Positions 1 to 64,000 of a stretch of DNA of 64,000 nt are shown piece after piece (position 1 is the stretch's first letter; every line of letters begins with the position of its first letter). The stretch is from Sphyrna mokarran (taxonomy: Eukaryota). The notes under the pieces were generated by a model. That model saw only the letters and a list, made by a program, of their open reading frames with translations, had not been told where the DNA came from and made no database searches. The stretch spans positions 34,100,001 through 34,164,000 of the forward strand of contig JAGIQG010000021.1 of the NCBI GenBank assembly GCA_024679065.1, given 5' to 3'. The translations under genes were made by a program, and so were the position numbers.

Positions 1-152
1 GTGCCAAGTTTGGTGGCGTTTAAGAGGTTAGTAGATAAGTTTATGGATGAAAAGGGAATGGTTTAGGTTAGAGGGTCATTGCTTTTTCTTAATTGGTCGG
101 CGCAACATCGAAAGCCGAAGGGCCTGTTCTGCGCTGTAATGTTCTATGTTCT
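1..152 (+). mobile_element. CR1 LINE 3' end
   Basis: Near-identical to the end of the CR1 at 39706-39856 (gtggcgtttaagaggttag...gaagggcctgttctg...gttctatgttcta tail). Confidence 0.85.
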
Positions 153-677
153 ATTTGCTTACCTTGCAAGCTTGATGTAGAGATTGAGCCCAAAACCAAG
201 CTGTGGGACAGTGACTACCCTGATCAGATCACTGTCTGCTGTGCATCATGCAAACTCAAATGGATCAAAGGCTGTTTGGCTTTGGACCTAAAAAGTGTTT
301 GGTCAACTTCAAATTACAATAGAAGGGAAAAGTACCTTAAGAATTTGAAGAACAAGAATCAAGTCATTCTATGTTGATGCTATGCAGTGATATTTTCAAT
401 AAACAGGATGCTGCAATCAGTCCAAAAGTTAGTTCTGCTTACCACGTATTTGAGCAAATTCATGCTATGAATTTCAGTGTCAACATGGTGCCAAGTAAGT
501 ATGCCATTTGTCCTAGTGTTTGATTGAATCAAATAGTATGTTTCTTCAGCTATTCATAACAGAGTATAGAGGTATTCAAAAGCCTGCACTTGCAAAAGTC
601 AAAACAAAACATCCATTGTTAAGTATGATTTTGCAATTGTGCAGCATTTGTTGAACAATCCTGAGTGTGCTAACAGT

Positions 678-836
678 CATGATGTAGAGATGTCAGCATT
701 GGACTGGGATAAACACAGTAAGACGTCTGACAACACCAGGTTTAAATCCAACCGATTTATTTGATAGTAAAAAGCTTGTGAGTTTACTGTCAAATAAATC
801 AGCTGGATTTAAACCTGATGTTGTCAGACTTCTTAC
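678..836 (-). mobile_element. Fold-back Penelope-like pLTR mini-element (family A), ribozyme core deleted
   Basis: 58-bp inverted arms 714-771 and 783-840; 12-bp direct repeat tgtgctaacagt at 666-677 and 837-848; homologous to 19500-19647. Confidence 0.7.
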
Positions 837-1092
837 TGTGCTAACAGTTATAGTTTAAGATAATTAGTCCAGCTTGTGACATTGTTCATTTAGGCTTGCT
901 GAAGTGCCATATGCAAGGACCTGTTCTCTGCAAACAAAAGGAATATGTTCAAGTCTTGCATCTTTATGCATTACCACGGCGTCCCTGTTGTTTTCCCCAT
1001 GGCATCTGATCGGCCAAAGTTAGCACTCCAATCAATCATCGCCCTTTTCCTCTGTACTATAAACTGTGATCAGTTGAAATTTGACATTCTTG

Positions 1093-1135
1093 CATTTGTT
1101 CTGATGAGTGCATGATGAAAAGTTTCAGCAATATG
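1093..1135 (+). ncRNA. Minimal type I hammerhead ribozyme (partly degenerate) in a probable Penelope-like pLTR remnant (about 990-1175)
   Basis: catttgtt-CTGATGA(1101-1107)-gtgcatgat-GAAA(1117-1120)-agtt-TC-agcaatatg; stem I pairs, stem II is weak. Confidence 0.6.
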
Positions 1136-2619
1136 TCTTACTTTTCAGCAATACGCAGGTTCTGTACTACTAAACAATTGACTACAGAATGCACTCAACT
1201 GTAATCACTTGGGACAAATTCATAAACTGTGATCAATTGGGAATTTCTAAAAAGTTGGAGTATGTTCATTTCACAACCTTCATTTGCCTAGCTTTCATAG
1301 CACACTTTACACAAAGGGAAAAGAACAGCCTTACCTTCCTCTCTTACCAACACAACGCTATCAGGTGAAAAACAAATCAAACTGGTCCTGATGACAAATT
1401 GGCTACTAAACACAATTTGAACGATAACCTCAGGCTAAACAGTGACTATTCTGATTAAAGTGCAATTTCTCCATATCACACAAGCAGGAGTTTTATCATA
1501 TAAAATTATTTTTTTCACAATTAAATTGGGAGAGTCACAGAACTTTGATCAAAAATGCATTGAATGTACCACTTCCACTTAAGCGGCCCTCAGACCGTGT
1601 AAAAAATCGATCCTCCAAGTGACCAGTCCCAGGTGAATCGCCATGAAATCTCACTATGAAGTCAGCAAGGAATATTTCCATGCATATTTAAACTCCACAT
1701 ATATCATCACTTCCATCACATATTATACAGCAGTATCAGGACTACCATGCAATTTGTATACCTGTTCTATAAAAGGGATCACAAAATACTGAGTAAACCA
1801 GACTAAAAAAACTCAACTTTTGACTTCAGATGTCGCAGGCAGAAATACACCTGCTGATGAAACATGCTAGCAAATGAGCATGTACCATTAACTTAAACCT
1901 AAACACCAAATAAAGATTGCACTTCAGTTTTTGCTGCTTACTCTACAGGACTCCAGTCTCAGATCAGCAATTTCAGCACAGATCCTACAGCCAATGCCTT
2001 TTTGCCATTTTTCTTGTGAACATACTAACTTCAAACACATGCCTGTTCTTCACTTAAAAGTGCAATTCCGAGTCTGCCAGTAGTTTTCCCAACTCTTTTT
2101 TCCTTCAACCCAGACCTCTATTTAGTTTTCACTCCTAGGCCAATCATTCCATGCTTCGTAAATCAACCAATCCCAAAACTGTTGTTTTGCACCTAACCAA
2201 GCAAACTGCATAGACTAGACTCAAAACTGATGCCCACTGCCAATTAGATTTAACAATGGACTACAGTAAATAGGAAAATTAGAAACCTATTATATTAGAT
2301 TTTGATCTTTGCTTTCTCTGAGATAGAGACTTTAGGAACATCATAAAACAGATAAATATACGTATTACACATGTACACCTAAGTATGCAAACACCCAATT
2401 AAACCTCAAGTATCTCCACAGACAGATACACTAAGCCATACACATATACCTGAACAAACATTTACACTCAAAGAGACACACGTACACACACAAATGCAAC
2501 GCAGCTTACTATTGCATACGTGAGAAGATACAAGCCAGCAAAGAATCATTTCACTGCACAATGCAACAATCAAGAAGTGTAAAATTTGAAGAAAGTTAAT
2601 ATGTGCAAGCAGTACCAAC

Positions 2620-2705
2620 CTCTTCTTATACTTCAGAGCCAGTTCTTTCCAATACACAGCTTTTTCTTCTGCAGTTGCTGGTTCTGGGCTTTCCTCACTA
2701 TCCAT
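2620..2705 (-). CDS. NDEL1: NDEL1 (NudE-like 1) first coding exon, coding part; whole exon 2620-2717; gene continues beyond the left edge
   Basis: MDSEESPEPATAEEKAVYWKELALKYKK resembles the NDEL1 N-terminus (MDGED...EETAYWKELSLKYKQ); acceptor ttcttgccctttctAG at 2719-2718, 12 nt of 5'UTR, 86 coding nt, donor AG|GTTGGT at 2619; adjacent to RNF222 as in human. Confidence 0.92.
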
Positions 2706-4689
2706 GATGAAATGGACCTAGAAAGGGCAAGAATACATTGTCATCAATATCCATTTGTAGTAGTTGCCAGGGCAAAGATTAAGAACACAATGACTTACGT
2801 GGCATTAACCAGCAGAAGCTAACAATAAAATTAAATCAATTCTCATGATTTTGGAAGTAAAACCTATACACCAGTTGTTTCATGTAAATAGACAAGATAA
2901 CTACATTCTGCAGGTAGTAGATAGCAATGTTGCATCCACTGTTAGTGGGCTAAAACTTGGTTCTTGCTAAAACACTTCAAAATTGAAGTAACAATTTCAA
3001 CTACCTTTGCAGTATTAACTCATATCTTCCTAGGTCACTCATGCTCCTGCAGCAATATATTTTTAAAAAAATCTATATTTGTTCTTCATTTTAATGCCAT
3101 ATCTTTATGAACAAATCTGTGCTTCATCCAAAGTCTATTTACTAACTATGGTGCAAGTGTCAGATAATGGGAGAACATTGTTTGCTATTTTTCCACCACC
3201 TTAATCGAAGGGCATACTGACTAATTGTAGCTCTTTTACCAGTGACAACACTAATAACTCAACTTAGATGATGGTTCTAATTAGGGTTGTTCTAGTATAT
3301 ATGGCTCATTTAATCACTGAATAAGCTTTCAGAACTGTCACAGGGAACTTGTATTAATATACAGTATTAATATAAAATAGTACGCAATCAACATGGTTCT
3401 TAGAAAGTGTTAGATATTAAACACTTCTTTGCAAGCCTATTGCCAATATTCAAAATAATAGCTCTAATTAAACTTGAAACCACCAGTGGGTTGGATTCTG
3501 CTGGCAGATTTAAAAATTTTTTTTATTATTTTTAAAAGTGGAACAAAAACAACATATTTTTGAGAACAGTCACATTTGCACTCCACCCCTTCTACTTACT
3601 ATGATGTTTGAACTTAGGCTGCCACACAAAAACCTAGCATCAAACTGGATCAAGCCGGCTTTGAAGGAACATTGTTTCGTAAATGCACAAGTTAACTTGC
3701 AAATTACAAAAAGTGAAATCCTATATTAACAACTGGTCTCAAATCAACAGCATTATGAAACACCATTTACGCAGCAACACATTTCAAATAGAATGGCTAA
3801 AAAAGCGCCAGTACTTTACATTGGATCATGAAGCAAAGACAAAGCAATTTGTGTTTGCTGTAACAAGATATGGAACGAAACAAACGTTCCGGTTACTACA
3901 CAACAGCAAAAGGAAAAGCTTAGACTCTCAAAATGGAGCAAGGCATTCCTTTGTATATTCAACTGCTCTTAAAAAAAATCAAATTACCAAGGCTGGATAA
4001 GTCTGTTAATCTGGCATACTGGGCTTTTAGATACAGAAAGGGCTTTTTCGTAGTAAGTACTAAGTAACTCAGCACAGAAGGATGGAAGAAAGAATGATCC
4101 TCTGCAATCCCTTGGAAGTGTGAGGGTTCTTCATTTTTGACTGGAGTAACAAAATTATGGTTTAATATTCATACTTTGTATTTTGGTGTCCCAGCTTTAA
4201 TGTCAAATTCTGATCAAATCTCAATGTCTTTATTAACTTCATTCCCTAAATATCTGTCAACATAGGTGACGTATGTCGCTGCAAGTTGCTTATAAAGGAT
4301 CTCATTCACAAAGTGAGATAGATTAGAAAGGCTTGCAATTAAAGACTCACACTTATATGGTATCTTTCATGATCAAAGTGCCTTACATCCAAAGTACTTT
4401 GGAAATGTAGTCAATTTGTACACAGTAAGCTTCGAGAAATATCAATGCGATAGTGCACATAAAATCAATTTTTGTAATGTCAGAGAATGCCAAGTAGAAC
4501 AGAGTGAAGACTTCTAACTGTGCCAAAGTTCTGGAGCAGTGCTTAAAACTACAAATATTCCATTGGGGTGAGAATATTACCAAGCTGATGGTAGTGGATT
4601 ATCAAAAGGAAACTCAAATGCCTTAAATTATCTCAATCGAAAAACCTGACATTAGGCGTATCATGTAGACCAAGATCACAAGAAAGTGG

Positions 4690-5375
4690 AGTTCAATTCG
4701 ATCATGGCTGATCTTCAACTTTAACTCCACTTTCCCATACTCCATCTTTTGTCATTAATCTTCAGAAATTGATTGATTTAGGTTTTGAACACAAATAATA
4801 ATTGAGCTTCCCAGAGGTTAATCTGGTGAACATCTGTCCTACTACTTCTCTGACAAATATATTTTTCCTTTGATAAGGGGACCAGAACTGTGCACAACAC
4901 TTAACAGCTCAGGTCTTACCAAGGCACTATATAACCAATGCAGCAAGACATCCTTAACCTTGGACTCAAATTCCTTCACAATGAATGCTAACATACCATT
5001 TGTTTACCCAACTGCTTACTGCATCTGCATGCCAGCTTTCAATGACTCATGAACAAGGACGCTCAGGTTCCTTTGGACACCCATACTTCCCAACCTCTAA
5101 CTGTTTAAAAAATATTCCGCCTGCTTGTTTTTTTGACCAGAGTGAATAACTTCACATTTATTCACATTACATTCCACCATCCAGCCCATTTACTTCACCT
5201 GTCTCAGTCACCTTGAAGCCACCTTGTATTCTCCTCACCACTTACATTTCCACTCACTCTGTCCACTCAGCAAATCTGGAAATATTATAAATGGCCCCCA
5301 CATCCAAATCATTACAGATTGTGACCAGCTGTGGACCAATTACCGATCCTTGTGGTTCCCTACTAGTAACAGCCT
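4690..5375 (-). mobile_element. Decayed CR1 LINE fragments
   Basis: Reverse-strand RT C-terminal motifs (ccagaactgtgcaca, cttaccaaggcactatat, ataacttcacatttattcacattacattcca). Confidence 0.75.
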
Positions 5376-5396
5376 GCCAGCCCAAGATTTTTTAAA

Positions 5397-5700
5397 ATTA
5401 TTTCATGGGATGTGGGTGTTTCTACCGTTAGTCAGTATTTATTGCCCATCCCTAATTGCCCTTGAGAAGGTGGTGGTGAAATGCCTTCTTGAATTGATGC
5501 CATCCAATCCACGTGGTGCAGGCACACTCACAGCTTAGGGAGGGAGGGAGTCCCAGGGTTTTGACTCAGTGACAGTGAAGGAATGGTAATATATTCCCAA
5601 GTCACGTTACTGAATGGCTTGGAGGGGAACTTCCAGGTGGGGGTGTTCCCACGTCTGCTGCCCTTGTCCTCCTGGATGGTAGCGTAATGAGTTTGGAAAA
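5397..5700 (-). mobile_element. 3' end of a second CR1-group LINE family
   Basis: ttcatgggatgtggg...tttattgcccatccctaattgcccttgagaaggtggtgg; same family at 9360-9680, 36035-37790 and 63905-64000. Confidence 0.65.
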
Positions 5701-7134
5701 AATGTCTAATGATCCATTAATTTCTACTCTTTGTCCGATAACGAATTCTCAACCCATACAAGTATATTTTACCCAATCCCCTGCGCTCTAATTTTATTTG
5801 CTAAGATCCTGTCTAGGAATTTTTAAAAGCCTTCTGAAAATCCAAATACACCACATCTAAGTCTTCCTGTACATTGTTACAGTCCATCTCTACTTTAAGC
5901 AAACTTCTCACTTTGGTGTTGAGGTAAAATGTTGAAGTTATACTTCAGATTATCAAGTTCAAACCTATACCCAAATGGTGAAAAGTACCAGACATGCCTG
6001 CTCTAGCAGTATCACAACTTCATTAAAAGTTCAACTTGATCAAGGTTCAACTATTCACGAGCTATCCCAAAGAAAGCCTGGTCACACATCAAACCAGTCC
6101 AATTAACATATCTTATTTTCACAGTATCACAGTTCAATGCAAATTGAATTATTCAGTGGTGGAAGCCACACTTTAAAGCTGTTATGGTAAACTGTTTGTT
6201 CAGGAGAGACTCACTATCTTGTTTAATTTTACAAATTGTATGCCATGTAAATTAAATGACAGAAGGTTAACTGGTTTTACATTGACAATTCCAAACACAA
6301 CAGCAGTGTTTCCAGGCACTGGTATTGTATTTGAAATCTCACTACACCAGTTGTTACAACTCCACATAAAACTTCTAATATAGCATAATTCTTAATAATT
6401 TACTACGCAATGCAGCAACATATCTTTTAATTTAGGTATTCTGTGTTGCAACCAGTTGAATGAACTAAAGACTTTTGCACAATTTAAGCTTTTGCATGCA
6501 TATACTTCTGCAAAAACAAACAGCAGCTCAGCTAAAACTTACTACTACATGCCAATGACAGTATAATACCAATTTATCTTCAGTCTAATTAAAGCAACAC
6601 ACACTCCCTCCTCCTCCCCTGACAAGTGACCAAATGCTTCACAATTTGTTAAAGTTACAAACAGAAGCAACTACTTAAACTAAGAATATGCCAAGTCATA
6701 AAGACAAATTGCATCATAAACTGAAAGATATAACATTAAGTGTTGGCAAGACTTGCACTGAAGGACGCTGGCCATGGTTATTGCTTCCGTGCTCACCAGC
6801 CAGTAAGTAATGTGGCTTTCATTAAAATAGGCTGAAAACTAGAGTCAGAGAAGGGGAACGCCTATATCATTATTTCTGGTTTTTAATAACTTTTAGCATA
6901 AGTTAGAAGTTAAAAAGAGTAATGTTATATGTTCCATAGCTGTGCCACCACAAACTCTCACCCTTCACTGAAGGAAAAAGATAATAAAAAATGAGGGAAA
7001 ATGTAGCTCATGGAAAACTGCACTCAGAATTATATACTAACGAAGGTTTTAGTGTTTTCAAGCTTCATATGTTCAACATCTGTACACAATCTTGTTGATA
7101 TATTTACTTAAAGCTTCAGTGCTGTGGAGGATAA

Positions 7135-8005
7135 ATAAGAACAAAGAAAAGCACAACACAGGAAACAGGCCCTATGGTCCTACAAGCCCGCACCACCCAA
7201 TTTAACACTCAGTAAGTGCCTTATTCAAGTCTTTCGTCAATCATCGATGTTTTTGTCTACGTCTAGTGGACTCCACAATAAAGGGGGTGCAAATTTAGGG
7301 AATTATACGTGCACCAGATTAAGGGAGATCCAATTCCAAGACAATTTATTGATACCAATCAGCCTAAAAAGCATGTTTTTGGGATGTGGGAGGAAACTGG
7401 AGCACCTGGAGAAAACCCACACAAGCACAAGGAGAATGTGCAAACTCCCACAGACATTGATCCAAGCCAGAGATCCAACTCAGGTTCCTAGGTCCCTGTA
7501 ACTGCACAGCAGACAGTGATAGTCACAGAGCTGTCATGTTTTTCCGGTTTAAGCGCACACTGATGGACATGAAGCACTAGGCAACTCTCGAAGCAACATC
7601 CAAGAGCAACCCTCGCATGACCCACCGTGCTTATGCCCCTTGTTGGCCAATAAGGCAGACCGAATCGCCTATGGATGTAAAAGGAGATATCAATAAACAT
7701 CAATAGACATACAACAGGCTATACAGGCATTAATGGAAGATCCCCAATAGCTCCAACATAAGTGAAAAGGTGAGCCTTAAAATTTGTTGGACGGTTGATA
7801 GGATATTCCTGGGAATTAATAAATTCCTAGGAATATCCTGAGTCTCTTGATCTTCAACTAAAACATTCTTTTGTATCCCTCCATCTCCAGTCTGCTAATG
7901 TGCCTATCCAGGTAAGTCTTAAACAACCCTAGCGTGTCTGCCTCCACCACCCTACTTGGTAGTGCATTCCAGGGCTCCACAACGCTCTGAGTTATAAAGA
8001 AGTCA
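7135..8005 (-). mobile_element. CR1 3' portion with a V-SINE embedded in the 3' UTR
   Basis: ORF2 end at about 7880-8005, V-SINE body at about 7350-7540, tail agaacaaagaaaagcacaacacaggaaacaggcc at 7138. Confidence 0.7.
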
Positions 8006-8800
8006 AGTGATCCCTTGGATTTTGGCTATTGATATTTTCTGTCATAGAATCTATATTGCAGAATCAGACCACTTGGCCCTTCAAGAATGCATTGACCACA
8101 ATTCTAGCCAGGTCCTATCCCATTCTGTGCCGAGTAGAGAGAAGTGCACATTATCTTACCACCTGGACTCACATCAAGTAGTTTGGGGGGGGGGGGGAAG
8201 CTGTGATACTGCATCTTTTGAGTTCATCACCTTGTCAAATAAATCCATAGCATCAATTTTCCAAACTGTGCAACGTTCTTCCCAATTCAGCTTTCACCAG
8301 ACTGCAGCTATCAATGTCACTGTTTGCTCAGATGTAATGCAACCTCAGGTTTGCTCACACACAAATTGTTTGGTTTTACAAACACAAACTCCTTTTAATC
8401 ACTTTAACTGAAGTTGCAACGAGACCAAGCTTGATTGCTATGCATATGCCTTATGCTACAGCTCTAAACCGCAACTGCAATAATTGAACAATTCAAGTGA
8501 CTTGCTCAATTCACAATGTCTTTAATTTAAATATAATCAACCAGTTTGAAACAGTGCACTTTCATCCCACTCAAGCCAATTTAACAGTTATGTCAAAAAT
8601 CTTGATAAGAAACTGTAATTAAATTGATTACAACAAATTAAAGCTTAATATAATGCTTATGGCCCTAATTCACATTTAGTATATATATTTTAATAAGACC
8701 TTATAAAGATTAAATGTCTAGTTACATATTAGATTATAAAGATGATTTCTCGTTGGTGGATCCAAAAGGGCTACAGCTTTCATTCCAAGCAAATAATAAT

Positions 8801-9310
8801 AGTTAAAACTTCAAGTCAATGACCTTTCATCAAAACTGGGAGAAGTTAGTGATGTACTATAGTCTACTGGTTGCTTGGATTTGGGCTAAACCATTTAGGA
8901 CAGAGTGAGGAGACATTTCTTCACCCAAAGAGTGGTGAGCCTGTGGAATTCATTCTCATAGGAAGTAGTTGATGCCAAAACATTGAATGTATTCAAGAGG
9001 CAGCTGGATATAGCATCTGGGGCGAATGGGATCAAAGGTTAAGGGGAGAAAACAGGGTTACGCTACTGAGTTGGACGATCAGCCATGATCGTGATGAATG
9101 GCAGAGCATGTTCGAAGAGCCAAAGGGCTTCCTGCTATTTTCTATATTTCCATATTTACTACATTTCTAACTTTACCCAGTTCGGATGAAAGGTTGTTGA
9201 CCAAAACTTGAACTCTGTTTCTCTCTCCTCAGCTCTCATATAGTCTGCTGAGTGTTTCCAGAATTTCTGTTTTTAGTTTAGATTACAGCATCTACAATAT
9301 TTTATTTTTC
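8801..9310. mobile_element. Inverted pair of Penelope-like pLTR pieces (family B, degenerate hammerheads) split by a CR1 3' fragment
   Basis: 8801-8856 is the reverse complement of 9160-9214 (acatttctaact..cccagtt(c/t)(t/g)gatgaaagg..ttgac..aact); CR1 3' fragment at about 8890-9150 between them. Confidence 0.6.
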
Positions 9311-9359
9311 TGCTAGAAACTGTTTGCATTAGTTCTTTTTATGATCCTGGGGTCACCAT

Positions 9360-9680
9360 TGGCAGAAACTTAACAGGACGAGTCACATAAATACTATGGC
9401 AACAAAAGCAAGTCAGAATTTGAACAATAACTCACATCAGAAATCAAAACCTTTTCACTATCTACAAGTCAGGAGAGTGATGGAACACTCTTCACTTGCC
9501 TGGAGAAATACTTGCAAAGCCTCACACCAATTTGGACAAAGTTTCCCAGTTGATCAGCACTCCATCCACAATCTTAAATATTTCTCTCTGCCCTGTGCAC
9601 TGTAAGGCAGGCATGTGAAAATACCACCATCTCAAACCTCCTTCCAAGTCATTCGTCATCCTAACTTGGATGTACATTGA
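9360..9680 (+). mobile_element. CR1-group LINE fragment
   Basis: ctacaagtcaggagagtgatggaacactcttcacttgcctgg; complementary to the family at 37370-37790. Confidence 0.55.
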
Positions 9681-9954
9681 ACAGCTCCACAAAGAGTTGG
9701 CAAGCTCAATGGGCTAAATGCTCTCCTTCTGTTCTATATCATTTGAGATTCTATAAAAAGTACAATAATAAGAGTTACATTATAAACATAGAACATAGAA
9801 CATAGAACAATACTTGATATGCATACTAAACCCTTAACATTAAACACCTTTGAAGTCTTACTTTCAGTAAAACAGGCCAAGGCATTTTAGGCAATTTTTT
9901 ACTAAGAATCAAAGCAACGCCAATTGTAAGTATCACTGCAGATGAAATGACTGT

Positions 9955-10385
9955 CATAAGAACATAAACAGGTTAACCCCGTAATGGTCTAACACAGTTC
10001 AGCAAGATTATAGCTGATCTGTAATCCAACTCCATAGATCTGACTTTGCCCTATATCCCTTAATATCTTTGGTTAACAAAACTCTATGCATTTTAGACTT
10101 AAATTAGCAAGTGATCAAGTAGCAATTGCCATTTGTAGCAGAGTTCCAAACTTCTACCTGTGTGTTTGTACATGCATGTATGTGTGCACTTTCTAACATC
10201 ACTCCTGAAAGATCTGACTCTAGTTTTAATGCTGTGCTTCCGAGCACTAGATTCCTAACAGAAAGTTTCTACCGATCCTGCGTCTGTCCCTTGCTACCTT
10301 AAAATTTTGTCAAACCATCCTTTTTTTTAAAGATCCCAGGGAACACAACCTTATGTAATCTTTCCTTGGTACTCAGGTTTCATGC
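9955..10385 (-). mobile_element. Old CR1 3' end
   Basis: cataagaacataa tail, gctgatctgtaatccaactcc, gcagagttccaaact. Confidence 0.55.
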
Positions 10386-10539
10386 TGCTAAATTGGTTAG
10401 CTTTAATCAGTTCATTCTGTTAAAATTGACAATACCATGTAGGCAAATTAAGGATGATCAGTTTGCCATCTTTAGATAAGTGAACAAGATATATATTTAT
10501 ACCATCATCCATTAATCCCATCGGTCAGAAACAAGGCAA

Positions 10540-10940
10540 AAGTGAAGTTCCAGTCTTGGCTCTGTGATAGCCTTCTTGTTTGAGTCAGAAAGTCAAAGCC
10601 CATTTGAGAAATATTTTCACGTAAATTAGTCTGATACTTCAGTGGGGCAGTAATGGAGTAATACATTTTTCCTTTTTGAAAAAATGTCAAACCGAGGTCT
10701 TATCTGCTCTCCCAGGTGGATATGAAAGATCACATGACATTAACTGAAGATGAGCAGGGATCTCCAAGAGTTCTGGCCAAGTTAGTTATCTTTTAAAGTC
10801 ACTCAAATGGTAGTTAGTTAAGCAAATTAGCAGTCGTGTTTCCTTATATTACAGCGTATACATTTCAAATGTACTATGTTGTCTAGAAAACAACAATGTC
10901 CTGAGGCCATGGAAAGCATTATATAAATACAGACTCTTGC
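10540..10940 (+). mobile_element. Deu-domain SINE (SacSINE1/AmnSINE-like)
   Basis: aaaccgaggtc..tctgctctc..aggtggata..aaagatc..atg.ca....tgaaga.gagcaggga Deu-like core with an L2-like tail. Confidence 0.6.
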
Positions 10941-12029
10941 TTCAATAGAAGAAAAATAAATCATTAGACTACCTCCAATTATAGTCCTTTTAACAGCACT
11001 GACCTGTTCTGTAGTGTTAACAGCTAAAAGAAATGGCCAAATATATCTACAGGAGAAATATTCTACAATAATGGGTTCTTTTGCTCTGAATCCTTACATT
11101 TGAGTCTTAGCTTGTCATGCTCTATTTAAAAAAGATTTAGGATCTATCATAAATAAATCACTTCTCAAATACCTTGGTTCATTTATCACCTCAGGTAGAA
11201 TGTCTCAAACTGGCAATCTTTGGACCGTGTCTGTTGGAAAAGCAGACAGCATACTCAAGAACCCTCACGCATACTTGCTTCCACCTACTTTGTCAAGAAT
11301 AAGATACAAGGTCTCAGATCATGTATCAGTCAACTCAAGAACTTCTTCCCTCCTGCCAATTAAGCACTTTGGGTTGGGCGTGATGTGCTGGTAGCTTTAC
11401 CCTATCTTCTAGTGCTACTAGATGACAGACTGCCCGTGTTTGCTATGGGTTCTTGTTGTTGATTTTATTACAACATACCTTTGGTAGGATAGCAAGAAAG
11501 CCCCAGTGGTATCCTGAGTTGGGTTGAGCTGAAACGGGTGGGGTTGAAGGTCATTGGAGCCACCCAGGGCATGAGAAAAGACTGAAAACACGGCTGATAA
11601 GACACCTAGTCAAACAAACTGGTATTTTACTCATTTAATAATTAAAATTTATGCATTACAGTTTATAAGTGTCTGGTTTTCTGATAACTGCATTTAAAAC
11701 ACTGCACCTGTATCAAAATATACTGTAAAAGAAAATAAAATATTTAACTCAACTACATCATTGATTAAAGGTTCTTCTGTCTACAACCTACATCAATCTT
11801 CACAATGCCATTCACTCAACTTCAATATTTTCACAGTTATCTATTCAATATAAACAATTGAAATCCTCTTGAGCAGCTGTGTTCTTTTCATCTATACCCT
11901 GCAGCAATGACAGATAAGACACTAAAGTAGACAGAAAATAGCAATCAATTATTCTCACATACTTCAATAAAACATACATTACAATGAAACATAAGTACCT
12001 TATCAGCAATGTAATATAAAGTGATCTTT

Positions 12030-14045
12030 GATCACTTTGTCATATCAATTATCATCCCCAACATTACCTCCTTCTGTGTTGACCCAGTGAACATGATCCC
12101 CTAATTTGCTTACAACTACATTTTTCAAATGCACACTATCTGGCCTCTGTCCCTCCATTTGCCACATCATTTTTGCAGCTGCTGATTTGCTCTCCTCTAC
12201 TTTGATACTCTAATGCCCCAATAAAACCATTACTCTCTCTCACCCTGGCCTTTTCCCCAGTCCTGCCCTCCGCTTAAGTGCAAAGAACGTAGATGTGAAA
12301 GGATGTGGTGGACAACTGGTTTATTCACTTACTGCCGGATCAAGCAAGGCAACAGAAAGCACTATCAGATGTCTGATAAATATTTTATTCCTCTATTACA
12401 CACTGTCTTTAAACCCACCTCTCTCACTTACAACAAGTTCAAAGGGGCTCTTTACTAAGATTAAGACAATCCAACCTGCCTTCTGCTGCTTTCTTCCTTT
12501 CTATTAGCTCACTGGGCCAAACTTCCTCTAAAGATCTCACTTGCCCAGCCCTGAACTCGCATCTTTACTGCTGTTACCCCTTCTCATGCTTACCTTGTCT
12601 ACAAGATCAACTGGTTTTTACTAAATTGCTGACCACACAAATTCCCTTCCTGTCTCTTATGTTAGCTCATATTATTAACAGTATTCCCACTTCAGGTACC
12701 GTCATTCTATCTTTTAAATCTGCAATCACCAACCCCTCCTCAAAAATAACAATTCATAACCTCACCACTCATGCAAGTTACCATCCCATCTCTAACCTCT
12801 CTTTCTTCTCCAGATTCCTCGAATACCTTGTCATCTCTCAGATCCATTCCAATCTTTCCCAGAACTCCTATATTTGGCACACTTCTGACTTGTCTCCATC
12901 ACATTACTGATTGGTAAACTTTGCCTCCTCATCCCATGGCTTTCTGATGTAGTTGCCCACACTACCTTCCTCCAACACCTCTATACTACAATCCAGCTGG
13001 TGGTAATGCACCCACCTGGTTCTATCCTTATATATCTAAATCACAGCTAAAATATTTGCAAAAACTTCCCTTCTGCTTTCTTACTGTTACCTCTGACGTC
13101 CCCAAGAATCTAGCCTTTGCCCCTTCATAGTTTTCATCTCAGTGCCTTTAATATTGCCCAGAAAAGCAGCACTTTTTTCACATATGCACTGACACCCAGC
13201 TCTACCTCACCACTACCTCTCTCAATTCCTCCACTGTTGCTAAATTGTCAAAGCTATTTATCCAACATCAAGCACTAGATAAGCAGAAATGTTCTCCACT
13301 TGGAATACTGGGAAGATTGAAATTATTATCTTTGATTCCTGCTCCATTCCCTAACTAGTGACTTCATTCCTTTTCCTGCCAATTGCCTGAGACTAAACCA
13401 GACCATACAAAACTTTGCTGTATCATCTGGCCTTGAGATGAGCTTCTGGTCATATATCCATGCCATCACTAAACTAATTCCACCTCTGTAACATCACCTG
13501 ACCATTCCTGGTCTCAGTTTGTCTCATTTATCCATACCTTTTGTTACCTCCAGATTTGACTACCTGCAACACACGTCTGGCCAGCCAACCTTGCAATTCT
13601 ACCCTTCTTAAACTTGAGGTCATCAAAAATTCTCCTGCATATACCCCTCCTCACGCCAAGCGCTGTTCACTGACCATCCACTTGTTCACTGACCTACGTT
13701 GGCATAATTTTAAAATTTTCTCTCATATTTTCAAATCTCTCGCCAAACTCCCTAACTCCATAATCTCAGGCCCCAGATGTGTGTGCTCACCTCATTCTGA
13801 TCTCATCCCCAATTTTCAGCCATCACTGATGGCTATGCTTTTAACTGACAACGTCCTAAGCTCCAGAATTCCTTTTCCCCTCTACCTCCTTTCCCCATTT
13901 AAGGTATGCCTTAAAACCAACCTCTTTGCCATGAAACCAAATACCATCTTATGCGGCTTGGTATCAAAGTTTGTTGCATAATGCTTCTGTGAATTGCCTT
14001 GGATGTTTTTGTGTAATAAAAGTGCCACATAACTCTAGACCATTG
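12030..14045 (+). mobile_element. Decayed L2 LINE (ORF2 remnant and 3' end)
   Basis: YHPISNLSFFS (cf. YRPISNLPFLSK), YADDTQLY-like tatgcactgacacccagctctacctc, ccttaaaaccaacctcttt 3' motif. Confidence 0.75.
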
Positions 14046-15531
14046 TTAATAAACTGAAAAATGAAACCTACCGAAAACAAAACTATCTCCACAGCTCATA
14101 AATTAAATACAATTTATTGGAAATATATTCAGAACCTTTTAAATTCTCAGCACTCTTATTTACTTAACATTACTTTTAGTGAGTTCAGATAGTGGAAGAC
14201 TTAAAATTCAGGACAAACTCTGGATTCAGTTTGCTCTCCTAGCAAGCTGCAAGGATTTTCACAAGTTTGTTTATTAGCTCCTTGTGGCTATAGACACGCA
14301 ATAAAACTATAGACGTGCTAGCATAAAACAATAGCTGATAACAATACCAAGTGTAAGAAGTGGAAATATTCAGCCCACTTGACTGTAAGATATGCACTGA
14401 TATGATTGCATAGTATTGGAATACAGTTTAGCTTACACTTGCCAATATTATCTCACATAGAAGCATCCAAAACTAGGACTTGAGGTCCAAAATTGGAAAA
14501 ATGATTGATTCTTTACCTTCATAATATAAATTTAAAAAACAAGGTTATTCAAACAGTTCTCAAGGAGGACAGTGACTCCTGTACTCAACTCCCAATCTTC
14601 AAAAAAGATAGATTGGATGGAAGATGTATTAATTAGGTGAAGGATTACAAATGAACTGAATAAGAGAATCTACATGCAGCCGACTCAGTACTGCCATCAG
14701 CAATGGCAAGATGGAAAATATTAACAATATACCTTAGTAATAGAGAAAAAAAACACTCACTTTCTTCAATAGGAGGCATTTTGCTTTCCTGAAACAAACT
14801 GATACTTCTACTCAAAATACCAACGATGTCACAACATATTTCATATGAGTTGTCATGTTTTAAGTATAACCTTGCAAAAGTATAGCACGAAACAAGTATG
14901 ACAAATATCTCAATGCCAAGTCCAATTTCACTGCATTTCAATAAAGGTATACTTAGGACAACTACTGTTAACAATCCAATTTCAACTTCAAGTGGGGTAC
15001 AAATGAAATACAATGCAGCTTCCATTATTTACACTTCATTTCTTTGCTTTTCTAACAGCCATCAGAACTTTTACAGAACAAAGTCTAGTTTGAGGAGTCA
15101 TCCTAATACACACCCAACAATTGCTTTTCTTACTTGTGCTGCATTTTGTTTCAACAAATAAAGCAGCAGGTTTATTACTGTATACAAATCAGTTGCTACA
15201 GGAACAGATTTAGAAAGTTGAAATGGAGAGACAATCTGCTGCATTCAAATCAGACACAAAACTCCAGCTGAGGCTATATCAGTGTTTTGTACACATTTAC
15301 CCTAACCTCTATGCCTCTATTACTTATAAGCTCAGAATCCAATATGCTTTAAACTACTTTCTCAACCTGTCCTGCCATCCTCAATGACTTATGCAAATAT
15401 ACCCCTAAAATATTCAGTTTCTGCTCCCCTACTTTTTAATGCCTGAGACTAAACCAGACCATACAAAACTTTGCTGTATCATTTGGCCCTGAGATGAGCT
15501 TCTGGTCATATATCCATGCCATCACTAAACT

Positions 15532-17095
15532 TTGGACAAACTGTTTCATTTCACATGCTAGATAGATAAGTAACTGGCTTAGTAATAGGAGCCAGTCACT
15601 CTATCTATAACTGATAGAGTAATAGTGGAAGGGTGTTTTTCTAGCTGGAGGTCAGTCACTAGTGGTGTGCCTCAGGGCTCATACTGGGACCTCTTCTATT
15701 TGTAATATATATAAATGACTTGGAAGAGGGAGTAAGTGGAGTGATCAGCAAGTTTGCAGACAATACAAAGATGGCTGGACTTGCGGATAGTGGGGAGCAT
15801 TGTCAGGCGATGCAGCAGGACATAGATAGGCTGGTAGCTTGGGCAGACAGATGGCAGATGGAATTCAATCCTGATAAATGTGAGGTGATGCATTTCGGGA
15901 GAAAGAATGTAGCGGGGAGGTATATGATAAAGGGTAAACCTATTAAGAGTATAGAAACGCAGAGGGACCTGGGGTGCAGGTGAACAAGTCTCTGAAGGTG
16001 GCAGAGCAAGTGGAGAAGGTTGTGAAGAAAGCATATAGTATGCTAGCCTTTATAGGAAAGGGTATAGAGTACAAGAGCTGGCCTTTAATGTTGCAGTTGT
16101 ATAAAACGTTGGTTAGACCTCATTTGGAATACTGCGTCCAGTTCTGGTCGTCCTACTACCGGAAGGACGTGGAGGGAGTGCAGAGGAGGTTTACCCAGGA
16201 TGCTGCCTGGTATGGAAGGTCTGAGTTACAAGGAGAGGTTAGGCAAATTGGGACTGTTTTCCGTAGAAAGACGTAGACTTAGAGGAGATCTAATAGAGGT
16301 GTACAAGATTATGAGGGGTATAGATAGAGTAAACAGAGTTAAGCTTTTTCCTAGGATGAACTCGAATAGCACGAGGGGTCACGGGCTTAGAGTGAGGGGG
16401 GGGTAAGGTATAATTTGGATGCTAGAGGGAGTTTTTTCACACAGAGGCTGGTGGGGGTATGGAATGCGCTGCCAAGTAAAGTGCTGGAGGCAGGCATTCC
16501 GGAGTTATTTAAGGAATACTTAGATGGGCACATGAATGGGAATACAGGGGTATAGGAAACGGATTTAAAATAGGGATCATGAGCCTTGGGAGTCCCTGGG
16601 AAGTGTGTAAATAGATGATAATATTGATGTACTTGTTTTTATCCTACAGGTGCTTTGGTCCACCTTGTTGTCTAACAAGGGGCATACACGCGATTGGTCA
16701 TGAGGGGGCTGCATTTGGAGTTTTTTTTGAGAGTATCCTAGTGCTTCACGTCGTTAGTGTACGCTTGACCTGGACCATTTGATGGGCAACACGACAGCTC
16801 AGTGACTATCGCTGTGCTGTGCAGATGCATGGATTTGGGCCTCCATCTGTGCACATTCTCCCTGTGCTTGCGTGGGTTTTCTCTGGGTGCTCCAGTTTCC
16901 TTCCACATCCCAAAGATGTGCTCAGGCTAATTGGCAAAACAAATTCTCCCTAAATTGTCTCAAATTTGGTTTTTAATCCATAGGTCTATAAACATAGACA
17001 GCGATCACGGGTAGAGGTGGGAACATCGGAGTGGCGGCGCGGGCTCGTTGGGCCGAAGGGCCTGTTTCCCATGCTGTTTTGTTCTTTGTTCTTTA
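15532..17095 (+). mobile_element. 5'-truncated CR1 (frameshifted RT C-terminus) with an extended 3' UTR containing a V-SINE; nested in an older minus-strand CR1 (about 15240-15430 and 17095-17300)
   Basis: SGVPQG, SKFADNTK, WQMEFNPDKCEVMHFG, LYKTLVRPHLEYCVQFWS, RLRGDLIEVYK; V-SINE at about 16790-16950; (gttcttt)n tail. Confidence 0.9.
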
Positions 17096-17894
17096 TTACT
17101 CTGCATTAAAGTTCATCTGTCATGCATCTGTCCATTCTGCAAGCCTGTCTGTATTGTCTTGAAGTCAACCACTATTGCATTTACAATGCAGAATATTTTC
17201 AAGTCTTCAGCTTTTGTGCCCTGTACACCAAAGTCCAGGTTAATAACATATATCAAGAAAAGCAGTGCTCCTTACAGCAGCTCCTGCAGAACTCCCACTA
17301 TATACATAATAAATATGCTGCAGTTTATTTATTCACGTACAGTAAAGAAGGTTAAAGGAGTATAAAAAACATCTCTCAGAAACTGGCCACAAAAGATGGG
17401 AGTCAAGGGGAAATGATTTTATACATTGGAATTTCTATTCCAATTTTATCTTTTGGTCACCAACAAACTGAAGTTATGACATGACAAACATTTGTGGCTT
17501 TATGGTGGTTTCCAATGGAATCACGTAGCGCTCGAGAATCAGCCCTCATAGCTAACTTCAGGAAGTTCGTGACAACGCAACACTATCAAATATCAATATA
17601 ACTTTTCATACTGTTACTGCTTTATTATCAGACCAAACGGCCAGGAAAAAGAATACTCCAATTGGAAATAGATCAACTCACGAATGCCTTCACCAAAAAT
17701 AAGCCAGCAATAGCAATGTTTACATCTTTATCTGCGGAGTTTAAACTGTATCTAATACTTTGATGACAAGCATTAGTGCAACTGACACTTGGGGAGGGGG
17801 AACAGAATTCCCCACACCATGAGGCAGGCTGACTGACGCAATCTCCCTGGGTTTGTCATCACATGGGGGCTGAATTTCTGTCCCATTTCAAAAA

Positions 17895-18635
17895 GTTTTA
17901 TAGTACAGAAGGCCACCATTCAGCCCATCAAGTCTGCACTGGCTCTCTGAAAGAGCATTGTAGCTAGTCCCACTCCCCTACTTTACCACTGTAAACTTGC
18001 ACATTCTTTTAGATAAAAATCCAACTCCCTATTAAATACCTCAATCGAACCTGGCTCCAACGCTCTCTCGGGAAGTGTGTTTTAGGCTCCAGACATCCTC
18101 TGGGTGATTTTGTTTCTCATTACTTTTACTCCTTTTTCCCTTTAATTCTTGATGCTCTCTTCAGTGGAAAGAGTTTTTCACTATTTCCCTTGCCCATGTC
18201 CCTCAGGTTCTTGAATATTGCCTTCAAGTCTTGTCTCAGTTTTTTTTCTCCATGGAAAACTGTCCCAATCATGACTACAGTTCTTTATTCCCAGAATCAC
18301 ACTTGTAAATCTTATCTGTACTTTTTTCAATGCCTTCACATTCTTCGAATATGGTACCCATAACTGAATGCAGTACTCCAGATGAGGCTAAAGATGGGAG
18401 TCACTGCCTGTGATTCAAATTCAATATGATCTCTTGCATACCCCTAATAATAAAGCCCAAGATACAATATACTTTATTAATTACCTTCTCTCAACATACC
18501 CTGCCTTCTTCAAATGGCTTATATACATATACTCCTAGGTCCTTCTGTACCTACATATCTTTCAGAGTTTCTCCCTCTATTTTATACTGTCTCTCCACAA
18601 GCTGCCTGCCGAAACGAATCACTTCACACTTCCTG
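17895..18635 (-). mobile_element. Decayed CR1 3' region
   Basis: ccattcagcccatcaagtctgcac tail, taactgaatgcagtactccagatgagg, aatcacttcacactt. Confidence 0.7.
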
Positions 18636-19105
18636 GCTGCCATCTCTAAGGGGTTGATTGTCCCATTCTCCTTGCTCTGTCCCCACCCAGGGGCTATCTG
18701 TCTCATTCTCTCAGGTCTGTCTCCACTCTGGAGATGTCTATCTGTCCCATTCCCCTGGGTCTGTCCCCACCCAGGAGATGCGTGTCTCTTTCTGTCCCCG
18801 GGTCTGTGACTGTCCCCTCGCTGTCAGCCAATCAGGAGTTAGAATGGAGCCGGCAGCCAAGGGCCGATTCCAATCCCAAGACCAGCAGTTTCAGGCTGGA
18901 TTTTTACCCAGGGACAGTGGGTGTCCCCCGGGGCCGGCTAGAAAGGCCAGGCTGGAACTCCATTCGCTCCAGAGCCCGCCTCCGGGTTAAGGCCGGCAGT
19001 CAGAGACAAGGCGCCGGCCGCTGACAGAGGACGTGGCAGCTCCAGGTAGCGGGAGTCACGCGCGTTCACACAAGGGCGGGAAGAGTAAGTGATCCAGGTA
19101 CCTAC

Positions 19106-19250
19106 CTATACATTGCCGACACGAAACCGCTGCTGCTACCGCCGTTAACCGCTCCGCACCGTCACCGTCATCCTCACCACCCCTCACGACCACTAGCCTC
19201 GCCAACAGCACCACTTCCGGCCTGCGTCTCACTTCCGGTCCCAGCTTCAT
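19106..19250 (-). other. NDEL1: Probable non-coding exon 1 of NDEL1 (5' end approximate)
   Basis: Strong donor TATAG|GTAGGT at 19106/19105 on the minus strand, inside the CpG island and just downstream of the ETS pair. Confidence 0.6.
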
Positions 19251-19499
19251 TGGCCTGCAAAGCGGTGCGCGCAGGCGCAGAGACGGACCACGCCCTCTCT
19301 GACATCACCGTTCGAAACGTCACCCACACCGCCCCGCCCTCTCACCACCTCTCTGACGTCACCCCCATCTGTGCCGGTCGTCACGCCCCCTTGCGCCAGC
19401 GGGGTGGTGTGCGCAGGCGCAGAGGCGGAGCACGGCTTTTCTGACATCAGCGCTCATTAACATCACCCGTCCCGCCCCTTCACTGTGCCAATGGCACAC

Positions 19500-19647
19500 T
19501 CAGTAATAGTCTGGCAACACCAATTTGCCTGACGAAGACGAAAGTCGAAAGCTCGCAGATTTACTATCAAATAAATCGGTTGGATTTAAAATTGGTGTTG
19601 CCGGACTGTTACTGAGTTTACCTCAGTCCAACGCTGGCATCTCTACA
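19500..19647 (+). mobile_element. Fold-back Penelope-like pLTR mini-element (family A) inserted in the NDEL1 promoter
   Basis: 12-bp TSD ccaatggcacac at 19488-19499 and 19648-19659; inverted arms 19500-19526 and 19589-19615. Confidence 0.8.
19522..19561 (+). ncRNA. Minimal type I hammerhead ribozyme with an intact core
   Basis: aatttgc-CTGACGA-a-gac(gaaa)gtc-GAAA-gc-TC-gcagatt: 7-bp stem I, GNRA-capped stem II, palindromic AGCT stem III, predicted cleavage after C19554. Confidence 0.8.
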
Positions 19648-19811
19648 CCAATGGCACACCCCACTGACATCCCACCAATCTGTGTCACCTGCGGAGCGGT
19701 GCGCGCAGGCGCAGAGGCGGGCCGCGCCCTTTGACGTCACCACGCGATGGGGTCTTCTGCCCCCCGTCCCCTCATTGTGCCACAGTATCATTCCCCATCA
19801 CAAGTCCCTTC

Positions 19812-20434
19812 TCATATGGTGTACTGGCCTTCATTAATCGAGGGATTGAGTTTAGGAGTCGGGAAGTAATGCTACAACTTTATAAGCCCCTTGTCAGACC
19901 TCACTTGGAGTACTGTGTGCAGTTCTGGTCACCTCACTATAGGAAGGATGTGGAATCTATTGAGAGGGTGCAGAGGGGATTCACAAGGATGTTACCTGGA
20001 TTGGGAGCCATGCCTTACGAAGATAGGTTGAGGGAGCTAGGTCTCTTCTCGCTGGAGGAACGAAGGTTGAGAGGGGACCTGATAGAGGTTTATAAGATGC
20101 TGAGAGGAATAGATAGAGTGGATTCTTGGAGGCTATTTCCCAGGGCTGAAATGGTCGCTACGAGAGGACACAGATTTAAGGTGCTAGGGGGCAAGTACAG
20201 AGGAGATGTTAAAGGCAAGTTTTTCACTCAGAGGGTGGTGACTAAATGGAATCGACTGCCGTCAGTGGTGGTAGAGGTGAACTCGCTGGGGTCTTTTAAG
20301 AGACTTCTGGATGAGTACATGGGATTTAATTGGATTGGGAGTTACAGATAATTCTATGGCCTGGGAGGTACTAATATGATTAGCACAACTTGTGGGCCGA
20401 AGGGCCTGTGTGTGCTGTAGTGTTCTATGTTCTA
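19812..20434 (+). mobile_element. 5'-truncated CR1 LINE
   Basis: Open frame YGVLAFINRGIEFRS...LYKPLVRPHLEYCVQFWSPHY...LRGDLIEVYK; gttctatgttcta tail. Confidence 0.92.
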
Positions 20435-20574
20435 AGTTCTTAGATCACTGGCTACACCCATATGTGTTTGATCTGCCCTCGATGTTTAATAATAAATCAT
20501 TATTCATGAAACATTAATCACTCTGAAGCTGACCAGTGTTTTCCATTGAATAACTGGCCAAAACACCCTGCTTA

Positions 20575-20720
20575 CTGTCACCCCATTCACCTGACAAAGG
20601 GACAGTGTTCCCAAAGCTAGTGGCATTTGCTACCAAATAAACCCCTTGGACTTTAACCTGGTATTGTGAGACTTCTTACAGTGCTCACCTCAGTCCAATA
20701 CTGGCATCTCCACATCATGA
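20575..20720 (+). mobile_element. Penelope-like pLTR (family A) with a degenerate hammerhead
   Basis: tcac-CTGACAA-agggacagtgttcc-CAAA-gc-TA-gtgg followed by ccaaataaacc..ttggactttaacctggt...gcatctccacatcatg. Confidence 0.7.
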
Positions 20721-20754
20721 CTGCATCTTGATACAGCTCTTCCAGGAAAGAGAG

Positions 20755-21080
20755 AATTGCATTTATATATCACCCTCCCCAACCTCAGGAGTTCCAAAGT
20801 GCTTCACTGCCAATTACATCTTGTGAAAATGTTAGAAACACCCATGCACAGCAAGATCCTATAGCAGCAATTTGATAATAACCTGGCAGTTTTTAATGGT
20901 TAGCTGGGGCCTCTTTGCTCAGGATATTTTACATCCATCTACAACAGCAGCAGAGGACTTGCCTTAATGTTTCATCTGAAAGATGACAGCTCTGACAGTG
21001 TGGCACTGCCACTGTGCTGCATCAAAGAATCAGACTACATTATTGGGCAACTCTGAAATGGAGCATCATCTGTGAATCAA
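20755..21080 (-). mobile_element. Deu-SINE/L2-tailed SINE
   Basis: ttgcatttatat tail; tttcatctgaaagatgacagctctgacagtgtggcact. Confidence 0.55.
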
Positions 21081-21349
21081 ACGAGAATTCTGTAACTGAT
21101 ATTGTTGACAATGGAGGTTGTTTTCCTTTTGGGGATTGGGAACTCAATATCAGGACAATATCGGATCCCGATTCTGCAACAAGTTACATTAACTGCCTGA
21201 CAAGATTTTTCAGTGCCAATCCATGCATGACCAGAGGGCATGCTCATTGTTCAGTTAAGGATGACGGATGGGCTCCTTAGATTAGAGGGTCAATAGCATG
21301 TCCTCCAGCAATGACACCTAAACAGTCCCATCATCTGAGATTTGAGCTG

Positions 21350-23455
21350 CCATTGTATGTAAAGATAGAGGACACTTCTATCTTGAGGCACATCATGAAC
21401 ATTTAAAAATATGGAAATAGAGGTTGCAGAAGCTGGACTGTTTTCATGGTGGGGGAACTTGTAGACCGGGTTATCTCATGACTATGTGACATCTAGTGTC
21501 ACATGGTGGAGGTGCATCAGATTTTCCCAAGACCTTGGACAGAGCACGTGTTATTTTACACCTGCAGATTTAGTTGAATAAATTTATTGTCACTACAGTT
21601 CTTGTTGCAGTCTGGACATGCTGTTAAAGTTACAGTGCTGTAATATCAGAGTTGAATACAAATGCAGAAAGGAACTCTGGCTGATGCCCTCTCCAGAGCT
21701 TTCCTACTCACTATGAACCAGGCTGAATGCAATGTGGATATGGACATAATGGAAACATTGTCCTCTCGTTGCTACCAGGAGCCTAATCAGCAGATATCAT
21801 ATGCATAACAACTGTATGATGTAATAATGAAAGGCTGGCCAGAATCCTCCAGGGAATTTCCTGACGAACTCCTCATATTATTTACCTTCAGAAAAGAACT
21901 CACCACACAAATTGACCTAATCTTGAGTGGCCAATGATTTGTTATTTTGAGTTCCAGCATTAACATACCCAACAGTTGCAACAACGGTCACCCTGGGTTA
22001 GGAGCAATTAAAGCCTGGGCCAAAAATCACTGCATTAGCTGTCTATGTATACTGATATAGACAGAGAAGTCTCAAGACACTCACCTTGTACTGCACTAAG
22101 CCTGTACCAAGCAAAGGAACTGCTACATCTGTGTAAGATCCTGGATCTCCCTTGGGCATTCACAGTGGCTGATATTTTTCAGTGGCTTCTCACTGACTCA
22201 TATTCCAGGTGGTTTGAACTTGACTACCTTCCAAACTCAGCCAGCAGTTTGGTGATCATCAAGTTCAAGGAACACCTTACAGAGACTCATGATGGACAAT
22301 AATCGACAGCTTGTCTCTGCGAAGTTTCAAAATGCTGTACACACCTGGGACTTTGAAAAACATCACAAGCAGCAGCTCCCCCCTCCTCCACTTCCACTAG
22401 CCCTCCTTCCCCCATCATTCACAGTCAAATGGGCCAGCAGAAAGAGTGGTACACTCAAACAAACACCTCTTGGAAAAATGTGCATGGGACCACACTGATT
22501 ACTATGCTGTGTTGATTAGCCTGCGGAATCTTCCATGACAGAGTTTGCCAGGCGTACTAGGATCACGATTCACACTACCAAGACTCTGTTGCAGCCCAAA
22601 GTTGAATCTAATGTACAAAATGCGCTGTTGTAACACAGACTGAGTACCAAGTACAATCGATGTAGTCACAGCCTTAGCCCCCAGCACCAGGCCAAATGAT
22701 CCAGTTCCAGACCACATTTGGCCATGATCTGTTGGTGGTCAACAGTTATGCTTTGCAACCCAATTTCCAACAACAATCAGTACATGCACAATCACTTCCT
22801 CAGAGTTTCACAACCGTCGCCAATGGCTGACACTGCAACTTAGACATCTTGTTTTGATCACAGGCCTCCACACTCACATTCATGTAGATTCTGTTGCGGT
22901 GGGTCCCACGTCTGTACGGCACACATACGCATGACGTGTCTCATGAGTCCAGCAAAATGGACACATACCATAGAACAGTCTCCCCTCCACCTATTGAAGT
23001 TATCACTGGTGTCTGAGCAGACCTAATGCATGATATTGGATTTCATGACCATTTGGGCTGCTTAGAACTGGCAAATGTTTTATTTCGTCTTCTCTGTTGT
23101 TCCATCCCATCACTTGCTGAAAGAAGGGGGTGAAGTGTGCATAATGGACTATGCACCAACTGTGTTTCATTGTTTACACAAACCATTGTATACTGTTAAA
23201 TAGCTAACTGCATTGTAGACACCTGTCTGTATATTGTTGTCATTGTGTACAATGTCACACCTCATATCAGTGAGGGGCCTCAACCAACAGCGGGTTGGGG
23301 GGGGACTGTAGACTGGGTCATCATGTGACAATGTGATGGCGTGGTTAAGTGATGGGAGCGTGCCAGACTGTTGAGCACAATTGCTGCCTTACAGCTGCGG
23401 AGTTGTTAAATAAACTTATTGTTACTACAGTCCTTGCTGTAGTCAGTGTTACATC
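21350..23455 (+). mobile_element. Internally deleted Ty3/Gypsy LTR retrotransposon with both LTRs
   Basis: Similar LTR blocks at about 21450-21634 and 23300-23455 (tgtagac.ggg...aataaa.ttattgt.actacagt.cttg); PPT aaagaaggggg at 23120-23130 then TG; pol remnants ADALSR, KGWP, PW..VADIFQW..DSYSRWFE, MDN..Q..S.KFQ..W.F, SNG.AER. Confidence 0.8.
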
Positions 23456-24361
23456 AAACCATGGAAAATCACAGCACCCTTCTCCAAGCCCCTTTTCTTT
23501 TGTCCTGTGGCCACAGCTGTAATCACTGTGGTATGGAAGCAGTCTGGGTTGAGATGAGGCAGAGGGTGAGGATTAAAAAGCCCACTGGAGTAGAGGCCTA
23601 CTGGTCTACAATGGGACAGCTGCCCACTTGACTGGCTGTGGTTCAGTCACTGCAGGAGACCGCATGTTGATTCAATAATTCCAGTTGGCATGGGAGTGAA
23701 ATCTTAATAGCTGTTTAATTACTTTTATTGGCTACCAGGCACAGGCTAATCTTCCACCAGTGAGCCAATCTTTTCTGAAGTGCTTTGGGATTGGAATAGT
23801 GTCAGCAAATTGTCACGCCAGGCAGAAGTGGGAAAATCCAGACCGACCCATTTCTGGTCTCACCCCCAACAGACTTCAAAACTCCGGCTACATACACTGT
23901 CTTTCTGTTAGAAGTTGTGGTGTAAGAATGGGAGCAGCAGGACTGCAGAATCAGTCAACAATTTAACTTCCGAAGAATGCGAAAACAGCAACAGAGACTG
24001 ATAACTGAGGAATATTCAATGCAGCTCAGTGAACATTGTCTGACTGTGTGGCTTATCTTTGCATTAGGATCAGCACGGTCAGTGAATGCTGCATCTGCTG
24101 CCATCTGTTGTTCTGGTTTCCAGCTTCCTGAAGGTGGTGAAGACATATGTTAACATTATGGCACTGCAATATGAGTGTTAACAACTTTTATTCTACAGTA
24201 TATATGTGCTCTTGTGTGATTACAAAAGGAATAATAATGCCTTTATTCTAAAGCACTAACCAAATTCGCCCTAAAATCAAAGCAACTTTAGTTTTCACTC
24301 AATTTGAGCATTATGGTGAAGTTGTGAAATTCTGTTAACTTTAATTCTGTCCATCAATGTT

Positions 24362-24612
24362 TTAAGTTTAAAGTTTATTTATTAGTGTCATAAGTAGGCT
24401 TACATTAATACTGCAATGAAGTTACTATGAAAATCCCCTAGCCGCTACTCTCTGGCACCTGTCAGGGTACAATGAGGGAGAATTTAGCATGACCACTGCA
24501 CCTAACCAGCACGGAGTATGGGAGGAAACCGGAGCACGCAGAGGAACCCACACAGACATAGAGAGAATGTGCAGATTCGACAAAGTGACCCAAACCGAGA
24601 ATTGAACCTGGT
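24362..24612 (-). mobile_element. V-SINE (HE1-related) with a gtgacactaataaa tail
   Basis: ggaggaaaccggagcac..gagg.aacccac.cagac V-domain. Confidence 0.8.
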
Positions 24613-25199
24613 GCTGATGTGTGTGTGACTAAAAACAATCCAATCTGACATCAGCTTCTTCATTGCAGGACTATGGGAATGGTCCAACCAGATTGTCCTG
24701 CAGAGGACTGATGGGTCGTATGGCCTCCTTCTGTCCTGGAATGACTTGTAACTTAATGCCACATATATTTTACAACGCTTTGGCTGACAGCTTTGGGGTG
24801 GTGTGATAAACTAAATTGTATTACAGCCTCAGTAAAATATTCATCAAAAGAGGCCATTGGGTAGGACTTGTCCCCAGGCAGTGGCATCCCAGCAGCAAGA
24901 TAAACTCTGGTACAAGTCAGCCATGATTTGTAGCTGGTGGACTACATGGTTTTGTATGTTCATCCAGAACAAAAGAAACACAAGGATCTGAGGAATAGGA
25001 GCAGGAATAGACCACATGCCCATTGAACTTGCTTCACCATCCATTATGGTCTTGGCAGATCATTGGCTTCAACTCTTTTTCCTGTCTCTATCCCTTAATT
25101 CCCAGAGAGACCAAAAATCTATCCCAGTCTTTAGTGTATGTGGGACAGTTTACACACCAGTGAGGAGGACTTTGCAGGATCAACCATGTGGGTGGTCCA

Positions 25200-25500
25200 T
25201 TCAGTTTCAAACCTTTTATTAGGCTTCGTAACAGGCTGACACAGCTTGATTTACTTTACCACAACTACTAGAAGGGCCTGGAGTCACAGGTAAACAAAGC
25301 TATGTAAGAATGGCAGATTTTTACCTGAAAAGGAGGACATTAGTGAATCAGGCGAGTTTTTATAGTCATCGTTACAATGGTGGCTTTCAGTTTTAGGTTT
25401 ATTAATTTAAATTTCACCAGTTGCCCTAGTGGGATTTGAACCCATGTCTCCAGAGCATTCACCTGTGTTCGTAGCCCAATGAAATTACTGCTATACCACC
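25200..25500 (-). mobile_element. tRNA-headed SINE (family of 34545-34880)
   Basis: ggcagatttt..ctgaaa..ggacattagtgaa.cag; gggatttgaaccc B-box. Confidence 0.55.
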
Positions 25501-25629
25501 ACCTTTCCTGGCCCCAACTCCACTTCCCTGCCTGTTTCTTATAAGCCTATAAATCAGGAATCTATTTATCTTAATTTTGAATATACATTCTCTCTTGCAT
25601 GTTCTTCCACTGAGAAAAAGGTGCAAAAG

Positions 25630-25870
25630 TCTGAGGTCACGAAAAACCTGACTCAAGAACAGCTTCTTCTCTGCTGCCATCAGACTTTTGAATGGACCTA
25701 CTTTATATCAAGTTGATCCTCCTCTACACCCTAGCTATGACTGTAACACTACATTCTGCATTCTCTTATTTCCTTCTCTATAAGTGGTATACTTTGTCTC
25801 TATACTGCCCAAGAAATATTTTTCACGATACGCTAATACATGTGACAATAATAAATCAAATCAAAAATCA
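25630..25870 (+). mobile_element. Rex1/Babar LINE 3' end
   Basis: RLKNSFFSAAIRLLN (gactcaagaacagcttcttctctgctgccatcagacttttgaat); catgtgacaataataaatcaaatc tail. Confidence 0.75.
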
Positions 25871-27489
25871 AAAATATTCAGTGACTCACCTTGTCTGGTG
25901 CAGAATCCCAAAGATTCAAAAATTAAACTGACACACAAAAGCAAATTTGCACAAATTTGAAAAAGCTGAACATGTTTTACACTGGCATTAATGTGGAGCC
26001 ACCTGCATATATAATGCAATTTAGCTTCAAATCTAATCTCAGAATGACTACAAGGTTTAGCCATTAGCACTGCATCATCCATCAGTCACATCATTGCAGT
26101 TTACAGGAATGTGTCATCTCATCTTTGGTTGAAGGATTAGTGAATCCACAATGCTTCTCTTGGTCTGGTTACTTGGTTATAGATAAAAAAAAGTCATATA
26201 TATTTGTAGCATCTTTCACCATTTCAGGCTGACCCAAAGCTCTTTATATCTAATGGAATACTTTTTGAATGCAGTCATCGTTCCAAATGTAGGAAATGCC
26301 TATTTATCAACTTTCACACAGCAAGGTGCTACAAAATGATCAAATAATTTGTTTTAGCAATGACTATGAAAATAATGAATAATGAAATAATGAATAATTT
26401 CCAGTTCCAAAGTCAGACAGCCTTGTCTCTGCCTCGTGTAATTTTGTGGACCTCTATGAAGTCTCCCCTTGGCCTCTTCTTCCCAAGGAAAACAATCCTA
26501 GTTTATTCAACCTCTCCTCATAGCCAACACCCACGAGGCCAGACAACATCCTGCTGACTTTCTTTGCACTCTCTCTCCAAAGTTTGCACATCCATCTGGT
26601 ATTGTGGTGATCAGAACTGCATGCAATATTCCAAATGTAGGTTTTATATAGTTTCATTTGACCTAAAGAACTGGGATGCCTGTTTGGCATTGCAACTTTT
26701 TTCAATGGGCTGCAACCTCCAGCCAAAACTCATCTGCAGAAGTCTCACCTCCTTTGAACAGATGTGACACTTATGTTCTGTCAAATCCATGCACCCCATG
26801 GAAAATTTAAAACCTACTTCAGAATTACTCTCAATTTGCTGCTTAACAGCCTGGTTTGCCTGCCCACTGCTGCCTTGCATATCCCTGATCTTGCTGCTCG
26901 ACTATCCAGGGGAAACTTGCCTTTTGGCAGGAAGAGGTTGGAGTTCAACTTCAATAGGTTCCCCTGCTATTTACCTCTAAGGCCATCGCCATGGTACTGG
27001 TAAAACTCTGCCCATCATGCTTAATCAATGTAAATGGAGAATTTGTTTGAAGTTACTGAGCTATTTTTAATCAAAAAGAAAGCCTCTGCTAAACATAAGA
27101 AATGTAGTATTGGCATATTTGTTGCTTTACGTAATTATAACTCACTCTTCTTTGTATATAAATGAAGCAGGAAGCAGGGAAATTATACCCATACAAAGAA
27201 CTAACAGAAGATTTGAATGTGTGTTCTTTTCTGTTTGCTTAGTAGGTTGCTAAGCTATTGGGATTGTCATATTACCTTCATTAAAACGCTAACATGGATA
27301 AAAGTATCTAATTTCAGATATGCAGAGGATTCAAATTTTCTTTGCACAATTGAGAAGACAATGGGTGGGATTTTACAGCCTTGCTCAAGCGGAAACTGAA
27401 ATTCTTACTTGAGGTCAACGAAGATTTCTGTTGTAGGACCCTCGCCTGCTCCAATTAAGTGGCAGGCAAGGTGATAAGAATTCTGGCAA

Positions 27490-28300
27490 ATAACTTGCAT
27501 TCATATAGCACTTTTAGATTTGTAAAACACCCCAAGGTTGTTCACAGAGGTAATCAACACAATTTCTCACTGAGTCATGTAAAGAAATTTCAGGAAATGA
27601 TCCACCCCAACCGCTCCCCTCCCCCTCCCCCCGCCAGTCCCCCCATGATCTTGCAGAGGAATACAGGTGAAAGAATGTTCTCAAGCCCTTTCTGTCACCC
27701 AATCAGATGATGGACACCACTTACTGTGACTTCAATTACCAGACTTAGAGCCAACGTTTCGAAAGAGGTTGGTTTTGAGAAACATCTTTGATGAGGTACA
27801 GAATGGTAAGAGGCAGGGAGGAGGGGGCAGTTTCAGAACAGAAACCTGATGGAACGGAGGACAAGACGCAGTGATTAAAATCAGGGGCTGAAAAGAGGTT
27901 AGACTTGGACAGTGAGACTGGAGAGAAATGTAAGAAAACCAGGAAGAATTTTCAAATCGAGGTTTTGTGGGATCAGGTACGAATGGAGAACAGCTAGTGT
28001 GCAAGGGTGATGGAAAAATGGGTCTTAATCAGCAAATTAGGAAAGATTTTGATTTGGCTGGGCTCTACTTGGCAAATGCAAGGTAGGAGGCAAGTAAATG
28101 AACTTTGAAATGATCCAGAGATAACAAAAATATGGGTGAGAGTTTCAGTAGTGGATGAACTGAGGTGGTGCAATGATGAACAATGATACATAGGTGAAAT
28201 TAGGCCATCTTGGTAATGGAATGGATATTAGCTCGAAGCACATTTCAGTCAGGATACCAAGGTGATGAATAGTTTAGTTCTGCCTCAGATAGTGGCTGGA
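27490..28300 (-). mobile_element. L2 LINE 3' region, interrupted by a local duplication
   Basis: aacttgcattcatatagcac tail, gaggttggttttgagaaacat, TETLTHIFVIS (cf. ETLIHAFVTSR). Confidence 0.65.
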
Positions 28301-28389
28301 AGTTAAATAAATAAATATTAATAGTCCATGAAGAGGAATCATTTTGATACAAAATACAGAATCATTGCGAAAGATAAAAGAAATACTAT

Positions 28390-28559
28390 GGCCAAAATCT
28401 CACTGGCGTTTATGCTAGTGGGATCTTATGACCCCTCTGACATTTTTTGACAGCGAGGGGTGTGTTCAGTGGGTAACCCTATTGACTACAGCGGGACTGT
28501 AAAATCCCACCTCCAGCGAGTGCCACACCTGCACTGGGAAGGGGGAGGAAAATCCCACC
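28390..28559. mobile_element. Harbinger-type MITE (degenerate)
   Basis: ggccaaaatctc...ggaaaatcccacc termini with tat/cat flanks. Confidence 0.45.
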
Positions 28560-29209
28560 CATGATCTCAATGTAAAAATGTAGATAGTAATTTAGGTTGA
28601 TTATCATTCAACATGTCATGCCTCCTCATACCACAGGGTTTCTAAGACTAGCTGGTCTTCCCTCGCTTCCTTCATTTTCGTTTCATGCCTCATGAAAGCT
28701 AATGGTCTAACTGTTTTGGAAATGTGATGAGCCAATAATCTGCCAGTTATTGCAGCCCACACTGATGATACAGTTACCTGGCCTCAAGCTGGTTGCACTG
28801 CACATAGGTGTCTCCTTAAGTAGTGTATGAAAGCTTCCCAATGGGACACCTTACAGATTCTTTGTCCCCATCCCCCTTTCCATCTTACAAGTTTATCACC
28901 TTTGGCACAAAATATTGGAGCCCTCATTTTGCCCTGTTGAAGATGATCTCTGTTTCATGTACCATGGCACGTGCCCCCACCCCAACCCCTCCAGTCCCCA
29001 CATGATCTTGCAAAGGAACACAGGGGAAAGAAGGTTTTCAAGCTCTTTCTGTCACCTAATCAGATGATAGACACCACTTACTGTGACTTCAATTACCAGT
29101 CTTTGATCCAGACTCTGACCCTTGATGCTGAAAATTTGAATTGACTCATGCCCTTTTGGGGAGAGAGTTCCAGATTTTAATTATATGCTTTGTGACCACT
29201 GTTCCAGAT

Positions 29210-29522
29210 TTGGCACAACGGTCAGCAGTGCTGCTTCACAGTGCCAGGGACCCAGGTTTGATTCCCAGCTTGGGTCACTGTCTGTGTGGAGCTTGTGTGC
29301 TCTCCCTGAGTCTGTGTGAGTTTCCTCTGGGTGCTCCGGTTTCCTCCCACATTCCGAAAGACATGCTTGTTAGGGCATTGGCCATGCTAAATTCTTCCTC
29401 AGTGCACCTGAATAGGCGGCAGAGTGTGGCGACTAGGGGGTTTTCACAATAACTTCATTGCAATGTTAATGTAAGCATTACTTGTGATACTAATAAACAA
29501 ACTATAAAACTTTAAACTTTAA
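29210..29522 (+). mobile_element. V-SINE
   Basis: tRNA-like head gcagtgctgcttcacagtgccagggacccaggtttgattccc, V-domain, actaataaa..aaacttt tail. Confidence 0.85.
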
Positions 29523-29687
29523 ATGAAATTAATCTTAGGGAATTCCATCAGAGAGGAATAAGATTGGAGGAAGATCGGACATATCCTATTTTTACGGCAC
29601 TAGCTGTCATGTAAGTTCAAGTCTGTGAATGGATAGTGAATGGATAAGTGGGTGAGAGACTGAATGTCTGGCTGGATAGATAGAGGT

Positions 29688-30598
29688 CGTAGAGGTTTAC
29701 AGCATAGAAAAAGGCCCTTCGGCCCAACTTGTCTATGCCACCCCTCTTTTTTAACACTCCTAAACTAATCCCAATTGCCAGCATTTGGCCCATATCTCTC
29801 TATACCCATCGTACCCATGTAACTATCTAAATGCTTTTTAAAAGATAAATTGTACCCGCCTCTACTACTATCTCTGGCAGCTTGTTCCAGACACTCACCA
29901 CAATGTGTGTAAAAAATTGCCTCTCTGGACACTTTTGTATCTCTCCCCTCTCATCTTAAACCTATGCCCTTTATTTTTAGACTCCCCTACTTTTGGTAAA
30001 AGATAATGACTATCTGCATTATCTGTGCCCCTTGTTATTTTATAGACCTCAGTAAGATCACCCCTCAGCCTCCTGCGTTCCAGAGGAAAAGAGTCCCAGT
30101 CTATCCAGCCTCTCCTTATAACTCAAACCATCAAGTCCCAATAGCATCCTAGTAAATCTTTACTGCACTCTTTCCAGCTTAACAATGTCCTTTATATAAT
30201 AGGGTAACCAGAATTGGACACAGTATTCCAAGTGTGGCCTTACCAATGTCTTGTACAACTTTAACAAGACATCCCAACTCCTGTATTCAATGGTTCCATT
30301 GATGAAACCAAGCATGCTGAAGACATTCTTCACCACTCTATCCATCTGTGCTCCACTTTCAAGGAGTTATGAATGTGTACCTCTAGATCTCTTTGTTCTG
30401 TAATTCTCCTCAACACTCTACCATTAACTGAGTAATTCCTGCCCTTGTTCAATCTACCAAAATGCATCACTTCACATTTGTCTAAATTAAATTCCATCTG
30501 CCAATTGATCAAGATACCATTGCAATTGGAGATAACTTTCTTCACTGCCCACTGTGCTACCAATCTTGGCGTCATCTGCAAACTTACTAACCATGTCC
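29688..30598 (-). mobile_element. 5'-truncated CR1 LINE
   Basis: WQMEFNLDKCEVMHFG and LYKTLVRPHLEYCVQFW; aggcccttcggccc tail. Confidence 0.9.
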
Positions 30599-31949
30599 CA
30601 TGATTGTTGAGGTGAGCAAGATAGGTAAGTTGGGTAATATGGGTGATGTGGCTGATGTGTGTAAGGAGGATGAGGTAGAATAGGTGGGTAAGGTGGCAGG
30701 CATGTTGCTGGTTGTTAGTTCTGGTCCGGAGGGCTAGTTGGAAGGTCAGGGGTAGTCAGATCACATCAGGAGGGTAATCAGGTTGAAGGAGATAATTTGG
30801 CGGGGGTGGGGGAAAGATCACTTCTTTAGTTATCCAGATGTTACACCAGAATTTTTCTGAGATTTCCTTAGTTACTATCCAAATTATTACTGTGGAATAA
30901 TCCAAAGTCTCTGACTCTAGCTCAGAATCAGAGATATTTTCAGGGGGGCCTGTAGAGCAGGTGAATTATTCATTGGAAGTTGAAATCTCCCAGGCAATTC
31001 CAATGTAGGTTCTCACATCAAGATATCTGCAGACTCCCAATGCGCAACTTCAATCATACATCGAGTCTCAGACATCTGGAGATCGGAAAGGTTTGGTCCA
31101 ACATGTAGCCTATTGATTGCGTTTAATACTTAATTTAAGCATAAGCAAATGCAAGTGTGTTACTGCAAGTTTCCTCATAATTTAGCTCTTTAAGCCTTGA
31201 TAAATTGTGTTGTGTCCAGTTTAAGGACAATACATCATTCCTCATGAGAGTGCCCAAAATTGAACATGGTTCTTCAGGTGGGGTCTGACCAAGGTCCAGT
31301 AAACTGAAGCAAACTTCCTCCCGATTACCTTCCAACCTCATTGCAATAAAGAGCAACATTCCATTGATTAAGATTATTTCCTGTAACTATATGCTAATTT
31401 TTAGTGAGTATAATCTTTTCATGGACCCAAATCACTTTGCTTCCTTTATTTCCTTGTTTTCTGCACTAAAAAAAATTCCAATTTATTTTTACATAGAAAC
31501 ATACATAGAAGATAGGGGCAGGAGGAGGCCATTTGGCCCTTCGAGTCTGCTTCGCTATTCACCACAATCACGGTTGATCATCCAACTCAATAGCCTCATC
31601 CTGTTTTTCCCCTTAATTTTTGACCCCATTCACCCGAAGTAGATTGAAAACTCCATTTGTGCAAAAGGGCCCTGATTCAGATATGGAACCTTTATCAACA
31701 TTGATAAATGCTGCCGGCTTTAACTCCTCCTGCTGAGTGAAGTCAGACTCCAACACAATATGGTGTTGGGCAAAATTCTGACAAGGATATTTGTACTGCA
31801 GAATTGAACTCTATGGCACTGTTACGAAATCAGAAAATCTGCAAACTTCAGACCAATTTCTATTCAAATAAACTGAATAGATGATGGCACAAAGATTATT
31901 AGTTTATCAGAAATTCACACCAAAGTATTGGAGTTGAATTTAATGCATG

Positions 31950-32335
31950 CTTGATTTGATTTGATTTATTATTGTCACATATACTGGGATACAATGAAAA
32001 GTATTGTTTCTAGCACACTATCTGGACGAAACATATCATTCATAAAGTACATAGGAGAGAAGGAAAGAAGAGAGTTCAGAATGTCGTGTTACAGTCATAG
32101 TTAGAGTGTAGAAAAGCATTATTTAATATAAGGTAAGGTCTATTCGTGGCAACAGGGAAGAAGCTGTCCCTGAGTCATTTGGTACATGAGCTTAGACTTT
32201 TGTATCCTTTTTCCCGATGGAAGAAGGCGGAAGAAAGTTTGTACAGGGTGTGTGGGGTCCTTGATTATGCTGGCTGCTTTTCTGAGGCAGCTGCAAGTGT
32301 AGACAGAGTCAATGAATAGGTGGTTTGGGCACATC
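31950..32335 (-). mobile_element. Rex1/Babar LINE 3' end
   Basis: CLRKAASIIKDPTHP..FRLLPSGKR; (caaat)n tail. Confidence 0.8.
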
Positions 32336-33774
32336 ACGAGTTGTTTTATACCAGTTACATTTCCAATTCAGTTTGGTTAACACTGTAAATAGATGTTGTC
32401 AAGTGGGTATGATAAAAAATCTGGAATATTATTCACTTAACAGCACAACTGCAGTTATTGTTAATAAGCACATAAAATAATTTTTACTTAAATTAATTTT
32501 TAATTTCTATTTAATTAGTGCCAATATTTTAAGATAGAAACAACTTTTATGAAATATAAAATTCCTTTTTATGCAAAATTACTATTAATTGATTATGTTA
32601 CAAAGCATAGGTATTCACATTTGGTAACAGTAATTAAAAATGAAATGGTCGATGACAAGCCATTTCTGTCCTAACCTATTTTACCTGCAGATGGCAAACA
32701 TGTACCACGTTTTAATGGTGGCTATTTCATATTAAAATGATCATCGTAAACAAAAGTAACAGGTTACTTTTAAAATCTGGCAATGGTCTTAAATGATGCA
32801 TGCAGTTATTAGGAGTGGACCTCCTAATACTGGTCCTCACCTTGTGCTCTCTGTGACCCTTCAGGCTTGGAAAGTTGGGGACAGAAAGCAGACATCTAAG
32901 CATATATTCAATGAGTTCTATTGCCAACATGTGCTGAAAATACGACTTGTATTTCACAAAATTGTAAAATTGTAATGTGCCAGCAAATCACATGCACCAT
33001 CTACAAGTGTAAGCTGCTGACATTGTTGTTGTTGCTATGAATGAATTAATTAAGTGACCTCCCTTAGTGTGGGACCACTTTATGACAACTGACTTCCTGG
33101 ATTCACTGCGGACACATTTCATGTGGGCAATAATATACAATGAGTGATGACGAAATGGGCAGCAGGATTTATCTTGCTCCATCTATTTATTCCAATCAAA
33201 TGCTAATTCGCTTTGGATATGTTATACCATCACAAAAAAGCTAAAATCTAACCCCATTTAGTCCAGAAAAGCTCCGCACATGAGCAACATTTTATTAAAA
33301 TTCTGTGTGGAAGGTTTCAAGAGCAAAGGTATTGGAAAAGATGTCAAAGGCGTTAAAACTACAAGAGTAGTGAATGTAAACATACAAGCAAATGCTACTG
33401 AAAATAATTTGGTTTGAACGGTGAAATTAAGTTTTAACAAATAATCATGTTTGCTATTTTGGTTTTATACGTAAAGTTTGAAATATGTACTTGGATTCTG
33501 CAAAGCACTTGGCTATTTTTCACATGCCAGAAACATAGCTTAATGTTAGTGGGATTAGTTGGAATTGAATGTAGCTATAAAGAGAAGATTCCACTGCATG
33601 CATTTTATTACCATTTCTGGTATTTAATAAAAATGCAAAAGTTGATTTCAAAATCTGGGTAAACTGCTTAATTTAGTCTCTTGATCTATCCAATCACGGC
33701 AGATGCTTTGGCTTCTTTCCTATTCAAGTTGCACCTCACTTGGATCAAATGAGTTCAGTAATGTTTGAGACACT

Positions 33775-33910
33775 GGCTAGAATTCTCCAACCTCACCCAC
33801 GGCTGAGACTCTCCAGTCCTACTGCTGTCAATGGAGATTTGGCTGAGCACCAGATTCTCTGTCCTAACCGGCAGCAATAGCAGAGCGTACAAAATGGGAG
33901 AATTCCAGCC
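33775..33910. mobile_element. Harbinger-type MITE
   Basis: TIRs GGCTAGAATTCTCC / GGAGAATTCCAGCC (13/14 match); act/aat flanks. Confidence 0.7.
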
Positions 33911-33949
33911 AATACTATTTGCCAGGGAATGAATGAATGGCACTGCACC

Positions 33950-34120
33950 AAGGATCCAGGTTAGGTGGATTGGCCATGTTAAATTCCCCTTAGTGTCAGG
34001 GGGACTAGCTAAGATAAATTCATGGGGTTATGGGAATAGGGCCTGAGTGAGATTGTGATCAGTGCAGATTTAATGGGCTGAATGGCCTCCTTCTGCACTG
34101 TAGGATTCTATGATTCTATG
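33950..34120 (+). mobile_element. HE1-like SINE 3' half with a CR1-derived tail
   Basis: aggttaggtggattggccatg..aaatt.cccttagtgtc...gggctgaatggcctccttctgcactgtaggattctatgattcta. Confidence 0.75.
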
Positions 34121-34544
34121 AACTCGAAGCATAGGCATGGCACTTTAGTTAAGACTGATATTAGGATCAGACACATAAGTTTCCATCTTCATGTTTCAAA
34201 GAGAAGTTTCCATGTGAGCAACTTCCATTGGAATTTCATGATCACACTCCTCACAATTTTTCATCCATTTGTCTTCTCAACAGCCTCCAGTGTGGATATG
34301 TAAAATACCCTATGAGGTGTCATGAGGTTTGTAGGAAATAAGCCATCCACAATTAAGCAATAAGTAGAGTTTTCGGCTGGTTTTCCATGCATTGGAGTTC
34401 TTGAATTGCAATCTCAATGAATCCCAATGAATTGAACACGATCTCTTGGATGTTGCATGATATAAATCTTCTGGCAGCATGGGGTGAACTCAACACCTTC
34501 AACCAAAGAAAACAATTTAGAGCGAACCAGATATTGGCCCTTAG

Positions 34545-34880
34545 GAGAGGCAGTGGTACAGTGATATTGTCGCTGGACGAATGATCCAGAGACCCCAGGG
34601 TAAAGCTCTAGGGACCTGGGTTTTATAGCCCACCATGGCAGATGGTGGATTTTCAACTCAATAAATTTCTGCAATTAAAACTCAAATGGTACCCATGTCA
34701 TAAAAACCTATCTGGTTCACTAGTGTCCTTTAGGGAAGGAAATCTGCCATCGTCTGGCCTCCCCTGACCCAAGTGATGTAGTTGACTCTTAAATGCCTCT
34801 GAAACAGCCTAGCTCAAGAACAATTAGTGGTGGAGAACAAATGCTGGCCATGCCGGCAGTGTCTATGTTAGATGAAAGAT
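34545..34880 (+). mobile_element. tRNA-headed SINE with a tail from the CR1-group LINE family
   Basis: ggcagtggtacagtg head, ctggttcactagtgtcctttagggaaggaaatctgcc core, caattag..gg...aaatgctggcc tail. Confidence 0.6.
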
Positions 34881-35411
34881 TAAAAGGAAATTTGCCATGT
34901 GCAAAATTCCTGATCTACTTTGTATCATCAAGGAATTGAACTGGTTTAGTGATTTTCTACAAACAGGTAGAACAGGTTTGTCCTTGCTTGAGAACCTTCC
35001 ACAGCTCAAGCTTAAACTAAAAAGGAAAGGAGAAGCTCCTTAAAATTACTGAATATGTCTGTAAGCAGTTTATTTCACGGCTGCCTCTGGGATGGATTTT
35101 GTACGTTTAACAAATTCAAAAATTCAAGTTATGTAAGTAGCAATGCAGGCAGCAAATCAATAGTTGCTAAAATGTCTCAACAGCCAAAAATAATATTGCC
35201 AGACTGATGGGATAGAAGTTTACTTTAGCTGACATTTAAGGTTCCATGCCTATTATATTTGAATTTGGAGAAGTAAAGCATTCTATTTCTGTTGCTATTA
35301 CATTAACATGGCTGGCATATAAATTCACTTAGGACAGAGCGAGGTGCTTTTCTGAATATGGGATTAGAGCACAATTTTGAGACTGACAATAGGAGGTTTA
35401 TTCAATATCTA

Positions 35412-35715
35412 AGTTAAAAGTTAAAGTTAATGCATTAGTCACAAGTAAGGCTTATATTAACACTGTAATGAACTTACTGTAAAAAATCTCCGAGTCGCCA
35501 CACTCTGATGCTTGTTCGGGTACACTGAGGGAGAATTTAGTATGGCCAATGCACCTAACCAGCACATGTTTCTGTCTGTGAGAGGAAATCGGAGTACCCA
35601 GAGGAAACCCAGGCTAACACAGGGAGAACGTTCAGACTCTGCACCGACAGTAATCCAAAGCAAGAATCGAACCCAAATCTCAGGTGCTGTGAGGCAGAAG
35701 TGCTAACCACTGCCC
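35412..35715 (-). mobile_element. V-SINE
   Basis: V-domain plus tgtgaggcagaagtgctaaccactg head. Confidence 0.85.
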
Positions 35716-36261
35716 TTGTTATACTTCAACTTGATCTTTGCTTTCCAGTTGCACTGTTTGATATCGGTAGGACATCTTAGACCATTGGCCAATTCCTTCT
35801 TTGTTAAGTGGGCAGCTCTTAGCAAGGCTGCAAGCATCAAATCAAAGGTGACTTTCAACTAGCTTTTGTGCTATAAATGATTGGGCCAAGGCATTCAGTC
35901 ACAAATGGTCTATTGTGACCACATAGTCTTGGCTTGTTCTGTGTGACTACCACTAGATTACCTTCAACTGCAGATAACGTGGGCAAAAATTTCCACGTTT
36001 CAATAGTTGAAGTCATGTGAAACTGAACCTCTTTTTATTCATTCATGGGATGTGGGCACTGCTGATTAGGCCAGCGTTTATTGCGCATTGCTAATTGAGA
36101 ATGTGCTGCTGAATTGTCTTCTTGAATCTTGTAGATGGTACACTGCTGCCACTGGGTGTCAGCAGTGGAGAGAATGCATGTTTGTGGAAAGGATAGTCCA
36201 TGTAAAGTAGGTGCACCCTCAGTGCTGTTAGGGAGGAAGTTCTCGAATTTTGACAGTGAAG

Positions 36262-37354
36262 TGTTGCCTGCTGCATAGTCCGTTTTAACCCTTATACGGT
36301 GGACAAATAAGTAGACGTCTTATTAGTACAACCAATATTTATTTAAACTGACACAATCAATAGTCACCCGCCTGATCAACAATACGTTATCTTACAGGAA
36401 AATACTAGAATTCAAGTTCAATACAAGACCTTGACTTAACTTTGTGTGACTGGCAAGTACCCAATCCGATATTGGCCTTTATCTGTGTGCTGGTCTTGAT
36501 AGTCATCTGCATAGTCTGGTCCTTTGGTCTGGTGTGGCACTCCAGCTCTTGTCTTCTTCCTTCCTTCCCAGGTGTGGTGGTTCTCCTCTTGCTGGCGATG
36601 GTCACCATTCTTTTAAAACTTTATTCCAATCCAATCCAATCAAATCAAATCCAATTCAGAATCCCTGATCCAAGCTGACAAGACAGGGTTCTCACCATCT
36701 ATCTTGGGCTTGATCTACATGATCCAAGCTGATTGGAGTAGGTATAGCTCCTCCTCCAAGACTTGACCTTATTTGCATCTTAGCCAAAAGGCCGAGATGC
36801 CGCTTTAAAAAATTGCTTCAAATGAAGCTGAAATGTAACCTAATGACTTCAACTTGCTGGCGATGGTCACCATTGTTGTAGCTTGTTTTGAAGTCAGAGA
36901 GAGAGAGAGATTCCTGGTTGTGCAGCACCCTTTATACCCCATTTGGTTTCACACCCCTGTTTGGCCATTGCCAATCAATCAGTCAGGACTTGATCACCCT
37001 AATCGATAAGAATCTAATCTGGTGCTACCATACCAATCTCTGGGTGTGTCGCCAGCAGCCATTCTGTAGGTATTGGAGGCACATAGGTCACATACCTCCC
37101 TCCTAAATAAGGGTTCACAGTGCCTCTATATCTAGTACACAACCCAGTATGACCAGAAAGTCTCTTTCATCCTGGAGATGAAACAAGCCAGTGTGACTGT
37201 AAAGTCTCTTTGATCCTGGAGATGACCCATATCCTGTTTGTTCACTCACCCAGATTGCAGCCTGTTTGTCTCTGTCTTTAAACTGCAGCCTGTCAATTTA
37301 GTTTGTCTCAGAGTGCTTTACAAGACTCCATTTTGGATGGGCCATTTGGCTACA
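36262..37354 (-). mobile_element. Solo LTR (ERV1- or Gypsy-type) inserted in a CR1-group LINE
   Basis: TGT...ACA termini; 4-bp TSD GAAG at 36258-36261 and 37355-37358; minus-strand TATAAA at 36936-36931 and AATAAA at 36343-36338; host LINE reads through when it is removed. Confidence 0.75.
36610..36852 (-). mobile_element. Short retroposon containing a U2 snRNA 5' segment
   Basis: 22-bp TSD cttgctggcgatggtcaccatt at 36588-36609 and 36853-36874; 36800-36777 matches U2 nt 4-27 at 23/24; (ATTGG/ATTTG)n + AATAAA end. Confidence 0.75.
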
Positions 37355-38519
37355 GAAGGAATGGCGATATATTTCCGTCAGGATAGTGAGTGAATTGGAG
37401 GGAATCTTCCAGGTGCTGGTGTTCCCAGGAATCTGCTGCCCTTCTCCTTCTAGATTGTTACGGGTTTGGAAAATGCTTGGAAGGAACCTTGAGGAGTTGG
37501 ATCTTGTAGATGGTACACTGCTGCCACTGGGTGTCAGTGCTGGAGAGAGTGCATGTTTGTGGAAAGGGTAACAATCCAACAGGCTGGTTTATCCAGGTGT
37601 TATTGAAGCTGCACTCATCTGGACAAGTGAAGAGTATTCCCTTATATTCCTGAATTGTGCCTTGTAGATGGTGGACAGGCTTTGGGAATCAGTTAGTGAG
37701 TTACTCACCATACAATTCCTAGTTTCTGACCTGTCTTGTTGCCAGAGTATTTATATGAGCAGTCTGGTTTACTTTCTGGTCAATCCCCGGGATTTGACTA
37801 CTTGTACCTCATTTATTAAAGTTAAAGTGAGAACAAAAGGCAAAAGGTCAACATAGCAGCAAAGTAAAGTGGCCGGGGGGAAAAAAAACTAGTCTACCTG
37901 TAACTTCCTGATAATGACAGCAAAAATAGTGAATCATTGCATGAAAATCCCTGTGTGAGTTCGTACAAAATGGAATGTTTACACATTCATTAAAAGATTG
38001 GATTTTCAACATTATTATTAATGTTAGTGAGGAAAGAAAAGTGACTCAGCTGGAGATGGATGAGGATATTTTGATCAGTTAATAATAACGCCCAAGGTAA
38101 CTTATATAATCTTAAAGTTGAAAGTTTTAAACGGTAATGCTGGTAAAATAATTAATTTATTTGCATGCCCACAGCCGTATAAATGTTGAAGAATGAGAAC
38201 GGTTAATGTGAATAAAATCTTTTCAGGGAAGCAATGAGAATGATTTGGCACTGGAAAATTTTGCATTCGCTGATCTCAAGTTGCAGAACATGTGTTGAGG
38301 CTACTGTTTATCAGTATGAGCAGTCCCAGTGAGGATCAACCCAACTCACTCAGCCTGCTTCCCTCTGGTGAGAGAGTGAATGCAGTGTATCGAGCTGTCT
38401 TGGTATACATGGAGGAAATAAAATGGTGTCGAAGTGAGGTGGCTTCTTGCAAGTTATCCCCAGCAGTACACCTCTAATTCTATCTTTTACTTCCATTCTA
38501 TACTTTTAAAACTTTACTC

Positions 38520-38725
38520 TAACTCCTTAAAACTTTTTAATAATGCTATATTAAGCTGAATTTTCTGTACACCTTAGCTGTGACTATGACATTATAATCA
38601 GCACCTTCTCCTTTCCTTCTCTTCTATACTATGGTATAGTTTATCTGTATAGCGCACAAGAAACACTACTTTTCACTGTATCCCAATACATATGACAATC
38701 GTAAATGAAATGAAATTGAAATGAA
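38520..38725 (+). mobile_element. Rex1/Babar 3' UTR
   Basis: Homologous to 25700-25870; its pentamer tail continues after the CR1 at 39857-39880. Confidence 0.7.
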
Positions 38726-39856
38726 GTCTTGCCCATGGAAGACTTCTACAGAAAATGCAGATGTGTGGAATAGAGGGTGATTTAGCTAATTGGATTAGAA
38801 ATTGGCTGGCAGATAGAAGACAGAGGGTGGTGGTTGATGGGAGATATTCATCGTGGAGTTCGGTGACGAGTGGTGTGCCTCAGGGGTCTGTTTTGGGGCC
38901 CCTGCTGTTTGTAATTTTTATAAATGATCTGGATGAGGGTATTGAGGGATGGATCAGTAAATTTGCAGATGATACTAAAGTTGGTGGTGTGGTAGATAGT
39001 GAAGAGGGGTGTTTTAGTTTACAGAGTGACTTGGACAAGTTGCAGAGCTGGGCCGAGAGGTGGCAAATGGAGTTTAATGTGGAAAAGTGTGAGGTAATGC
39101 ACTTTGGCAGGAACAATAAATGTGTAGAGTATAGGGCTAATGGTAGGGCTCTTAATAGTGTTGAGGAACAGAAGGATCTTGGTGTATGTGTCAATAGATC
39201 CCTGAAAGTAGGCAGTCAAGTGGATAAAGTTGTTAAGAAGGCATATGGAGTCTTAGCTTTTATTGGTAGGGGGATTGAATTTAGGAGCCGCAGCATCATG
39301 TTGCAACTGTACAAAACTCTAGTGCGGCCGCACTTGGAGTATTGTGTGCAGTTCTGGTCGCCACATTATAAGAAAGATGTGGAGGCATTGGAGAGGGTAC
39401 AGAGGAGGTTTACCAGGATGTTGCCTGGTATGGAGGGCAGGTCCTATGAAGAGAGGTTGAAGGATTTGAGGTTGTTTTCGTTAGAAAGGAGGCGGCTAAG
39501 GGGGGATCTTATTGAAACATATAAGATAATTAGAGGTTTGGATAGGGTGGACAGTGATAGCCTTTTTCCTAGGATGGAAAAAGCTAGCACGAGGGGACAC
39601 AACTTTAAATTAAGGGGTATGAGTTATAGGACGGATATCAGAGGTAGGTTCTTTACTCAAAGAGTGATTAGGGAGTGGAATGCCCTGCCTGCAGCTGTTG
39701 TAGATGCGCCAAGTTTGGTGGCGTTTAAGAGGTTAGTTGATAAGTATATGGATGAGAAGGGAATGGTTTAGTTAGGAGGGGCATTGCTTTTTATTTTGGT
39801 CGGCACAACATCGAAGGCCGAAGGGCCTGTTCTGTGCTGTATTGTTCTATGTTCTA
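38726..39856 (+). mobile_element. Young 5'-truncated CR1 LINE with an uninterrupted 338-aa RT C-terminal frame (38755-39771)
   Basis: SGVPQGSVLGPLLF, KFADDTK, WQMEFNVEKC, LVRPHLEYCVQFWSP; TSD tgaaatgaa at 38717-38725 and 39857-39865. Confidence 0.95.
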
Positions 39857-40121
39857 TGAAATGAAATCAAATCAAATCAATGATCTGTCTAATGCAACAG
39901 CAGACACAGAACTGAGAAATGTTGCAACTATCCAGTCCGGAAGGAACAAGATGCTTAAAAGTTCCAGATTACTGTCACTATCACAGCCATTCACAACATT
40001 ATCCTTGCCCTGCTCTGACACTGCAATCTTCAGCTGGGAGCAAGTGAGGACCACTCAGTGAAGCAGACATCTAATATACTGATTCAGGCTTTACAGAGGT
40101 GGCCCCATCTACTTTCTGGAA

Positions 40122-40415
40122 TTTATTTATTTTATTTATTAGTGTCATTGCAGTATGTTAACACTGCAATGAAGTTACTGTGAAAATCCCCTTGTTGCCA
40201 TACTCTGGTACCTGTTCGGGTACACTGAGGGAGAATTTAGCATGGCCTAAGTATCTAACCTGCACATCTTTTGGACTACGAAAGGAAACCGGAGCACCTG
40301 CAGGAAACCCACACAGACACAAGGAGAATGTGCAGACTCCACACAGACAGTGACCCAAGCCAGAATCAAACCCAGGTCCCTGGCATTGTGAGGCAGCAGT
40401 GCTAATCACTGTGCC
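40122..40415 (-). mobile_element. V-SINE
   Basis: V-domain and tRNA-like head. Confidence 0.85.
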
Positions 40416-40848
40416 GTGAGAATGATGCCGGCAACCCTATTTCAACTGGTTAGGGAGGCCCCACCTGGATTTAATGATTCTCAGGCAATCTAAGGGAGAA
40501 GGTCCCATTTCCAAAAGCCTCTGGTCGATCTGTAGGAGGGATGGCAACTCTTCAATACCAGCTGCACCAATCAGAGTGGTGGTCATTGATGGAACTGCAG
40601 CAGGCCCAGACCATGTACCATGGAAGATGCCCAGAATTAAATAAAGTGAGTCTGTGGTGCTACTTAACAACCTCAATTGGTCTCTGGGCAGATAGGCAGT
40701 TTGCCAACTTCTCTCCCATTGGTAAAGTGCCAGGGATGGTGTGAGGGTGCCAGGCACACAACCGCACTCAACCCCCCCCCACTCCCTCCCCCTCAACAGC
40801 CATCCCTCCTGATTTAACAATCCGTCCACCATCCAACCTGTGTCCAAA

Positions 40849-41225
40849 ATGTTCCTTTTTGGTAAACTGGAACCTTTGACCCTAACACAGAACAGCGTGG
40901 ACTGTATGCCAACCACCTACATGATTTCTTTAAGAATAATTAAACTGGGCAGGCAGGAATAAAAACAGCTTGTGGGGCTCTAACTTGTAACTTGATAAGG
41001 AGTCTGACTTCCACAGATGCCCTCAACTCCAAAACCTATGAGCAGCTTGTGCAATTAGTTAAGGAACATTATCATCTGAACTCCTCAGAGATAATACAGT
41101 GATACAAACTAAATTCAGCAACAAAAGCCCCAGGAATGCCAACAGTAGCATTTGTAGCAGACCTAAGACAAACGGTTGATCAGTGCAAGTTTGGGCCTGA
41201 ATGCAACGACATGTTGATAGGCTAC
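40849..41225 (+). mobile_element. Gypsy gag remnant
   Basis: MFLFGKLEPFD..., CGA.T.NLIRSLTS.DA..SKTYEQLVQLVKEHY, VAFVADLRQ...CKFG. Confidence 0.65.
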
Positions 41226-41691
41226 TCCGCAGCCACTGCAGTGTTAATATAAGCCTATTTCTGACATCAAAAAATAAACTTTAAAATCCAAATTCTCATC
41301 TCTAATACTGCTAGATAAATGTGGGCGATGTGAGCCAAAACGATTGTTGGAACATTAACACAAACTTACACCTGGCAACAGGCAGTTAAAATTGACCATC
41401 ATGGCTTTCTTTTCCACAATTATCCTTCAGACCAGCACTGCACCAACATTTCATTCCAAAATGTCAGACTAGTCAAGTTACACATATTGTTCTGCACTTG
41501 CTCTCCTGATAATGATATGCCCTACAGGAGTGTTTCAAATGAATGGTATGAAAATGAGGCCTTAACCTCTACACAGCTCAACACACAGCCTGATAGGCTG
41601 TTTTCAGTAGAAGAATTAGACTTAATGTTCAGTTAAAGGGCTAATGTTCAGTGATGAGTTAATGTTCTGTTAAGAATTAAAGTTCAGTAAA

Positions 41692-42185
41692 AGAACAAAG
41701 AACAAAGAACAAAACAGCACAGGAAACAGGCCTTCGGCCCAACGAGCCTGCGCCGCCACCCCAATGTTCCCACCTCTACCCGTGAACCCTGCCTATGTTT
41801 ATAGATCTATGGATTGAAACCAAATTTGAGACAATTTAGGGAGAATTCGTTCTGCCAATCAGCCTAAGAGCACATCCCCGAGATGTGGGAGTAAATCTGA
41901 GCACCTGGAGAAAACCCACGTAAGCACGGGGAGAATGCGCAAACTCCCACAGACACAGGCCCAAATCCATGCACCTGCATAGCACAGTGACAGTCACTGA
42001 GCTGTCGTGTTGCCCATCAAATGGTCCAGGTCAAGCGTACACTATTAACGTGAAGCACCAGGATACTCTCAAAAAATCCAAGAGCAGCCCTCTCAGACCC
42101 ACCCCGTGTACGCCCCTCCCCGCCAGACAACAAGGCAAACCAAAGTACCTGTAGGATTAAAAACAAGTACATCAATCTTATGGAG
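41692..42185 (-). mobile_element. 3' UTR of the CR1/V-SINE chimeric LINE
   Basis: Reverse-complement homologue of 16620-17095, including the (gttcttt)n tail. Confidence 0.8.
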
Positions 42186-42987
42186 ACATAGGAGTTCAAG
42201 TGTTGTAGCTATTGTAAGATTGAGTTTGGTACCTAAAGTGTTAAATAAAGGGAAGATTGTTAAAAGAATTCGATTTAACTCCTGTCCTTGGTTCGTGAAT
42301 AACAACCTGCAAGAAGACAACATTTTTTAACTGCTGTATGATGAACAATTTTAGGAACTTGATTTCATGGCCTATAAACAGCTCGGGTCGTTTGATCTTA
42401 ATTGCAGACATTTTTGATAATGAGCCAAAGAATAACATGTTTTTCTTTAATATATTCTTCTAGTCAAATGAATAATTCACACTCACTGAAGTATTCTCTG
42501 TGATTTGAGATGCTTGGAGTGTTTCATTTGTCTGGGAACGTGAAAACCTATTTATATGGATCAAGTCATTTATTTCTATGTGTTAAAGCGTTCAATTTTG
42601 GTAACTTCAAAAACCTACCACTGTGTTGGTTAGCACGTCCCAGCAGTCTGTTAAAAGGCAGTGAACTGATAAACTGTTCTTTTTATTCTGGAATTGAGAA
42701 ATAAATTCCAAAGACCCTGCACCTTTGCTGGTTTATATTCCACCAGGCAATAACTGGTGATCAGGTCATGTCATTCAATGTGACAAAACTTAAGTGACTC
42801 AACCCTGAAGCTTCAGTTGCTAAAATCAATGCATGACAGAGCAAAACTGAAAATGAGCCCCACATTTGCAAATGACAGTGGTGTAACAGGGAAGGATGTC
42901 CACTGTTGCTTTGCTAAGCCATTGAACCAATTCCAAAATCTGGGAGATGGGATATTAATCATCTGCATGACATCAAGCTCATCATGA

Positions 42988-43264
42988 GGCAGCACAGTGG
43001 TTAGCACTGCTGCCGCACAGCGACAGGAATTCCCGACTTGGGTCACTGTCTGTTCGGAGTATGCATATTCTCCCTGTGTCTGCGTGGGTTTCCTCTGGGT
43101 GCTCCGGTTTCCTCCCACAATTCGAAAGACATGCTGGTGAGGTGCATTGGCCGTGCTAAATTCTCCCTCAGTGTACCCAAACAGATTGGAGTGTGGTGAC
43201 CAGGGAATTTTCACAGGAACTCTATTGCAGTGTTAATGTAAGCCTACTTGTGACACTAATAAAT
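42988..43264 (+). mobile_element. V-SINE
   Basis: ggcagcacagtggttagcactgctgcc head, V-domain, gtgacactaataaa tail. Confidence 0.85.
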
Positions 43265-43574
43265 GAATCTGAGCCTTTCATGCTCATAGAGGTTCAGCAG
43301 AGGCACCTGCTCTACTGTGCCAGTGCAGGGGCCTGAAGAAAGAGTTCAAAACTCCAGATGGTCAAATATTCAAGTGAATTAAAAAAAATTATTTCCCTGC
43401 AAAAAAAGGTGAAACAATTGTCAAAAGGTCATTGATCCATCTTCCACTCTTACTTTTAGCATCAGCTCTGGCTCACTGCTATTTGTCTGAAATTGTGGGT
43501 TTAGGTCCCGTTCAAGATTTGAGAGCGCTGAGCGAGACCTGCATTGTCGGAGGTTCTGTTCTTCATGTTAAATT

Positions 43575-44275
43575 GAAGGTTGGGAGGGTGAGTTGTGAAG
43601 GACATGCAGAGATCCATTCATGTGATTTGGACAAGTTAAGTGAGTGGGCAAATAAGCGCAGATGCAGTATCATGTGGATAAATGCAAGGTTAACCATTTT
43701 GGCAATAGGAGTAGCAAGGTAGTTTATAAACTGAATGGCCATAAATTAAACAGGGGAATGTGCAACGAGATCTGACGGTAAACATGCAGGTGCAGCAGGC
43801 ACTTAAAAATGGTATGTTGGCCTTCACAGCGAGAGGATTCGCGTACAGGCACAGGGATGTCTTAAAGCATTTATACAGCATCTTAGTGAGGCCACACCTG
43901 GAATATTGTGTGCTGTTTTGGTTTCCTTATCTGAGGAGGATGTTCTTGCTCCTCAGAGAGTGCAGAGAAGGCTTACCAGACTGATTCTTGAGACAGCAGG
44001 ATTGATATATGATGACAGACTGAGTTGGAATGTAATAGGTTAGGAATGTAATTGCTGGACTTCAGAAGAATGAATGTGGATCTCACAGGAATCCACAAAA
44101 TCCTAACAGGAATAGACAGGGTAGATGCATGAAGGATATTCCCGATGGTAGGGGTGTCCAGGGCAGGGGTCACAGTCTGAGCATACAGGGTAAATGGTTA
44201 GGACAGAGATGAGGAGTAATTCAGTCACCTGGAGAGTGGTCAGCCTGTGAAGTTTGCTACCACAGAAAGTAGTTA
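43575..44275 (+). mobile_element. Decayed CR1 fragment, followed by a minus-strand CR1 3' end at 44275-44500
   Basis: DLDKLSEWA and LYSILVRPHLEYCVLFW. Confidence 0.85.
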
Positions 44276-44514
44276 GAACGTAGAACATAGAAAAACTACA
44301 GCACAACAGGCCCTTCGGCCCCACAAGTTGAGCCGAACATGTCCCTGCCTAGTAGGCTTACCTATAACCCTCTATGTTGGATAAATACTTATCCAAAAGT
44401 CTCTTAAAAAACCCTATCGAATTCACCCCCACCACCACTGCCAGCAGCGATTCCACGCACCCACTGCCCTCTGAGTGAAAAACTTATCTCCGACATTTCC
44501 ATGCGGTTCACCTC

Positions 44515-44720
44515 AAGTTGTGATCTCTTTGCAGAACACCTTTGTTCAGTCCGTAAGTACGACCGCAACCTATCACCTGCCGTTTTGATTCACCATTATG
44601 TTTTCATGCTCACATTTTCATCCTTGGTTTGCTGCAACATCCCAGGTAAGCCCAATACAAACAGGAGGAACAGCCCCTCATCTTCCAATTCGACCCTTTC
44701 CAGCATTCTGGACTTAGCTT
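44515..44720 (+). pseudogene. Penelope-like element GIY-YIG endonuclease C-terminal remnant
   Basis: DLFAEHLCSVRK...ISILGLL...KQEEQPLIF...QHSGL resembles the PLE motif DRFAEHLRS...RKLEEQHLIFRLGTLQPxGLN, across frameshifts. Confidence 0.6.
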
Positions 44721-44894
44721 TCAAATCATGAACTCTGTCCTGCATTTTGATCATTTAAAATGTCTCTCCTACATTCACCCCCCTCCTCAATCCCCCACCC
44801 CGCCTTCTCTACACACGTAGAGCCACTTAGCTTTCAGAGTACTAACCCTTGCTCTGCTGACTGAACTTTATGCCATTATTAGCAGTTTTCTTAA

Positions 44895-45022
44895 TCTTTA
44901 TTTGGAATTACAAGCTTCCAGAGCACTGGTCCTTCAGAAGGACTCATGCAGTGCTCTGAAAGCTCATGATTCCAAATAAACCTGTTGGACTTTAACCTGG
45001 TGTTGTGAGACTTCTTACCATT
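44895..45022 (+). mobile_element. Fold-back Penelope-like pLTR (family A), hammerhead 5' core lost at the inversion junction
   Basis: tttatttggaatta.aagctt.cagagcactg is inverted against cagtgctctgaaagctcatgattccaaataaa; followed by cctgttggactttaacctggtgttgtgagac. Confidence 0.7.
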
Positions 45023-46494
45023 CCCACTGGTAGAATAGTAAATTTCACAGAATGTTGCCTGGAATAAGTCGAAATTCTGCACCAGGAACCCCAAATTTGT
45101 CACAATGACCATACCAGCCAATCTGAATGGAGTGAAGACACAAGAGAGTGAAAACACAGAGTGTTGGGTAATCCATTTGACATTGAAATCTCCCTGTGAA
45201 AGGGCAGTCAAAACCTGAGTGTGTTGCTAAACGTGTGAGAAAATTCAATCTTGTCAATCAGAGAGGTGAGGTTGATGCAGCAGCTGGAAGTGGACGTCAT
45301 GAACACAGCAAATGTAAGAGAGCAGAAGTTGGCAAATTCAGCCCTTCAAGTCTGCTCCGCCATTGAATCAGATCTTGGCTGATCCCTCCCTGGTCTCAGA
45401 TCTACTTCCCCACTTGCTCCCACATCTCTTTAACCCATTCTTTATCAGAGAGGGAGATTCTGCTATTGAGTTTGTCCACCATATCACAGGGAGAACATTC
45501 TAGAACATTTCGACAAGACGGCATCCTCTCCAGCAAGGCTGCCTATCCTGATGTTGAAGCAACTCCGCCAAAGTGGTTCAAGGCAGCTGAGCAGAGAGCG
45601 TTCTCATTTTCAGATGATTTGCTTCTAAACAATCGCGCCCACATCTTAAACAATTACACACTATAAGACATCTTTAACCGAGATGAATTGGGATTGTTTA
45701 CCTTCTGTGTGAAGGGAAACATGCAATGGTGGAAAATGGAACAAGAAACATGCCACTGTGACAGTCTATGCCAAGATGTATGCCAAAACATTGAAAGTTT
45801 TCAAGAGGCCATTAGATATAGCATTTGAGGCGAAAGGGATCAAAGGATATGGGGAGGAAGGGGGGATCGGGTACTGAGATTGATGATCAGCCATGATCAT
45901 TCTGAATGGTGCAGCAGGCTCATATTGTTCATGTTTCTCAGATTCCTAATTTTGGACTCAATTCTGTGCACTATTTGGAAAGTTCTCCCTGTATTCTGGC
46001 TAATTTTTTTCCTTTAAACAATAGATTGCCTGGCCATAATCTCAGTGCTCTTTGTGGCTGCCGTGCTTCCTGCATGACAACTATAATGACACTCCACTTT
46101 GTTGGCTACTCAGAAATTTGAAAATTTTCAACCTGAGGTTGAAAAGTTGCTTTATAAATGCCAATTCTTTTATCATTTTCAGGCCCCTCTGTCCATCCAA
46201 AGGCATGGAGATTGCTCAGTCTAGGGTAGTTAATACTTGCTGGAGAAAGAAATTAGATTATTAAAAGAAATGAATAGATAATTCTAATGGATCAGCAATT
46301 CTCCTTTTCTTCAAGTAATGTTCCATATTGCTATTAGTTATTAATCAGATCATCTTAGAACTTTGACAATTTTAAGGGAGATACTTCTGGATCCACCTTG
46401 TTAAAAAAATTATCAATCCTTTTTTGGAGTTACAAAGCCAATGTGCAGAGTGGACGCAGCAAATCCCTAATCCATCTCCTTGCTTGCTTCGAAA

Positions 46495-46625
46495 AAACAA
46501 TTCAAATTCAAATTGAATTCAATTCACCATTAGAGAGGCATAAAGATCCAAGCTGATAAGAATGTCTGATTCTTATGTCTTATGTCTGATTCTATACTTT
46601 ATCTTAGCCAAAAGGCTAGGTCTGC
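46495..46625 (-). mobile_element. Second, decayed copy of the U2-segment retroposon
   Basis: atcttagccaaaaggc at 46601-46616, gatccaagctgataaga at 46545-46561, and a (aattc)n-like tail in the same order as 36610-36852. Confidence 0.6.
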
Positions 46626-46652
46626 ATTTGGGTATAATGAATATCATCATTA

Positions 46653-46803
46653 AAAGTTAAACAAAAAGTAAATTTATTAGTCACAAGTAAGGCTTACATT
46701 AACACTTATTGAAGTTATTGTGAAACTCCCCAAGTTGCATTCGGGCGAATGCACCTAACCAGCATGTCTTTCAAACTGTGGGAGGAAACCGGAGCACCCG
46801 GAA
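46653..46803 (-). mobile_element. Truncated V-SINE
   Basis: tttattagtcacaagtaaggcttac tail and V-domain. Confidence 0.7.
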
Positions 46804-47839
46804 GTGATGCCCACAGCCCATGGAAACAAAATTATCAATTCTAACTAAAGTGTGTTTTTGCAGAAATATTCAATCTATACCCCGAACACCATTTATCCTA
46901 ATCTGGTCCTGTATCTTGATAGATAAAAATACTGGCGCATTATCAAATTTACGAGTTAAATTATCAGGATCTGTATCCAGGAACAATGCAGTTAACAAAA
47001 TTATAACCCATTCAGTGGTTGATTTAAACCTGCCCAAATTGATGCTGTTAACTTTTAAAAGGTGGCCATGAATCATTAGCCAATGTAAACTTGCCAGTTT
47101 TGGGACATTCAAAATGCCTGCATTAATATACAAATCATGGTTCTATTATGTACCAAGCCCGATGATTATTATTTCAAGACAGAACTGATCGGGGCATGTG
47201 CCGTGTACTCTCCAACTAATTCCACTGGCATTAGAACTGAAGAGGTTTTGGAAAGGTAACTGTGCCACTGAGCCAAGACATTCCATTCTTTTTATACATG
47301 CAGTACTTCACCATATCATTAAAAAGATGCAGTTCAAATAATTTGATAGATGAGTTGGAACAAAATTGCTTCAATCGGAAGTAATCACAGAAATAAATAT
47401 TTCTAACATTCATTTCATTAAGTTGACTTAAACCTCACTGAGATTGATATTATGGAATATAAACTAATTATTCCTAGGTGGGATACTGGACACAGTACAA
47501 ACTGGGGGTTAATCTATTCCAGTGAAGACTTTGAGGAAGTTGCATTGAGCAGTCATTACGGTTAGGCAGATATTAACATTGCAGCCTGGAACACACTCAT
47601 GTATAGTTCAGCAAGGGTATATGCGGAGTTTGTTTGTTGCAATTTTTCTTGGATAGTGAGCTATCTGAAAAGTCATTCAAAATGTTTAGCACAAATCAAA
47701 GAGACAAGGCATTCACTGATTTGAAAAGAGGAACAGAGCGATGTAAGAACAGGCATGGGCCATTTAGCCCATCGAGTCTGCTCTACTATTCAAGACAATC
47801 ATGGCTGATTATCTACTTCAATGCCTTTTTCCTCATATT

Positions 47840-48077
47840 AAGTTCTCCCTGTGCCTCCACCTTTGGGTGCTCCGCTGTCCTCCCACAGTTCAAAGATGTG
47901 CAGGTTATGTTGATTAGCCATTCTAAATTGCCCCTTAGTGTCTAAAGATTTATAGGTTAGGTGGATTAGACATACTAAATGAGCAGGGTTACAGAGCCTG
48001 GACAGAAAGCTTTTTCGGAGAATTAGTATAGATTCAGTGGGCCAGACGACCTCTTTCTACCCTATGCAATTCTATGG
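47840..48077 (+). mobile_element. HE1-like SINE 3' part
   Basis: gggtgctcc..tcctcccacagt.caaagatgtgcaggtta. Confidence 0.65.
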
Positions 48078-48089
48078 TAAAATGTAATT

Positions 48090-48600
48090 GTCCCCCTTGT
48101 ACTACACCCCCCCAACCAGACAGAATATCTTATCTGTGCCTACGTTGTCTATTCCTTTCAGTATTTTGTAGGTATCAATGAGATTACCTTTCATTCTTTG
48201 AAACGCTAAGGAGTACGGGACTAGTTTCACCAATCTGTTTTCATAGGACAGTCCTGTCATCCCCCAAAATAAGTCTGGTGAATCTTCATTGCACTCACTG
48301 TATGCTTTCTGAGGTAAGAGACCAAAATTGCACACAGTACTCCATGTGGGTCTAACCAAGCTCCTGTACAATTGAAGCAAGACTTTGCTACTCTTGTACT
48401 CAAATTCTCCCGTAATAACGTATAACAAATCACTGACCTTGCAGCATCTGCAGGTTAGCCTTCAGTAAATATCCAGGTCCCTTAGTGCTTCTAACCTTTC
48501 TAATTCCTTTACCATTCAAGAAGATCTCTCCATTTCTGTTCCTCACATTTTTCCATTTCATATTCCATCGGCCATGTTCTTGCCCATTTATTTTACATGG
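48090..48600 (-). mobile_element. CR1 fragment
   Basis: EYKSSKVLLQLYRSLVRP...MKGNLIDTYKILKGID. Confidence 0.8.
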
Positions 48601-49304
48601 CTGGAGTGGGCATGTGTCCGACCCACTCGAGATCCTGCAGCTGGTGTGGTTTGCTCATCTCTGGAAGGAAAGCATAACATGAGTGAATTCAAATTTTACA
48701 AGCTAGGTGGCCTGCAGAGATAATGGAGAGACGCTGCATGTTGCCATCTGCATTGAAGCTTCATTAACCACTTCGATTGGGACTGCCCACTCTCTGATAA
48801 GAGGAACCAGTGAACTCTCCCCTATACGTGGCACCTGGGACCTAGCTTCATCTTACACCCCCCATCTCACCTTTGATACAGGAGTGACCTGGCTGCTGAT
48901 AAGCCAACTCCAGGGCATAACCCATGTCAGGACTAACAGACTGCAGATGCCCTCATTGGTTCAGTGGTTCCCTGCAGAATTATGACTTGCTTTTTCCCAT
49001 AGGAAACAATAGAAAGGTTCATTAATGTTCCATCTTGCTTGAGGATGAACTTAGATGCATCCCCCCCCCCCCCCCCCCCCCCCCCCTCGCTCCCACATGG
49101 CCATTTAACAGATCACTTTACTGTGACACCTCTCCCTGCAATGCATTGTGGCCCATTGTGCTGATATTCTAGCCTTGGCAGGGCAAGCTACTGTGCCAGT
49201 TTGCAGACACACTCAGATCGCTGAGCACACAATGGAATGGACACCCAACTGCATCTCCCTGTACAGGTCCATGCTATCTCTACACTGACCCTTGCTGACC
49301 ACAG

Positions 49305-49655
49305 AGGATCTCATTGAAGTAAATAGGATTCTTAAGGGGCTTGACAGGGTAAACGCTGAGAGGGTGATTCCCCTCTTGGGAGGACCCAGGACCATAGTTT
49401 CAAAATAGAGGTGAGGAGGAATTTCTTCTCTGAGTGTTGTGAGTCTTTGGAACTCCTTGCAGAGAGCTGGGGGAGCAGAGTCCTTGTGTATATTTAAAGC
49501 TGAAATAGATGTTTGATCAGTAAGGGAATCAAGTGTTATAGGGAAAGGGCTGAAACTGAACATGAACAATGTTGGATCAGCCGAATCCCATTGAAAAGGG
49601 GAGCAGCTCAAAGTACCAAATAGCCTACACTTATTCCTATTTCTTATGGTCTTAT
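49305..49655 (+). mobile_element. CR1 3' end
   Basis: gatctcattgaa..aggattcttaaggggcttgacagggta...ctatttcttatggtctta. Confidence 0.75.
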
Positions 49656-49811
49656 TGAACTATCACACTTCCAAACAGAATGTAAATTTTTGTAATATTA
49701 TCTCTACAAGTTCTTTTACAACAAGACTATTAATTAACCTTTTTCATGACAGAATACTAGATCTAACATAGCTCTCTCAAACATATTGATCTAGAAAACC
49801 ATTCCTAATGC

Positions 49812-52342
49812 AGTACAATACCAGCAGCAGCTCCAACACCAGCAGCAGCGCCAACACCAGCAGCAGTGCCAATACCAGCAGCAGCTCCAATACCAGCAGC
49901 TCCACCAGCAGCAGCTCCAACACCAGCAGCTGCAATACCAGATGCTCCAACACCACCAGATGCTCCAACACCAGCAATAGCTCCAACACCAGCAATAGCT
50001 CCAACACCAGCACCTCCAACACCAGCAACAGCTCCAACACCAGCAGCAACTCCAACACCAGCTGCTCCAACACCAGCAGCAGCCCCAACACCAGCTGCTC
50101 CAACACCAGCAGCAGCCCAACACAGCAGCTCCAACACCAGCAGCTCCAACACCAGCAGCTCTAATACCAAAGGCAACTCCAACACCAGCAGCAACTCCAG
50201 CACCAGCTGCTCCAACATCAGCAGTAGCTCCAACACCAGCAGCTCCAACATCAGCAGCAGCTCCAACACTAGCAGTTCCAACAACACAAGCAGCTGCTCC
50301 AACACAAGCAGCGGTTCCAACATCAGCAAATCCAACACCAGCAGCTCCAACATCACCAGCAGCTCCAGCATCAGCAGCAGCTCCTGCACCAGCAACTCCA
50401 ACACAGCAGTTGTAACACCTGCAGCAGTCCCAACACTAGCAGCAGCTCCAACTGCAGCAGCAGCTCTAACTGCAGCAGCGCCAACACTAGCAGTAGCTCC
50501 AACACCAGCAGCTCCAACATCAGCAGCAGCTCCACCACCAGCAGCTACAAAATCAGTAGCAGCTCCAATATCAGCAGTTCCAACAACACCAGCCACAGCT
50601 CCAATACAAGCAGTGGTTCCAACACCAGTTGTTCCAACACCAGCAGCAGCTCCAACACCAGCAGCTCTAACACTGGCAGCAGCTCCAACACCAGCAGCTC
50701 CAACAACATCAGCAGCAGCTCCAACACCAGCAGCGGCACCAACACCAGCAGCTCCAACACCAACAGCAGCTCCAGCACCAGCAGCAGCGCCAACACCAGC
50801 AGCAGCTCCACCAGCAGCAGCTCCAACACCAGCAGCTGCAACACCAGCAGCAGCTCCAACACCAGCAGCAGCTCCAACATCAGCAGCAGCTCCATCACCA
50901 GCAGCTGCAACACCAGATGCTCCAACACCACCAGCAACTCCAACACCAGAGGCTCCAACATCAGCAGCAGCTCCAACACCAGCAACAGCTCCAACACCAG
51001 CAGCAACTCCAACACCAGCTGCTCCAACACCAGCAGCAGCCCCAACACCAGCAGCTCCAACACCAGCAGCAACTCCAACACTAGCAGCAACTCCAACACC
51101 AGCTGCTTCAACATCAACACCAGCTCCAACACCAGCAGCTCCAACATCAGCAGCAGCTCCAACACCAGCAGTTCCAACAACACAAGCAGCTGCTCCAACA
51201 CAAGCAGCGGTTCCAACATCAGCAAATCCAACACCAGCAGCTCCAACATCAGCAGCAGCTCCAACACCAGCAGTTCCAACAACACAAGCAGCTGCTCCAA
51301 CACAAGCAGCGGTTCCAACATCAGCAAATCCAACACCAGCAGCTCCAACATCACCAGCTCCAGCATCAGCAGCAGCTCCTGCACCAGCAACTCCAACACC
51401 AGCAGTTGTAACACATGCAGCAGTCCCAACACCTGCAGTAGCTCCAATAGCAGTAGCTGCAACACCAGATGCTCCAACACCACCAGCAGCTCCAACATCA
51501 GCAGCAGCTCCAACACCAGCAGCTCCAACATCAGCAGCAGCTCCAATATCAGCAGTTCCAACAACACCAGCCACAGCTCCAATACAAGCAGTGGTTCCAG
51601 CACCAGTTGTTCCAACACCAGCAGCAGCTCCAACACCAGCAGCTCCAACACCAGCAGCTCCAACACCAGCAGCTCCAGAACTAGCAGCAGCTCCAACACC
51701 AGCAGTTCCAACAACATCAGCAGCAGCTCCAACACAAGCAGTGGTTCCAACATCAGATGCTCCAACACCAGCAGCTCCAACACCAGCAGCAGTTCCAACA
51801 GCAGCGGTTCAAACACCAACAGCAGCAACACCTGCAACAGTTCCAACACTAGCAGCAGCTCCAACATCAGCAGCAGCTCCAACAGCAGCAGCACCAACAC
51901 CAGCAGCTGCTCCAATACCAGCAGCTCTCCAATACCAGCAGCGCCAACACCAGCAGCTATAAAATCATCAGCTCCAACACCAGCTGCTCCAACACCAGCA
52001 GCTCCAGCACCACCAGCAGTGCCTGCACCAGCAGCTCTAACACCAGCAGCAGCTCCAACAACAGCAGTTCCAACACCAACAGCTGCAACACCTCCAGCAG
52101 TTCCAACATCAGCATCAACTCCAACACCAGCAGCAGCTCCAACATCAACAGCAGTTCCAATAGTAGCAGCTCCAACGTCAACAGCAGTTCCAACACCAGC
52201 AGCAGCTTAAACACCAGCAGCTGCTCGAACACCAACTGCTCCAACACCAGCAGCTCCATCATCAGCAGCTGCTCCAAAGCCAGCAGCTCCATCAGGAGCA
52301 GCACAGCTATAGCACAGCTACACAACACCAGCAGCAACAGCC
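49812..52342. repeat. 2.5-kb minisatellite of 15/18-bp units (CAGCAGCTCCAACAC / CAGCAGCAGCTCCAACAC) with higher-order duplications
   Basis: Directly visible; produces long low-complexity ORFs in several frames on both strands. Confidence 0.95.
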
Positions 52343-52384
52343 AATTCTTGACAGGCGAACTGGTTGAGCATAGAACTCCAGCTT

Positions 52385-52930
52385 TCAGGAGGTGAGCCTT
52401 CTAACACAGACTTTTCAGAGGATTAACTTCCGGGACATGACCAGCTGCTGCGAAACACATGGCTTAGGCTTTCCTATTTGGTAATCTCAAGTATTTGCAA
52501 CCTCTAGAATAAGACTTCTTGCCAAATGTATTGGGGTGGGCACATATGCTAGTGGTGTCACAGTCACTTCACCTCTTAATCTTCCTGCCTCTGATTCCTT
52601 CCTGGGATCTTCTGGTGGATATTTGCAAAATACTGCAATCTGCTGCTCACGGATGACTAATGACATGATTGTCAGGACTGGGGACTAGCTGCATTTCTCA
52701 GCCAGGTAGATCAAGCTGTCTCCCATCTGGGGGTGAAGGTGACCCAAATCAGCCCAGTGTCTTTTTTAACAGGAAAGGATTCCACTTCCATCAATGTTCA
52801 GCTCATTTGTAATCACGGAAAGATCATCACGACTGTAGGTGAACGATCCTTTGGGAGCTGTGATGCTTTCATCCCCCCAGCATCAGTCATGCCTCCCCGA
52901 GATAACACACTTCTAAACAGACTTAGTGAA
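52385..52930 (+). pseudogene. PIF/Harbinger transposase remnant (HARBI1-like DDE)
   Basis: FNRKGFH/SINVQLICNH...GSC.DAFI at 52765-52875 (one frameshift); upstream SF.GSSG.DICKI.QSAAH-like segment at about 52585-52650. Confidence 0.7.
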
Positions 52931-52937
52931 TGCAGAA

Positions 52938-53162
52938 GGTGTAGCTCAGTTGGCTGGACAGCTGGTGCAGGATGAAAAGGGATGCCAACAGCATTGGTTC
53001 AATTCCTGTACCAACTGAGGTCATTTATGAAGACCCCACCTTTGTAACCTTGCCCCTTGCCTGAGCTATCGTGATCCTCAGGTTAGATCACCACTAGTCA
53101 GCTCTCCCCCTCAAAGGGGACAGTAGCCTATGGCTACCTGGGACTATGCAGACTTTACCTTA
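52938..53162 (+). mobile_element. tRNA-derived SINE, unnamed family
   Basis: gtagctcagttgg A-box, ggttcaattcc B-box, gactttacctt end. Confidence 0.6.
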
Positions 53163-53254
53163 TTATCTGTGATTAGTGGGGCTATGAAAGGATTTGTAAA
53201 ATAAGTGCATTTATTTAGTGCTTTACATGATGTCAGGATGTCATGATATCATGA

Positions 53255-53513
53255 TACCAGGGACATAGGTTCGATTCCCCACTTGGCCCACTGTCTGTGT
53301 GAGGTTGCACATTCTCCCTGTGTCTGTGTGGGTTTCCTCCAGTTTCCTCCCACAGTCCAAAGATGTGCGGGTTAGGTGGATTGGCTATGCTAAATTGCCC
53401 CTTAGTGTCAGGGGGGCTAGCTAGGGTAAATGCATGGGATTATGGGGATAGGGCCTGGGTGGGATTGTGGTCGATGGGCTGAATGGCTTCCTTCTGCACT
53501 GTAGGATTCTATG
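53255..53513 (+). mobile_element. HE1-like V-SINE with a CR1 tail, nested in a minus-strand Deu-SINE (about 53200-53890)
   Basis: ggttcgattccc, V-domain, gaatggcttccttctgcactgtaggattctatg. Confidence 0.8.
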
Positions 53514-54502
53514 AATGTGCCCAAGCACATGGCCAATGAAGGACTTCTGAAGTCACCTTACATTGTAAGGAAACACGGCAGCCAACATGCGCACGGTCAG
53601 AGTTCACAAACAGCAAATGAAATAATGAACCGATCTATACCTGGCCACTTTGGTGGAGGGATAAATATTGACACTGGGAGATTGCTCCTGCTCTTTCTTA
53701 ATGCGATGAGATTTTTACATTCATCTAGAAGGTGCAGCAGTTTAACATGTCACCCAGAAGTCAGCATTTCCAACAGTGTGGCAATGCTTTGGTTCCGCAC
53801 TGAGGATTAAGTGCACAACTCCCCAGAGTGGGGCTTGATTGTGTGACCTTTTGGCTCTGAGACAAGAGTGCTAGCGCTGAGCCAATTAATGTCGACACCT
53901 GGCACAAAAGCCAAGATTATCCACACTGCGGTCTAATAATGAATGTGTTTCACAGAAAACATCGCATATACAAGGAGTTTGCTTTCAATTATAACACTGA
54001 GCTCTGTTCCCCACTCCCACTACCCCCCACGATCGCCTCTCCCCCAAAAGAAAAGGTTTCCAATGGAGAATTGCTGCAGCTGGAACCAGAATAAGGCTTG
54101 CCCACAGTCGAAGACAGTCAGGACAAGAATACTAGTACACTTTTTCAGCTTGTGCTTTTTTTTTGGCAAAGGTTGTCGAATTTGGTGACGTGCATGCAAA
54201 TTGCCCCGCAGAAAATAACGACATTATGATGTGATGAATGCGCCATTCACTTGTGGCCAAAAAGGGAGCACATTGTGTAAGCTGGAGCACATATCCAAAG
54301 AAACCCAATTATTTGGTCCCCGAATGAACACTCAGTATGATCAGATTTCAGAAATAAGCTCTCTCGATTGAAACTGAAGTGTTGATCTGCTGAAATACAA
54401 AAAAAAGTTGAAAGATCTCCAGGGTGCAGCAAAAGGCTGAATTCTCACCAAAATCCTGCACTGAGAGAAATATTGATGACAGCGAATAAACATAATTTGT
54501 AG

Positions 54503-54668
54503 ACAGCACGGTGGCACAGTGGCTAGCAGTGTTACCTCACAGCACCAGAGACCTGAAGTGAATTCCCGGCTTGGGTCACTGTCTGTGCAGAGTTTGCATG
54601 TTCTCCTCGTGTCTTCGTGGGTTTCCCTGGGCTGCTCCGGTTTCCTCTCACAGTCCAAAAGATGTGCT
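54503..54668 (+). mobile_element. V-SINE 5' part
   Basis: cagcacggtggcacagtgg head and V-domain. Confidence 0.8.
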
Positions 54669-54721
54669 CCCTCATTCAATGATCCATTTACCCACAGAAC
54701 ACTATTGATATTGATATACAA

Positions 54722-54885
54722 CCATGTAGAGTTGCCGGATTTGGACTGAGGTAGGCACCATAACTGGTCTTACAACACCAAGTTAAATTCCAACAGGTTT
54801 ATTTGGTAGCACGAGTTTTCAGAGTGTTGTTCCTTCATCAGGTGAGTTACCAAATAAACCTGTTGGATTTTAACCTGGTGTTGTG
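54722..54885 (-). mobile_element. Fold-back Penelope-like pLTR (family A) with a hammerhead in the loop
   Basis: Arms 54773-54808 and 54848-54883; minus strand reads cac-CTGATGA-aggaacaacactct-GAAA-ac-TC-gtg at 54844-54810. Confidence 0.75.
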
Positions 54886-55052
54886 TGGGCAAGTGAGGGA
54901 AGTTGGAGAGACAATAAAATTTTATCTGGCATTTTGGAATCTATAGACAATCAATGTTGTTGAAATAAATACCACCTGTCCAACATTGCTCAATGTTTCT
55001 CAATTTTATGATCAAAATGAAAAACTCCTTGAAAGCTATTAAGATTATTAGT

Positions 55053-55660
55053 ACATAAGAACATACAAACTAGGAGCAGGAGGAGGCAGTTCACCCTTCC
55101 TGATCTTGTTATGACTTCAAGTCCATTTTCCTACCCATTCTCCATAACCCTTCAACCCATTACTAATTAAAAATCTGTCTACCTCCTCCTTAATTTTACT
55201 CAGTGTCCTGGTATCCACCGTACTCTGAAGTGATGAATTCCACAGATTCATGACCCTTTGAGAGAAACCATTTCTCCTCATCTCTGTCCTAAATCTGCTG
55301 CCTGTTATCCTAAAACCATGACCTCTTGTTCCAAAATTTCCCCACAAGAGGAAACATCCTCTCTGCGTCAACACTGTCAATTTCCTTTAGTATCTTACAT
55401 ACCTTATTTAGATCTCATGTCATTCTTTTAAACTCTATGGGGCGAATTTTCCCATTCTGCCAGCCACGGGAATCGTAGTGGGCAAGGAGCGGATCATGGA
55501 AAGATCCGTTGATCTCTGGTGAGATTTTCCTATTTTGGGGCAAGGGTGGAAAATCCCGTCCTATAGAATATAGGCCCAACTGCTCAATCTCTGTTTATAA
55601 AACAAACCCCTCACTCTGGATTCAATCTACTGAGTCTTCTCTGAGCTGCCTTCAAGGCAA
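55053..55660 (-). mobile_element. CR1 3' region interrupted by a MITE
   Basis: TRGHGFRI...FRTEMRRNGFSQRVMNLWNS. Confidence 0.8.
55439..55561. mobile_element. Harbinger-type MITE
   Basis: GGGGCGAATTTTCC...GGAAAATCCCGTCC termini with a 3-bp TSD TAT/TAT. Confidence 0.65.
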
Positions 55661-56467
55661 CTACATATTAATAATTTTTTCTGTCAAACTTGAGCTGTTT
55701 ATAACTACAAATGTATTAGACAGGAACAATGCAGACAACAAAAGTAGCCAAGAATCCATATACCGACTGGGATATTATTGTCTATTTGAGGTGATACTAC
55801 AGTCTGCTACCATTCAGCACAGCATTCTTACCAAATTAAACTCAATGTAGTCTATCCTGCAGGCCGTACAAACTTCAACATTCCCATGGAATTTCTAACT
55901 TGTACTTCGAAACACTTAAGTAGAACAAGTTTTGTGACAAAGATCTACTTTCTTAAAAATAATAATTGTAGGATAGGCACTACTTTTCCTCATTTGTGTA
56001 AGGTGAAAGAAAAACATCAAAATAAGCAGAAGCAGTTGGAAGAATAATAACCTCTTCATCTTCTCTGAATACAACGGGGAACCTAAATTTCAGGGACTTG
56101 ATTACCTCCGCCACTGAAGGTGGGCCGAAGAAATGTTTTCACTTCTGTTAGCCTGTTTGACAGTAAACAATATATTTCAAAAACAAGTGGATGGAGTTTA
56201 ACAAGGCTCAGCACACAGATGGGATATGGCCTAAGGAAAAACTGATTGGTTTGTGGCAAAGACGTGGATCTGGATCCAGATTCAGATTGTGATCCTTTCA
56301 ACCTCCTGTCCTCACCTCTGCAGGCCACAATTGCATGTAAATTTTTAAAAGTCCATTCTCGCTCCATGGACACCGATATCAACTCATTGCTTTGAACCCT
56401 TTTTCAATGTGCCATCAGTTTCACTTAACTCACACACTCATATTATTTCCCTGTCTAAATTTGAACA

Positions 56468-56782
56468 GCCAGGTGGCACATTGCTGCCAGGGTTATGGGT
56501 TTGATTCCAGCCTTGGTTGATTGTCTGTGTGGAGTCTGTACATTCTCCCTGTGTTTGTTGTAGGTTTCCTCCGGGTGCTCCGGTTTCCTCCCAAAGATGT
56601 GGAGATAAGGTTGATTGGCCATGCTAAACTGCCCCTTAGTATCCCATGATGTGTAGGTTTGGGGGATTAATGAGTTAAGTATGAAAGTGACAAGGACAGG
56701 ACCTGGGTAAGATGTTCTGTTACAGAGTCTGTACAAACTTAATAGGCCAAATGGCCTCCTTCTGCACTGTAAGGTTCTATGA
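56468..56782 (+). mobile_element. HE1-like V-SINE with a CR1 tail
   Basis: V-domain and atggcctccttctgcactgtaaggttctatg. Confidence 0.8.
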
Positions 56783-57360
56783 AATTGCTATTAAAGAGGC
56801 AAATGTATAAAGCAGACAGATATTGATTAATGTACAAGAAATTCAGACACAAAGTTCACCTACCAATTGCCATTCCGATTTTCCTAAGGTTTTATATCTG
56901 CTTTATTTTAATGCACAATTTCTTTCATATTGTACAATCCACATTTTCATTTTCTCTTACCTGAAAGACAGACAATAAGTCTGATTTTAAATACAGGATA
57001 GGTTTTATTTTTCTTATCTATCACATGTTTTACGGTAATGAGGTATTAATATTTACACTGGAGTTATGAGTCAATTTGGAAATGAGCTGATGATTCCAGG
57101 GATGGGAGGATACAGCATACTCCAGATGGTCCAATAAACAGAATTAAATGATTATTATTTCAGATTCTGATCAGGGATATTGGTTTTATCCCTCTGACCC
57201 TTCTTATTCCATCTGAGTTGCTGTTTCTCCTTTTTAATTAGTGCAAAGCCTCTTCAATCGCAAATTATGTCTTCTTTCCTTCCTACTCCACGTAATCCAT
57301 CCAGTTGAAAATGTATTAGAAGGTACACATGACAGTTTCAGAGTAATGCCCCTCTAAAGA

Positions 57361-57665
57361 GGGTGGCATGGTGGCACAGTGGTTGAACTGCTGTGTCACA
57401 GGGTTAGGGACCCAGTTCGATTCCAGCTTGCGTCGCTGCCTGTGCAGAGTCTGCATGTTCTCCCCATGTCTGCATGGGTTGACCCCGGATATTCCGGTTT
57501 CCTCCCATAGTCCGAAAGATGTGCTGCTTAGGTGCAGTACCCATGCTAAACTCTCCCTCAGTGTGCCTGAACAGACGCTGGAGTGTGGCAACTGGGGATT
57601 TTCACAGTAACTTCATTGCAGTATTAATGTGAGCCCATTTGTGACACTAATAAATTAACTTTTTA
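57361..57665 (+). mobile_element. V-SINE
   Basis: tRNA-like head, V-domain, gtgacactaataaa tail. Confidence 0.85.
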
Positions 57666-57927
57666 AATCAGCAAAATTTATCTGATTTCTGCCGGATAGC
57701 TCTCAATGTGATCAGAAATTCTCACTGAGAACAGAAATCTGTGTCTTCTTTGTTGTCAAGTTGCTAGATGTGTGAGGTTCTAATGGCTCATTGAGGATTA
57801 CCAGAGACCTGACTGAACCAGATGAACAAGTAGGTATTTTCTCAACCAATCAGTTTGACGGACTGTGACAATAATGTCACAGAGACCAAGAAAGAGATGT
57901 AACTTGGAATTAGTGAATGCGGTGTCA

Positions 57928-58132
57928 AATCATAGAATTCATATAGTGCAGAAAGAGGCCATTCAGCCCATCAAGCCTACACTGACAATGATCCCACACA
58001 GGCCCTATATCTGAAGAGTATTTACCCTTCTAACCTAATCCGCACATCTTTGGACTGTGGGAGAAAACCAGAGCACCCGGAGGAAACCAATGCAGGCAGG
58101 AGGAGAACGTGCAAACCCCACCTAGACAGTCA
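57928..58132 (-). mobile_element. HE1-like V-SINE fragment
   Basis: catagaattc..agtgcagaaagaggccattcagccc tail and V-domain. Confidence 0.75.
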
Positions 58133-58527
58133 GAAAGATCCAAAAAGAGAAAGAGACAGAGATTGGATTAGGAAAGAATAAAAGACAGAAAGGCAAAAAA
58201 CAAATGTTAATTTTAAATCTGGCATTCTTAAAACTTCTTGACACTAATTAAAACCTGAAGCATGATACTCCACACTTTTGAAAATAATTAATTTTCAGCA
58301 AGAGAGACGTTGATCGGCATTTATTAACATGGTCATATCATTAAAAGAGTTCTTAGATTAGAACGAACAATACTTACCTTTCTGTGGTAGTTCAGGTTAT
58401 TTCTCCCAAGCAACCACAACAACTTCATACCATTCATTGTGTTTCAGTGATGTGGCAGGCAATGAGATGCTATTTTCATGAAGCCAGCCGTATTGCAGAA
58501 TACTTGGGGCAGTGACATTTGAATATT

Positions 58528-58822
58528 TAAGTTGACTTATTAGTCACAAGTAAGCTTACATTAACACCACAATGAAACTACTGTGAAAAAGCCCTAGTTG
58601 CCACACTCCAGCACCTGTTAGAGTACACTGAGGGAGAATTTAGCATGGCCAAAGTGCCTAACCAGCACGTCATTAGAACTGTGGGAGGAAACTGGAGCAC
58701 CTGGAGGAAACCTACGCAGACAAAGGGACAATGTGCAGACTCCAGACAGACAGTAACCCATGTCGGGAATCAAATCTGGGTCCCTGGCCCCTGTGAGGCA
58801 GCAGTGTTAACCACTGTGTCAC
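58528..58822 (-). mobile_element. V-SINE
   Basis: V-domain and tgtgaggcagcagtgttaaccactg head. Confidence 0.85.
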
Positions 58823-60014
58823 TGACCACTGGCTGAAGTTGCAGTATTCTTTGTACATAAACAACATCACACACATCCTTTGATTTTCTACGTTTGGGTA
58901 AACGATTTGCATGGGTGTTTGGGGTAGCTTTTATGTAAATGTGCACTTGGTGCCGGGCTTGGAGCATTGAGGAGAGTATATCGACGAATCTGGTTCGAAG
59001 TCAGCACGCTCCACTTGATCTTTATTAACTGTTAGTTTGTTAAATCTGTCTTGCAGCCCTTACACTGAAATAAAATCAGTGAAATATAGTAACTTATACA
59101 CTGGCATCATTTACACGTAGGAGTTAATGGTAATATTTAAGCTTGAGCATTAATCTCCAGACTCCATCATATTAAATGAATTGCTTAGTCACGCAAACCT
59201 TCGAAAGAGTCAAGTGATTCTGCTTCCAAGCCGTAAAGGGCTCCTTCTAACTCATAAAATTTATCCATTTTTATTGTCCAATTGCAGTCACATTCTGAAG
59301 GAGACATGCCTAATTGAAGACTGATCGTGCAGTAGACTGGCTGTTCCTCTTGTTGATGCTTTGCATTCCAACAGAACTCCTTGGGAGCAACATCAGTCAG
59401 CAAGATGGCACTAATCCCAGTTAGACTCCTGCACTCCTGAAATTTAATTTCATATGTTGGTCCAGTGTGTCTTTTAAAAATGTGTGTCACAATTTGTTTT
59501 GCTTTCAAGTTCTTTCGTTCAAATCGTTTAAGATTTGTTACACATCCTTACCACATTCTAGAACAGACCATTGCATTGTCTGAACGAAAGGTAGATGTTA
59601 TTGTTTGAAAACAGATGAAGGTGTGAGGTAATAGAAAAGACCCAAGGGGCAGTGAGAATAGTTTCATATTACTCAAACAGAACCAGCAGACTCAACGGGA
59701 CACATAGCTCCCCTACGTGCTACAAATGACCACAATTCTAACATCTTAAACATGGGGCAAATTTACTAAACCGGGATTATTTTAAAGTTGGTGTGATTAC
59801 ACTGATTCAAAAATCCTACAATTCAATAATACAAATGAACAGAACAGTTCAGGAGTATTTTTTTTCTTAAACGAACTAAAAATCAAATTGACATTTTTTA
59901 TCTCTATTTGTTCTTGAGTTATGAGCACAGAAGTATTTATTGCCCATCCTAAGTCGCCCTTGGAACATTCAGAGCCAATAACATGGTGCAGAACTGGGGC
60001 CAAGTCTCAGTTAG

Positions 60015-60722
60015 ACTGAAACACAAAGAGAAAATGCTGGCAAATGTCAACGATTCCAACAGCATCTGTGGAGAGAGAATAGAAGCAACATTTTGAGATC
60101 GAACGACCTTCATGATTTGTTTGGATTTGATTTATTATTGTCACTGTATAAGTATATAGTGAAAAGTATTGTTTCTTGCCTGCTATACAAATGTACATCG
60201 AGAAAGAGAGAGTGCAGAATGTAGTGTTACAGTCATTGCGAGGGCGTAAAGAAAGATCAACTTAATATATGGTTTACAAAGTTTAAAAAAGTTAGAATTT
60301 TGAAAGCATAGAACAAGAATAAAAGGTAGAAATAAAGGTGTGCTGGACACAGCTTGCAAGAAATAGCCAGCGCCATCTTATTTCAATGGATTAGTAATCA
60401 GGGTCATCTGGAGTTGAAACATTGGGTGGAATTTTATTGGCATAACCATCCGAGTTCCATATAATCCCGCCCTAGGGCCAGTGGAGAATGCTGGTCTCCA
60501 AACCTCGCCTGCCCCAGAATCAGGGCGGGTGCGCTTGTAAAATTCCAGCCATTGGTTCTATTCTGTCTCCACAGATGCTGCCAGAGCCGCAGAGATTTTT
60601 CAGTTTATTTTTTGTTTAGACTCACAGTAACTTCACTGAAATGTTAATGTGAGCCTACTCGTGACACTAATAAATAAATTTTAAACCTTAAAAGATTCCA
60701 GCATCTGCAGTATTTTGTCTTT
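60015..60722. mobile_element. Inverted pair of family-B Penelope-like pLTRs with a nested Rex1 tail (60113-60275), MITE (60424-60550) and SINE tail (60622-60692)
   Basis: cagcatctgtggagagagaatagaa at about 60060 is inverted against ttctattctgtctccacagatgctg at about 60556; MITE TIRs gggtggaattttat/gtaaaattccagcc with TSD ATT. Confidence 0.6.
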
Positions 60723-61965
60723 GTCTTCAATCAGACTGAGCCCTCTTTCTAAAGCTGGCTAGATTCACACACCAGTGTCTGGTATCTTTTTTGTGGTCAC
60801 TTTTAACCACAAAAGGTGAGCGGAATTCAGTATCACAATTCACCTCAAGGTTTGGCATGGTTCAGTGGTGGCATTTGAACCCACACCCTCTGGGTTGCTG
60901 CTGGGCCATAACAATACAGGCCACTGTACCCTCCCGTCATTGAAATGAAATCTTGTCAATTAATAGCAGTCTCTGTGCTACGTATTCTGGTCGCTGCTTC
61001 AACTTTTCCCCTGTCAGAATTGCAGCCAAGCTGGCATCAGTTCCAACAGATTTCACAATGTTAGATCCACTTCTTTTTTGAGACTTCACAACTTTTTTTT
61101 TAAAAAGGTAAAAGTTCTGCTTGCTCCTTTCAAAATGACTTTTAAAACCTCAACACGAGGGTGACTGACAGAAGTGTGGATTGCGTTGCCAGTCTGTGTT
61201 GGAGGAGTGACGCTGAGGGATCTACTTTCCCGGCTGAGAAAGTGCGGTAAAACGGTCAGGAAATCAGTACTCCCTCACTTCATATGTTGCAACCACAGGG
61301 AACCGGACCGTGAGCTGTTACCGTAACACTGACGGGAAGATCTGAACTGTCACAGAGAGACCAAGTTTTGCTCTGATATCCTTTCTCTCCCAACGGCACT
61401 GGATGGGGACAACCACAAATGTTTGGCAAGTCAAAGACAGTTTCACATTTCAGCGTTGAAATAATAACATTTGTCAGACCCAAAACCAGAACAGGGCATT
61501 TGACTCATTCTGCCGCGGCTCAGTGGAAAAAGGACAGTGGGAAACAAAAGGTCAAGAGCTGTTGAATTCGTCTGATGTGAGGTTATTTTTGTTCTTGTTT
61601 TAGTCGCAGTTCGGGCTCTACACAGTACGGTATGTGCTAGATTCCAGCACACTTCCTCAAACAGAGAGAGAGAAGAAAAAGCTTTCACTCCGGAGAGGTG
61701 GGTGAAAATGGGCTGGTGGCTGAACAAGTTGAAGCAGCCCGCGGTTCTCATCAGCTGCCAGCGGCCAGGCGAAGCCCAACCAGCTAAGCAGGGAGTCCGG
61801 AGTGGGGTAGGCAGTAACATCCCAGGAGTGGAGTCCTGACAAAGAGTCTCAAACCAAGTCCGGATCTCTGGGTGGGGATTTTCAAACACCCCCCCCACCC
61901 CACCCACTCTCTCTCTCCCCCGGGGAGAGTGGGGCTAGAGAACCCCCCGGGGAGGGGGGAAAAGG

Positions 61966-62529
61966 ATGTCGGAGGAGGGAGGCTGCGAGTGCCCGGTCTG
62001 CTACGAGAGGGTGTCTCGCCAGAACCAGTCGCTGAGGACACTGAGCTGCAACCACATCTTCTGCCACGACTGCCTGGTCAAGACGGTGCTCAATCAGGAC
62101 AGCGAGCCCAACAAGTTGGTGTGCCCGGTCTGCAGGCACGTCACCTTCCTGAGCAGGAGAGGGGTGCTGTGGAGCGCCCGCGGCAGAGAGGGCAAGCAGA
62201 CGCTGGAGATCCCGCTGCCTCCCCCTGCTGCCCCGGAGCTTCCCCGTGCCGCCGCTCCTCCGCGCTCCTTCCTCCACCGCCTGCTGGCCAGCTGCCCCTG
62301 GACTCTGGGCTCCGCCCGCCGGCCGGCGCCGGCCCCCCGCCAGGTATTCGTGATCAGCGGCCGGGGCCGACCCATGAGCGAGGAGGAGCTGCGAGGCGCG
62401 CCCGGCGAGGACGGGCTGGTGCTGGAGCACCGGCGCTGCAGGCTGCGCTGGGTGCTGGTGCTGCTCTGCTTCATCATCATCGGGGCAGTGGTGGCTGCCA
62501 TCCTGCCCTGGGTCACCTCCTTCAGATAA
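61966..62529 (+). CDS. RNF222: RING finger protein 222 (RING-HC E3 ligase with a C-terminal membrane anchor), single coding exon
   Basis: ECPVCYE..RTLSCNHIFCHDCLVK...LVCPVCRHVTFLS, QTLEIP, QVFVISGRGRP and TM ...AVVAAILPWV all parallel human RNF222; GC-rich; divergent from NDEL1 as in human. Confidence 0.93.
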   Translation: MSEEGGCECPVCYERVSRQNQSLRTLSCNHIFCHDCLVKTVLNQDSEPNKLVCPVCRHVTFLSRRGVLWSARGREGKQTLEIPLPPPAAPELPRAAAPPRSFLHRLLASCPWTLGSARRPAPAPRQVFVISGRGRPMSEEELRGAPGEDGLVLEHRRCRLRWVLVLLCFIIIGAVVAAILPWVTSFR

Positions 62530-63019
62530 AGACAGCGCTTGGTGAGGGCGGTGGGGGTTGCAGTGAAGGCGGTGGACAGTCCCTGGGCAGGGGACGACAG
62601 ACAGACATTTCACAGAGAGACACCCAGACAGCACAGCCTGGATTTGGACTTTTCACCTGCTACACTTCTATTTCATTCTCCAGGAATGTACTCCCCACAG
62701 GGATGGGCCAGTTGCAGAAAATACTAATTGCACTTGTACAGAAATCCTTTTTGCATTTTTTTATATTGTAATTATTAAAACTGTGATCGGTTGTCAACTC
62801 TTTAAGGCTAATTACTGATCTTATTGGCAAGTTGTTTGTTATAAATATTTGGGAGATAATGTAGCCCTGTATTATCAGTAGATTTGTCAAATTGTTATTT
62901 AACACTGGTAAATTAATCATAACTGCATTCCTGGCTTCTGCAGTGGTTGTTATGTTTACACACCACCCAGAATACATCCTGAAAAAGTTATAAGCTCTAT
63001 TTAGCTACAGCAATTACAT

Positions 63020-63307
63020 TTTATTTATTAATGTCGCAAGTAGGCTTATATTAACACTGCAATGAAGTTACTGTAAAAATCACCTTGTTGTCACGCTCCT
63101 GTGTGGGTACACGGAGGGAGAATTTAGCGTGGCTAATGCATCTAACCAGCACATCTTTTGGACTGTGGGAGGAAACTGAAGCACCCAGAGGAAACTCACA
63201 CAGATACAGGGAAAACATCTAGATTCTACACAGGTGGTGACCTAAGCCGGGAATAACCCAGGTCTCTGGTGCTGTGAGCAGCAGTGTTAACCACTGTGTC
63301 ACCATGC
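63020..63307 (-). mobile_element. V-SINE
   Basis: Tail, V-domain and head all present. Confidence 0.85.
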
Positions 63308-63339
63308 GACACATTGGGAGACAGCCAATAGTATTCTCA

Positions 63340-63760
63340 ACTTTGACTTTGAAAGCTATGTTTGAGCATTTTTTCAGCACTTGACCTCATTGTTTAGGCT
63401 CCTATACTGCTACAGAAATGCTATATGTGCCAATGGTTCCCCTTGTTTGGCTTCGAGCCAAGGACCTGTCTGCCTGCTCCCCGAATTCAGATGTGAGCTA
63501 TTCATGATGATATTCGAAGAGGAGCTGTGGGAGTTCTAATTCTTTTTTATCCAATGTTCCTCACTCAATTGACACTACCCAGAAATTCTAGATTGAGATG
63601 TTATTCTTCCTGCTGTTTGGGGGAGAGTGTTACTGCTCAGTGGATGCTGCAGTTGGCTGCACAAAACACTCAGTGCATTTCAGAGCAATTCATTGTATGT
63701 AAGTGTCTCAGAAATTTGATAAAGTGCTTTGTATATAAATGCGGGTATTGTACATTGTAT
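63340..63760 (+). mobile_element. Decayed Deu-SINE
   Basis: agccaaggacctgtctgcctgctc...tattcgaagaggagc..gggagttct; aaagtgctttgtatataaatgc tail. Confidence 0.5.
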
Positions 63761-64000
63761 CAGACACAACACTAGGAAAGCATTGTAGCAATATATTGAA
63801 GTAACCATCAAAAGGAACATTCTGATTCTGAGTACGAGAACGATGATCTCAAGATTTAACAAAAAATATATTCTTATCTGTGCGTAAAGCCAACATTTGT
63901 TATACATTGCTAATTATCACTGAGAAGATGGTAGTGAGCTGTCTTCTGATATTGCTGCAGTCTCTGTACTGAAGGTATCCCCATAATGTTGCTCAGTAGG

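Follow-up and report, generated by a model that had tools for sequence, protein, structure and literature searches.

Penelope-like retrotransposons are known to leave an inverted 5'-truncated copy and a one-sided tail of 30-40 bp at their insertion sites (PMC8557442), and the tail has been traced to reverse transcription that starts at two internal sites (PMC11167929). The minimal hammerhead ribozymes (min-HHR) of metazoan Penelope-like elements (PLE) are of type I, lack helix III and loop 3 and occur mostly as single dispersed copies, and an extra base and a palindrome are listed as traits of the family (PMC4209133). A single min-HHR from S. mansoni yielded no detectable cleavage, with low activity in dimers and trimers (PMC4209133), and a review gives very low rates even for dimers (PMC6765202). 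The hammerhead of an anole PLE cleaved only in the presence of the element's protein and was dispensable for insertion in vitro, and RNA-seq ends at the site were not found (PMC11167929). Within the available portions of PMC4209133 and PMC11167929, cleavage by such motifs in vivo is not reported.

Hammerheads of the retroelement type have also been found beside host genes in amniotes, in introns of RECK, CTCL and DTNB and in the Clec2 3' UTR, where they are conserved across species and thought to be domesticated (PMC6155905). Retrozymes, which are non-autonomous, have tandem or LTR-flanked hammerheads, two or more on the same strand, that bound a unit-length RNA. Dimer cleavage by minimal variants has reportedly been described by Lunse et al. 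2016 (listed in PMC6765202). Our literature search found no paper on Penelope hammerheads of sharks; sharks are not named in the text consulted of PMC4209133, the supplements of which may list shark motifs.

Here we analysed an insert in the promoter of NDEL1 in Sphyrna mokarran, located within a stretch of 64,000 nucleotides (the window). We estimate at about 0.85 the probability that a young Penelope-like retrotransposon left it as a short insertion, truncated and inverted at the 5' end, and that it is a passive passenger, the single hammerhead of which cleaves poorly or not at all.

Anatomy and origin of the insert

The first-pass annotation had described a 148-bp insert with a perfect 12-bp target-site duplication, and both proved exact. 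The insert spans positions 19500-19647 and is flanked on the + strand by exact repeats of CCAATGGCACAC at 19488-19499 on the left and 19648-19659 on the right. Excision of the insert together with one duplicate leaves a 132-bp unit that can be aligned with the 142-bp first unit of the host promoter, which marks it as a true insertion. The alternative that the right duplication is element sequence was ruled out since the sequence beyond this point differs in the sister copies and the empty site can be aligned with promoter unit 1.

The main part of the insert (19523-19647, + strand) is the last 125 bp of a Penelope-like pseudo-LTR or 5' leader, with a 3' limit just before the ATG of the element. 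It is 89% identical to both terminal repeats of a full-length copy, L061, and 95-98% identical to the closest stubs. The final 30 bp (19618-19647, + strand) correspond to the Penelope tail described in PMC8557442 and PMC11167929 and are present in the direct arm only. The left end (19500-19526, - strand) is an inverted, truncated copy of the terminal repeat, namely the reverse complement of 19589-19615 with 2 differences, and had been missed in the first-pass annotation. This inverted arm is 27-29 bp long, being extendable to 19498 via 2 bp in common with the duplication, and it ends about 30 bp short of the element end while the direct arm reaches it. Because of the inversion, the insert is predicted to fold into a long hairpin (-55.7 kcal/mol, z -6.2 in the folding computation).

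The parent element was traced through two same-strand matches 3.03 kb apart, which belong to L061. This copy has 715-bp direct repeats that lie 3.03 kb apart, are 93.5% identical and contain the hammerhead motif in each, and its ORF starts just past the point that matches the 3' end of the insert. A second full-length copy, L062, is 93% identical to L061 over 3.2 kb; the ORFs are broken in both. A search against Pfam identified a C-terminal GIY-YIG domain (PF01541; 25.4 bits, above the cut-off of 22.6) and, upstream of the nuclease, a fragment resembling RVT_1 (E 2.8e-5; 24.3 bits, below the cut-off of 29.6). Judged from sequence, these comparisons identify the insert as the end of a terminal repeat that belongs to a 3-kb Penelope-like retrotransposon with a predicted reverse transcriptase followed by GIY-YIG.

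The translation of the parent has two cysteines between GIY and YIG and a CX4CxxC linker in the segment 2852-3400 of L061. A CX2-5CxxC linker is a trait of Neptune and Nematis and is absent in Penelope and Poseidon (PMC8557442), and the linker and the cysteines together point to an EN+ Penelope-like parent of Neptune or Nematis type. L061 resembles the Neptune-type elements in its reverse transcriptase, its linker and its C-terminal GIY-YIG with two inner cysteines, and the NDEL1 insert resembles their insertion units in the 5' truncation, the 5' inverted copy, the 30-bp one-sided tail, the target duplication and the hammerhead in the pseudo-LTR (PMC8557442; PMC11167929). It differs from these units only in the unusually short inverted arm (27-29 bp) and in its site in a CpG-island promoter, and the short arm is also present in three other sampled copies (L002, L020 and L030) with a nearly identical inversion.

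The geometry is common in the family. Among 79 loci we found 44 distinct head-to-head pairs, the insert at NDEL1 included. One arm reached the element end and the other stopped 26-42 bp short of it in 33 of the 44 pairs, and 21 of those 33 had duplications of 11-14 bp. We infer that staggered nicks 12 bp apart were made in the target by the nuclease of the element, that reverse transcription from the repeat end copied 125 nt and halted just past the ribozyme, and that a second priming event about 30 nt further in gave rise to the inverted 27-29 bp.

At loci that include L004, L021, L023, L024, L034, L040, L042 and L097, several arms begin at reference positions 605-619, near the predicted cut (C17 = 607), and many other arms have their first base at 548-580, a short way upstream of the motif. 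Such positions could correspond to the cut site and to the RNA start, with the proviso that BLAST ends are fuzzy.

Several other repeats were observed in the window. At 683-838 is a head-to-head stub of a closely related subfamily with a short flanking duplication and without the core, both arms of which are cut at or just before the cleavage-site region. Older or different Penelope-type remnants are located at 20580-20714, 44900-45005 and 54725-54883, and in the last of these a CUGAUGA core, on the minus strand at 54841, is accompanied by a mismatched stem II. Open frames similar to the 3' end of LINE reverse transcriptases, presumably of CR1 type, are found at 19770-20350 and 38725-39768; the first begins about 20 bp past the third promoter module and had no match in Pfam. 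A long low-complexity array at about 49800-52400 has a strong strand skew (CAG/CCA-type) and open frames on the minus strand.

The hammerhead motif and its predicted folding

A complete hammerhead core had been claimed for the + strand, and all of its elements are present. The motif, a predicted ribozyme of minimal type I (19522-19561, + strand), fits by its sequence the description of min-HHR in PMC4209133. In stem I, positions 19522-19528 pair with 19555-19561 (7 bp, one G-U), one pair more than the 6 that would form without the insertion junction. The core consists of CUGACGA (19529-19535), an extra A (19536) and GAAA (19547-19550), so that the CUGANGA, GAAA and UH signatures occur together with stems I and II. 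Stem II (19537-19546) has 3 bp and a GAAA loop, and stem III is the palindromic AGCU at 19550-19553, without a loop. The UC site is U19553-C19554, with the predicted cut after C19554. Shared with the min-HHR of metazoan Penelope-like elements are the type I layout, the absence of helix III and loop 3, the palindrome at 15.2-16.2, the extra nucleotide between 9 and 10.1, the G10.1-C11.1 pair (here G19537-C19546) and the mostly single, dispersed copies, whereas stem II is 7-8 bp in S. mansoni versus 3 bp at NDEL1 (PMC4209133).

The Rfam scan proposed in the first-pass annotation returned no hammerhead in the window, either at the gathering score, where there was no match at all, or at E up to 10, where there were seven non-hammerhead matches, mostly to miRNA models. 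A miRNA reading was ruled out, as the miRNA models fit the insert hairpin.

The monomer has no stable stem III, only four nucleotides without a loop that would form an AGCU duplex of about -2.5 kcal/mol, and a second ribozyme would therefore be needed for cleavage. The motif and the parent element thus bear out the suggestion that this is a Penelope-type minimal hammerhead that would need a dimer. In the parents, the tandem repeats, probably with the help of the element's protein, would let two motifs share stem III. At NDEL1, a loose scan of the + strand for CUGANGA...GAAA revealed no second intact motif of the family nearby, the nearest matches being unrelated sequence, and the nearest family remnant, at about 20580-20714, reads CUGACAA where CUGANGA would be expected.

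When folded in isolation (19515-19570), the motif is predicted to form stems I and II, with probabilities for stem I of about 0.95-1.0. Within the whole insert, the hairpin displaces the outer pairs of stem I (p 0.06-0.36) at a cost of 2.2 kcal/mol. The context of the parent is no better for stem I (p 0.02-0.15), and the inversion can therefore not be said to disable the ribozyme; we dropped the hairpin as an off-switch from the main argument for this reason. From the analysis of stem III and from the published activities, the lone motif at NDEL1 is likely to cleave RNA poorly or not at all.

The first-pass annotation had suggested a cis device for ending divergent transcripts. In this explanation, the divergent RNA of NDEL1 self-cleaves at C19554, alone, through trans pairing with RNA of other copies or with the help of the element's protein, and the host uses the cut for ending or processing the transcript. 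All core nucleotides are indeed intact, and the motif faces away from NDEL1, with 313 nt between C19554 and the most distant 5' end observed for exon 1 (19241). Set against this are the loopless stem III with its weak AGCU duplex, the lack of an intact partner nearby and the inactivity published for the monomer (PMC4209133), and we consider such a use of the motif very improbable.

Compared with the domesticated hammerheads of amniotes, with which it shares the retroelement type and the position beside a host gene, the motif belongs to a young subfamily of hundreds of copies rather than to a set conserved across species, and it has neither a stable stem III nor a match in Rfam (PMC6155905). 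It does not qualify as a retrozyme, having one hammerhead and being derived from an autonomous PLE.

Copy number and decay of the motif in the family

A search of the genome gave 1,855 candidates, 40 of which were scored, with identities of 89-100%. To count the motif we used sequence patterns, for which both arms of an inverted insert are counted separately. The 26-nt core had 227 exact matches in the genome versus 0 for the reversed control, and the motif is hence not a chance occurrence. With all four CpGs, a 34-nt core matched 160 times (159 of them elsewhere); with the CpG places left free it matched 809 times in the subfamily, and the 29-mer just downstream of the core matched 9,903 times genome-wide, with reversed controls of 0 in each case. 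The 159 identical cores elsewhere, among which the NDEL1 copy shows no sign of extra conservation, speak further against a use of the ribozyme by the host.

The NDEL1 copy had been said to keep CpGs that its sisters have lost. This is correct in relation to the four other sites in the window, which are 76-88% identical and truncated or from other subfamilies, but it does not hold genome-wide, where 160 of the 809 matches keep all four core CpGs.

To quantify the divergence of the NDEL1 copy, we compared it with 60 other full 125-bp copies, chosen for likeness or for an intact core. It has 4 differences from the majority sequence, as compared with a median of 3 among the 60, and two of these are common variants. 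None of the 4 is inside the 40-nt motif (P=0.28), in a subfamily that is too young for this comparison to have power. One of the seven majority CpGs is missing and one has been gained. The motif was unchanged in 25 of the 60 other copies, a fraction that is not the rate for the family because of the way in which the copies were picked. The CpG o/e of the flanks was 0-0.54, and none of these 25 copies had an island-like downstream flank. Protection from methylation is thus not needed to account for an intact core, contrary to the fallback explanation that an unmethylated island had preserved it; such a core is standard for the family and has persisted because of the young age of the subfamily.

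At the CpG of the cleavage site (equivalent to 19554; L002-L081) we observed C to T in 16 of the 60 copies and G to A in 4, and an imbalance of equal type was seen at 19635 (16 versus 3). The excess of C to T at the cleavage site is more suggestive of a source element carrying U17 than of decay.

We also examined the wider family, using the first 30 matches of the downstream 29-mer, 22 of which had a recognisable core; two of the 30 rows resemble a duplicated segment. An intact core was scored in 9 of the 30, five of them with C17, and G8 was changed to A in 9 of the 22. The extra A was present in all 22, and stem II kept 3-5 pairs in 20 of the 22 despite variation in both length and sequence, with 18 different sequences for stem II and loop II in the 22 copies (L083-L112) between flanks that are nearly identical. 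This looks like compensatory change between subfamilies within one genome. That pairing was kept across subfamilies suggests selection on the ribozyme in active elements rather than in single inserts, and the motif at NDEL1 would have been shaped by such selection in its active parents. Cores have often decayed in the wider family, and one that sits intact in an unmethylated island may therefore outlast most others, which gives the earlier remark on CpGs some truth; hundreds of young copies are nevertheless intact.

With 9,903 matches in the family, landing sites close to promoters are to be expected. Assuming 20,000 promoters, about 70 of the 9,903 would be located within 500 bp of a promoter by chance, as would 1.2 of the intact cores (160 x 20,000 x 1 kb / 2.77 Gb). 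About one intact copy beside some promoter is thus expected by chance, which again weighs against a device for ending transcripts.

The NDEL1 promoter and its divergent RNA

The insert is located inside a CpG island upstream of NDEL1 exon 1, as claimed in the first-pass annotation. The island has an o/e of 0.97-0.98 and is the one clear island of the window. The claimed position among NRF1/CRE modules was also confirmed, with motifs that we take to be NRF1-like at 19269, 19411 and 19703, accompanied by what are presumably CRE or CRE-like sites. They belong to three head-to-tail modules of the host promoter (19253-19747, without assigned strand), which start at 19253, 19395 and 19687. Module 2 is interrupted by the insert and module 3 has been shifted by 160 bp, with a change in spacing from 132 to 292. 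Considered as a whole, the promoter (19253-19800) consists of three degenerate copies of a unit of 130-140 bp, every one of which has an NRF1-like and a CRE-like site, and two ETS-like sites were observed at 19212 and 19230.

The non-coding exon 1 of NDEL1 (19106-19241, - strand) has its 5' end at or beyond 19241 and a predicted donor after 19106. Two 2-kb contigs of related organisms, from runs guessed to be RNA, fit from 19194 and 19241 down to 19104 and then diverge; the predicted donor together with a next exon (2717) that starts with GT would explain why the fit ends at 19104. The first coding exon (2620-2717, - strand) has its ATG at 2705 and encodes a 29-residue start, for which the only match in PDB was NDEL1 (2v71), a weak one (E 0.07). 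Between exon 1 and the two relatives there are 6 differences in 91 bases and 8 in 138, compared with a divergence of 2-3% between the insert and its source, and the insert is on this basis probably restricted to a recent lineage.

The contigs of four runs, again guessed to be RNA, included exon 1 and repeat contigs, and none extended over 19270-19491 or the insert junctions, so that they provide no evidence on expression. Contigs matching the repeat family were plentiful in these runs, which counts in favour of the self-cleavage explanation. A single-exon ORF for a RING-finger protein with a hydrophobic C-terminus (61939-62526, + strand) is located head-to-head with NDEL1 and is probably RNF222, the neighbour of NDEL1 in human. 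We also considered the + strand as pre-mRNA of this RING gene; contigs at 61939 run upstream of the ATG, and no joint or loose end maps to the island.

A different effect on the promoter could arise without catalysis. The element-borne AATAAA (19570-19575, + strand) is the first AATAAA or ATTAAA on the + strand after 19200, the next being at 20491, so the insert supplies the first such hexamer on the divergent strand, followed by a GU-rich stretch. The long hairpin would form in RNA of either strand, and the third NRF1/CRE module has been pushed 160 bp away. A small effect by way of the hexamer, the hairpin or the shifted module, unselected or weakly selected, is conceivable on these grounds, and poly(A) signals have been proposed as one means of terminating antisense RNA (PMC11230626). 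Yet the AATAAA is part of the pattern that was counted, hence present in each of the 9,903 matches and a family trait; it would lie inside the hairpin, and antisense termination mostly does not depend on poly(A) signals (PMC11230626). We regard such an effect as unlikely, albeit more plausible than a working ribozyme device, and the AATAAA is the likelier route to any effect on the promoter.

Integrator is chiefly responsible for the termination of antisense RNA in human cells, with a part played by poly(A) signals (PMC11230626). With one motif and a loopless stem III, divergent RNA that crosses the insert would most likely be ended by the ordinary Integrator, polyadenylation and exosome routes and not by self-cleavage. 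That hammerheads are thought to have been domesticated in amniote introns and Clec2 3' UTRs (PMC6155905) is a precedent for recruitment by the host, but the divergent RNA is already short-lived (PMC11230626). A device that ends divergent transcripts is thus unsupported, given a core that is the family default, shows no sign of extra conservation and has neither a tandem partner nor a loop on stem III. Among the matches listed in our literature check, which was not exhaustive, no paper described ribozymes that end divergent transcription.

One specific form of cleavage may still be formulated, in which the fresh Penelope hammerhead cuts the upstream-antisense RNA of NDEL1 at C19554 once RNA or protein from active elements licenses it in trans; we give it very little credence. 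If true, it would tie the turnover of promoter RNA to retrotransposon activity and would represent ribozyme domestication at its first step. Cleavage of the divergent RNA in vivo, if it occurs, would be a case of a metazoan minimal hammerhead that acts on the RNA of a host gene and would show a path from a retroelement ribozyme to a regulatory part of the host. If the insert is passive, as we believe, it matters little for NDEL1, being one more stub among about ten thousand family matches, although the inversion, tail and duplication typical of Penelope are cleanly displayed in it.

What the first reader, a model, noticed from the sequence alone, without database searches (positions are those of the whole stretch)
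36588..36874. SINE-like retroposon built on the U2 snRNA 5' end, with a perfect 22-bp TSD
Seen: a 243-bp insert. On the minus strand it reads about 50 nt of leader, GCATCTCGGCCTTTTGGCTAAGAT (23/24 to U2 nt 4-27, stem-loop I), an overlapping octamer ATGCAAAT, TCAAGT (possible continuation of U2), a body with TCAGCTTGGATC twice, an (ATTTG/ATTGG)n tract, AATAAA and a short A/T end. It is not a plain U2 pseudogene, because a non-U2 body follows. Known: snRNA-headed SINEs (SINEU) are described from crocodilians, and Keno (Tx1) and Utopia elements target U2 genes. Inference: an independent U2-derived SINE in sharks, or a non-autonomous derivative of a U2-targeting LINE; the long TSD and AATAAA suggest L1/Tx1 machinery.
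Basis: partly seen in the sequence, partly recalled or inferred. Interest (0 to 1): 0.7.

Follow-up and report, generated by a model that had tools for sequence, protein, structure and literature searches.

The report
Shark jumping element remodelled from U2
A short mobile element in a shark-type genome appears to be built mostly from rearranged pieces of the splicing RNA U2 refolded into a new repeated hairpin, a kind of element that the papers checked describe only from crocodilians.

Summary
The 243-bp insert, its exact 22-bp target duplication and the U2 stem-loop I head are real. It lies in sense just downstream of the TATA box of a solo LTR. Both units fold into the same new hairpin, with 14 of 14 pairs kept and 4 changed on both sides. 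A model of the units finds a second, older, near-full-length U2 derivative 9.8 kb away (E 1.8e-4) that shares a derived 13-mer. Best reading (0.65): a SINEU-like, U2-derived retroposon family that arose independently in elasmobranchs and is probably moved by Tx1-type machinery. Bold reading (0.12): the duplication created an internal Pol III promoter (A and B boxes 60 nt apart) with a T+-type tail. Genome-wide copy number, Dfam/Repbase status and the partner LINE could not be checked.

The parts
36853..36874 (-). 5' copy of the 22-bp target-site duplication; starts with an 11-bp palindrome
36801..36852 (-). 52-nt leader of unknown origin with a small hairpin and a T6 run; its first 9 nt are an inverted copy of LTR 36888-36896 (weak: that 9-mer occurs 7 times in the window)
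36775..36800 (-). U2 stem-loop I head (U2 nt 4-27), stem lengthened by 3 bp through three changes; holds an A-box-like 11-mer at 36786-36776 and a T4 loop at 36789-36786
   Evidence: by-eye comparison with U2 printed
36719..36772 (-). Unit A, 54 nt, derived from U2 nt ~22-61: 8-bp outer helix, 1x3 internal loop, 6-bp inner helix; B-box-like 9-mer with one mismatch at 36768
36665..36718 (-). Unit B, 54 nt, tandem partner of unit A with the same fold; B-box consensus match at 36715-36707
36626..36664 (-). ATTTG/ATTGG tract, alignable to the middle of the second element; probably expanded from the U2 pre-Sm/Sm stretch (inferred)
36610..36625 (-). 3' end: AATAAA, one G, T4, A4G
36588..36609 (-). 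3' copy of the 22-bp target-site duplication
36262..37354 (-). Host solo LTR (TG...CA, 828 bp without the insert, 4-bp TSD at 36258-36261 and 37355-37358, TATAAA at 36936, AATAAA at 36343, 44-bp tandem repeat in the U3 side)
   Evidence: uninterrupted paralogous site near 5572-5590
46405..46623 (-). Second element: older, near-full-length U2 derivative with one copy of the unit (46607-46543), a similar tract, a U2 stem-loop III-like part (46480-46439) and an A6 run
46406..46839 (-). Possible 12-bp TSD (46828-46839 and 46406-46417) around the second element plus about 200 nt of upstream repeat fragments; uncertain
   Evidence: 2 of 238 control placements reach 12 bp or more, one of them 22 bp long like the first element's own TSD

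Best explanation
The insert is a young copy of a non-autonomous retroposon family derived from U2 snRNA, comparable to crocodilian SINEU but of separate origin in elasmobranchs. Inferred history: a U2 retrocopy lost splicing function when the branch-point-recognition stretch and stem-loop IIa (nt ~25-61) were remodelled into one long hairpin. The second element keeps one such unit plus the U2 3' domain. The lineage of the first element duplicated the unit, kept or re-acquired stem-loop I, dropped the 3' domain and gained a poly(A) signal. The RNA was copied into the R region of a solo LTR by target-primed reverse transcription with a staggered cut of 22 nt, most likely by a Tx1-clade enzyme acting in trans. 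The 52-nt leader with a T6 run suggests that the parent was transcribed by Pol II reading in from a flanking promoter, as proposed for SINEU. This copy lies in sense about 55 nt downstream of the LTR's predicted start site and could be transcribed the same way. Shown: anatomy, TSD, LTR context, kinship of the two elements, shared predicted fold. Inferred: family status, order of events, enzyme, polymerase.
For: TSD and A-rich end. Units A and B: 14 of 14 pairs kept, 4 with both sides changed, 2 with one side changed. Nulls: 0 of 5000 random-substitution trials keep all pairs or reach the consensus energy; inner helix 592 of 200000 (3128 with slip allowed) and 499 of 200000. The whole insert folds at z -3.73 against -1.74 to +1.43 in 25 background windows. 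A model built from units A and B alone ranks the second element first among non-self hits, E 1.8e-4, next 0.06. Shared 13-mer downstream of stem-loop I: 1 of 2000 shuffles. Second 12-mer plus tract against the second element: 0 of 2000; tract alone 11 of 2000. The second element is colinear with U2: Rfam positions 1-192; by eye 27 of 31, 16 of 20 and 33 of 42 against human U2 printed (binomials). Kojima 2015 describes repeated U2 additions, partial duplications, 5' extensions, a 16-bp expected TSD, and Tx1 families that prefer LTR elements. Tx1 present and full L1 absent in whale shark.
Against: Only two related elements were seen and their overall layouts differ. Their leaders and their 44-nt spacers show no similarity (1994 and 1338 of 2000 shuffles score as well). 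The pair-shuffle control on the two units is not significant (45 of 500), and the structure and unit borders were chosen from these same sequences. In the second element the family-type fold is not the minimum-energy fold (-2.7 against -7.5 kcal/mol; the unit's z is -0.75) and its inner helix has a null rate of 2% to 28% depending on the definition. Without stem-loop I the insert's z drops to -1.37. Rfam scores are weak (19.5 and 19.6 bits against 46), and Rfam found no U2 in the body alone or in the second element's 3' part alone. The U2 comparisons beyond Rfam are by eye. The A tail is very short. No Tx1 element was identified in the window, so no partner tail could be compared.
Confidence: 0.65

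Rival explanations
1. Both elements are one-off processed pseudogenes of a host gene: a variant U2 gene or a U2-derived non-coding RNA with an external snRNA promoter. The hairpin was then selected for a host function and not for mobility, and the copies are dead ends.
For: The second element looks like a near-full-length U2 retrocopy followed by an A run. Cartilaginous fishes carry many retrocopies (bioRxiv 10.64898/2026.06.26.734816, passages). Only two copies were seen.
Against: The first element carries a 52-nt leader upstream of U2 nt 4, a tandem duplication and a poly(A) signal, which an snRNA-type transcript would not have. The two elements would need two different parent genes. The branch-point stretch is lost in the first element and altered in the second.
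Confidence: 0.2
2. A non-autonomous derivative or passenger of a U2-targeting LINE (Keno or Utopia).
For: Turtle Utopia 3' ends are AATAAA plus a T run plus an A run, much like this end (S1 Fig of PMC4640811), and reptile Utopia make 20-bp TSDs.
Against: Keno and Utopia are followed by U2 from nt 39; here both flanks are LTR sequence and there is no junction at nt 38/39. The body is U2-derived and not LINE-derived. The same tail pattern occurs at 3 other places in the window. 'Shark' does not occur in the main text of the Utopia paper.
Confidence: 0.08
3. A single ancient insertion into an active LTR element that was then multiplied as part of that LTR, so that any high copy number is hitch-hiking.
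For: The insert lies in the R region of an LTR; Kojima 2015 had to exclude the same possibility for SINEU-3.
Against: The TSD is still perfect, and the related second element is not in this LTR (no match of the LTR elsewhere in the window).
Confidence: 0.05
4. A non-retrotransposition event (break repair that captured a fragment) or an assembly artefact.
For: The first 9 nt of the insert are an inverted copy of nearby flank.
Against: A long exact TSD, a polarised A-rich end with AATAAA and a diverged relative 9.8 kb away.
Confidence: 0.02

Closest known systems
SINEU-1, -2, -3 of crocodilians (Kojima 2015, PMC4494074)
   Same: U2-derived head, under 500 bp, repeated or duplicated U2 pieces, 5' extension, internal oligo-T, insertion into another transposon, probable Tx1 partner. 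SINEU-3 is likewise made almost only of U2 fragments.
   Different: Shark-type genome, whereas the paper found no SINEU outside crocodilians. U2 nt ~25-61 is refolded into a new, tandemly repeated hairpin. A- and B-box-like motifs are present, whereas the paper found no promoter-like sequence. The A tail is minimal and preceded by AATAAA and T4. The host is an LTR and not Mariner-N4. Sequence homology to SINEU consensus sequences could not be tested.
Keno (Tx1 clade) and Utopia (RLE) U2-targeting LINEs (PMC4640811)
   Same: Association with U2; long TSD and an AATAAA/T-run/A-run end like reptile Utopia.
   Different: They insert into U2 genes at nt 38/39 and encode proteins; this element carries U2 inside itself, has no U2 flank and no ORF.
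Class T+ SINEs such as B2, Dip and Ves (PMC8466645)
   Same: 3' order AATAAA, short T terminator, A tail.
   Different: T+ SINEs are reported only from mammals and are all tRNA-derived; beta and tau signals were not tested here; the motif is not rare in this window.
Processed U2 pseudogenes and snRNA chimeric retrocopies (as reviewed in PMC4494074)
   Same: U2 5' end, TSD, A-rich end; the second element is close to this description.
   Different: A shared derived hairpin in three units, an internal tandem duplication and a leader upstream of the U2 start.
Alu and its monomers (as cited in PMC4494074; dimer architecture recalled)
   Same: A structured small RNA that was deleted and duplicated into a mobile element.
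   Different: U2 origin, no native internal promoter, no known binding protein for the retained fold.

Membership tests
SINEU (Kojima 2015) | Head derived from U1 or U2 snRNA | tested here: met
   23 of 24 by eye against U2 printed
SINEU (Kojima 2015) | Short (under 500 bp), non-coding | tested here: met
   243 bp; no ORF of 120 aa or more overlaps it
SINEU (Kojima 2015) | 3' poly(A) tail | tested here: inconclusive
   only A4G plus two A at the start of the TSD; A6 in the second element
SINEU (Kojima 2015) | Multicopy family with rearrangements shared among copies, not a sum of retrocopies | tested here: inconclusive
   two elements in 64 kb share the derived unit and tract but not the overall layout; no eukaryotic genome collection on hand
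SINEU (Kojima 2015) | Sequence homology to SINEU-1, -2 or -3 consensus | not testable with these tools
   no Repbase or Dfam; supplement not held; figures not held
SINEU (Kojima 2015) | Target preference shared with a Tx1 partner | not testable with these tools
   one certain insertion site only
SINEU (Kojima 2015) | Internal oligo-T and no recognisable promoter | tested here: inconclusive
   three T runs of 4 or more, but also an A-box and B-box consensus pair
SINEU (Kojima 2015) | Crocodilian distribution | tested here: not met
   neighbouring CR1 RT is closest to shark entries among named eukaryotes
Keno / Utopia | Inserted at U2 nt 38/39 with U2 as 3' flank | tested here: not met
   flanks are LTR sequence against the definition
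Keno / Utopia | 3' end homologous to the LINE's 3' UTR | not testable with these tools
   no shark Keno or Utopia sequence on hand; only a generic likeness to turtle Utopia ends
Class T+ SINE | AATAAA, then TTTT or TCTTT, then oligo(A) | tested here: met
   36625-36610, definition; 4 such motifs in the window
Class T+ SINE | tRNA-derived head | tested here: not met
   head is U2; no tRNA gene called in the window
Class T+ SINE | Pol III transcript polyadenylated in an AAUAAA-dependent way, beta and tau signals | not testable with these tools
   needs a transcription assay
Functional U2 snRNA gene (Rfam RF00004) | Full-length match above the gathering score with branch-point stretch, Sm site and 3' stem-loops | tested here: not met
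   19.5 and 19.6 bits against 46; first element matches positions 7-26 only

The most novel reading that the evidence does not exclude
U2's 5' end contains overlapping near-matches to the Pol III A and B boxes. Internal duplication pulled them apart to 60 nt and two point changes completed them, so a Pol II snRNA gave rise to a self-promoting Pol III SINE. That SINE also evolved a T+-type end (AATAAA, T4, A tail) outside mammals and a selected, dimeric hairpin domain. The pair matches consensus in 4 of 5000 shuffles and 3 of 526 window tiles, and there are 5 such pairs in the window, one at a tRNA-SINE head. Against it: most letters are inherited from U2; the T4 loop about 11 nt after the expected start would stop many transcripts (65-95%); the leader with T6 cannot come from such a promoter; the second element has neither box intact; and only 1 of 8 control SINE heads passed the same test. 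The box consensus patterns are recalled.
Probability: 0.12. Interest if true: 0.85.

Novelty: new variant of a known kind. Interest (0 to 1): 0.62.

Why it matters
In the papers read, snRNA-derived SINEs are reported only from crocodilians, and how they are transcribed is left as an open question (Kojima 2015). A second, independent origin in sharks would show that U2 is a recurrent source of mobile elements. The compensatory changes suggest that the RNA was selected to refold the branch-point-recognition region, which may be how such an element avoids interfering with splicing or is recognised by its LINE partner. This young copy offers two directly testable promoters, the LTR upstream and the internal A/B boxes.

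Tried and rejected
Octamer as a functional internal enhancer: 6 in the window, absent at that site in the second element; treated as incidental. Equal 44-nt spacing between the shared 16-mer and 13-mer: the spacers are unrelated, so this is treated as coincidence or unexplained. Unit A's inner hairpin as a collapsed U2 stem-loop III: only short words match by eye, and there is no similarity to the second element's stem-loop III part (1236 of 2000 shuffles score as well); not adopted. Leader homologous between the two elements or copied from the LTR: no, apart from a 9-mer. Known RNA family for the hairpin: 3 Rfam hits, all E 2.8 or worse. Whole-window Rfam scan: 9 weak hairpin hits, none at the insert. 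Scan of 185,579 prokaryotic genomes for contaminating copies of the two-motif signature: 0 hits, which is uninformative about shark genomes. Further family members in the window: none convincing by nhmmer or by the covariance model (27 other hits, all E 0.06 or worse). Other ATTTG tracts belong to other repeats or are chance. Taxon check with the RING-like ORF failed (no Pfam hit). A statistical alignment to a full vertebrate U2 was not run, so those comparisons are by eye. A recalled 23-bp TSD for Xenopus Tx1L could not be verified. Viral and metagenome contig collections stayed unchecked. The bacterial promoter scan is irrelevant apart from flagging two hairpins.

Full report
Observation. 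The insert spans 36610-36852 (243 bp) between two identical 22-mers at 36588-36609 and 36853-36874. Outside the large tandem array at 49.7-52.4 kb, only one other exact repeat of 22 bp or more lies 100-600 bp apart in the window, and this pair is the only one of the 28 listed with an adjacent AATAAA. On the minus strand Rfam aligns 36797-36778 to U2 positions 7-26 with 20 of 20 identities, but at only 19.5 bits (E 0.066 in a 341-nt search; gathering score 46). The whole-window scan did not list it at E<=1. The 20-mer is unique in the window against 0.01 expected. By eye the head is 23 of 24 to human U2 nt 4-27 as printed in two papers.

Context. The insert lies in a solo LTR at 36262-37354: TG...CA ends, a 4-bp duplication on both sides, and an uninterrupted paralogue of the host repeat near 5572-5590 with a single copy of that 4-mer. 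The LTR reads on the minus strand (TATAAA at 36936, AATAAA at 36343), so the insert is in sense and begins about 55 nt after the start site predicted from the TATA box (inference). A CR1-like RT fragment 2 kb away (Pfam RVT_1; clade name inferred from its relatives) has its best named eukaryotic relatives in Stegostoma (72%) and Chiloscyllium (69%), rays at 53-64%, and birds and turtles at 43-58%, among the 120 of 577 hits listed. Two entries labelled as bacterial (73% and 65%) look like contamination, and unnamed hits were not used. The genome is therefore very probably an elasmobranch, most likely a shark.

A second element. At 46405-46623 on the minus strand Rfam aligns the whole U2 model (positions 1-192, 19.6 bits, E 0.057 in a 321-nt search). 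By eye against human U2 printed it matches 27 of 31 at nt 12-42, 16 of 20 at nt 43-62 and 33 of 42 without gaps at nt 111-152 (binomial tails: the first and third stay below 1e-6 after correction for the window, the second does not). Rfam did not find its 3' part alone. It shares with the first element a 16-mer of stem-loop I and a 13-mer further on. The 13-mer is reached by 1 of 2000 shuffles. A degenerate 12-mer covering the U2 stem IIa start has 2 matches in the window, one in each element, against 0.10 expected. The second 12-mer plus tract of the first element aligns to the middle of the second element better than 2000 of 2000 shuffles, and the tract alone better than all but 11. Leaders and spacers are unrelated. 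A 12-bp TSD may bracket the second element with about 200 nt of upstream repeat fragments, but this is weak. One extra relative in 64 kb gives 0.4-87 per Mb at 95%, a rough extrapolation that assumes the window is typical.

The body is rearranged U2. Because the 13-mer occupies the stem-loop IIa position in the colinear second element, its two copies in the insert mark U2 nt 48-61 with an altered loop. The 54-nt repeats that end in them (unit A 36772-36719, unit B 36718-36665) start with U2 nt 22-32 (10 of 11) and nt 24-31 (8 of 8) by eye. Aligned, the units differ at 22 of 53 ungapped columns, yet share 14 pairs with none broken, 2 changed on one side and 4 on both. Each folds on its own at z -2.41 and -4.10. 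Random placement of the same number of substitutions never kept all pairs or reached the consensus energy (0 of 5000); inner-helix nulls gave 0.25-0.3%, or 1.6% with slip allowed. The tool's own pair shuffle was not significant (45 of 500); it has little power with two rows, and the structure was derived from these rows. A covariance model made from the two units alone found the matching part of the second element as the best non-self hit (E 1.8e-4; the next of 27 others 0.06). There a 7-bp inner helix ends at the same place and 7 of 8 outer pairs hold, but a local duplication makes the family fold unfavourable. So the altered IIa loop now pairs with U2 nt 25-32, and the branch-point stretch has been replaced by an arm that pairs with nt 43-48. 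Stem-loop I is also lengthened by 3 bp through three changes that all create pairs (by-eye comparison); two of them supply the octamer's G and C. No Rfam family explains the hairpin.

Mechanism. A long exact TSD with a polarised A-rich end is the footprint of target-primed reverse transcription (established knowledge). Whale shark has Tx1 but no full L1 (PMC8455134, passages), and crocodilian SINEU are attributed to Tx1, some families of which prefer LTR elements, so Tx1 is the likeliest enzyme. This is inferred, not shown. For transcription there are two candidates. The 52-nt leader with T6 inside the TSD-bounded unit points to Pol II read-in or a template jump, as Kojima proposed for 5' extensions. 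On the other hand an A-box match (36786-36776) and a B-box match (36715-36707) lie 60 nt apart, a pairing seen in 4 of 5000 shuffles and 3 of 526 tiles (consensus patterns recalled), and the end has the AATAAA-T4-A order of T+ SINEs (PMC8466645, passages). U2 ancestry supplies most of those letters, the T4 loop would stop many Pol III transcripts, the second element lacks intact boxes, and the tail motif occurs 4 times in the window, so I give this reading 0.12.

Comparison with what is known. The element works like SINEU but cannot be filed in SINEU-1, -2 or -3: the taxon differs and consensus homology could not be tested. It fails the defining junction of Keno and Utopia, although turtle Utopia ends look similar. 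Papers seen: PMC4494074 main text parts 1-4 of 5, without figures or supplements, which hold the SINEU alignments and bear on membership; PMC4640811 passages, section 6 and parts 1 and 7 of 8 of S1 Fig; passages only of PMC4758252, PMC5753468, PMC5499810, PMC7245038, PMC12691288, PMC8455134, PMC1919474, PMC5381603, PMC8466645, bioRxiv 10.1101/2021.08.01.454689 and 10.64898/2026.06.26.734816. Searches for a shark or cartilaginous-fish snRNA-derived SINE (one search listed 25 of 858 papers, one search listed 20 of 45) showed none in their listings. The library lacks most subscription journals and Repbase Reports, so the family may already be deposited there or in Dfam.

Verdict. A real, young retroposon insertion, probably one member of an elasmobranch U2-derived SINE-like family with a remodelled and duplicated RNA hairpin (0.65). 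New variant of a known kind; interest 0.62, limited mainly by the untested copy number and database status.

Noticed in passing
46405-46623 (-): Second, older U2-derived element, related to the finding; its stem-loop I also has two changes that improve pairing, different from those in the first element.
   Followed up: yes
36262-37354 (-): Solo LTR of unknown class (4-bp TSD, 44-bp tandem repeat at 37139-37225) nested in a repeat that has an uninterrupted paralogue at 5402-5680.
   Followed up: partly
36874-36867, 36698-36692, 46531-46524 (-): The first 7-8 nt of the target site recur inside both U2-derived elements at non-homologous positions, and the target starts with an 11-bp palindrome; unexplained, possibly chance.
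   Followed up: partly
49816-52303: Large degenerate 18/33-bp tandem array with long open frames on both strands, for example a 717-codon Thr-Pro-Ala-rich frame at 49809-51962 (+); mucin-like exon or satellite.
   Followed up: no
61939-62529 (-): ORF of about 187 aa from the first Met with a RING-like Cys/His pattern and a hydrophobic C-terminus (recalled likeness to RNF222/RNF152-type ligases); no Pfam hit, no exact match and no homologue at E<=1e-10.
   Followed up: partly
38725-39771 (+), 19668-20351 (+), 15646-16473: CR1-like LINE 3' fragments; the first was used to place the genome among elasmobranchs.
   Followed up: partly
about 20 places, e.g. 29211-29520, 42992-43267, 57363-57664: Abundant tRNA-derived SINE family (HE1/V-SINE-like by recall); one truncated copy lies about 45 nt upstream of the second U2-derived element.
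   Followed up: partly
36122-36195 and 37497-37570: 74-bp duplication (92% identical) on either side of the LTR within the host repeat.
   Followed up: no
712-843, 44900-44976, 19254-19741: Long perfect-looking hairpins with weak miRNA-model hits (possibly MITE-like), and a GC-rich region with repeated GCGCAGGCGCAG motifs that may be a promoter CpG island.
   Followed up: no
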